Positions 1 through 64,000 of a DNA stretch of 64,000 nucleotides are shown here, in pieces. The translations under genes and the position numbers were made by a program. The stretch is from Anolis carolinensis (lineage: Eukaryota). Every line of letters begins with the position of its first letter. Position 1 is the first letter of the stretch. The DNA lies in the NCBI RefSeq assembly GCF_035594765.1, contig NC_085842.1, forward strand, positions 169,149,036 through 169,213,035, read 5' to 3'. A model generated the notes under the pieces. The model worked only from the letters and a program-made list of their open reading frames with translations, was not told the origin of the DNA and ran no database searches.

Positions 1-203
1 CTCCATGTTAAAGATAACATAAGAGTGGTAGTCTCTAAAGTGTAGCAGACTGAGAAAGTTGAACAAACAAATCAAGGTTGCTCCAAAGTTACCACATTTG
101 TTCTGACATCTCATCACCTCAGTCAAACATATTGAGGAGGGAGTTGTAGGTTTTCAGTGCAGACAAAAGAGCCACTCTCTACAGGAATGTGTGGTTCTCC
201 AGA

Positions 204-204
204 T

Positions 205-235
<31 letters not shown>

Positions 236-420
236 CAGCATTTATATTCCGCCCTTCTCACCCCGAAGGGGACTCAGGGCGGATCACATTGCACACATAA
301 AGGCAAACATTCAATGCCATAACATAGAACAGAGACAAGACGCAGGCACAAACTCATGAACTCATGGTCAGAGTGATTTGTTGCAGCTGGCTTGCTTTCC
401 AGCCTGCGCCACAGCAGATG
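204..420 (-). mobile_element. tRNA-derived SINE with L2-type tail (Anolis SINE2-like)
   Basis: Same family as 33663-33905; (TTTA)n tail. Confidence 0.7.
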
Positions 421-533
421 TTGGGCTGCAGATCTCATCAGCCTTTACCCATGTAGTCCTATTGTGGGACCCGCAGTTCTAGAGTATTTGGATGCATGGC
501 CACGTTTGGCTCAAACCTTTGGACCAGGCTACA

Positions 534-642
534 TAAAGGTAAAGGTTTCCCCTGATGTTAAGTCCAGTCATGTCTGACTCTGGGGGCTGGTGCTCATCTC
601 CATTTCTAAGCCCAAGAGCCGGCGTTGTCCGTAGACACCTCC
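534..642 (-). mobile_element. 5'-truncated Sauria SINE flanked by a 71-bp direct repeat
   Basis: AAAGGTAAAGGT tail; duplication at 461-531 and 643-713. Confidence 0.85.
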
Positions 643-2148
643 ATTGTGGGACCCGCAGTTCTAGAGTATTTGGATGCATGGCCACATTTGGCTCAAACCT
701 TTGGACCAGGCTATACTAAGAAAGAAATGCCTGGCTCAAAGAGGTGTCACGGTTGGGTATCTGCAAGGATGAGCTGAGTGACAGGGCTGAGACATTCACA
801 ATATGCCTGGAGCACAGGATTGCTCTCATTTTGCATACTCTGCTTTTGGTCAAAGCAAGATGGAGAAAGTGACTTGTCCTAACTCTTCCCTCCAAAAATA
901 ATTGGTTGGAGCACTGATGGAAATATAGTGTCAGTTAGCACAAAATATTTGCAGTTTGAGAAGAGTGTTTTTAAGCCCCCTGGAAGCCCAGGCATGTTAG
1001 GACACAGACCAGGAAAGCCAGAGAATGAAAGTTATGCAGCCCAGTCCTCCTCTATTTCGCTCTGTATCCTCATATCCAAAGGGGAGAGAAAGAGGAGGAA
1101 AATGGTATGCTGAATCAGGTCCAGAATGCAAGTTGTCGAAGCTTGGGCTGAATAATGGAGACTGAACCTGGGAATTGTTGGGGATCCCCTTTTCTTTGTT
1201 TACCTCATCACTCAACCAGAAACTCAGAATCTTGCTTGGCTTTGGTGTATTTGGGCTCTTCACATCAATCAACACAACTGTTATCAATGCTGAGGAAATA
1301 TGCATGCTGTTATCACGCAATTCTGGGCTTGGAGCATCTCCAACTCAGCTCTACTCAAGTTTCTCCCTGTATGGCTTCAAACATGACAGCACTTGGTAAA
1401 TGGACAGAAGATTGCTCTGCTGAAGTTAGCTCCTTGCATGTTAGAATGATACCTTAAAACTGCACCAAAAATAAAGGGGACTTAAGGGGAAGATGGATCT
1501 TTGACGGCAATGAATATTGGATCCAGAGAGCTCATCTGGTCTACCGCAGTATTTTACTCATATAAGAAAAATATATATCAATCACAATACATAGAAAGAA
1601 CTATTTATTCCCTGAGCAGCATCAGCCCTCAAACAGAAATTCAGTTACTTTTCTCACTTCTTATTCCTCAAGCAGGGCAATATCTACCTCCTTGAAACTG
1701 ACAGCATCATATCTCTCCAACTGTGCAAGACACAGGATGGAGGCAAAAAGCTTCACTCCTACAGCAAAGACTGAAAGTATTACTATATATCCAAATCCTC
1801 AACTCGGTTTGATTCTGAGTGTTTTTGAAGGAAGATTCTGGAAGTCAACATTTAAAATATTATTTTTTCTGAGCTCAGTCCTAAAGACCCAGAGAGAGAC
1901 TGTCCAGCCCTATAGCAAAGGAGAAGCATCAACACAATAATACCACACTTCTCTAGTCCAAAATAGCGAGAGAGATTGAGATCGCACACAAACCAGCTGG
2001 ACAATATGACATTAATAACAACTACTGATGTTATTCTGTATTGTTTTGATATATTTGTATGTGTTGATTATGGCATTGAATGTTTGCCTTTTTTGTATGT
2101 AAATTGCCATGTTCATTCGGGGAAAGAGGGCGGTCAATAAATAAAGTA

Positions 2149-2192
<44 letters not shown>

Positions 2193-2195
<3 letters not shown>

Positions 2196-2890
2196 ACACA
2201 GCAAACAAGATAGATATGCTGAATTTCGTATCACAAAATCACAAGTCGAACACTTCCCAAGTGTCTAGGACTGTGTGATGTATTTTCGGATGATGCGTGC
2301 AGATCCCAGTAGGGTGGCCTTTTGCAGTTGGCAGATCGTGATTTTGTCAATGTCTATTGTTTCCAAATGCCGGCTGAGATCTTTTGGCACAGCACCCAAT
2401 GTGCCGATCAACACCGGGGCCACCTGCACTGGTTTCTGCCAGAGTCTTTGAATTTCAATCTTGAGGTCCTGAGTTTTTCCTGTTGTTTTTTGTCAATGCA
2501 ACTGTCACCTGGGATGGCAACATCAATGATCCAAACCTTTTTCTTTTCCACAACTGTGATGTCTGGTGTGTTGTGTTCCAGAACTTTGTCAGTCTGGATT
2601 CGGAAGTCCCACAGTATCTTTGTGTGCTCATTTTCCAATACTTTTGCAAGTTTGTGATCCCACCAGTTCTTTGCTGCTGGCAGGTGGTACTTGAGGCATA
2701 AGTTCCAATGAATCATTTGGGCCACATAGTTGTGCCTCTGTTTGTAGTCTGTCTGTGCAATTTTCTTACAGCAGCTGAGGATATGATCCATGGTTTCGTC
2801 AGTTTCCTTGCACAGTCTGTATTTTGGGTCATCAGCTGATTTTTCGATCTTGGCCTTAATTGCATTTGTTCTGATGGCTTGCTCCTGAGC

Positions 2891-2892
<2 letters not shown>
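2193..2892 (-). mobile_element. R4/Dong-like non-LTR retrotransposon 3' fragment (CCHC + REL endonuclease)
   Basis: HILSCC..RHN..WDF..PDI..IIDVAIP motifs; (TTA)n on both sides. Confidence 0.8.
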
Positions 2893-2932
<40 letters not shown>

Positions 2933-2944
2933 GCATTAGCCTGA

Positions 2945-3608
2945 CTGAAAAAGCCCCTCTCGGCTTATACTCGGGTGAGGGTCCTCGTTGGCTTATATTT
3001 GGTTCAGCTTATACTCAAGAATATATGATACATTTATTATTTTTCTCTATTATTATTTGTATTATTACATTTATTATTTTTCTCTATTATTGTTGGTACT
3101 ATTACATTTATTTTACTCTATTTTATTATTAATAATAAGACATTTATTATTTCACTCTGATATTAATATTATTAAGGGCCCCTGGTGGCTCAGTTTGTTA
3201 AAGCATCTGAGCTGCTGAACTTGTGGACCAAAAGGTGCCAGGTTCAAATCTCGGGAGCGGAATGAGCGCCCGATGTTAGCCCCAGCTCCTGCCAACCTAG
3301 CAGTTCAAAAACATGCAAATGTGAGTAGATCAATAGGTACCACTCCGGTGGGGAGGTAACGGTGCTCCATGCAGTCATGCCGGCCACATGACCTTGGAGG
3401 TGTCTACGGACAACGCCGGCTCTTCGGCTTAGAAATGGAGATGAGCACCAACCCCCAGAGTTGGTCACGACTGGACTTATCGTCCGGGGAAAACCTTTAC
3501 CTTTACCTTTTTATTATTATTATTGCAGTTATTATTTCACTATGATCTTATTATTATTATTGCATGTATTATTTTACTCTATTTATTATTACATGTATTA
3601 TTTTCCTG

Positions 3609-3651
<43 letters not shown>

Positions 3652-3955
3652 ATGTATTATTTTACTCTATTATTATTAAAAGGATACATAAGCACATTTA
3701 CACTGAAGATGAGAATAATGATTTGATCAGAGTTGGACAGTCTTATCTTATATCTTTGAGCTTTATGTAAATATTCAAAAACATTTAACCTACTGATGCC
3801 TCAATTAATGTAATTTTATTGGTATCTATTTTTATTTCTGAAATTTACCACCCTCAGCTTATACTGGAGTCAATGTTCTCCCAGTTCTTTTTTTGTGGTA
3901 AAATTAGGTGCCTCGGCTTATATTTGGGTCAGCTTATACTCGAGTCTAGACGGTA
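2945..3955. mobile_element. Tc1/mariner-like non-autonomous DNA element with nested Sauria SINE (3177-3510) and AT-rich repeats
   Basis: Repeated GGCTTATACTCG subterminal motif; terminus ...GACGG-TA. Confidence 0.55.
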
Positions 3956-3959
3956 TATA

Positions 3960-4665
3960 CAATTGGTGGATTATCCAAAATCAGGGCCTACAACTACTGG
4001 GTGAAATTGAACTCTATGGCAAATGATAGACTACCTAAACTGTGCATGTTAGAGCAGATAGAAAACCAACATCAGACCTCTTGGCTAGTTCAACTGACAA
4101 AATACATTAGGAGTTGTGGACTTCCAATTCTGTATCCAAATCTCAAACAGAAATGCCTAAACACCTCAGGAGGGTATTTATCAGAGCTCGATTTGAGCAA
4201 CTGGATACAATGGTAAAACATGGAAGGTTTAACCAAGTTCCATACAACGAACGATTTTGCATTTGTGGAGCATCAGAGGTGGAGGATATCGCACATGTCC
4301 TGTTTAGCTGTGATTTCATTTGTATAAGAAAGAGAGAGACCAATGCCTTGGGCCATACATTATTCACAAAACACACTGGGACCCATATATTAAAACTACA
4401 TTTTTGTTGGCCAGCCAGAATCCTAAAATAACACACAAAGCAGCCCTTTTCCTATTCAAAGCAACACAGCTGAGAACTGCATATTTGGAATCAATTGGGG
4501 TAAACTGTAAAGGTGATGCAGATATTTGATCTGGATGGGATCTTGTTAACAGCTTGTTTATTTTAACTTCTGTTGTACCGCGGGTCGTATGCTGTATGTA
4601 TGTATGTATGTATGTCTATGTGTTAAATGTTTTGATACGGCCGATGGGCTAATCAATAAAACTTG
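3960..4665 (+). mobile_element. Degenerate LINE ORF2 3' end (clade uncertain)
   Basis: RFCICGASEVEDIAHVLFSC CCHC-type knuckle with frameshifts; 3' AATAAA. Confidence 0.65.
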
Positions 4666-4684
4666 ACTGATTATTAGCCGTCCA

Positions 4685-4687
4685 TCT

Positions 4688-4720
<33 letters not shown>

Positions 4721-5241
4721 AAAGAGTGATGGCATCAGGGCAGCGGACAAAACAACAAAACTACAGGCCCCCCCAACCTCGAAATTTGACAACACAACCC
4801 ATCAACAAAGGTTGATACAACAAAAAGAAAAGAAAAATAAAGTCCTAATTACAGGGAGAGGAATAATAGTTTTTATCTCATTGCTGCCAGTTAGAAGGCT
4901 AAGCTCCGCCCACTTGGTTTCCTAGCAACCTACTCAGCCCAGGGGACAGGCATAGTTAGGCCTCACTTAGGCCTCTTCCACAGATTATCAGATTTTAACT
5001 GGATTATATGGCAGTGTAGACTCAAGGCCCTTCCACACAGGTATATAACCCATTTAGAATCTTATATTATCTGCTTTGAACTGGATTATCTTGACTCCAC
5101 TCTGCCATATAATCCACTTCAGTGTGCATACTAAACATAAAGACTACCATTCAACAGACATTCAATACCACCACTACCTCAACAATTTCTCACCAACACC
5201 ACCAGACAACGCCACAGCAACGCGTGGCTCGGCACAGCTAG
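4685..5241 (+). mobile_element. Non-autonomous Helitron
   Basis: A|TC 5' end, GC-rich subterminal segment and CTAG|T 3' end, no TSD; both ends shared with 19242-21251. Confidence 0.8.
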
Positions 5242-5311
5242 TATCCATATATTCTGCACCCACCAACTCAATCATCGTGGTTTAAAATATATTTTTAATT
5301 CCTACAGCAAT

Positions 5312-5640
5312 GCCCTGGTGACGCAGCGGATTAAACTACTGAGCTGCTGAACTTGCTGACTGAAAGGTCATTGGTTCAAATCTGGGGAACAGGGTGAGCT
5401 CCCACTGTTAGCCCCAGCTTCTGCCAACCTAGCAGTTCGAAATCATGCAAATGTAAGTAGATCAATAGGTACTGCTCCAACGGGAAGGTAACAGCGCTCC
5501 ATGCAGTCATGCCAACCACATGACCTTGGAGGTGTCTACGGACAATGCTGGCTCTTCGGCTTAGAAATGGAGACGAGCACCAACCCCCAGAGTCGTACAC
5601 AACTAGACTTAATATCAAGGGAAAACTTTTACCTTTACTT
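5312..5640 (+). mobile_element. Sauria SINE
   Basis: tRNA-like head, conserved body, ACCTTT tail. Confidence 0.9.
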
Positions 5641-6375
5641 TACAGCAATACCATTTTACAATGCCACTGAATACAATGAAACTTGAATATCCATGGATTT
5701 GTGTATCTACAGGAGGTCTTGCATACCAAGTGCCATCATAATTCTGTTCCGTTTTGCTGAACATATTTTTTGGATACAGCAGCAAGAAAAGGGCTGAACA
5801 TTCCCTACCCCATCCACTACTCCTCTGCTAAGATAATACTTGGCATATGCTTTATTATTTCTAGGCAGCCCAACCTGACCAAAACATCATGACAGTCACT
5901 TCTCAGAGTCCCCATCCCTGCTAGGAAGCCTGGTGGATGCAGCCCAGACTAGCTGCCTTTCCTTCCTTACCAGAGAGAGGCCTCATTAAACAATTGCTGC
6001 TGCTTTTTATTTTTTTGCAGAGAGGAGCTAGAGTGAGAGTGCAAGCCATAAAGCCCAGGCCAGCAGGAAAGCTGGGCTGGTTCCAACCCAGGGGGCTGAG
6101 GGATTTTACTTCAGATACAGCTGTAAATATTTTCTGGGAACTTAAAATCTGGGTCAACAATTTGGGAGATGAGCCCGTGACTCATACCATGAGGCAACTG
6201 GGTGATTCAGTCAAGAGCCCCAAGGAATGGAGGGGGGTGATGAGAAGGAATGAAGGAGGGAGTGCTATCCCTTAATAAGCCCTAGAGAGAGGACTAACTG
6301 ATCAGTTGCCCCATCAGCTGTTCCATACAAACTTAGATCTATACCTTTAAAAACATGTCGTGGTTTATAATAATA

Positions 6376-6424
<49 letters not shown>

Positions 6425-6712
6425 TAAACTTCTGAGCTGCTGAACTTGCTGATTCAAATTTGGGAGCGGGGTGAGCTCCTGCTGTTAGCCCCAGCTTCTG
6501 CCAACATAGCAGTTCAAAAATATGCAAATGTGAGTAGATCAATAGTTACCACTCCGACGGGAAGGTAAAGGCGCTTCATGCAATCATGCCAGCCACATGA
6601 TCTTGGAGGTGTCTATGGACAACGCTGGCTCTTTGGCTTAGAAATGGAGATGAGCACCAACCGCAGAGTCGTCCACAACTAGACTTAATATCAAGGGAAA
6701 ACTTTACCTTTA
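6425..6712 (+). mobile_element. Sauria SINE
   Basis: Family body and tail. Confidence 0.88.
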
Positions 6713-6753
6713 ATAATAATAATAATAATGTATAAATAATAATAATAATAATA

Positions 6754-7540
6754 AACTGCTGGCACAACAAAACATTGCATGGAAAGTTCCTTGACAAAAT
6801 TGAAGGAAAAGCTGATAAGGAGAAGACCTGGCTCACGAATGGGACCCTGAAGAAGGAGACAGAAGGCCTGATCCTTGCAGCCCAGGAGCAAGCCATCAGA
6901 ACAAATGCAATTAAGGCCAAGATCGAAAAATCAGCTGATGACCCAAAATGCAGACTGTGCAAGGAAACCGACGAAACCATTGATCATATCCTCAGCTGCT
7001 GTAAGAAAATCGCATAGACTATAAACAGAGGCACAACTATGTGGCCGAAATGATTCATTGGAACTTATGCCTCAAGTACCACCTCGCTGCAGTAAAAAAC
7101 TAGTGGGATCACAAACCTGCAAAGATCTTGAAAAATGAACACGCAAAGATACTGTGGAAAAGAAAAAGGTTTGGATCATTGATGTCGCCATCCCAGGTGA
7201 CAGTCACATTGACAAAAAACAAGAGGAAAAACTCAGCCGCTATCAGGACCTCAAGATTGAACTTCAAAGACTCTGGCAGAAACCAGTACATGTGGTCCTA
7301 GTGGTGATGGGCACACTGGGTGCCTTGCCAAAAGATCCCAGCCGGCATTTGGAAACAACAGGCATTGACAAAATTAGGATCTGCCAACTGCAGGCCACCT
7401 TACTAGGATCTGCGTGCATCATCCGAAAATACATCACACAGTCCTAGACACTTGGGAAGTGTTCGACTTGTGATGTTGTGATACGAAATCCGGCATATCT
7501 ATCTTGTTTGCTGTGTCATAAAATAAAATAATAATAATAA
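6754..7540 (+). mobile_element. R4/Dong-like retrotransposon 3' fragment
   Basis: LHGKF...AAQEQAI...KCRLCKE..DHILSCC; REL motif; (TAA)n at both ends. Confidence 0.82.
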
Positions 7541-7969
7541 ATTTTATTTATACCCCTTTCCCTCTCACCAATGGGACTCAAGCAACAATACAAAAATAAT
7601 ATAAACAATAAGTAAACAACAATAACAATAAACTGTTATCATTTTGTACAGTTAAAATAACATAAGAATTAATAAATAACAATTTAAAACCTATTTGCCT
7701 TCTAAAAGCCAACCTAAACATATATCACAGTTTAAACCAATCATTCCTACTTATGGGGTATCTCTATGCAATGTTAGAAAGATGATAATTAATTGTTGCT
7801 TAGCTACATCTACATTTTGTCTTTCCTCCACTGTAATTATGACTTTCCTTTTTCTTTTTATCCCTACAAAAACCCTGTGAAGTAGCCCAGTCTGGGAAGA
7901 GAGCACAATGAGATCAAATAGTGAGTTTCATGCCTCAGTGGAGGCCTGAAATTATATATCTCACATAAG

Positions 7970-8172
7970 GATGCATCTACACTGGAATGCTATGGAATCT
8001 GGGATTTGTAGTTTGTAGTTTGGTGAGTCACCAGCATTCTTTAGCAGAGAAACCTAAAAACTGGTAAAAGTAGAATGTATCTATATTATGCTATAGAATC
8101 ATGGGAGTTACCCTGAGCCATGGCAGTTAAAGTGGTGCCAAATTGCATTCATTACACAATATAGGTACATCC
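7970..8172. mobile_element. Palindromic MITE-like repeat (CATCTACACTG termini family)
   Basis: Related copies near 28298-28510, 32450-32636, 32955-33484, 47113-47298 and 61212-61872. Confidence 0.55.
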
Positions 8173-8889
8173 TATAGTTCATAACTATAACGGATTTCAC
8201 TTTAACTGTCATGGGTGTGTCCTATTAAATTTTGGGCTTTCTAGGTTAGGAAGTCACATTTGGAAGTACCAGCTCTAGAACCTCACCAAGATACAAACTC
8301 TAGGATTACATAGGGTGCACCCATGGTAGCTAAAGTGGAATTTAGCACTATGCTTGTGCAGTGTGAAACAGTCTTAACCTATATATCATTAGGAGGCCAG
8401 CCCAATGGCCCAGGCAAGGAACAGACTTGGGAACAGACGGCGGAAGCAGGGCAAAGCAGCCAATTCAGGTAACAGCTTGAAAAATAAACACTGAGTTGGA
8501 GAGGGGGTGGATGACTTTGGAACTACAACTCCATTGCCTCTTGCTATTTGACATGTTGGGTGGAAAAGATGGGGCTGTTTAGATGTTATGAAAGCATACT
8601 TGTTTGAGGACGGCTCCCACTAACTATTTCCAAATACAAAAAGGAAAGATTTTGCAGCTGTAAGTGTCAAGTGACACCATATCTTACCATTGGTAATCCT
8701 GTTCAAGGGCAACGAGACTTGAAGTCCAAAACAGTTAAGGCCACAGGTTCTCCCACTCCTTGGCTCAGCTCAATGCTTTCTGGCATGAAATCCTTGAAAG
8801 CCATGTTTTTAATACAGTCCCTCAAGTCACATTTGGCTAGGAAGTCTCCCATCATTCTTTGCTAAGGTAATCCCAGAGTGAACTTTTAG

Positions 8890-9035
8890 AGCCCTTCCAC
8901 ACAGCCATATAACTCAGAATATCAAGGCAGAAAATCTCACAATATCTGCTTTAAACTGGGTTATCCAGTCCATACTGCCATATATTCCAGTTCAAAGCAG
9001 ATGTGGGATTTTATTCAGCTGTGTGGCAGGGGCCT
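8890..9035. mobile_element. MITE with GCCCTTCCACACAGC terminal inverted repeats
   Basis: Inverted termini; second copy at about 26862-27010. Confidence 0.65.
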
Positions 9036-9087
9036 TAGAGTGGCAGAAGCAGGATGCCATGCTATGACTATTTACTTGTTTCACTAA

Positions 9088-9390
9088 GCCTCCCGTGGCA
9101 CAGTGGGTTAAACTGAGCTGCCGAAAGGCTGGCGGTTTGAATCTGGAGAGCGGAGTGAGCTCATGCTGTTAGCCCCAGCTTCTGCCAACCTAACACTTTG
9201 AAAACATACAAATGTGAGTAGATCAATAGGTATGGCGAGAAGATAGCGGTGCTCCATGCAGTCATGCTGGCCACATGACCTAGGAGGCGTCTACAGATAA
9301 CGCTGGCTCTTCGGCTTAGAAATGGAGATGAGCACCAACCCCCAGAGTCAGACATGACTAGACTTATTGTCAGGGGAAACCTTTACCTAA
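9088..9390 (+). mobile_element. Sauria SINE
   Basis: Family head, body and tail. Confidence 0.88.
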
Positions 9391-10099
9391 GTTTCATTAA
9401 ACTCAGTAGGATTACCCCCCCCCCCCCCCAGGCATAATTGAGCTACAAGGGAAACTTAGCTAGACTTCTACCAAATTATTTATTTTTGTTTCATATGCCA
9501 GATAAAAATAGTGCTTTTTTTAAAAAGAAATGACTGTTCAGTGTACAATGCTCACAAAATGTGCTTGTGTGTGAAAAAAAGAAAGAGGGGAAAAAATGTT
9601 AGGAAGCTACAGTCTGTTCAGGCAAGAGGATAATTCAAACAATAGGTTTGGAGACAACATGCAGATTCTAATTGTAGAAATATTTGCTTATTTTAAATCT
9701 ACTTCCTCTCATTTTTCCTAAATGATTCAACTGGCTGAGTCTGAACCCAAAGAGTAAGCTAATACTATTGTCTTTCAGCTGCTCCCAGTCAAAACCTAAG
9801 GCTTGGCTTACAGCGTCATCTAGTGACATTGTTCAGGTTTTGCAGAAACAAAAATCCCTCTGTGTTAATACTGTATCTTCTTTTCCAAGAGAAGTACAGT
9901 CCTGTATTACAGGTAGGCAGAGAGGTGTGGTACAGACATTTGAGTGTTGGACTAGGGCACTGGGAGGGGATGGAAACCTTCTCTCAGAGATACTCATGGA
10001 GAAACCCTCTCTGAACAAATTCCTCCAAGAAACCCTAGGTTTGCCTTAAAGCTTGTTATGAGTCAGAAATGGCCTGAAGGCGCACAACATCAAAGATCA

Positions 10100-10200
10100 C
10101 GGCAGATTCTGGTCTTGGAAGTTAAGCAGTGTAAACTCTAGTTTGTACTTGGATATGAAATCATCAATAAATACCAGATTCTGTGAGCTATATTTCAGAG
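10100..10200 (+). repeat. Degenerate 5S rRNA-derived repeat head
   Basis: GGAAGTTAAGCAG...GTACTTGGAT resembles the 5S internal control region. Confidence 0.5.
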
Positions 10201-10901
10201 GAGCTTGTGAAATATCACCTTGCCTAAAAATTCCCTTAGGACCTCATCACACTAGTGTTAGAATCCATTTTAAATCCACTTTAGGGAGGGGCTTTTAAAC
10301 AGTTCAACCAGACAGGTTCTGGGCCTCACCAAACCAAAAATCCCAGAATTCTGCAGGAGGCAGAAATTGGATTTAAAGTGGATCCATGCTCAAGTGTAAT
10401 GAGGCCCTATGAAATACATGGGGTTGCAATAGGTTGATACGTGATTTGAAGGCACATAATACATACACACATGTAGATTTAGTCAAGAAAGCCAAAACCT
10501 TGAGTTTGCAAGAAGTGAACAGGCTGTTGATAAAATGTCTCTTATTCATAGGGCCACCACATGTTGATTTGTCAACACCTAAAAGCTGAAGTATTAGTAA
10601 TCTTTTTTGAAGGAGGTTAAATGTATATAATAATCATCCATGCCAGAAAATACGGATAATATGGTTCTCTGATGGCCAAATATATTTATCATCCTTCTCA
10701 ATTGGCTATATTCCCAGGGCTGATGGGAACTGCTGTCCAACAATACCTGGAATAACATTCATTCCCCAACTATAGGACTATAAGACACTCTTCCCAAACT
10801 ATTTTAAACCAGGTATCATTCTATTTTGTTCAGAATTAGCCATTTCTTAACCATCTGCATATATCAAGTCTTAGAACATGGAAAACTGTTTATTCATTTA
10901 A

Positions 10902-11050
10902 GACTGGATCTACAATGCCCAATATCCCAGGATCTGATCTCAGATTATCTACTTTGTACTAGATTATATAAGTCTACACTGACAGACAATCTGGGATAAA
11001 AAGATAATCTGGGATCAGATCTTGGGATATAGGGCAGTGTAGACTCAGCC
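10902..11050. mobile_element. Palindromic MITE
   Basis: Long imperfect inverted repeat (ATATCCCAGGATCTGATC / GATCAGATCTTGGGATAT). Confidence 0.65.
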
Positions 11051-11127
11051 TAAGGGAAGCAGCATTTTAAAAAAACCTTACTGGCAAGAAGCTGTCCTCC
11101 ACACTTCAAGAAGTACTCCTAGATGTT

Positions 11128-11132
<5 letters not shown>

Positions 11133-11158
<26 letters not shown>
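11133..11158. repeat. (GT)n microsatellite
   Basis: Seen directly. Confidence 0.95.
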
Positions 11159-12219
11159 ATAACACAGGACTGGAGAATAGGGAGTTCGCCAGATGTAGAT
11201 GGTTGCAGTTCTCATGATCTCTCTCCACTGTCTAAGCTGGCTGGGGCTGCTGGGAATTGTAGTCCAAAAGCCTCTGGATGCCCATGCATCCTGGGCCTCT
11301 AAAAAGCTGTCCTGTTCTACAATTCTGAGAATCCACAGCATTCTAGAGAGGCACTCTTAGTTTACCCTGAAAATCACATCTGTATCCTTGTCTCCATTGC
11401 AAAGCAGGTTCCACTTGTTCTTGCTCAAATAGAATGCCATTTGGTTCCTCTGACTAATTCTATTCTAAGATGCTGTTGCCCCAATGTAAAGGCTTGGGTT
11501 GTTTGCTCATCTCGGCTAAGCCTCTCAGAAGAAAGATAAGATTGCCCTTTTTAGCTGCAAAGAATTGCTCACTGTTATCACACCCTTTGAGCTAGGTCCT
11601 TCTCACTTCTCATTTTCAAGATGGGCAGTGGAAACGGAGGGAGTTGCCAGCCACCCAGCAAGCCCATGAACCGATCTCAAATTGAAATTTACCCCTTATG
11701 TGGAAATGCATGCATGTTTGTACATAGCCTTCGACATTTCACAAATGAAAACTGGGACACATATGACCAAGCAACATTAGAGGGTAGTCTAAATGGCAAA
11801 TGTTATTCATAAAGATGAACAGACAAGCTAGGAAAGGATGTATCCATTTGCTTTTGCCTGAGCCTATTGGAAAGGGCAAGGTTCAATCCCTCTTTCTTCT
11901 CTCCTACTTTCTGAGTTAATGGAGAGCAATCTATTTTTTTCACTTTGAACTCAGTTTGTAGCAACTGAGGTAAGCTGAGGACAAAGCAGGCAAAGTGGAA
12001 GGAGGAAAAAAACTGGGACATTTTAAAAGCCGCTGAAAAACTGGGGATTTTTTTGGGGACTATTGTGGCCAAATTAGAACAGTTTCAGGATATAGTCTAG
12101 AGCAGGGATGCAAATGTTTCTGGATTGCAATTCTCAGCTTTCCTTACAATCGGTTATGCTAGCTAGTAGCTAGAGTTACTGGGAGTCAGTTCATAACCTG
12201 CTTGGTATCGAGTTTCCCG

Positions 12220-12536
12220 ACCCCCTGGTGGTGCAGTGGGTTAAACCACTGAGCTGTTGAACTTGTTGACCAAAAGGTCAGCAGATGGAATCCAGAGCTC
12301 CCGCTATTAGCCCCAGCTTCTGCCAATCTAGCAGTTCAAAAACATGCAAATGTGAGTAGATCAATAGGTACCGCTCCGACAGGAAGATAAGGGTGCTCCA
12401 TGCAGTCATGTTGGCCACATGACCTAGGAGGTATCTATGGACAACGCCAGCTCTTTGGCTTAGAAATGGAGATGAGCACCAATCTCCAGAGTTGGACACA
12501 AGACTTAATGTCTGGGGAAAACCTTTACCTTTACCT
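12220..12536 (+). mobile_element. Sauria SINE
   Basis: Family head, body and tail. Confidence 0.9.
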
Positions 12537-12639
12537 TATTGAGTTTCCAATTTCTCTTTAGGATGCAAGGTCTGCAATATCTGAAACAATCGTGCCCTTT
12601 AGATTGCTCCTTCTAAATGTTCAAAACACTTGTTTGCAT

Positions 12640-12839
12640 TGGGTTGTTGTGTGTTTTCTGGGCTGTATGGCCATGTTCTGAAGTATTCTCTCCTGACGTT
12701 TCACCCACATCCATGGCAGGTATCCTCAGAGGTTGTGAGGTATACTGTAAACTAGGCAAGTGGGGTTTATATATCTTCTGGAACATGGCCAAACACACAA
12801 TAACCCTGTGATTCTGGCCATGAAAGCCTTCGACAACAC
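12640..12839. mobile_element. Penelope-like element terminal fragment with a hammerhead motif on - (12692-12732)
   Basis: Minus strand reads CCT-CTGAGGA-T-ACCTGC...GTGGGT-GAAAC-GTC-AGG; inverted termini. Confidence 0.75.
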
Positions 12840-12903
12840 CTTGTTTTCATTTTTCCTGTCATAGGGCTTGAAAAGCTTACTTTTTTTGATCCATGGCTTA
12901 GAG

Positions 12904-13609
12904 CAGGGGTCCCCAAACTAAGGCCCGGGGGCCAGATGCGGCCCTCCAAGGTCATTTACCTGGCCCCCGCCCTCAGTTTTATAATATAATATTTTTATAT
13001 CAGTTTTAATAATATATTGTATATACATATAATATTGATAATAATATTATGTTATACAATATAATACTAATAACAATACCATATAATAATATTAATTATA
13101 TGTTATATATTACATATTATATAATAATATAGTGATATAGTTCAATATAATAATATATAACGCTAATATTGTACTATGCTAATAATATAATATATTGTTT
13201 GTACATACAGCTGCTCTGAGTCCCCTTCGGGGTGAGAAGGGTGGGATATAAATGTAGTAAATAAATGCAGTAAATAAATAATTAATTTTAGACTTCGGCT
13301 CGGCCAAAGTCTGAAATGACTTGAAGGCACACAACAACAACAATCCTAATTAACTTGACTATCTCATTGGCCAGCAGCAGGCCTACACTTTCCATTGAAA
13401 TCCTGATAGGTTTATGTTGGTTAAAATTGCTTTTATTTTTAAATATTGTATTGTTCTTTCGTTGTTGTTGTTGTTGTTGCACTACAAAGAAGACATGTGT
13501 AGTATGCATAGGAATTTGTTTGTATTTTTTTTTCAAATGATAATTCGGCCTCTCAACAGTCTGAAGGATTGTGGACCGGCCCTCTGCTTTAAAAGTTTGA
13601 GGACCCCTG
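12904..13609. mobile_element. hAT non-autonomous transposon
   Basis: CAGGGGTCC...GGACCCCTG TIRs and a perfect 8-bp TSD GCTTAGAG. Confidence 0.9.
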
Positions 13610-13739
13610 GCTTAGAGATTCCAGGGGCTTAGTGAGAAAAAGTATTTATCTGTCTTTCTGTCTCCTTTCTCTCTCTTTCAGTTCTGCTCAGTTAATGTTG
13701 GAACATCGCTATGGGGCAGAGATATTATTATTGACCACC

Positions 13740-14045
13740 TGAATATTAATCCAACCAACCAGAGCACATTCCTGGACCACCCACAGGGTACATGGCTACA
13801 AGAAGTCCACAGATACAGTCAGTATGTTTGGGGAGGAGAGGAGGGAGAGGGAAGAGTCAATGGCAGAGCTCTGGGAACTGCAGTCACTGCTTTAGAGGGG
13901 TGGCTATTGCCCGAAGGAGCTGGGAGCTGCTCCCGCCCACCTCAATTCTTATCACCAGCTGATCCCCAGGTCACATGCTGGACGCCAGAGCTCTGTCACT
14001 CTCTCTGCCCTGATCTTTCCAGGCACCAGTCCCTGCAGCTCAGCC
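13740..14045 (+). promoter_or_regulatory. RDH8 proximal promoter / 5' UTR
   Basis: CRX/OTX-type TAATCC at 13747-13752 and GC box CCGCCC at 13933-13938; unique sequence directly upstream of the ATG. Confidence 0.5.
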
Positions 14046-14151
14046 ATGGCCAAGGCAACTCCGCGCACTGTGCTCATCACCGGCTGCTCCTCGGGCATCG
14101 GGCTGCGTATGGCTGTGCAGCTGGCGCAGGATCCTGGCAAGCGATTTCACG
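14046..14151 (+). CDS. RDH8: RDH8 exon 1 (MAKATPRTVLITGCSSGIGLRMAVQLAQDPGKRFH), SDR cofactor-binding TGxxxGxG motif
   Basis: ATG in a strong context (GCCATGG) at 14046; TGCSSGIG Rossmann motif; donor G|GTGAG at 14152; closely resembles the vertebrate RDH8 N-terminus. Confidence 0.95.
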
Positions 14152-15132
14152 GTGAGACCAAAGCATCCAAAAGGGAATGGGAGCTGGGTTGGTGTGACTG
14201 GATGCTCCTTTAGAGGGGAGAGAGCAGCTGGCTAAAGGGGAAAAGAAAGAAATGGTGTGGTGGGAAGGATGTTTCGATAGCTTTAGTATAACAACCCCCA
14301 AGCATCGTTTCTAATGCTCAACCCTCATTGCTCAAAAGAAGCAGTGGCAGAGCCAGAGGCTGGGTGATAACTTTATCAGGTGAGGGAGAAGGGCCCCACA
14401 TGATGCTATTAAAAGAGATGTATTAGAAGAACCCAGGGTGTCTCTTTTAAAGTCGTGCATGAATTGACTGAACTCCGTAACAGCCTGCCACAGATTATGA
14501 GAGTGCTGCCACACCCACTCTTGACTCTTCAACTCCGTTGCTCACCCAGTCTGGTACCCACTTTGTCCAAACCCTTCTACCAAATCTTCCTGGTATTTTG
14601 CATGCTCATTTTATTCCCTCTTCATTCCCAACAGCCCCACATTGCCCTACCAGCTAGCCTTCCTGCTCTCCCTCTCAGATCTTTCCACCATCACACCCCT
14701 TTGCTTTCTTTATTCATACTGTCCAGTAGAAGAAAGCAATTTCTTTTGTCCTGTATTTGGTGCCGATTTAGGTACAAAGGGCACTTGTGTAACTACTTAC
14801 AAATGACCGGGTGGGGGGGGGGAGGGTGATGTCTCATTAAGAACGTTACCACAGGCCAACTCCTCTTCTTTCTCCCTCCTCCACAAACACCCTTCTCCAC
14901 TCCTGCCAATTTTGCTCTCTCTGCTATGAGGGTGGGTGGTTTGCAAAACAAGATGCCTTGTGCTACTTACATAGTTAAGTAACTGGATCAATGAAGCACT
15001 GAGTCCAAAGGGCATCAGAGATAGAGAGCAAACCACAGGCCTGTTAGATAATGCTTCGGAAACTGATACATAAGTGATCTTCTGAGAATTGTACCTTTCT
15101 TTCCTGGCTCTCTTTTTGCATAATAATTGCAA

Positions 15133-15268
15133 AAGGCCACCCTACTGGGATCTGCGCGCATCATCCGAAAATACATCACACAGTCCTAGACACTTGGGAA
15201 GTGTTCGGCTTGTGATTTTGTGATACAAAATCCAGCATATCTATCTTGTTTGATGTGTTATACAATAA

Positions 15269-15318
<50 letters not shown>
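15133..15318 (+). mobile_element. R4/Dong-like short 3' end with (TAA)n tail
   Basis: Matches the 3' ends of the copies at 2193 and 6754. Confidence 0.8.
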
Positions 15319-15319
<1 letters not shown>

Positions 15320-15334
15320 TTTACTTATATCAGG

Positions 15335-15670
15335 GGCCCCTGGTGGTGGCGCAGTGTGTTGAAGCGCTGAGCTGCTGAACTTGCAGACCGAAAGGTCCCA
15401 GGTTCAAATCCCGGGAAAGGAATGAGCGCCCGCTGTTAGCCCCAGCTCCTACCAACCTAGCAGTTCGAAAACATGCAAATGTGAGTAGATCAATAGGTAC
15501 CGCTCCGGCGGGAAGGTAACGGCGCTCCATGCAGTCATGCCAGCCACATGACCTTGGAGGTGTCTACGGACAACTCCAGCTCTTCGGCTTAGAAATGGAG
15601 ATGAGCACCAACCCCTAGAGTCAGTCATGACTGGACTTAACGTCAGGGGAAAACATTTACCTTTTACCTT
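15335..15670 (+). mobile_element. Sauria SINE
   Basis: Full-length family match. Confidence 0.9.
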
Positions 15671-15995
15671 ACTTATATCCTGCCCCCTCTCCAAACAGGG
15701 CGCAGGGCAGCTTATCATATGCTTTGCACCAAAGAGGCATCACAATGCAAAGTGCAAAGAAAAACACCGCTTTGCCCTGATCTCACAACTGCAGGCTATA
15801 AAACATATTACCCATCATACACGGCTGCCTCATAGCCTGTAGTTGGACATGTGTACAATGCATGCTAAATATGCAAAGTTCATAAGGACGGAGCTGCTTT
15901 GCCTGGTGGACCAAAGGTCCTGTTTTCAAAAGTGACCAGACAAGTGACACTGTGAAGTTCACTGAATGAGAACTGTCAGTGCTCTGTTTTTTAGA

Positions 15996-16130
15996 GTAGT
16001 GATTTTCAACCTGTTGGTCTCCAGGTGTTTTGGCCTATAACTCCTAAAAATCCCAGCCAGTTTACCAGCTGTTAGGATTTCTGGGAAGTGAAGGCCAAAA
16101 CATCTGGAGACCCACAGGTTGAGAACCACT
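15996..16130. mobile_element. About 134-bp palindromic hAT-type MITE
   Basis: CAGTGGTTCTCAACC-type TIRs; further copies at 17448-17582, 21402-21535, 23455-23588, 41880-42013 and 55397-55530. Confidence 0.8.
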
Positions 16131-16603
16131 GATTTAGCAGAAGTCTGTAGATGGAATTTCTTTTAGTTATATTGAGTAATAATCGTAGGTAGACCTATCT
16201 TCTGTCAGTATTTTGAGTAGCAAAAAGTCTGCTAAGCTAGTGACCATTACTACATAAAAGGTATATTATATATACATCAAGAAGTTTCTTGCACCCAGAC
16301 CCGTAGCCAGGATTTTGATTCGGGGGGGTGGGGGGTTGAGTCTGAGTGAGAGAGGATCTACCCTAGCAAACCTTTTGTATCATTATCCCAATACCCCCAT
16401 GCATATGGGATATATTGAGCATGGTGATCAGATCATGATAGGAATAACCATAATAGTACCAGTAAGGCCTTCTCGCAGACCACCTTGAGAATTGGGGGGG
16501 GGGGGTCTGAGAGTGACGCGGGTCTTTAAGACGGCATTTAGTCCAAAGTGAATGGTAACACTTAGCAATTTGAGGGGAAAGGTGAAAGTTTCTAAGCTAT
16601 TAA

Positions 16604-16912
16604 AAGGTAAAGGTTTTCCCTTGACGTTAAGTCCAGTCATGTCTGACTCGGGGGGTTGGTGCTCATCTCCATTTCTAAGCCGAAGAGCCAGCGTTGTCCG
16701 TAGACACCTCCAAGGTCATGTGGCCGGCATGACTGCATGGAGCACTGTTACCTTCCCACCTGAGCGATACCTATTGATCTACTCACATTGGCATGTTTTC
16801 AAACTGCTAGGTTGAAGGGAGCTGCAGCTAACAGCGGCCGCTCACGCCGCTCCCGGGGACCTTTCCGTCTGCAAGTTCAGCAGCTCAGTGCTTTAACACA
16901 CTTCGCCACCAG
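16604..16912 (-). mobile_element. Sauria SINE
   Basis: Family match. Confidence 0.9.
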
Positions 16913-18039
16913 GGTTATTACAGCTCAGAAAAGTGGGAATCAAGATATTTCAGACTTGTATTGATTTTCATGAATTTGTTACAAGCAATTTCCTCTATGT
17001 CTCATCTTCTATCTTTGTAGAAATGTACACTATGCCAGGTCTCAGGCTTTTTGTTCCTCAACCTAGTGTCCATTATACTGACTGGCATGAAATGGCAGAC
17101 AGATGCTATTGCCACCTATTCTAGTCTTTTCATGTTTTAAAGGAAGATGCCAGAAACTGAATTGAGACTTTCTAGATACAATACACTGTTTTTAAACTAT
17201 GACTCCTCCTTAAAAGCCCAAAGTGCTAAACATGGTGTTACTCACAAAACCAAGGTGGTAGTGAGGATATATAATTATCTACCTAACAGGGTTGTTATAC
17301 CAATTAGTACTCAAAAGTATATTAGTATTATATACAACCCCCAAAAAACTATCTGCAAACAAGTATAGTAGAGGTAGGGAAGCCATGTCCCACCAGATTG
17401 TATTGAACTCTGTTGGTCTTTGCCACCCTGACATGATGGGAGTAATGCAGTAGTTCTCAACCTGTGGGTCCCCAGATGTTTTGGCCTACAACTCCCAGAA
17501 ATCTCAGCCAGTTTACCAGCTGTTAGAATTTCTGGGAGTTGAAGGCCAAAACATCTGGGGTCCCACAGGCTGAGAACCACTGGAGTAGTGGCTCACCAAT
17601 ACTAGGAAAACCATGGGCTCAGTAGTTCTACAACACCTCTATTTACAGTTTGTTTTTGTTGTCCTTTCCTTCCCATCATTTCTAACCTAGGAGCCGCAGT
17701 GGCACAATGGGTTAAACCTTTGTGCTGACTGAGCTGCTGACCTGAAGGTTGGCGGTTCAAATCTGTGAGACAAGGTAAATTCCCATCTGTCAGCCCTAGC
17801 TGACAGAGGAGGCATTTCTTTTGCCTTCTTCTGAGGCTGAGAGAGTCTGACCTGCCTAAGATCACCCAGTGCATTTCATAACTGAGTGAAGATTCAAACC
17901 CTGGGCTCCAGAGTCAATACTCCAATTCTCAAACCACTACACCGCTCTGGCAAAGCTAAATAATAAATAGTGAACTTTACCGAGACTTCCCATACATATG
18001 TGTATGTATAATGTCTTACTTTTTCTCATGATAAGTCAT

Positions 18040-18334
18040 AGAGACATACACACAAACATTGCTTGTTCCCTTGGCAGAACAGAGTTCCTCCTCTGGACGC
18101 AGGGTTTGATGACCCCCGGCCCCAATCTTTATCAGCACAAAGGGGATTAGCTACATAGGGATTTGGCGTCATGAACCCAAAGCAGCTTACAATGCATGAA
18201 TCCTCAATTGCCCTCCTGACCCCTGGGAAAGAGACAGCATTCTCTGCTTCTGAGCCAGCCAATTTAGACCCTTCTGCCAATCCCAATGGGTTTAAAGCTG
18301 CAGCAGAGCAAATAGCCCCGGTGTGTGTGCAGCG
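18040..18334 (+). promoter_or_regulatory. Candidate intronic photoreceptor enhancer or alternative promoter
   Basis: GGGGATTAG (CTAATCCCC on -) at 18142-18150; TCAGCA (TGCTGA Maf/NRL half-site on -) at 18132-18137; four CCAAT; TTTAAA at 18291. Confidence 0.35.
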
Positions 18335-18537
18335 NNNNNNNNNNNNNNNNNNNNNNNNNNNNNNNNNNNNNNNNNNNNNNNNNNNNNNNNNNNNNNNNNN
18401 NNNNNNNNNNNNNNNNNNNNNNNNNNNNNNNNNNNNNNNNNNNNNNNNNNNNNNNNNNNNNNNNNNNNNNNNNNNNNNNNNNNNNNNNNNNNNNNNNNNN
18501 NNNNNNNNNNNNNNNNNNNNNNNNNNNNNNNNNNNNN
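18335..18537. other. Assembly gap
   Basis: Run of N. Confidence 1.
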
Positions 18538-18853
18538 TGGTGGTGCAGTGGATTAAACTGCTTAGCTGCTGAACTTGCAGACCAAAAAGTTGGCAATTTG
18601 AATCCAGGGAGTAGAGTGAGCTCCCGCTGTTAGCCCCAGCTTCTGCCAACCGAGCAGTTCAAAAACATGCAAATGTGAATAGATCAATAGGTACTACTCT
18701 GGTGGGAAGTTAATGGTGCTCCATGCAGTCATTCCAGCCACATGACATTGGAGACGTCTACAGATAATGCCGGCTCTTTGGCTTAGAAATGGAGATGAGC
18801 ACCAACCCCCAGAGTTCCCCTTAGTGTCAGGGGAAAACCTTTACTTTTACCTT
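18538..18853 (+). mobile_element. Sauria SINE
   Basis: Family match. Confidence 0.88.
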
Positions 18854-19241
18854 AAGCTCTCATAGACAGAAAGGCACATTGGAGAGTGTCACTTAACTAC
18901 ATCACCTGTCACTAATTTTATAAGTGATGATTATGATGAAGCCAATTGTCATGTTAATGGATACCAAAGTGGTACACAAAGGCACAACCACATATATTCT
19001 AATCCCAGTTTCTGAAAATGTTTAGTTTCCTCTTTTTTAAGTAACATGTCTCTAGTCCTCATGAAGATCCAGTGAAAACATCATAAACTGTGTGCTGCTC
19101 AGTTTGGTTCAATAAGAAGTGAACCCCTTCTGGATTTTCAGCTGTACTTTAAAAAAGGAAAACCAGCTTGTTCAGCAAATCTTGTAAATGCTGATTTATT
19201 ATTAGTAACTGTTTGATTTTTATACTTATTTTATATACCTA

Positions 19242-21251
19242 CTAGCTGTGCCCGGCCACGCGTTGCTGTGGCGAAGTCTGGTGGTATGGGAAATAAAGTA
19301 TTGGGGAATTGGTGGTAGTTAAGGTAAAGGGTAAAGGTTTTCCCCTGACATTTAAGTCCAGTCGTGTCTGACTCTGGGGGTTGGTGCTCATCTCCATTTC
19401 TAAGCCGAAGAGCCGGCGTTGTCCGTAGACTCCTCCAAGGTCATGTGGGATGACTGCATAGAGCGGCGTTACCTTCCCGCCGGAGCAGTAACTATTGATG
19501 CACTCACATTTACATGTTTTTGAACTTCTGGGTTGGCAGAAGCTGGGGCTAACAGTGGGGGCTCTCTCCGCTCCCCCAATTCAAACCTGCGGCCTTTCGG
19601 TCCAGAAGTTCAGCAGCTCAGCGCTTTAACACGCTGCGCCATCAGGGGATATAATTTCCTAAAGGTTGTGAATATACAATGTTTCTGATTGGGTTTTTTT
19701 GTTTGTTGGAGGCAAGTATGAATGCTGCAATTAGGAAAAATGATTAGGATGTAATGGCCTTGCAGCTTTAAAGCCTGGCTGCTTCCTCCCTGAGTGAATT
19801 TTTTGTTGGGAGGTGTTAGCTGGCTCTGATTCTTTCCTGTCTGGAATTCCCTTGTTTTCAGAGTGGTGTTGTTTGCAATATTTTATGTGCTTCTACTGTC
19901 TGTGGCCCTGAGAAAACAGAGGATTCGCCAGACTTTGATGATGGGAATACTTTGTTGGGAGGTGTTAGCTGGCCCTGATTGTTTCCTGTGTGGAATTCCC
20001 CTGTTTATTTACTGTCCTGGTTTTAGAGATTATATTGTTCTGCATTATTCTATCCCAGTAATTATTTCATATTAAAGTAGAATCTCACTTATCCAACATT
20101 CACGTATATAATGTTCTGGATTATCCAACGCAGTCTGCCTTTTCATAATCAATGTTTTTGTAGTCAGTGTTTTAAATTCATTGTGATATTGTAGTGGTAA
20201 ATTTGTAAATACAGTACAGTAGAGTCTCACTTATCCAACATAAACAGGCTGGCAGAATATTGGATAAGCGAATATGTTGGATAATAAGGAGGCATTAAGG
20301 ATAAGCCTATTAAACATCAAATTAGGTTATGATTTTACAAATGAAGCACCAAAATATCATCTTAGACAACAAATTTGGCAGAAAAAGTGGTTCAATACAC
20401 AGTAATGCTATGTAGTAATTACTGGATTTATGAATTTAGCACCAAAATATCACAATATATTGAAAACATTGACTACAAAAATGCATTGGATAATCCAGAA
20501 CGTTGGATAAGCGAGTGTTGGATAAGTGAGACTCTACTGTAATTACTACATAGCATTACTGTGCATGGAACTACTTTTTCTGTCAAATTTGTTGTATAAT
20601 ATGATGTTTTGGTGCTTAATTTGTATAATGATTACCTAATTTGATGTTTAATCGGCTTTTCCTGAATCCCTTCTTATTATCCAACATATTCACTTATCCT
20701 GCTGGCCTGTTTACGTTGGATAAGTGAGACTCTACTGTATATTGATAATCTTATATTATCTGCTCAGAACTGGATTATCTGAGGCCCCTTCTTCACAGCT
20801 GTATAAAATGCCCACTGAAGTGGATTATATGGCAGTGTGGAGTCAAGATAATCCAGTGCAAAGCAGATAATATAAGATTATAAATGGGTTATATAGCTGT
20901 GTGGAAGGGCCTTGAGTCTACACTGCCATATGATCCAGTTAAAATCAGATAATCTGTGGAAGAAGCCTAAGTGAGGCCTAAATCAGCCTGTCCCCTAACT
21001 GAAGCCTGGCTGTCCCTTGGCTGGTTGCTAGGCAACCAAGTGGGCAGAGATTAGCCCTCTAAACTGGCAGCAATTGGATAAAAACAATTATTGCTCTCCC
21101 TCTAATTAGGACTTTATTTTTCTTTTCTTTTTGTTGTATCAACCTGGAGGCGTGGATGATGGGTTGTGTTGTCAAATTTCGAGGTTGCGGGGCCTGTACT
21201 TTTGTTGTTTTGTCCACTGCCCTGATGCCATCACTCTTTTATATATATAGA
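19242..21251 (-). mobile_element. Non-autonomous Helitron containing Sauria SINE, Penelope-like fragments and nested Tc1/pogo MITEs
   Basis: CTAG at 19242 and TC start at 21251 on -, at an A/T target; both ends homologous to 4685-5241. Confidence 0.8.
20077..20737. mobile_element. Tc1/pogo-type MITE with an inverted copy of the same family nested at 20217-20539
   Basis: CAGTAGAGTCTCACTTATCCAA TIRs; TA duplication. Confidence 0.85.
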
Positions 21252-21881
21252 TGTACTTAGGATAATATCCACATTTCTCAGGTGGAAAAGGGTTTCAAGT
21301 GGAAAAGGTTTAAGAAGCCCTGCTGTAATTAATAAATGCAAAGCTGCTGAGGTGACACACGATATTGCAAAGTATTATTTTTAATGCATTAATTTCATTT
21401 CCAGTGGTTCTCAACCTGTGGGTCCCCAGGTGTTTTGGCCTACAACTCCCAGAAATCCCAGCCATTTTACCAGTTGTTAGGATTTCTGGGAGTAGAAGGC
21501 CAAAACATCTGGGGACCCAAACGTTGAGAACCACTGCGGACCTAAACATTATGTGATGGATCTAGATGTGTGTAAGCTGAAAAGCTGGTATAGTATAGTG
21601 GTCTGAGTGCTGGACTAAGGATCTGGGAAACCAGAGTGAGAATCCTCATTCAGCCATGGAAGCCCATTGGATCACTCTGGGCAAGTCATTACTCTCTCCA
21701 CTCAGAGGCATGGCAAGCCACCTCTGAAGATCTTGTGAAAGATTCACCTTAAAGATGCCAGAAGCAATGAATAAGCTGATAATGTTTTTCTCCATTAATT
21801 TGCTCAACCTCCCTTCTCCTATGAACTGTCTCTCCACCACGCAACATGTGGCTAAGTTCCTGTGTAACTTCTGCCTTGCAG

Positions 21882-22043
21882 TCATTGCCACCATGCGTGA
21901 CCTGCGCAAGAAAGACAAACTGGAGGCAGCTGCAGGGGACACGCTCAACAAGACTCTCACCATCCAGCGCCTTGACGTCTGCAATGACGAGTCTGTAACT
22001 GAATGTATCAACAGCCTTCCTGGAAAACAGCTGGATGTGCTAG
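21882..22043 (+). CDS. RDH8: RDH8 exon 2 (VIATMRDLRKKDKLE...LDVCNDESV...QLDVL)
   Basis: Acceptor TTGCAG at 21876-21881, donor GTAGGT at 22044; phase 1/1, in frame with exon 1; lies inside ORF 21755..22075. Confidence 0.95.
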
Positions 22044-22384
22044 GTAGGTACTTTGGACGGGTGAGCAAAATGTAACTCCCCAAGCTGTTGCCAAACTTAT
22101 TTTATTATTATTATTTATTTATTTACCTCATTTGTATCACACGCCTTTCTCCACCCCAAAGGGGACTCAAGGCAGCATACACAGGCACTTATTCAGGACT
22201 ACAAAACACATATTAAACATACATTTAAAATATTGACAAAATTAAAATTCATACAATAACATTAAAAACCAGACAATCAATTAAAATCACGCTGTCCCAA
22301 AAATCATAGTCTAAATTTCAGCCTCCACTGCTCCAGGCTAAGCCTTCATGGAAGCTGCAGTTCAACCCGTTCGGGTTTTCTGTG

Positions 22385-23615
22385 TGTGTGTCAGGAGCGA
22401 CTTGAGAAACTGCAAGTCGCTTCTGGTGTCAGAGAATTGGCTGCCTGCAAGGATATTGCCCAGGGGACTGTCAAGATGTGGGAGAAGGGATTTTTTTCAT
22501 TAATTATATTATTATATGTTTTATATCCACTGCCACCAGTTGTGGAGATCTCAGGCAAAGGGGAATTTCTTTTTCAACCTTTTCTTTCTCTTCTTTTAAT
22601 TCTCTTTAGATGGTAGTGTTACTTAAGTTTAGGATATGTGTGACAGAGGCTTGGATGTTGAAAGATAACAAGTTTATTTCAGGCACAGAGCTTGGTTACA
22701 ATAATTTCTTTAAGGCACTTAAATAACTGTTACAAATAGATGTTGAGGTGTTCCAACTTCCACAATACTTTCTCCTCTTCAATCAAAACTATTAACTGAT
22801 CTCTTGGATCTACTGGGATTACTTCCCCTTACTTCTCAGCCTCTACACATAACCCTAAACAAGTCACCCAACTTGCTTAGTCTGGCACTATTAGAGGTCT
22901 GCTTCCCTGGTTTCCCTAATCTGGAACCAGTGTCTTTCCCCTGTGACTAAAAATCACAGACTACCTAAAATAAGTCACCTTATTTTAGAATTGACTCAAA
23001 TTCCCTCATTTGAGCCACCCTGATCCTCCAACTGAGAATCAGTCTTCACTGTAATTTCACCATTACAGACTAAACTGTTTTTAAAACATTCCCTCCTTTT
23101 TTCCTTCAATTGGCGGTTAGCTCTGCCTCCGTTGCTATGGCAACCTGCCTCAGAATGCTAAGCTGGTTACCTTCCCCCACGTATTGTTAACTCTAATACT
23201 TACCCATTTTAAACATAGCCAAACATGACTTTTAAAACACAATTAAACATGACATCTATAAATAAAAACACACTTCTTTACAAGGACGCCCGGATGTTTG
23301 ATGTTTTACCATCCTGTGGGAGGCTTCTTTCCGCACAGGGAGCTGGAGCTGACAGAGCAAGCTCATCCACACTACCCCTGGGTTCGATTCGGCAACCTTC
23401 AGGTCAGGAACCCAACCTTCAAGTCAGCAGTTCTGCTGGCACAAGGGTTTAGCCCAGTGGTTCTCAACCTGTGGGCCCCCAGATGTTTTGGCCTACAACT
23501 CCCATAAATCCCAGCCAGTTTGCCAGCTGTTAGGATTTCTGGGAGTTGACGGCCAAAACATCTGGGGACCCACAGATTGAGAACCCTGGTTTAATACATT
23601 GTGCCACCAGGGGTT
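22385..23615 (-). mobile_element. tRNA-derived SINE (family B, unnamed) interrupted by an LTR-like insertion and a hAT MITE
   Basis: The two halves join as ...CCCAGGGGAC|GCCCGGATG, as in the copies at 34396-34660 and 63185-63461. Confidence 0.75.
22469..23282. mobile_element. Probable solo LTR (814 bp)
   Basis: TG...CA termini; 5-bp TSD GGGAC/AGGAC; cleanly splits a SINE. Confidence 0.75.
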
Positions 23616-24927
23616 CCCAGTTCATCTGTTGCAATGCACTTTGGTTACCCTTGTATTTTAGCCAGAGACCTCACTGCTCCTATCTATCAGAGTATAGGGT
23701 ATACTTCACTTCACTTTATTTCTTAATTAGTCGCTCTCCACCAGAGTGCTCGAGTGACTTACAATTTAAAATATCATTCCACAATATAAAAACATTCAAC
23801 ATAAAAACATTCAACAGTGACTATTTGGCAAATTAGATCTGATTTACTTAAATGCACAACCAAACAGCCAAGTCTTGAGCAAGTCTATACAATGGTTGAT
23901 GCTGGGGGTGAGAATAATGTAATAGAGGACACTCTTTACTCTATTAAGTATGTGCTTTGTAAATCATCTACTGCAGCAAGGCTAATACAACAACTCTATT
24001 ACCTAACTGAACTTTAAGTACTAGGTAATTCAGAATACGCATACATTTTGATAACATTAACAGGTTTCATAAGCAGGGTTCTCTACACCTTCTAAGAGGC
24101 TCTTAATTCAAATCTGCAACAGACTTTTTCTGTGCCTAAGGAAACACACCAAAGCATGGGAAACCTAATCTATATACAAAAAGAAGGAAGTGGATAGTCA
24201 CTTCATTCTACCAAAACAAACACTTTATTCGCCTTTTAAAATCCTACTCTTCCTCCAAGGAGTATCAAGCGAAATACAAAGGTCTCCTCTCCCCGACATT
24301 ATCTTCATAGCAGTCTATAAAGCGGCTTGGGCCAAGAAAAAGTGAAAAGGAGAGAAATAGCAGACCCAGGTTACCCAGCAAGGTTTGTAGCTGAGTAAGG
24401 ACTTCAGGCAAAGTCTCTTGAATTCAGTCCCAACCTTAATTACTGAACCAGACTGACTTTTAAAAATACAACAAAAACTAGCAAAAGACGTGCTAAAATT
24501 CACCATTGGAAGAAGGTAGTGGATAATCAGGTAAAAAAGGAGCAAGTCCATTAAAAAGAATCTCTGCACCCTTTTTGTTCAAACCAGAATCTATGAGTCA
24601 GAAAGTGGACATTTTCCACATCCCCAGTTGCAAGAATTATGTTCCTTCTAATCCCTGATATTTTTCTTGGAGTATGTTTGAGGAGGAACACCAGTGTGTA
24701 ACGGAAGCAGGGCTCACATGCTCAAAGCTACAGGTCCTTCTTTACCACCCTGCATGAACTTACGGTACCTGGTTCCCATTCTTTTGGGTGATTTTGTCTT
24801 AAGCAAGCAAGACCTATTGACTTTACAAAAGACCCCCTTCTTGAGAAAATAAAAAACAAAACACCAAAACATAGTTCAAAACAAGTCCATGAAATCTGGA
24901 CTTTTGTTGTGGGCTACACTGTAAGTA

Positions 24928-25238
24928 GGAGCCCCCGGTAGCACAGCAGATTAAACAGCTCAGCTGATAAACTTTCTGACTGAAAAGTTGGTGGTTCGAA
25001 TCCAGGGAGCAGAGGGAGCTCCTGCTCTTAGCCCCAGCTTCTGCCAACCTAGCAGTTCGAAAACATGCAAATGTGAGTAGATAAACAGGTACTGCTCCGG
25101 TGGGAAGGCAACATCACTCCATGCAGTCATGCTGACCACATGACTTTGGCTCTGTGGCTTAGAAATGGAGCTGAGTACCAACCCCCAGAGCTGGATATGA
25201 CTACATTTAATGACAGGGAAAAACCTTTACCTTTACTT
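24928..25238 (+). mobile_element. Sauria SINE
   Basis: Family match. Confidence 0.88.
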
Positions 25239-25578
25239 ACACTGTAAACATTTTTATGATGAGCACCAGAACATCAAACTTTGCCATGACATAACTGAAG
25301 AATACCGAACTGAAAACTTACTGGGACATAGGATTGGAGCGCAAGGACATCTCAGTGGGCAAACTTGGGTTATTTACCGTACTCTCAGACTAACCTACCT
25401 TAAAGGGTGCTTTGAGGTTATAAAGAATCAATTCACACATTCCATAAACAAACAGATATGAATCCCCCCAGACCAGGAACTACCGTACTTTTACATGAGA
25501 ATGTACTGGGGTGGGAGGAAGGTTGACTTTATGCATTCACTTATATCGGTATATATTATTCACTTGCTTTCATTTATA

Positions 25579-25655
25579 CAGGGTGTTTGAAAAAGAACTC
25601 CCTAGTTTTAATGTGTTTTAACTTAAAACTAGGGAGTTCTTTTTCAAACACCCTG
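25579..25655. mobile_element. 77-bp mariner-type hairpin MITE
   Basis: Perfect inverted arms CAGGGTGTTTGAAAAAGAACTCCCTAGTTTTAA; TA flanks. Confidence 0.85.
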
Positions 25656-39321: not shown

Positions 39322-39645
39322 CAGTAGAGTCTCACTTATCCAACGTAAACGAGCCGGCAGAATGTTGGATAAGCGAATATGTTGGATAATAAGGAGAGTT
39401 TAAGGAAAAGCCTATTAAACATCAAATTAGGTTATGATTTTACAAATTAAGCACCAAAACATCATGTTTAACAAAAAAAATTGACAGAAAAAGTAGTTCA
39501 ATATGCAGTAATGCTATGTAGTAATTACTGTATTTACGAATTTAGCATCAAAATATCATGATGTATTGAAAACATTGACTACAAAAATGCGTTGGATAAT
39601 CCAGAACCTTGGATAAGCGAGTGTTGGATAAGTGAGACACTACTG
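39322..39645. mobile_element. Tc1/pogo-type MITE
   Basis: CAGTAGAGTCTCACTTATCC TIRs and TA TSD; also at 46195-46497, 61356-61660 and 62495-62800. Confidence 0.88.
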
Positions 39646-40026
39646 TATTGACAAGAAGACCTTTGCTTTCCTCTGTGTTCAGTTATTTGGCTTTGGCACA
39701 GGGCCCTTGCACACTTCTAAAATCCTATAACAAAAACAGCAAAGGGTCTCATTGCAGTATAAAGAGTAACAAAATATATTATGTATCTATAAAGTGTGTT
39801 ACAATCCAGAACATTCATACTATAATCCATTTGTTAGCCCAAAAGAAAAAGTAAGAGGGAAGGGAAAGGAAGGAGTAAGGAGAGGGAGACAAAGAAAAAC
39901 AGGGAGAGAAGAGGAAAGGATGTTTCAAAGGAAAAGAGGAACCAAAACCTTCTGAAGAGAGAGGCAGGAGAAAAGAAAAAATCCACCCCAAATTACCATA
40001 CTCTTGTCTGCCTTCTGTTTTTCCAG

Positions 40027-40251
40027 GCAGTCGTGAATGTCATTGCAAAGGAGCGTCCACCCTTCCGGACACAGACAAATACTCTATACACTCCACTGGT
40101 AGCCCTGAAATATGCTGACACCTCGGGGGACCTCTCTGTCGGCACCTACTACAACCTACTTTTCCGCTTCACCGGCCTCTTCCACCTTAGCATGAGTTGC
40201 CTCAAATGCATCACATGCAGCTGTTTCCGGCGCAGGGTCACACCTGCCTGA
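40027..40251 (+). CDS. RDH8: RDH8 exon 6 (AVVNVIAKERPP...CLKCITCSCFRRRVTPA*)
   Basis: Acceptor TTTTCCAG; stop TGA at 40249-40251; Cys-rich tail ending in VxPx as in RDH8; spliced CDS totals 951 nt = 316 aa. Confidence 0.95.
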   Translation, partial: AVVNVIAKERPPFRTQTNTLYTPLVALKYADTSGDLSVGTYYNLLFRFTGLFHLSMSCLKCITCSCFRRRVTPA

Positions 40252-40419
40252 GGAGATGGTCACTGGGTAGCGGCACAGAGCAGAGCCCTGCCTTGGATGA
40301 TCAAGGTTCAAGTAGAAGTACATGAGACGTTTTGCCACAGATCAGCACCCACCCTGGTTTGAAAACTACGGGGTTCCTGGGGACATTGCAGATGAGGAGC
40401 AGTGGAAAGGAGGGGAGGC

Positions 40420-40425
40420 AATAAA
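40420..40425 (+). terminator. Candidate RDH8 polyadenylation signal (alternatives at 40711 and 41317)
   Basis: First AATAAA about 170 nt after the stop codon. Confidence 0.45.
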
Positions 40426-41484
40426 CTTGTCCAGGGTGTGGGTATCAGTGGGCACCCTTCCTGAGCCAGGTGGCAGACCCCTACCCTGTGCAAGATCAAG
40501 GCCATGCATTTCAAGTTAATGGCACTAGAATGTGTGTGCATGGCTGAGATGATCAAATTATAAAGCTAAAGAGGAGGAAATGGAAACTTAAGTTCTACTT
40601 TTGCTCTATTTTGCAGAAATAGAATGAGGAGAATATATTTTGAGCATCAATGGACTATAAAAGTCCCACCATACATATGTTGCTGATTATGTGCCATCAA
40701 AGCCTCGAGTAATAAATGAGATATTTTCAAGTCACCCTGTCATCAAATGCCCAAACTCAGAGCTGTGACTTCCTTGATAGAGTCTATCCACCTGTAATGT
40801 AGTTTTTCTCCTACTGCCTTCAACTTCACTAGGCTTTACAGTGCGACGCCCTCCCCCCAAGTATTCATGAAAGTTACATTCCAAAACTTATCTGAAAGTG
40901 TGGATAATAATGAAACCTGTATTTTGACTGTATTGGTCAGGAAGCATAGACTTGCACTGAAAAATCTAGAGAAGCCAGTGAACATTTCCAGGTGGGGAGA
41001 TACTTTATGCAGCATGGGTAAACAAAACAGTAGATATTGATAAATGATATTTATCTCCTAGTTCAGAAGCAGGGAGTTTGTGACCCCCCCCCCCCCCCCC
41101 GCAGAATTCAAAAAAACAGCAACCCACATCACCCGTCCCTATTTATTCTGCTGTTTAGGGGTGGTAGGAAGTTGTAGTCCAACAACATCCTGAGAGCCAG
41201 ATGACTCCCAGCCTCTGCCCTTGCTGCTTCTGAGATGGTGATATCTTGACAGTAGTGTGACCAGAACTAACATCCATACATTTATAGCAACTTCCTATAA
41301 AACTTTGAATGCAAAAAATAAAAATCCATAATGCTGTGCTGACAAACTCCCAGGTCAGTTTGCTTTCCAGTCTTTACTACTAAAAGAACTTCTGGGTACA
41401 GCACAAAAGGCGGGATGTCCTAGAGTGCTTGGCCAATTCATGTAGAGCAGAGGAGTAAATCATGTGCCCTTTCAGATGCTGTTT

Positions 41485-41805
41485 GCACAGTGTGTTAAAG
41501 CGCTGAGCTGCTGAATTTGCGGACCGAAAGGTGCCAGGTTCAAATCCCTGGAGCGGAATGAGCCCCCGCTGTTAGCCCCAGCTCCTGCCAACCTAGCAGT
41601 TTGAAAACATGCAAATGTGAGTAGATCAATAGGTACCGCTCCAATAGGTACCGCTCCGGCGGGAAGATAACAGCGCTCCATGCAGTCATGCTGGCCACAT
41701 GACCTGGAGATTTGTATGGACAACGCCGGCTCTTTGGCTTAGAAATGGAGATGAGCACCAACCCCCAGAGTCGGTCACGACTGGACTTAACGTCAGGGGA
41801 AACCT
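41485..41805 (+). mobile_element. Sauria SINE
   Basis: Family match with a small internal duplication. Confidence 0.88.
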
Positions 41806-43225
41806 GATTGCATCTCTTGCATAGCCAAAGACAAGGAATACAGAAGTTGCAGTCCAACTGCACCTTTAATGCTGTAAAGCAGTGGTTTTCAACCTGTGGG
41901 TACCCAGGTTTTTTGGCCTACAACTCCCAGAAATCCCAGCCAGTTTCCCAGCTGTTAGGATTTCTGGGAGTTGAAGGCCCAAACATCTGGGGACCCACAG
42001 GTTGAGAACCATTGCTGTAAAGAATTGAGAATGGATTGGGTCTACTTGGCCTTGCTATTACTGGTAGGCTGTTAGAAATTGTGGGAGTTGAAATCCAAAA
42101 CACCGGGGGGGGGGGGGGGGGCAAAGTTTGCCCATGCCTGTTCTAGAGCTTAACCAATACTCCACACACTACTGGAAAAAATTACACTGGCTGACACACA
42201 TGTTGGTGCCTCAAATGTTAGGACTTGCTGATTCAAAAAAAAGACACCAGTTTTCCCCTGTCAACTCTAGTTTTTGAGATACATAACATATGCCGCATAC
42301 CAGTATTCATGTGCTCACTCACAATAACTATATCTAAGAAACTCAAGTTGACATGGTCCATTGGAATGCAATTTTCTGAATCAGTGCCCCAAATAATTCC
42401 AGGAACAGGATGAAAAACCATGATTTTTTTTTTTTTTGTTGGGCTATGTTCGCAATGATAGGTTATACCTATCTTTCTGGAAAGCATTTTTCTTTCATCA
42501 CTACAGCTTTGAAAGTTTGCTCATGGTTTCTACTACACTCCGAATGCCCCAACCAGCAAAGCTGCTACAATCTACATCAGAGGTCTCTCTGTTTTTCCAG
42601 GATCCTAGCAGCTACCCCCACCTTACCACCTGATTTATATGATTATTACAAATAGGAATTCATGGGACATTTTGAACCCAAGGGGAACTGTTTGCCATGC
42701 CAATGCTAGTCTCTGCAGATTGGCACACCCCAGTACAGTCAATGCCATTAGGTAGCAATTGCTGTGCTTTGTTTTCCTCAAATGTAGAAAAAGCCTTGGT
42801 TGTAATCTTTATAACTACAAGGAAAATCAGGAAAAAATGTTCTTGGATTGGGTTTGAGGGAAAATAACTTATGAATGCTTCCATCTTATTGAAAAAATGA
42901 TTTGTTAAGAACAGCTCTTGTGAGATTGCAGGCACCATAGTCCTACACAACTGGTTGTGCCAACTAGGGCTAATGAAATTGCAGCCCAATAATATCTTAA
43001 GGGCTCTACATCTCTTAGACTAGTTATGAAGAATATAGGAAGTAAAACTAGTGTCATTTCAAAAATGACGTTCTCTATTTAGATTTTAAAAATGGCCAGT
43101 GTCCTCATGTTGTAGAGACAAATATCAGAGAGATATTTGAGTACGTGAAAGGAATTGGGAATGCTTGTGTCAGAGTTTGTTGTAATTATTATGTTTGGAA
43201 GATTCATTAAAAATATTTTTCTCAA

Positions 43226-44202
43226 TGAAAAGACACTCAAAATAACTCAGAGGATTTATTTTACAACTACTTTTGTCATGAAGACTTTTACAACAAAAGT
43301 TAAAATATCCTGGTCAGACTGAACAGAATATCCCACTTCTGACACCAAAAATGTTATGAATAACTTTTCAATAACTTTAAAGCATAGGTTCTTTTTATTG
43401 CAATTTCAGTCTGAGAGGTATAGCAGAATTTTTACAGAACAACAAAGAACAACATTTAGACATACAAACATACAGATTCTAAGCAACTACATTGGATTCA
43501 CAAACAACCTACAGTTACATTGGCTAAGAAACAAACAAGGGGGGGGGTTACATTTTCATTCTTCATTCACACACAACATGCATCCATCTTCATGCACACA
43601 AATATTACCATATTCTTTCTCCCTTCTTGGAGAAGCACCTGCTTAGGCCAGACCCAGCTTCCACTGCTGCCTGCCAAGACATAATTCCAAAACTGCCAAA
43701 ACTTCAAAACTTCAAAAAGACCATGACTTCAAAACGCACTCCTTCCTCTTTCCCTAAGAAAAGGAGGCCCCAAACAGTGAACAGAATCCTGCTTTCCCAT
43801 AGCAGATCTGCCACTCCCAAGTACACCATCTCCACTGAGCATGGCGGGTGAACAGCGTCGCTGTCTGTCACACCTTCTGGACTGTCATAAGGTCACTTAT
43901 ATAGCAATATTTTGCTGATGATGTTGTCCCAAAGTTGTAAATGAATCATAGACGTCTTCTATCATGGAATCATCTGTTTCCTGGACCAGATGTTGATTCC
44001 TCTTGATTGGTGTTAGGCAAACAAGCAGCAAGTTAGCAAATGTTGACAGATGTTAACAGATGTAAATGTTTCTCTTATCAGTCACAGTTCTTATCACAGT
44101 TTGCTAGGCAGATCAACTGTTTCAGGTCTCATTAGCAGGTTTTAATTACAATTCCTGAGCAGGTAGTTAATGGTTTGCAGGCTTTACAGACTGGTGTCTT
44201 CA
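43226..44202 (-). mobile_element. Possible solo retroviral-type LTR
   Basis: Inverted termini TGAAGACAC / GTGTCTTTTCA; on - the order is GATA sites, CCAAT (44006), TATATAA (43897), AATAAA (43394, 43255); no TSD found. Confidence 0.45.
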
Positions 44203-44942
44203 AATTTCTAACTCACTCATTCTTCCATTCATACACATATCATATATGCATATTTTTGTCACACTTTTGATAATCATAGCTGAAATGCATCTTCTTTGAA
44301 AAGGCATTCTGTCCTTCTTTCTCAGATATGCCTGCTGTTGTTCTTGTGCAAAGTACTTTGTAGTTAGTTCCAGATTTCCGCAGAATCTAACCAAGAGAGA
44401 TGAAATTAGAGCCCTGAATGGTGGTCATGTTACATACATTCACATGTATAATTAACCCCCCATATTTGCTAAGGGCACAGAACTGCCATGGAAGTTGAAA
44501 ATCATGAATAAAGACATTACTGCTGCTGCTCCCCCTCCTTCTTACTCTTTCTCGCCTTCCTCCTCCTTTTACTTGAGAAAACATCTCTAACCATAGAACT
44601 ACACTGGAGGACCTTCAGATTCCTAGATGGATGTTCTCTCTAGAAACATCAAGGTCCTCCATTATAACTAGAAGTTAACTCTAAAATAACACAAGAGGCC
44701 CTAGAGATTCCTTGAAATAACAAATCTATGAATAATCAAATCCACAATAGTCTGAACCACAAAAGTGGAGTGATAACTGTGGTTGTTTGTAGAAATAAAC
44801 AGGTAAATAGAAGCTTTATCACACTCTTTAAATCAAGATAAACTCTGCTGTGTAATAAGACTGTCACTTAGGCTTGAATGTAACAGTAACAGTATCTTTA
44901 TTCAGGTTCAAAACACACACAGGGCAACAGTATATAACAGTC

Positions 44943-45076
44943 TGTTGTCGAAAGCTTTCATGGCCGGGATCATAGGGTTGTTGTATGTTTTCCGGGCTGT
45001 ATGGCCATGTTTCAGAAGTATTCTCTTCTGACGTTTCACCCACATCTATGGCAGGCATCCTCAGAGGTTGTGAGGT
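44943..45076 (-). mobile_element. Penelope-like terminal fragment with an intact hammerhead core (45027-45067)
   Basis: CTGAGGA-T-GCCTGC...GTGGGT-GAAAC-GTC on -. Confidence 0.75.
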
Positions 45077-45764
45077 ATATAAGAGTCCTTTTAAATATGC
45101 CTCATTTCCTTTTTAAGTAATCAAACTTAGGAGAGCATGATAGCCATTTTATTCCTGACCAAATTCCTGTCAGCTTTCTCTCCAGAAAAAAAGTGACAGT
45201 TGGAAACCATTGGTCTCAGTGCCAGTCTAGATGCAGCAGCCAATCAGAATCCTGGCTGGCTCAGCCAATGAGCTATTGCCAACAACAACTCCTTTCCAGT
45301 TAACTTACCTCTAACATGGAGTCTCTTTTATAATCCTTCACAATAACTGTACCATAGCCTTCTGTAGCAGCAAGCAAAAACATTTGTTGCTGTCACTTTC
45401 ATAGCCAAAACCACCTCACTTTGAGTCTCCCAGTCAGGAAAAGGACTGAAAACACTGACCATTTAGTGGAGTTCAAAGCTAGCTTCAAACTGCAGCAGCC
45501 AGACAGCAGAACTCCCACAAATGCGCTTGAAAGAAAGCTCCTTATGCGCATCAGTGCTCTGTCGTTTTAAAAACTTTTAAATAAAAATCATCTGCAGTAT
45601 AACCACTATCCGAGCTTCAGACTGGCTACAGGATTGTCTATGTAATGATCTACACAGCAAAGCCACTTTCTTCAATGCTGGCTTAAAGCTGCATTCAATA
45701 GTCAGCTGCCTTAAATAGATGGGGCCTGAGACAGCAGGTCTCACGATAGGACATCATCACTGTA

Positions 45765-46730
45765 GGAGCCCCCAATAGCACAGTGGGTTAAAGCCCTTAT
45801 GCTGGTAGGACTGGTGACTTGAAGGCTGGGTTGCTGGCCTGAAGGTTGCCGGTTCGAATACCACCTCAGATGAGCTCCCTCTATCAGCAAATAATAATCT
45901 ACTATTACAATACTGAAGTAATCACAAACATATACTTGTTTCAACAACTTGCAAAAGGTACAACAAAAAATAGTATACAATGAAACGTAAGTTTGTTATA
46001 TTCACAATACTGATGAATGTTTCTTTCTTCTAGAAGGGAATTTTCAACAAGGGTTACTTTAAACAGATTTCCTCTTTAAAGTTCACGATGGTGATTTCTT
46101 TTTCTTTCTTATAAAGGAAATTTCAACCAAAGTCTCTATAAACAAATCTTCCTCTATGTTTCCTTGTAGAGAACTTCCACAACAAATTACTATACAGTAG
46201 AGTCTCACTTATCCAACGTTCTGGATTATCCAGCGCATTTTTGTAGTGTTTTCAATGCATTGTGATATTTTGGTGTTAAATTCATAAATACAGTAATTAC
46301 TACATAGCATTCATGTGTAATGAATGACTTTTTCTGTCAAATTTGTTGTATAACATGATGTTTTGTGCTTAATTTGTAAAATCATAACCTATTTTGATGT
46401 TTAATAGGCTTTTTCTTAATCTCGCCTTATTATCCAACATATTGGCTTATCCAATGTTCTGCAGGCCCGTTTATGTTGGATAAGTGAGACTCTACTGTAC
46501 TTCAGTATTGTAATAGTGGATTATTGTTTTGCTGATTCAAGGGAATCCATTTTCTTTACATTACTCCCTCTATCAGCTCCAGCTCCCCATGCAGGGACAT
46601 GAGAGAAGCCTCCCACAAGGATGGTAAAAACATCAAAACATCCAAGCGTCCCCTGGGCAACGTCCTTGCAGAGGGCCAATTCTTTCACACCAGAAGCAAC
46701 TTGCAGTTTCTCAAGTCGCTCCTGACACAC
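45765..46730 (+). mobile_element. SINE family B split by a roughly 675-bp insertion
   Basis: 14-bp TSD CTCCCTCTATCAGC at 45875-45888 and 46564-46577. Confidence 0.7.
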
Positions 46731-47399
46731 ACAAAATCTTCACTGTGCTTCATAACATTTTCAGACACAAAGCAAGAATTGTAAACCTGATTAAGAGTTC
46801 TGAAGCTCACAAAAAACACGTACATAGGTGAATCCAAAGACCTTCCACTAATTTGAGTTGTGTGGTTATTTCCCCCTTATTGCAGATTTGTTTTGCTTTT
46901 GTATCACTAATTCATTGGCTTTGTCTTACAAGTAGAAACACATAGGCCCTCTGCTAACACATAACTGCACCATCCCTGATCAAAGATAATCAGAGACCAA
47001 TGGTACCTCTTCTCTCTGTAGGAAAAGAAACTTCCTATGATTGGTAAGCAAAACTAAATCAATTGGAAAGAGGCAAGACCAACCATATTGATGAAGTAGG
47101 CTGTGTCAGTGAGTGCATCTACGCTGCAGAATTAATGCCATTTGAGACCACTTTAACTGCCATGGCCCAATGCTATGGAATTCTGGAAATTGTTGTTAAT
47201 GAAGCATTTGACTCTTTGACAGAGAAGGCGGAAAATCTTATAAAACTACAACTCCCTTGATTCCAATCCGTATCCATTCTACAGTGGAGATGAACCCTAT
47301 GAAAGTTTGTGCTGTCCACATCTCATGCTAGTTACTTTCAAAGAACCCACAAATTTATTTTGGATGCACAGCAACTGTGAACTAGAGGGTAGAAATGTG

Positions 47400-47592
47400 A
47401 TTTCTAGATAAGCATGGGGAGAACAAAAGCTCTGAGGGAAAATAGCTCATTTTGGAGAAAGGTACAATGGAGGCTCCTTCTTTGGAGGCTTTTAAAGAGA
47501 GGCTGGATGGCCATCTGTCAGGGGTGTTTTGAATGTGATTTTCCTGCTTCTTGGCAGGGGTTTGGACTGAGGTCTATTCCAATTCTATGATC
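47400..47592 (+). mobile_element. CR1 3' end fragment
   Basis: Matches the 3' end of the CR1 at 50765-50900; ATTCTATG tail. Confidence 0.75.
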
Positions 47593-47699
47593 CACTCCAT
47601 TTTATTTGTTTTTGTAGTGAGACACAAGACAGACTCTGATACCACAATGTTTGGATGGCAAGCCTTGTGTGAGAGGCATAGCAGTGATAACCTCCCTTC

Positions 47700-48127
47700 G
47701 CTGAGTTGCAGTGAGTTTTCTGGGCTGTATGGCCATGTTCCAGAATCATTCTCTCCTGATGTTTCACCCACATCTATGGCAGGCATCCTAAGAGGTTGTG
47801 ATGTCTGTTGGAAACTAGGCAAGTGGGGTTTATTTATCTGTGGAATAATGTCCAGGGTGGGAGAAAGAACTCTTGTCTGAGACAAGTGAGAATGTTTCAA
47901 CTGGCCACCTTGATTAGCACTGAATGGCCTTGCAGCTTCAAAGTTTGGCTGCTTACTGCACCCTGTACATTCCACAGGTAAATCCCACTGGCCTAATTTC
48001 CAGGAGACGTCACAATCTCTAAGGATGCTTTCCATAGGTGTGGGTGAAACGTCAGGAGAGAATGCTTCTGGAACACGGCCACACAGGCCGGAAAACTCAC
48101 AGCAACCCAGTGATTCTGGCTATGAAA
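47700..48127. mobile_element. Penelope-like fragment with inverted terminal copies
   Basis: Terminal repeat in both orientations; degenerate hammerhead motifs. Confidence 0.75.
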
Positions 48128-48484
48128 CTACTTCAAACTACGGTTTCCGACGTGCTTTGCGCGTTTCAATAATAGAATTACGCTCACACACAACTGCACT
48201 TCCTATTGGCTAGTCGTTGAAACGTCATCAAAGAGCAAACAATGGACTTGGGAAACGAGTGTGAACCTTCATGTTTTGTGCTCCAGCTCCTTGGTCCCTT
48301 TAAGCAAGCCACAGTATTTAAGCCATAAGGAAGGCACCAAAGCAGGGACAGCTCTGGTTTGTACTTGGGTGGGAGAACGCCAAAGAACATTAGGGGCGTG
48401 GGGTATTTCAACAAAAGGAACTAGCAAAATCTCTCTGGGATTTCCTTGCCAGGTGACCCTAGGATAGGCATAGGCAGCAGCGAA

Positions 48485-48525
48485 TGCAGCTCTTTGCTGA
48501 GCAGGTGGTGGCCCTGAAAAGGGCC
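48485..48525 (-). terminator. H4 histone stem-loop (GGCCCTTTTCAGGGCC) plus HDE (AAAGAGCTG)
   Basis: Stem-loop at 48510-48525 followed by ACCA; purine-rich U7 element downstream. Confidence 0.97.
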
Positions 48526-48558
48526 TTTAGGTTGGATGGGGGCTGTGGGGCGCTGTCT

Positions 48559-48909
<351 letters not shown>

Positions 48910-48934
48910 TCAACTGTGCCGAGCTCCAGCAGCT

Positions 48935-49080
48935 CTGCTATATATTGCCGGGAAGCCGACCAGAGGGAAAACCTCACCCTGGAGGCGGAGGCTACAAGCC
49001 ACACGTCCCAGTCTCACCCTCAGGAGCTTCCGCCAATGAACAACGAGAACGTTTTGAAATGACCAATCAGACATCACAGC
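48935..49080 (-). promoter_or_regulatory. H4 promoter
   Basis: TATA-like ATATATA at about 48939-48945; H4 site II-like GGTTTTCCCTCTGGTCGG at 48956-48973; CCAAT boxes near 49033 and 49063. Confidence 0.7.
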
Positions 49081-49246
49081 TTCAAGGAGGACAATAACGT
49101 GCGTTTCCTTTTTATTGCGGAGTCTGCGCAGAAAGGACTAATGGTGCCTGTCATGCTTTGAAATTAAATCCTTCCTCTTGGTGTGTGTGAAACAGGGAGG
49201 GATCATTTAGGGATTGTCAGTAATATGTGCAAACCGATACAAGAGT

Positions 49247-51062
49247 GGGTTGCTGTGAGTTTTCTGGGCTGTGTGGCCATGTTCCAGAAGCATTCTCTCC
49301 ACATCTATGGCAGACATCCTCAGAGGTTGTGAGGTCTCTTGGAAACTAAGCAAGTGGGATTTATATATCTGTGGAAGGAGGTTTATATATCTTTGGAGGG
49401 TCCCCAGAACACAGAAATGCTGGACCATTCTAACAACTGCTATGCCAGACTATCCAGAGAAGCCATTGAAATCCATAAGTATGTGGACAATTTCAACAGA
49501 AAGGAGGAAACAATGAAAATGAACAATATCTGGCTACCAGTATTAAAAAAAACCTCTAAAATCAGGACAGTAAATAACACCCTGAAAACAGAGGAAATCC
49601 AGACAAGAAACAATCAGAGCCAGCTAATCACCTCCAGACAAAGGATTCCCCCAGGCAGTAAGCAGCCAGGCCTTGAAGCTGAAGGGCTATTCAATGCTAA
49701 TCAAGGTAGCCAACTGAAACATTCACACCTGCCTCAAACACATGTGTTTTTTCTCTTTCCACAGACATATAAACCCCACTTGACTAGTTTCCAACATGTT
49801 TTGTTACTAGTTAACAAACTAGTAAAATGTGGGCTAGACAAAACTACGGTTAGGTGGATCTGTAATTGGCTAAGCGAACGAACCCAAAGGGTGCTCACCA
49901 ATGCGTCGTCTTCATCATGGAAAGAAGTGACAAGTGGAGTGCCGCAGGGCTCCGTCCTGGGCCCGGTTCTGTTCAACATCTTTATTAACGACTTAGACGA
50001 AGGGTTAGAAGGCACGATCATCAAGTTTGCAGATGACACCAAACTCGGAGGGATAGCTAACACTCCAGAAGACAGGAGCAGAATTCAAAATGATCTTGAC
50101 AGACTAGAGAGATGGGCCGAAACTAACAAAATGAAGTTCAACAGGGACAAATGCAAGATACTTCACTTCGGCAGAAAAAATGGAAATCAAAGATACAGAA
50201 TGGGGGACGCCTGGCTTGACAGCAGTGTGTGCGAAAAAGATCTTGGAGTCCTCGTGGACAACAAGTTAAACATGAGCCTACAATGTGATGCGGCAGCTAA
50301 AAAAGCCAATGGGATTTTGGCCTGCATCAATAGGGGAATAACGTCTAGATCCAGGGAAGTCATGCTCCCCCTCTATTCTGCCTTGGTCAGACCACACCTG
50401 GAATACTGTGTCCAGTTTTGGGCACCGCAGATGAAGGGAGATGCTGACAAGCTGGAAAGCGTCCAGAGGAGGGCAACTAAAATGATTAAGGGTCTGGAGA
50501 ACAAGCCCTATGAGGAGAGGCTTAAAGAGCTGGGCATGTTTAGCCTGCAGAAGAGAAGGCTGAGAGGAGACATGATAGCCATGTACAAATATGTGAGGGG
50601 AAGTCATAGGGAGGAGGGAGCAAGCTTATTTTCTGCTGCCCTGCAGACTAGGACACGGAACAATGGCTTCAAACTACAGGAAAGGAGATTCCACCTGAAC
50701 ATCAGGAAGAACTTCCTCACTGTGAGGGCTGTTCGGCAGTGGAACTCTCTCCCCCGGGCCGTGGTGGAGGCTCCTTCTTTGGAGGCTTTTAAGCAGAGGC
50801 TGGATGGCCATCTGTCGGGGGTGCTTTGAATGCGATTTCCTGCTTCTTAGCGGGGGGTTGGACTAGATGGCCCTTGAGGTCTCTTCCAACTCTACTATTC
50901 TATGATTCTATGATTCTATGATTCTATGCCTCCCAACCTCTGAAGTTACCTGCCATAGATGCAGGTGAAATGTCAGGAAATAATGCTTCTGGAACATGGC
51001 TATACAGCCCAGAAAACTCACAGCAACCCACTGATTCCGGCCATGAAAGTCTTTAACAACAC
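49247..51062. mobile_element. Penelope-like fragment (GIY-YIG C-terminal remnant, inverted termini) interrupted by CR1
   Basis: [21 protein letters not shown] remnant; the terminal repeat resumes after the CR1 tail. Confidence 0.75.
49797..50928 (+). mobile_element. 5'-truncated CR1 LINE, uninterrupted RT C-terminal half
   Basis: [15 protein letters not shown] and KDLGV motifs; (ATTCTATG)x4 tail. Confidence 0.95.
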
Positions 51063-52355
51063 ATTTAAGGAGTGTTAGCAAAGTGAGCAAATTGATACAA
51101 GGTTGCCTCTCTGATCTCTTTCCCTTTCCTATTCTGTTCTTTTCACCTTAGAGCTATTTTGTAACAAGAAATAAAGTAGCACATTTGTTGCAAGAGAAAA
51201 CTACCGCTTCCCATGGAGCTTGCTCTGTCTTTGATTCCTGTTCTGTTCAGTGGTGCTTAAGATAGGGTGCTAGGATTTCATAGCATTGAGACAAGGCAGT
51301 TGAAGTGGTGTCCAACTGCTTTAATTCTACAATACAGTGTATATTCACCCTTAATTGCAGTATTAGCTGGTTGTATCTATATTTATCTGAGCTCTAGTTT
51401 TAGGAACAGACCATGCCTCCTGCCTTACTGCTACACTACAGATAAACCTCAGATAAGCTTGTCTTCTTGATTTAAATATTTTTTAAAGAAAAATTACAAT
51501 TATAGAACATGTTTGGCATTAGATCAATAAGAAGGAAATGGGATTTTGCAATATGTTGATTCATTGGTTAAATTTATATTGCACATTTTCCCCAGTATAC
51601 ATGACTCTCCATCCCAGTGTACCCTCATGACAACTGTCCTGTGGGGGAAGTCAGGTAAAGCTTAAGATCACCACAGGATGATAAAACATCTTAACATCCA
51701 TGGGTCCCCTGGGCAATGTCTTTGCAGACGGCCAATTCTCTCACACCAGAAGTGACTTGCAGTTCTTCAAGCCACTTCTGACATGGAAGAATTAAACCAA
51801 TGACATTCATGACTCAATGGAGACTATATCTTCAATTGCACTGAAATATTGGTATTGAAACATGACTAATTGAGAAAGTATTTTCCTATTACTAAGAAGT
51901 AGACTTGCAATAAGCATGTGGGTCACCTAGAAATTCAGGAATCCTACCTGAATTAAGCATTGGCTAGAAAAGATCTACTTTTGGTCTTACCAGCTATTTC
52001 AAAATAATACCAAAAAAGCCCATATTTTAAAAATTGCTCGTCTCCATTTCTAAGCCAAAGAGCTGGCATTGTCCGTAGATACCTCATAGATCATGTGGCT
52101 GGCATGTCTGCATGAAGCGCCGTTACCTTCCCACTGGAGTAGTGATCTACTCACACTTGCATGTTTTCGAACTAGGTTGGCAGAATTACAATGTAGTAGA
52201 TGGCAAAATTCAATGCCTCACATTAATGTAAGAAAATACATATCTGAAAATAACATATCACTGTGGATTAAAGTAATAAAAACTATAAAACATCAGACAC
52301 AGACATAAACATAAATAATCTATCCTGTATATATTATGGCCTTACAATCTATGTA

Positions 52356-52628
52356 GGAGCCCCGATGGCGAAGTGGATTAAAGCACTGAGCTGCTGAACT
52401 TGCAGACCAAAAGGTCCCAGGTTCAAATCCCGGGAGCGGCAGGAGCAGCCACTGTTAGCTCCAGCTTCTGCCAACCTAGCAGCTCGAAAACATGCCAATG
52501 TGAGTAGATCAATAGGTACTGCTCTGGCGGGAAGGTAACAACACCGGCTCTTCGGCTTAGAAATGGAGATGAGCACCCACCCCCAGAGTCAGACATGACG
52601 GGACTTAATGTCAGGGGAAACCTTTAGC
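52356..52628 (+). mobile_element. Sauria SINE (internally deleted)
   Basis: Family match. Confidence 0.85.
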
Positions 52629-52860
52629 TTTTTTTACTACCATCTATGTGTTTTAAATGCAATTTTTTTATCCTTGTATTGTTGTTTCAATTTAATTGAT
52701 TGGCTTTAACTGTTATAACACACTTGTTTCATATTGTATTAGTATTTGTTTATATATATTGTGATTTGTATTATGTTGCTGTTTATTTTGTCCTTATGTT
52801 GTCTGCCCCATGTAAGCCGTCCTGAGTCCTTGCGGGGAGATGGTGGCGGGGTATAAATAG

Positions 52861-52909
<49 letters not shown>

Positions 52910-53233
52910 AAAATTAAACATTCCACAATTCTCGAGGGTATCATTTAACTACTTCATTGTCGCTATCACTCCCCGAATGCTTGCTTGAATAGCCAAGTTT
53001 TGAGTTGTTTTCTAAACACCAGGAGAGATGGGACTGATCTAATTTCGCATCAGGCGGGGCACATAAAATGACACGGTGAGCTGGATGTGGGCCTGTGAGC
53101 CTTGGGTTTGACACATGTGTATTAAGACATTATTTGCAGTGCTTGCCTCCTTAGATGTGTTATCTTTCTCTACAAACCCTGGACAAGCACTAAAGAGAAC
53201 GTTTAATGATTGCCACTGAAACTATTTAGTGAA

Positions 53234-53275
53234 CCAAGCTTTTTTGTGAAAAGGTGTGTGGCTCTGAAAAGAGCC
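53234..53275 (-). terminator. H2B histone stem-loop (GGCTCTTTTCAGAGCC) plus variant HDE (AAAAAAGCTTGG)
   Basis: Perfect stem-loop at 53260-53275. Confidence 0.95.
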
Positions 53276-53305
53276 TTTGAGATCCCTGGAAGGAGAGCAG
53301 CTTCT

Positions 53306-53701
<396 letters not shown>

Positions 53702-53819
53702 TCAACAACTCAAACAACACAAGGCAAATGCTTCTCCTTTGACTCCTCACAGATGCCTCTCCTCTGACTTCACACAGCAACCTAGGTCGAAGGAAAGAAA
53801 GCAAGCTCCTCCTCTGTGT

Positions 53820-54080
53820 CTCCTCTATTTAAAGCCTGTCTATGCAAATGAAGGTAGCAAAGCAGCACTCTTTCATTGGCTGGCGTGGTTTGCCGAGGCG
53901 CGCGCACATGCAAATCCTAGGCCTGTGGCATTCCCAGTTCCAATTGGAAGAAAGCTGCTTCCTCTTTCCTCATTGGTCAGGGTGACAAATTCTAGCTGTC
54001 ATTGGCTCAGAACGCCTGGCGTTCGGAGCAGCCAATCAGCAGCGCCAATCCCGAGCATCAGGAGGACATAAAAGGCCCCC
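53820..54080. promoter_or_regulatory. Divergent H2B/H2A promoter
   Basis: H2B TATA at 53826-53833; octamers ATGCAAAT at 53842-53849 and 53908-53915; about six CCAAT/ATTGG boxes; H2A TATA-like CATAAAA at about 54068. Confidence 0.9.
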
Positions 54081-54124
54081 GCTTGGCTCTTTAGTAATCG
54101 GTGCCGCTTTGCTTGTCTAGTTGA

Positions 54125-54535
<411 letters not shown>

Positions 54536-54592
54536 GGTGAAGCCTTGATCCCCGATTAAATAAAAATCCCCTCGCTGAACGTTGAACCCAAA

Positions 54593-54633
54593 GGCTCTTT
54601 TCAGAGCCACCCACACTTTCAAAGAAAGAGCTG
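54593..54633 (+). terminator. H2A histone stem-loop (GGCTCTTTTCAGAGCC-ACCCA) plus HDE (AAAGAGCTG)
   Basis: Perfect consensus at 54593-54608; HDE at about 54625-54633. Confidence 0.97.
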
Positions 54634-54829
54634 GATCTATCCAAGAGGCGTTAGTCCAATATATACTTTCTGGCGCACAAATATTGCTGGATTCCCAACG
54701 TAACTTTTCTAGAAAAGGTTATAGCTGTCTTAAAGAAATCCAGTCTTGTAATACTAGGTTTGCTAACAGGAAGTGTTTCTCCTTGGCTTCCTCAACAAAC
54801 AGGGAAGTTTGATTTAATCCTGAAGAATT

Positions 54830-54957
54830 AAACCCCACTTGCCTAGTTTCCAACAGACCTCACAACCTCTGAGGATGCCTGCCATAGATGTAGGCGAAAC
54901 GTCAGGAGAGCATGCTTCTGGAACATGGCCAGACAGAGGGAAAACTCACACCAACCC
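54830..54957 (+). mobile_element. Penelope-like terminal fragment
   Basis: Family match. Confidence 0.75.
54866..54906 (+). ncRNA. Minimal type I hammerhead ribozyme motif (Penelope-derived)
   Basis: CCT-CTGAGGA-T-GCCTGC-CATAGAT-GTAGGC-GAAAC-GTC-AGG: intact core, 6-bp stem II, palindromic ACGT stem III. Confidence 0.7.
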
Positions 54958-55738
54958 TAAAAGGTTTTTGGGAGCCCTGAAAAGCACCCAATTCTCAGCC
55001 ATTACACTGCCAGAAAAGAATCCGATTGAGCCAATCATTGTCTGGCGCGGGCTATTCGGCCAACTCCCGCCCACTCAGCCTCCTCCTCTGAAAAGCTCCA
55101 ATGAAAGACGTGGCTTCCTTCTCGCTCTGTGATGTCCCAGCCCATAATATTATGCACCATAGAATGATTGCAATTTCACTTCCAACGCTCAGTGCTATCG
55201 AATCCTGGGAGCTGTAGTTTGCTGGGGCAAGCAGTAGGAGATAATGCCTCTGGAACATGGCCATACAGCCTGGAAACCTCACCGCAACCCAACCTAAAAA
55301 CCTAAAGACCTCGTGAAACTACAACTCCCTTGTTTCCATAGTATCGAACCATGGTAGTTCAAAGCTGTCAGATTCCATCCATTGTATAGTGTAGATCAGT
55401 GGTTCTCAACCTGTGAGTCCCCAGGTGTTTTGGCTACAACTCCCAGAAATCCCAGCCATTTTACCAGCTGTTAGGATTTCTGGGAGTTAAAGGCCAAAAT
55501 ATCTGGGGACCTACAGATTGAGAACCACTGGAGTAGATGCACCCTCGGTTACTGTAAACCTTTTCTAGCGATCAGAATGAAAACAGAAACAACCTCTACA
55601 GTCCTGAGGAGTTTTGAGTGGCACTTCTCTTCCCCTCCACCCTTTAATTCCTTCCAATCACTGAAAGTTGGCAAATCATTTCAGTTTTCCAGCCTTTGAA
55701 TAATGTCACTTTCTTTGACCAAAACAATGTCTCTATTG

Positions 55739-55958
55739 TGCTGTCGAAGGCTTTCATGGCCAGAACCACTGGGTTGCTGTGAGTTTTCCAGGCTGTATGG
55801 CCATGTTCCAGAAGCATTCCCTCCTGACTTCACAACTTCTGAGGATGCCTGCCATAGATGTCAGCAAAACGTCAGGAGAGAATGCTTCTGGAACATGGCG
55901 ATACAGCCCGGAAATTCCAAGCAACCCAATGATTCCAGCCATGAAAGCCTTCAACAAC
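55739..55958. mobile_element. Palindromic Penelope-derived element
   Basis: TGTCGAAGGCTTTCATGG / CCATGAAAGCCTTCAACA inverted ends. Confidence 0.75.
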
Positions 55959-56339
55959 ACAAAGTTTCCATTCCTAATAAAGCTATCATTTCACCAATCA
56001 GAAAAAGAAGTGTTGCTAATGTAAGGGGCACAAATAATTCCTGTTTCTGACTGCTGGAAAAGCAGTCAGATTTCTTATTTTATCCTTTCTGTTTTTTCCC
56101 CTTTTCCATTTTCTATGTTTCTTTTAAAGGAATGTTATAATGTATAAAAAAAAGGTTTTCTGTAGAACAACCATCTGAGGATTAACCACCAAGGCTGTCT
56201 CAGAACCAGGTGTGTGTTGTTTTGTTTGCCAGTGGCAAGTACATAGATATGTTACAGCAACCTCATGGATTTCATAGTGTTTTCTTAGACAAGGATTACT
56301 CAGAGCTGGCTTTACTGGTCTCTTCCCTTGATATAAAGC

Positions 56340-56415
56340 ACTACAGCACCAGATTTTCCTTGGTGGTCTCCCATCCAAATATTAACCAGGTCTGACTCAG
56401 CTTAGCTTCCAAAAT
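56340..56415 (-). repeat. 5S rRNA-derived repeat head
   Basis: Minus strand GGAAGCTAAGC...CCTGGTTAATATTTGGATGGGAGACC matches 5S boxes A/C. Confidence 0.65.
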
Positions 56416-56544
56416 AAGCTGGGTCTGACCTGGGATTTTCAGGGAATTATTTCACTCCACATTTCCTACATTCTGATCCAAAGAGGGAAAACAAATTATC
56501 AAATTAATTCCTGGCCTCACAACTGCTCACAAAAAGACATATAT

Positions 56545-56893
56545 AATGGATTGCTGTGAGTATTCTGGGCTGTATAGTCATGTTCCAGAAGCATTTTCTC
56601 CTGATGTTTTGCCCACACTATGGTAGGTATACTCAGAGGTTGTGAGGTCTGTTGGAAACTAGGCAAGAGGGAATATCCAGACTTTTGTCTGTTGGAGGCA
56701 AGTGTGAATGTTGCAATTAATCACCTTGATTAGCACCGAATAGCCTCGCAGCTTCAAAGCTTGGCTGATTCCTGCATGGGGGAATCTTTTTGTGTTGAGA
56801 GGTGTTAGCTGGCCCTGATTGTTTCATGTCTGGAATTCCCGTTTTCAGAGTGTTCTTTATTTACTGTCCTGATTTTAGAGTTTTTAATACTGT
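56545..56893 (-). mobile_element. Penelope-like fragment
   Basis: Family match. Confidence 0.7.
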
Positions 56894-56904
56894 ATTTTAT
56901 AGGT

Positions 56905-57038
56905 CAGGCATGGGCAAACTTCGGCCCGCCAGGTGTTTTGGACTTCAACTCCCATAATTCCTAACAGCCTACCGACTGTTAGGAATTATGGGAGTTGAAG
57001 TCCAAAACACCTGGAGGGCCGAAGTTTGCCCATGCCTG
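56905..57038. mobile_element. Palindromic hAT-type MITE
   Basis: CAGGCATGGGCAAACTT TIRs; near-perfect hairpin. Confidence 0.8.
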
Positions 57039-57151
57039 ACCTATTGATGCATTCCAAAGTTGCAGTGAGAGGAATGGTACTGACTGAAACCATTTTGAGC
57101 GCAGCGGATCAAAAGGAGTCAACCCGCGTTCATATTACAGCGTAGATAGAT

Positions 57152-57538
57152 AGGTAAAGGTAAAGATTTTCCTCTGACGTTAAGTCCAGTCATGTCTGAC
57201 TCTGGGGGTTGGTGCTCATTTCCATTTCTAAGCCGAAGAGCCGGTGTTGTCCGTAGACAGCTCCAAGGTCATGTGGCTGGCATGACTGCATGGAGCGCCG
57301 TTACCTTCCTGCCGGTGCAGTACCTATTCATCTACTCACATTGGCATGTTTTCGAACTGCTAGGTTGTTGGAGCGGTACCTATTGATCTACTCACATTGG
57401 CATGTTTTCGAACTGCTAGGTTGACAGAAGCTGGAGCTAACACCGGGTGCTCACTCCGCTCCTGGGGTTTGAACCTGGGACCTTTCGATCTGCAAGTTCA
57501 GCAGCTCAGTGCTTTAACATACTTCGCCACCGGAGCTC
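57152..57538 (-). mobile_element. Sauria SINE with an internal tandem duplication of about 48 bp
   Basis: Family match; 57320-57366 repeated at 57376-57423. Confidence 0.88.
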
Positions 57539-57674
57539 CACAGCGTAGATAGACATACACCTTAAAATTAACAAGGAGACCGGGTTTGGCAAGAGTTTGA
57601 ATTTCCCGACATTCCTAAGGTGGGATTTCAGAAGCGAGAGAGGAGAGAGGTGCGAGGGTTTGTGAAGATTCTGC

Positions 57675-57760
57675 TCGTCCAATCCCTTCACAGCGCGGGA
57701 AGTTCAAAGAGGCGACTTCGGCCAATCAGAAGAGGGCAGTTTCTCTATAAATACCCGGTC
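57675..57760 (+). promoter_or_regulatory. H3 promoter
   Basis: CCAAT near 57679 and 57722; TATAAATA at 57746-57753. Confidence 0.85.
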
Positions 57761-57808
57761 TCTGCACGCGCTGCTCCAGAAGCCTGTTTGGAGAGTGAGG
57801 TAAGGTAG

Positions 57809-58225
<417 letters not shown>

Positions 58226-58272
58226 GGGAGGGAGAGAGAGAGGAAAGCAAGCCAAGGACCCGCAACCACAAA

Positions 58273-58313
58273 GGCTCTTTTCAGGGCCACTCACAAGACC
58301 CAAAAGGGAGCTG
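58273..58313 (+). terminator. H3 histone stem-loop (GGCTCTTTTCAGGGCC, one G-U pair) plus HDE (AAAAGGGAGCTG)
   Basis: Stem-loop at 58273-58288. Confidence 0.93.
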
Positions 58314-58387
58314 GCTTTACTCTTCTGTTGCCTCCATTTGGAACTTTTGTTGGCCCACCAATGTTTCATAAAGGATTTTCAGATATA

Positions 58388-58800
58388 GTTGTTGCATGTG
58401 TTTTCCAGGCTGTATGGCCATGTTCCAGAAGCATTCTCTCCTGACGTTTTGCCCACATCTATGGCATGCATCCTCAGAGGTGAGTATGTTGGAAAAAACT
58501 AAGCAAGGAAGGTTTATATATCTGTGAAAGGTCCAGAGTGGGAGAAGGAACTCTTGTCTGTTGGAGGCCAGTGTGAATATTAATCACCTTGATTGGCATT
58601 AATTGCCTTGTCAGTATTAAATCTGGCTGCCAGTATCAAAAATACTCTAAAATCAGAACAGTAAATAAGGAACAACACTCTCAAAACAGGAATTCCAGAC
58701 ATGAATCAATCAGGGGCAGCTAATACCTCTGAACAATTATTCCCCAGGCAGGACATGAATCTGGTAAGGCCATTAATGCTATTCAAAGTGATCAATTACC
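58388..58800. mobile_element. Penelope-like fragments, both orientations
   Basis: Family match. Confidence 0.7.
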
Positions 58801-58856
58801 TTTAGTTAGCAAGTTCCGCAGCTCAGTGGTTTAATCTGCTGCACCATCAGGGGCTT

Positions 58857-59182
58857 AAGGTAAAGGTTTCTCCTGACGTTAAGTCCTGTTGTGTCCAACT
58901 CTGGGGGTTGGTGCTCATCTCCATTTCTAAGCCGAAGAGCTAGAGTTGTCCATAGACACCTCCAAGCTCATGTGGCCGGCATGACTGCATGGAGCGCAGT
59001 TACCTTCCTGCCGGAGCGGTACGTATTCATCTACTCACATTTGCATGTTTTTGAACTGCTAGGTTGGCAGAAGCTGGAGCTAACAGTGGGCGCTCACTCT
59101 GCTCCCCGGATTTGTAGTTGTGACCTTTCGGTCCGCAAGTTCAGCAACTCAGCGCTTTAACACTATGCCATCGGGGGCTCCA
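58857..59182 (-). mobile_element. Sauria SINE
   Basis: Family match. Confidence 0.88.
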
Positions 59183-59478
59183 AAGTAAGTCTGTGTTTAT
59201 TTAATATCTAAGAAAGAAATCCAGCAAGTACAAAAATAACTATGACTCTCCCCCAGTTGTTTTGCCCATCTTCAAATGCAGTCTCCATCAATACTTTAAA
59301 AACTTTGCTTAGAAACATTAGCTGAAGATAGTTGAAGCAGAGCAAGAAAGGGTGCAGCGGGTCTTTACCACTTCACTGTTAATCTCAGAAGACATTTCTT
59401 GAAAAAAGGAAATATTCATTTTGAATCAATCTTTGGTTTTTTCCTTCTAGTACAAAACATTCTGATAACATTCAAAGA

Positions 59479-59700
59479 GTGTTGTCGAAGGCTTTCATGG
59501 CCAAGATCAGTGGATTGCTGTGAGTTTTCAGGGGTGTATGGCTATGTTCCAGAAGCATTCTCTCTTGACGTTTCGCCCACATCTATGGCAGGCATCCTCA
59601 CAACCTCTGAGGATGCCTGTCATAGATGTGGGTGAAACATCAGGAGAGAATGCTTCTGGAACAATTCCATACAGGCCTGAAAACTCACATCAACCCAACA
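59479..59700. mobile_element. Palindromic Penelope-derived element with back-to-back hammerhead-like motifs
   Basis: Inverted terminal repeat copies joined at about 59600. Confidence 0.75.
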
Positions 59701-60271
59701 TTCAAAGAAGATGCATCTTTGTTCCTGCAAAGATGTTTGTGAGAATGTTCACATTTGTGCCAAGGCGTGCAGCGTTTCCTCTAAGTTTTCTTGATACAAT
59801 TCTGCGTGAAACAGGCCCAAGATACAGATGCAGATTGTCTGGTCAGCAGCTCGACAGATTCCTAAATATTAAAGAAAGTGTTATTAAAATGCCATTCTAT
59901 TCATCATTAAAACACCATGATCTCTTAAGATTTCTCTAGATATGTTCACAAACCTGGACCTTTGTGGATGCTAGCTTCTGCAAGGCAATAGCACATGGTC
60001 CCTGGACCATCACCAAAGTTTGTCCCAGCTTCCTACAAATCAAGAACACAGATTATTATTTTTGTGTTTAATTTTGAACTAGGTTATAGTGTTCTCTGCT
60101 GTGAAGGACAGTCCAACATGGGTTGCCTCTACACTGCTAGAGCTGAAAGTTTGCCTGCAGTAAGTTTACCCACATTTCATGGAAGGAGGCCTATTAGCAA
60201 CAGAACAAGTTGAGTGTATTTTTTTTGTATCCTAGCCTTCTTAATTATTGTTTAAACTGAATAAAGCCTAT

Positions 60272-61140
60272 GTGTTGTCGAAAGCTTTCATGGCAGAAAT
60301 CACTGGGTTGCTGTGAGTTTTCCAGGCTGTATGACCATGTTCTAGAAGCATTTTCTCCTGATGTTTTGCCCACATTTATGACAGGCACACTCAGAGGTTG
60401 TGAGATCCGTTGGAAACTAGTCAAGTGATGTTTAGATATCTGTGGAGGGTCCAAAGTGGGAGAAAGAACTCTTGTCTGTTGGAGACAAGTGTGAATGTTT
60501 CAATTAATCACATTGATTAGCATTGAAAATCCTTGGACCTTCAAAGCATGGCTACTTCCTGCCTGGGGAAATCCTTTGTTGGGAGGTATTAGCTGGTCTT
60601 GATTGTTTCCTGTCTGGAATTCCCGTCTTCTGAGTGTTGTTCTTTATTTACTGTCCTGATTTTAGAGGGTTTTTTTTTTAAATACTGGTAGTTAGATTTT
60701 GTACATTTTCATGGTTTCCTCCTTTCTGCTGAAATTGCCCACATGCTTGTGAATTTCAATGGCTTCTCTGTGTAGTCTGACATGGTGTTGTTAAAGTGGT
60801 CCAATCATTTCTGTTTTCTCAAATAATATGCTCCTAACACCTAGCTAACACTTCCCAACAAAGGATTCCACCAACCAGGAAGCAGCCAGACTTTGAAGCG
60901 GAAAGGGCATTAAATGCTAATCAAGGTAGCCAATGGTAACATTCGCATTTGCCTCCAACAGACAAAAATTATTTCTCCCACACTGGACATTATTCCACAG
61001 ATATATGAACCTCCCTTGCCTAGTTCGCAACAGACCTCACAACCTCTGAAGATGCCTGCCATAGATGTGGGTGAAACATCAGAAGAGCATGCTTCTGGAA
61101 CATGGCTATACAGCCTAAAAAACTCACAGCAACCCAGTGA
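60272..61140. mobile_element. Penelope-like element with inverted halves and a GIY-YIG remnant on -
   Basis: Minus strand encodes a [11 protein letters not shown]-like remnant; terminal repeats inverted. Confidence 0.75.
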
Positions 61141-61885
61141 ATAAAACTTTCTTGCAAATATATATGTCGATGGGAAGGATGCACCACAGTACTACAGATC
61201 ATACTTCCAAGAGTACATCTACACTGTAGAAGTAACACAGTTTGGTACCACTTATTATTTACTTCACTTGTATACTGCATGGGGGACTCAAAGCGGTTTC
61301 CAAACATATTATTGGCAAAATTCATTGCCTGCATAACAATAATAAAATACAACTACAGTAGAGTCTCACTTATCCAAGTTTCTGGATTATCCAAGCCATT
61401 TTTGTAGTCAACGTTTTCAATATATTGTTATATTTTGGTGCTAAATTCATAAATACAGTAATTACTACATAACATTACTGCGTATTGAACTTCTTTTTCT
61501 GTCAAATTTGTTATATAACATGTTTTGGTGCTTAATTTGTAAAATCATAACCTAATTTGATGTTTAATAGGCTTTTCCTTAATCCCTCCTTGTTATCCAA
61601 GATATTCGCTTATCCAAGCGTCTGCCGGCCCGTTTAGCTTGGATAAGTGAGACTCTACTGTATTGATTGAAATCATAAAAACACAATAATATCAACATAA
61701 AAACATATTAAACATTAAAATCATGAACTACCACGGCTCCAGGTGGTGGAATCCATGGGTGAGGCACTGGCACTCTTTGGCCTTGGAAAACTCCAGCTCT
61801 TAGGGTCCCATAGCCTTGCTCCATGGTAGTTCAAGTGGTATCAAACCGGTTCACTCTATAGTATAGATGCCGCCCTAGTACCCTA

Positions 61886-62269
61886 CTAACCTCTGGATTT
61901 GAAATTCTTATGCTTGGGCAAAATGGCAGCTTGGACGTTGGGCAGGACCCCTCCTTGGGCGATGGTGACTTTGCCCAGGACTTTGTTGATCTCCTGGTCG
62001 AGGCGGATGGCCACCATCAAGTGGCGGGGGGTGATGCGGTTCCTCTGGGCGTCCCGGGCTATGTTGCCGGCCAGCTCCAGGATCTCAGCCGTCAGATACT
62101 CCAGCACCGCGGCCAGGTAAACCGAGGCACCGGCTCCCACCCTTTTGGCGTAGTTCCCTTTCCGAAGGAAACGATGTATGCGGGCAACGGGGAAACGGAG
62201 CCCAGCCCGGGAGGAACGGGACTGGGAGGTGGCCCGGGCTTTGCCGCCCTGCTTCCCGTGCCCAGACAT
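61886..62269 (-). CDS. Divergent histone H2A (127 aa), candidate variant
   Basis: Intact ORF, colinear with the neighbouring H2A; 25 substitutions in residues 1-118 and a different C-terminal tail ([10 protein letters not shown]); a pseudogene is not excluded. Confidence 0.85.
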
Positions 62270-62334
62270 GCCTTTCTGCTTTGGCTCTTCTTCCCCGCTG
62301 AGAAAAGCAAGCCAACTCTCGGCCCTGCAGCGGG

Positions 62335-62445
62335 CGCTTCTGATTGGTTGTGCATTCTGATGCTACCATGGGAACCAGAGAAACTTGAGACTGGCTGCCC
62401 AATCAGAGGAAGAGAGGCTGATTTCCTTCCCGGAAGTGTCAGAAG
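62335..62445 (-). promoter_or_regulatory. Promoter of the divergent H2A
   Basis: CCAAT on - at 62343-62347; X-box-like GTTCCCATGGTAGC at 62362-62375; CCAAT on + at 62399-62403; CCGGAAGTG / TTCCCGGAA at 62427-62438; no TATA box. Confidence 0.6.
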
Positions 62446-62979
62446 CACTTGGACCAGCTCCACAGCAAAAGTTCAGCACCGTTTTAAATGTGAGGTAGAG
62501 TCTCACTTATCCAACGTTCTGGATTATCCAACGTATTTTTGTAGTCAGTAATTTCAATACATCGTGATATTTTGGTGCTAAATTCGTAAATATAGTAATT
62601 ACTACATAGCATTACTGTGTATTGAACTACTTTTTCTGTCAAATTTGTTGTGTAACATAATGTTTTGGTGCTTAATTTGTAACATCATAACCTAATTTGA
62701 TGTTTAATAGGCTTCTCCTTAATCTCTCCTTATTATCCAACATATTCACTTATCCAACGTTCTGCCGGCCCGTTTACGTTGGATAAGCGAGACTCTACTG
62801 TATATTGGAAACTAAGCCAGGGAGGTTTATATATCTGTGAAAGGTCCAGGGTGGGAGAAAGGACTCTTGTCTGTTGGAGGCCGGTGTGAATGTTGTAATT
62901 AATCACCTTGATTAGCCTTAATGGCCTTGCCAGCTTCAATGTATGTATTTGTATGCATGTATTTATTGTTTAACACACT

Positions 62980-63590
62980 GAGCCCCCGGTGGCACAGTGT
63001 GTTAAAGTGCTGAGCTGCTGAACTTGCAGACCGAAAGATCCCAGGTTCAAATCCGGGCAGCGGAGTGAGCGCCCACTGTTAGCTCCAGCTTCTGCCAACC
63101 TAGCAGTTCGAAAACATGCAAATGTGAGTAGATCAATAGGTACCACTCCGGCAGGAAGGTAACAGCGTTCCATGCAGTCATGCTAGGAGCTCCTGGTGGA
63201 GTAGTGGGTTAAAGCCTTGTAACTTGAAGGTTGGGCTGCTGATCTGCAAGCTGCCAGGTTCGAATCCTACCCAGGGAGAGCGCGGATGAGCTCCCTCTAT
63301 CAGCTCCAGCTCCATGCGGGGACATGAGAGAAGTCTCCCACAAGGATGGTAAAACATCAAAATATCTGGGTGTCCCCTGGGCAACGTCCTTGCAGACAGC
63401 CAATTCTCTCACTCCAGAAGCAACTTGCAGTTTCTCAAGTCGCTCCTGACATGGAAAAAAAATGCAGTCATGCTGGCCACATGACCTTGGAGGTATCTAC
63501 AGACAACGCCAGCTCTTCGGCTTAGAAATGGAAATGAGTACCAACCCCCAGAGTTGGACACGACTGGATGTAACGTCAGGGGAAACTTTA
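62980..63590 (+). mobile_element. Sauria SINE with a nested SINE family B copy (63185-63461)
   Basis: 13-bp TSD ATGCAGTCATGCT at 63172-63184 and 63462-63474. Confidence 0.88.
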
Positions 63591-63791
63591 TTTATTGATC
63601 TCCCACTTTATCTCTCCATTCAGAAACTCAAAGTAGCTCACAATAAAAAAATTAGAACAATTTAAAATATACAAGCATGCAACAATAAAACAGTATATCA
63701 ACAACAGCAACAACAACTACAAAACTTTATTACTGCACGTGACCAGCACAAACAAAGTATATAATTATATATTATCTATTGTTGTTAGTAG

Positions 63792-64000
63792 GATCCACCA
63801 GTGGCGCAGCGGGTTAAACCGCTGAGCTACTGAACATTCTGACTGAAAGGTCGACTGTTCAAATCCAGGGAGTGGAGTGAACTCCCTCTGTCAGTTCCAG
63901 CTACTGCCAACCTAGCAATTCAAAAACATGCAAATGTGAGTAGAACAATAGGTACTGCTCTGGCGGAAATGTAACGGCGCTCCATGCAGTCATGCCAGCC
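63792..64000 (+). mobile_element. Sauria SINE, runs off the window
   Basis: Family match. Confidence 0.85.

Follow-up and report, generated by a model that had tools for sequence, protein, structure and literature searches.

A young, spliced histone H2A variant that probably arose in place from a clustered canonical gene in anole lizards

The 64,000-nucleotide (nt) stretch of Anolis carolinensis DNA analyzed here (the window) holds a variant H2A gene that belongs to a small histone cluster with the order RDH-type gene, H4, H2B, H2A, H3, variant H2A, a further H2A (with I87V and K99G), and H2B; the position of the variant is called the slot herein. Short-chain dehydrogenase exons (RDH8/HSD17B1-like; 21646-38132, plus strand) flank the cluster and are a neighbor in other squamate loci as well. 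The stem-loop RF00032 of the canonical H2A lies at 54588-54633, and all four canonical histone neighbors in the window carry this element, while the same search returned no RF00032 match behind the variant gene. The features of the locus are as follows.

62335-62437, minus strand: TATA-less promoter remnant, as aligned with A. sagrei and with five slot promoters from outside the anoles
61891-62384, minus strand: exon 1, from RNA-type contigs, with coding sequence 62269-61891 (Met to the first base of Gly126)
60033-61890, minus strand: intron 1 (1858 nt, GT-AG), filled with repeats and holding the stop codon of the earlier open reading frame
61789-61870, no strand assigned: short multi-copy repeat, ~20 nt past the ancestral stop, at the stem-loop position of other squamates
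59954-60032, minus strand: exon 2 (79 nt), with the tail GSWDKLW, the stop TGA (60012-60010), and 56 nt of 3′ untranslated region (UTR)
59862-59953, minus strand: intron 2 (92 nt, GT-AG), inside the 3′ UTR
59179-59861, minus strand: exon 3 (3′ UTR), with contigs unbroken to 59658 and others covering 59562-59179
59217-59339, minus strand: BH1-containing remnant of a decayed BCL2A1-like gene, in the 3′ UTR (Pfam PF00452, E = 1.3e-5)
54146-54535, plus strand: canonical H2A, the inverted partner, which is homogenized with the slot copy in other squamates

A first-pass annotation had described the variant as an ATG-to-stop open reading frame (ORF) at 62269-61886 (minus strand) with a new tail. The ORF was confirmed in the sequence, but its 127 amino acids are the intron-retained reading of a gene that RNA-type contigs divide into three exons. 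The TAG that closed it (61888-61886) is intronic, the intron starting at 61890 with the donor G/GTTAGT, and both database protein P0006 and the spliced contigs of runs X1 and X5 run on into exon 2 at 60032; two introns and the true tail GSWDKLW had been overlooked. P0006 (XP_062827127.1, A. carolinensis, automatically named “late histone H2A.2.2”) matches the ORF at 100%, is 133 amino acids long, and ends in FKSRGSWDKLW; the exons were read one by one, and the 133-residue sequence is that of the database record. The two joints (61891 to 60032 and 59954 to 59861), both GT-AG, were identical in contigs of runs X1 and X5, which come from different studies and were classed as RNA-type by presumption (sample labels are coded). 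A unique intron bin had zero contig depth in these runs, and two further runs gave unspliced pieces over the gene that may represent DNA. The RNA-type contigs begin at 62384 and 62359 on the 5′ side and contain four coding single-nucleotide polymorphisms (SNPs), two of them missense (R24C and A40V alleles). A putative poly(A) site is marked by an AATAAA at 59201 in exon 3, conserved in A. sagrei, and by contigs that stop at 59179, a coordinate where a repeat edge also falls. The junction in the 3′ UTR lies 56 nt past the stop in A. carolinensis and 55 nt past it in A. sagrei, a borderline distance under the rule for nonsense-mediated decay (NMD).

The promoter keeps two CCAAT boxes, a proximal one at 62343-62347 and a distal one at 62399-62403, that are homologous to those of the slot H2A promoter of other squamates, and in the same alignment its TATA box is replaced; the retention of both boxes argues that the variant arose in place. 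An ETS-like CCGGAAGT lies at 62430-62437. An RFX-like box was also considered as evidence of germ-line control, but it is degraded in A. sagrei and was therefore given no weight.

In 14 non-anole squamate assemblies (covering snakes, geckos, lacertids, and further groups, with most species assigned provisionally from their accessions), the slot holds an H2A with 0 to 2 core changes, a TATA box, and a stem-loop. In all seven testable non-anole species, the slot H2A and its inverted partner are only 0 to 13 of 357 nt apart and group by species, which points to gene conversion between the two; in the anoles they are 66 and 82 nt apart. The nonsynonymous distance (dN) between variant and canonical copy is 0.13, against 0.000 to 0.006 in the seven testable non-anole pairs, a divergence beyond chance. 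Converted inverted H2A pairs were seen despite differing flanks (loci L003/L010/L006/L011-L012/L004-L022/L005-L023/L053). Snake-type loci (L015, L016, L018, L019, and L027) have a slot H2A of 127 amino acids, shorter by two residues, with the loop variant TTAT in its stem-loop, and two gecko-type loci (L005 4532-5218 and L012 3106-3810) hold an intronless HAD-family hydrolase ORF between H4 and H2B.

The splice donor of intron 1 has a visible precursor. Slot genes end in AAA GGC AAG TGA in 7 of the 13 cases listed, a string with a GC-type donor inside it, whose counterpart in A. sagrei is AGA GGT AAG TGG; the donor was made out of the end of the ancestral gene, its two final codons and the stop (G127-K128-stop). 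Gene models of canonical slot H2A in two other lizards (L024 14946-18298 and L053 10001-58339), known from annotation alone, are spliced GC-AG from this last-codon position to unrelated exons, with tails ending in GWF and GRVSYKEELW. A GC donor in the last codons is thus a possible recurrent source of alternative H2A tails. The gecko isoform ending in EELW was rejected as a homolog of the anole tail, because its exon is 48 kb away and has no DNA similarity. On the 3′ side, A. sagrei has a short repeat at the place matching 61789-61870. A broken BCL2A1-like copy (59480-59215, minus strand, in the window; 14285-14626 in locus L001), with the BH1 NWGR motif, frameshifts, and repeat insertions, lies between the variant and H3. 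It was found only in the two anole loci, supplies the 3′ UTR and the AATAAA of the variant in both, and its A. sagrei piece has BCL2A1 as best PDB matches. The variant is accordingly a gene with neither TATA box nor stem-loop that is spliced via its own last codons into 3′ exons ending in a dead BCL2A1-like copy with an AATAAA. At 0.51 to 0.67, the synonymous distance (dS) between variant and partner is about threefold that of the split between the two anoles, and the variant may therefore be older than the genus Anolis.

A. sagrei carries an intact variant ortholog in the same syntenic position, with the intron 1 donor and acceptor as in A. carolinensis and matching sites for intron 2, between which lie 1156 nt (92 nt in A. 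carolinensis). The ortholog has no TATA box at its promoter and no stem-loop on its 3′ side, and its tail reads FKSRGSWD(Q/K)LW. Between the anoles, dS of the variant (0.19) equals that of the neighboring H2A, H2B, and H3 (0.20 to 0.22), for which dN is 0. Omega for the variant was 0.35 (CI, 0.19 to 0.67; p = 0.0025 against neutrality), and a five-sequence branch model put it at 0.27 for the tips (p = 0.0003) and at 0.30 for the stem. The stem value was not different from the tips, and a burst of positive selection at the origin of the variant is unsupported in this model. The variant no longer tracks its inverted partner and evolves with a dN/dS of ~0.3. A transcribed pseudogene that gives no stable protein would account for the borderline NMD architecture, the repeat-filled introns, and 3′ exons lying in a dead gene, but we consider it very improbable, since neutrality is rejected and neither anole has a stop or frameshift in the variant.

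Constraint on the variant is nevertheless loose: exon 1 shows 19 amino-acid differences between the two species, two A. sagrei records (P0015 and P0122) differ at 8 residues, which reflects strong polymorphism or assembly error, and two of the SNPs in A. carolinensis are missense. In the coding stretch of exon 2, the anoles differ at 2 of 23 nt; the stretch is too short to be told apart from the UTR next to it. Seventeen derived residues are identical in both anoles, and five more sites are changed in both (22 shared core changes); R3H, E41K, and P48S, all within the 25 substitutions counted by the annotation, are private to A. carolinensis.

Against the canonical H2A at 54146, the variant aligns without gaps over residues 1 to 118 with 25 substitutions (79% identity), and every change listed earlier is present. 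E56, E61, E64, D90, and E92 are indeed kept in this alignment, but the helix alpha2, described as conserved, is kept only in part (P48S and A69I are changed). E91Q had been placed merely at the edge of the acidic patch; it lies within the patch, because E91 belongs to the residues altered in a mutant that is standard for this patch (PMC3929782). Changes are densest and most unusual in loop 2, alpha3/alphaC, and the docking domain. Buried positions are changed conservatively (L85V, L93I, L96V, I111V, and L115I), and Q24R, N89L, E91Q, L93I, L96V, I111V, and L115I are absent from all 103 diverged H2A rows. A W-x-x-L core is found, as a pattern only, in the tail of all three anole records; a role of WDKL as an LIR was dropped, there being nothing beyond the pattern match. 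An AlphaFold monomer of the variant had a pLDDT of 45, which is uninformative and too poor for a fold search.

These data bear on whether the gene is simply a redundant H2A under relaxed selection, in which a repeat destroyed the stem-loop and which survives as a low-level spliced replacement histone. Selection would then keep the protein just foldable and harmless, and the lost sites and the tail would have no function of their own. An omega of ~0.3 on stem and tips with no burst, the high polymorphism, a junction at the NMD limit, an exon 2 that is inseparable from UTR, and a lysine loss that is not significantly in excess (4 of 10 lysines against 18 of 108 other sites; p = 0.09) would all be expected. 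However, the frame, the start, the splice sites of the coding intron, and the 17 derived residues have been kept across a dS of 0.2 in both lineages. Nor are the changed sites generally variable ones, given a mean variability of 0.18 against 0.13 (p = 0.11), and seven changes common to both anoles cluster in residues 79 to 97, where the two species differ at just two. We regard relaxed selection as a somewhat unlikely explanation that still deserves weight.

The annotation had also held that the protein has lost the major modification sites. K13, K15, K119, and T120 are lost in both anoles, whereas the R3H change is private, and the claim was overstated in that K118, K120, K5, K9, S1, and Q104 remain (K36, K95, and K99 are kept as well). 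Neither anole has a lysine between residues 10 and 35, so that, by published rules on target position for RNF168 ubiquitylation (PMC7235047), RNF168 would have no target at the required position and the K15 mark read by 53BP1 could not form on the variant. The predicted refractoriness to RNF168 follows directly from these two protein sequences. Escape from PRC1, predicted along with it, is open to doubt, since both anoles have K118 and K120, for whose compensating role the annotation itself had allowed, and PRC1 is described as acting on K118/119.

An alternative reading of these losses is a variant whose main role is to make chromatin blind to ubiquitin and kinase signaling (no RNF168/53BP1, weak PRC1, no Bub1) with nucleosome stability unchanged; one such setting could be meiosis, in which end joining driven by 53BP1 is undesirable. 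The loss of K13, K15, K119, and T120 in both species would fit, as would an intact alpha1-extension helix and an H2A acidic patch with five of its six residues unchanged, on which RNF168 could dock with no target to modify. Yet K118 and K120 remain, the shared changes are for the most part structural, the marks could still be borne by a canonical H2A of the same nucleosome, and lysine loss is unenriched, which leaves selection targeted at modification sites unsupported. We therefore consider this explanation improbable. Loop 2 contacts DNA and the docking domain contacts H3-H4, and for this reason looser variant nucleosomes, as judged from established nucleosome structure, are the most likely effect.

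Taken together, the variant is probably a young, replication-independent, nucleosome-loosening, germ-line-biased H2A. Its mRNA would be polyadenylated and made outside S phase, and the protein is predicted to pair with H2B via the conserved alpha2 core and to enter nucleosomes. There, changes in loop 2 (N73, K74, and T76), alpha3/alphaC, and the docking domain (Q84M, L85V, N89L, E91Q, L93I, L96V, I111V, V114A, and L115I for the latter two regions) would loosen contacts with DNA and H3-H4. Variant nucleosomes would carry no RNF168 ubiquitin at K13/K15 and no Bub1 phosphate at T120, and PRC1 marking at K118 or K120 would probably still be possible. If the variant has a function, a germ-line setting is slightly favored by analogy with H2A.R and the short H2As (PMC5880237).

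We give a rough probability of 0.6 to the reading that the gene encodes a functional, replication-independent variant and originated within its slot, from the canonical H2A there, in an ancestor of the two anoles. Function is supported by the spliced contigs, the intact ortholog, an omega of 0.35, and the 17 shared derived residues; origin in place is supported by the canonical slot gene in 14 assemblies, the promoter homology, and the origin of the donor. Precedents are spliced forms of clustered histones (PMC5100578) and the testis-restricted H2A.R (PMC5880237). The restriction of the data to two species, the weak constraint, the NMD-edge junction, and the lack of any sign of positive selection on the stem weaken it.

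Profile matches above cut-off to PF00125 (histone fold) and PF16211 (H2A C-terminal domain) place the protein in the H2A family, and the 60 top-ranking PDB matches comprise canonical H2A, H2A.J, and H2AX. The canonical clustered H2A (the slot gene named “type 2-C-like” by NCBI) is its direct ancestor, with the same slot, orientation, and CCAAT boxes, but the variant differs from it in lacking the TATA box and stem-loop, in its two introns, 25 substitutions, and new tail, in being unhomogenized, and in a dN/dS of ~0.3 against 0. A stem-loop-less, spliced mRNA and purifying selection on a distinct protein in two species are instead features of a replication-independent variant. As the annotation had argued, it falls outside H2A.X, H2A.Z, macroH2A, and the short H2As; by gene structure, core sequence, and locus, it also falls outside H2A.R and H2A.J. 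Its true end, GSWDKLW, has no SQ(E/D)-hydrophobic motif as in H2A.X, and the lack of a macro domain and descent from the slot gene separate it from macroH2A and H2A.Z. H2A.R of monotremes and marsupials resembles it in being full-length, lineage-specific, and diverged, with an acidic-patch change and a kept docking domain, but H2A.R is by description intronless, mammal-only, and testis-restricted (PMC5880237), whereas the anole gene has introns and its slot holds a canonical gene in other squamates. The short H2As (H2A.B, L, P, and Q) share its fast evolution, and H2A.B is no RNF168 substrate (PMC7235047); they have a truncated C terminus and are intronless and located on the eutherian X chromosome (PMC5880237), in contrast to an untruncated, intron-containing, noneutherian protein of 133 residues with a full docking domain, most of the acidic patch, and 10 lysines. 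H2A.J is likewise stem-loop-less, derived from canonical H2A, and changed in its tail (PMC9526256), but has a nearly canonical core and lies beside H4C16 near WBP11/SMCO3/ART4; the anole variant, with its introns and its 22 shared core changes, sits close to an RDH-type gene. In mammals, the clustered genes HIST1H2AC and HIST1H2BC/BD/BK have spliced, polyadenylated isoforms that also use a 3′-end donor to reach downstream exons and bypass stem-loop processing (PMC5100578). Those genes have their donor in the 3′ UTR and keep both a canonical protein and the stem-loop, whereas the anole gene has its donor in the coding end, no stem-loop, and a diverged protein. H2B.K and H2B.N (PMC8857922) are also intron-containing vertebrate histone variants, but they belong to the H2B family, have an intron that splits the histone fold, and are far older.

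The proposal of a lineage-specific, undescribed H2A variant had been tied to expression, orthologs in related lizards, dN/dS, and class membership. It survives on all four counts (spliced RNA-type contigs exist, the A. sagrei copy is intact and syntenic, dN/dS is below 1, and the known classes do not include it), its documented range being two anoles. Protein searches with the whole ORF, residues 70 to 133, and residues 9 to 48 returned only two Anolis proteins as true relatives; since such searches depend on 5-mers in common and canonical H2A dominates their output, absence in other iguanians is not implied. Look-ups via neighboring histones returned no non-anole pleurodont, and locus L008, which we take for an acrodont, ends 8 kb beyond H3, short of the slot. 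A published survey reported no novel H2A variants in birds and leaves lizards unmentioned (PMC5880237). Our literature search, with most subscription journals outside its reach, returned no paper on a squamate-specific H2A variant.

Neighboring lizard genomes thus show stepwise how a spliced, fast-evolving, yet selected H2A variant can arise. Ancient genes are the usual basis for inferring how variants escape the homogenization of canonical histone clusters. In this case, 14 relatives still display the ancestral state, and the individual steps are datable across anoles and other iguanians. The variant is also a natural full-length H2A with K13/K15, K119, and T120 gone but most of the acidic patch kept, in a species, A. 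sagrei, in which gene editing has been done. A more ambitious account would join a birth readable from genomes (a latent GC donor made constitutive, a stem-loop lost to a repeat, exons from a dead BCL2A1, and escape from gene conversion) to loose germ-line nucleosomes blind to RNF168/53BP1 and a partner-binding aromatic tail (WDKLW), which would make the variant convergent with the H2A.R and short H2As of mammals; it is unlikely to hold in full.

Three further observations concern the window. The H2B beside the canonical H2A (53306-53686) carries D2 in place of E2, and a protein of precisely this sequence turned up in no species but the two anoles. Stretches of N occupy 18335-18537 and 29151-29304. 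Within the histone cluster, an ORF of 496 amino acids (49339-50829, plus strand) resembles by eye, in its second half, the reverse transcriptase of a CR1-type LINE.
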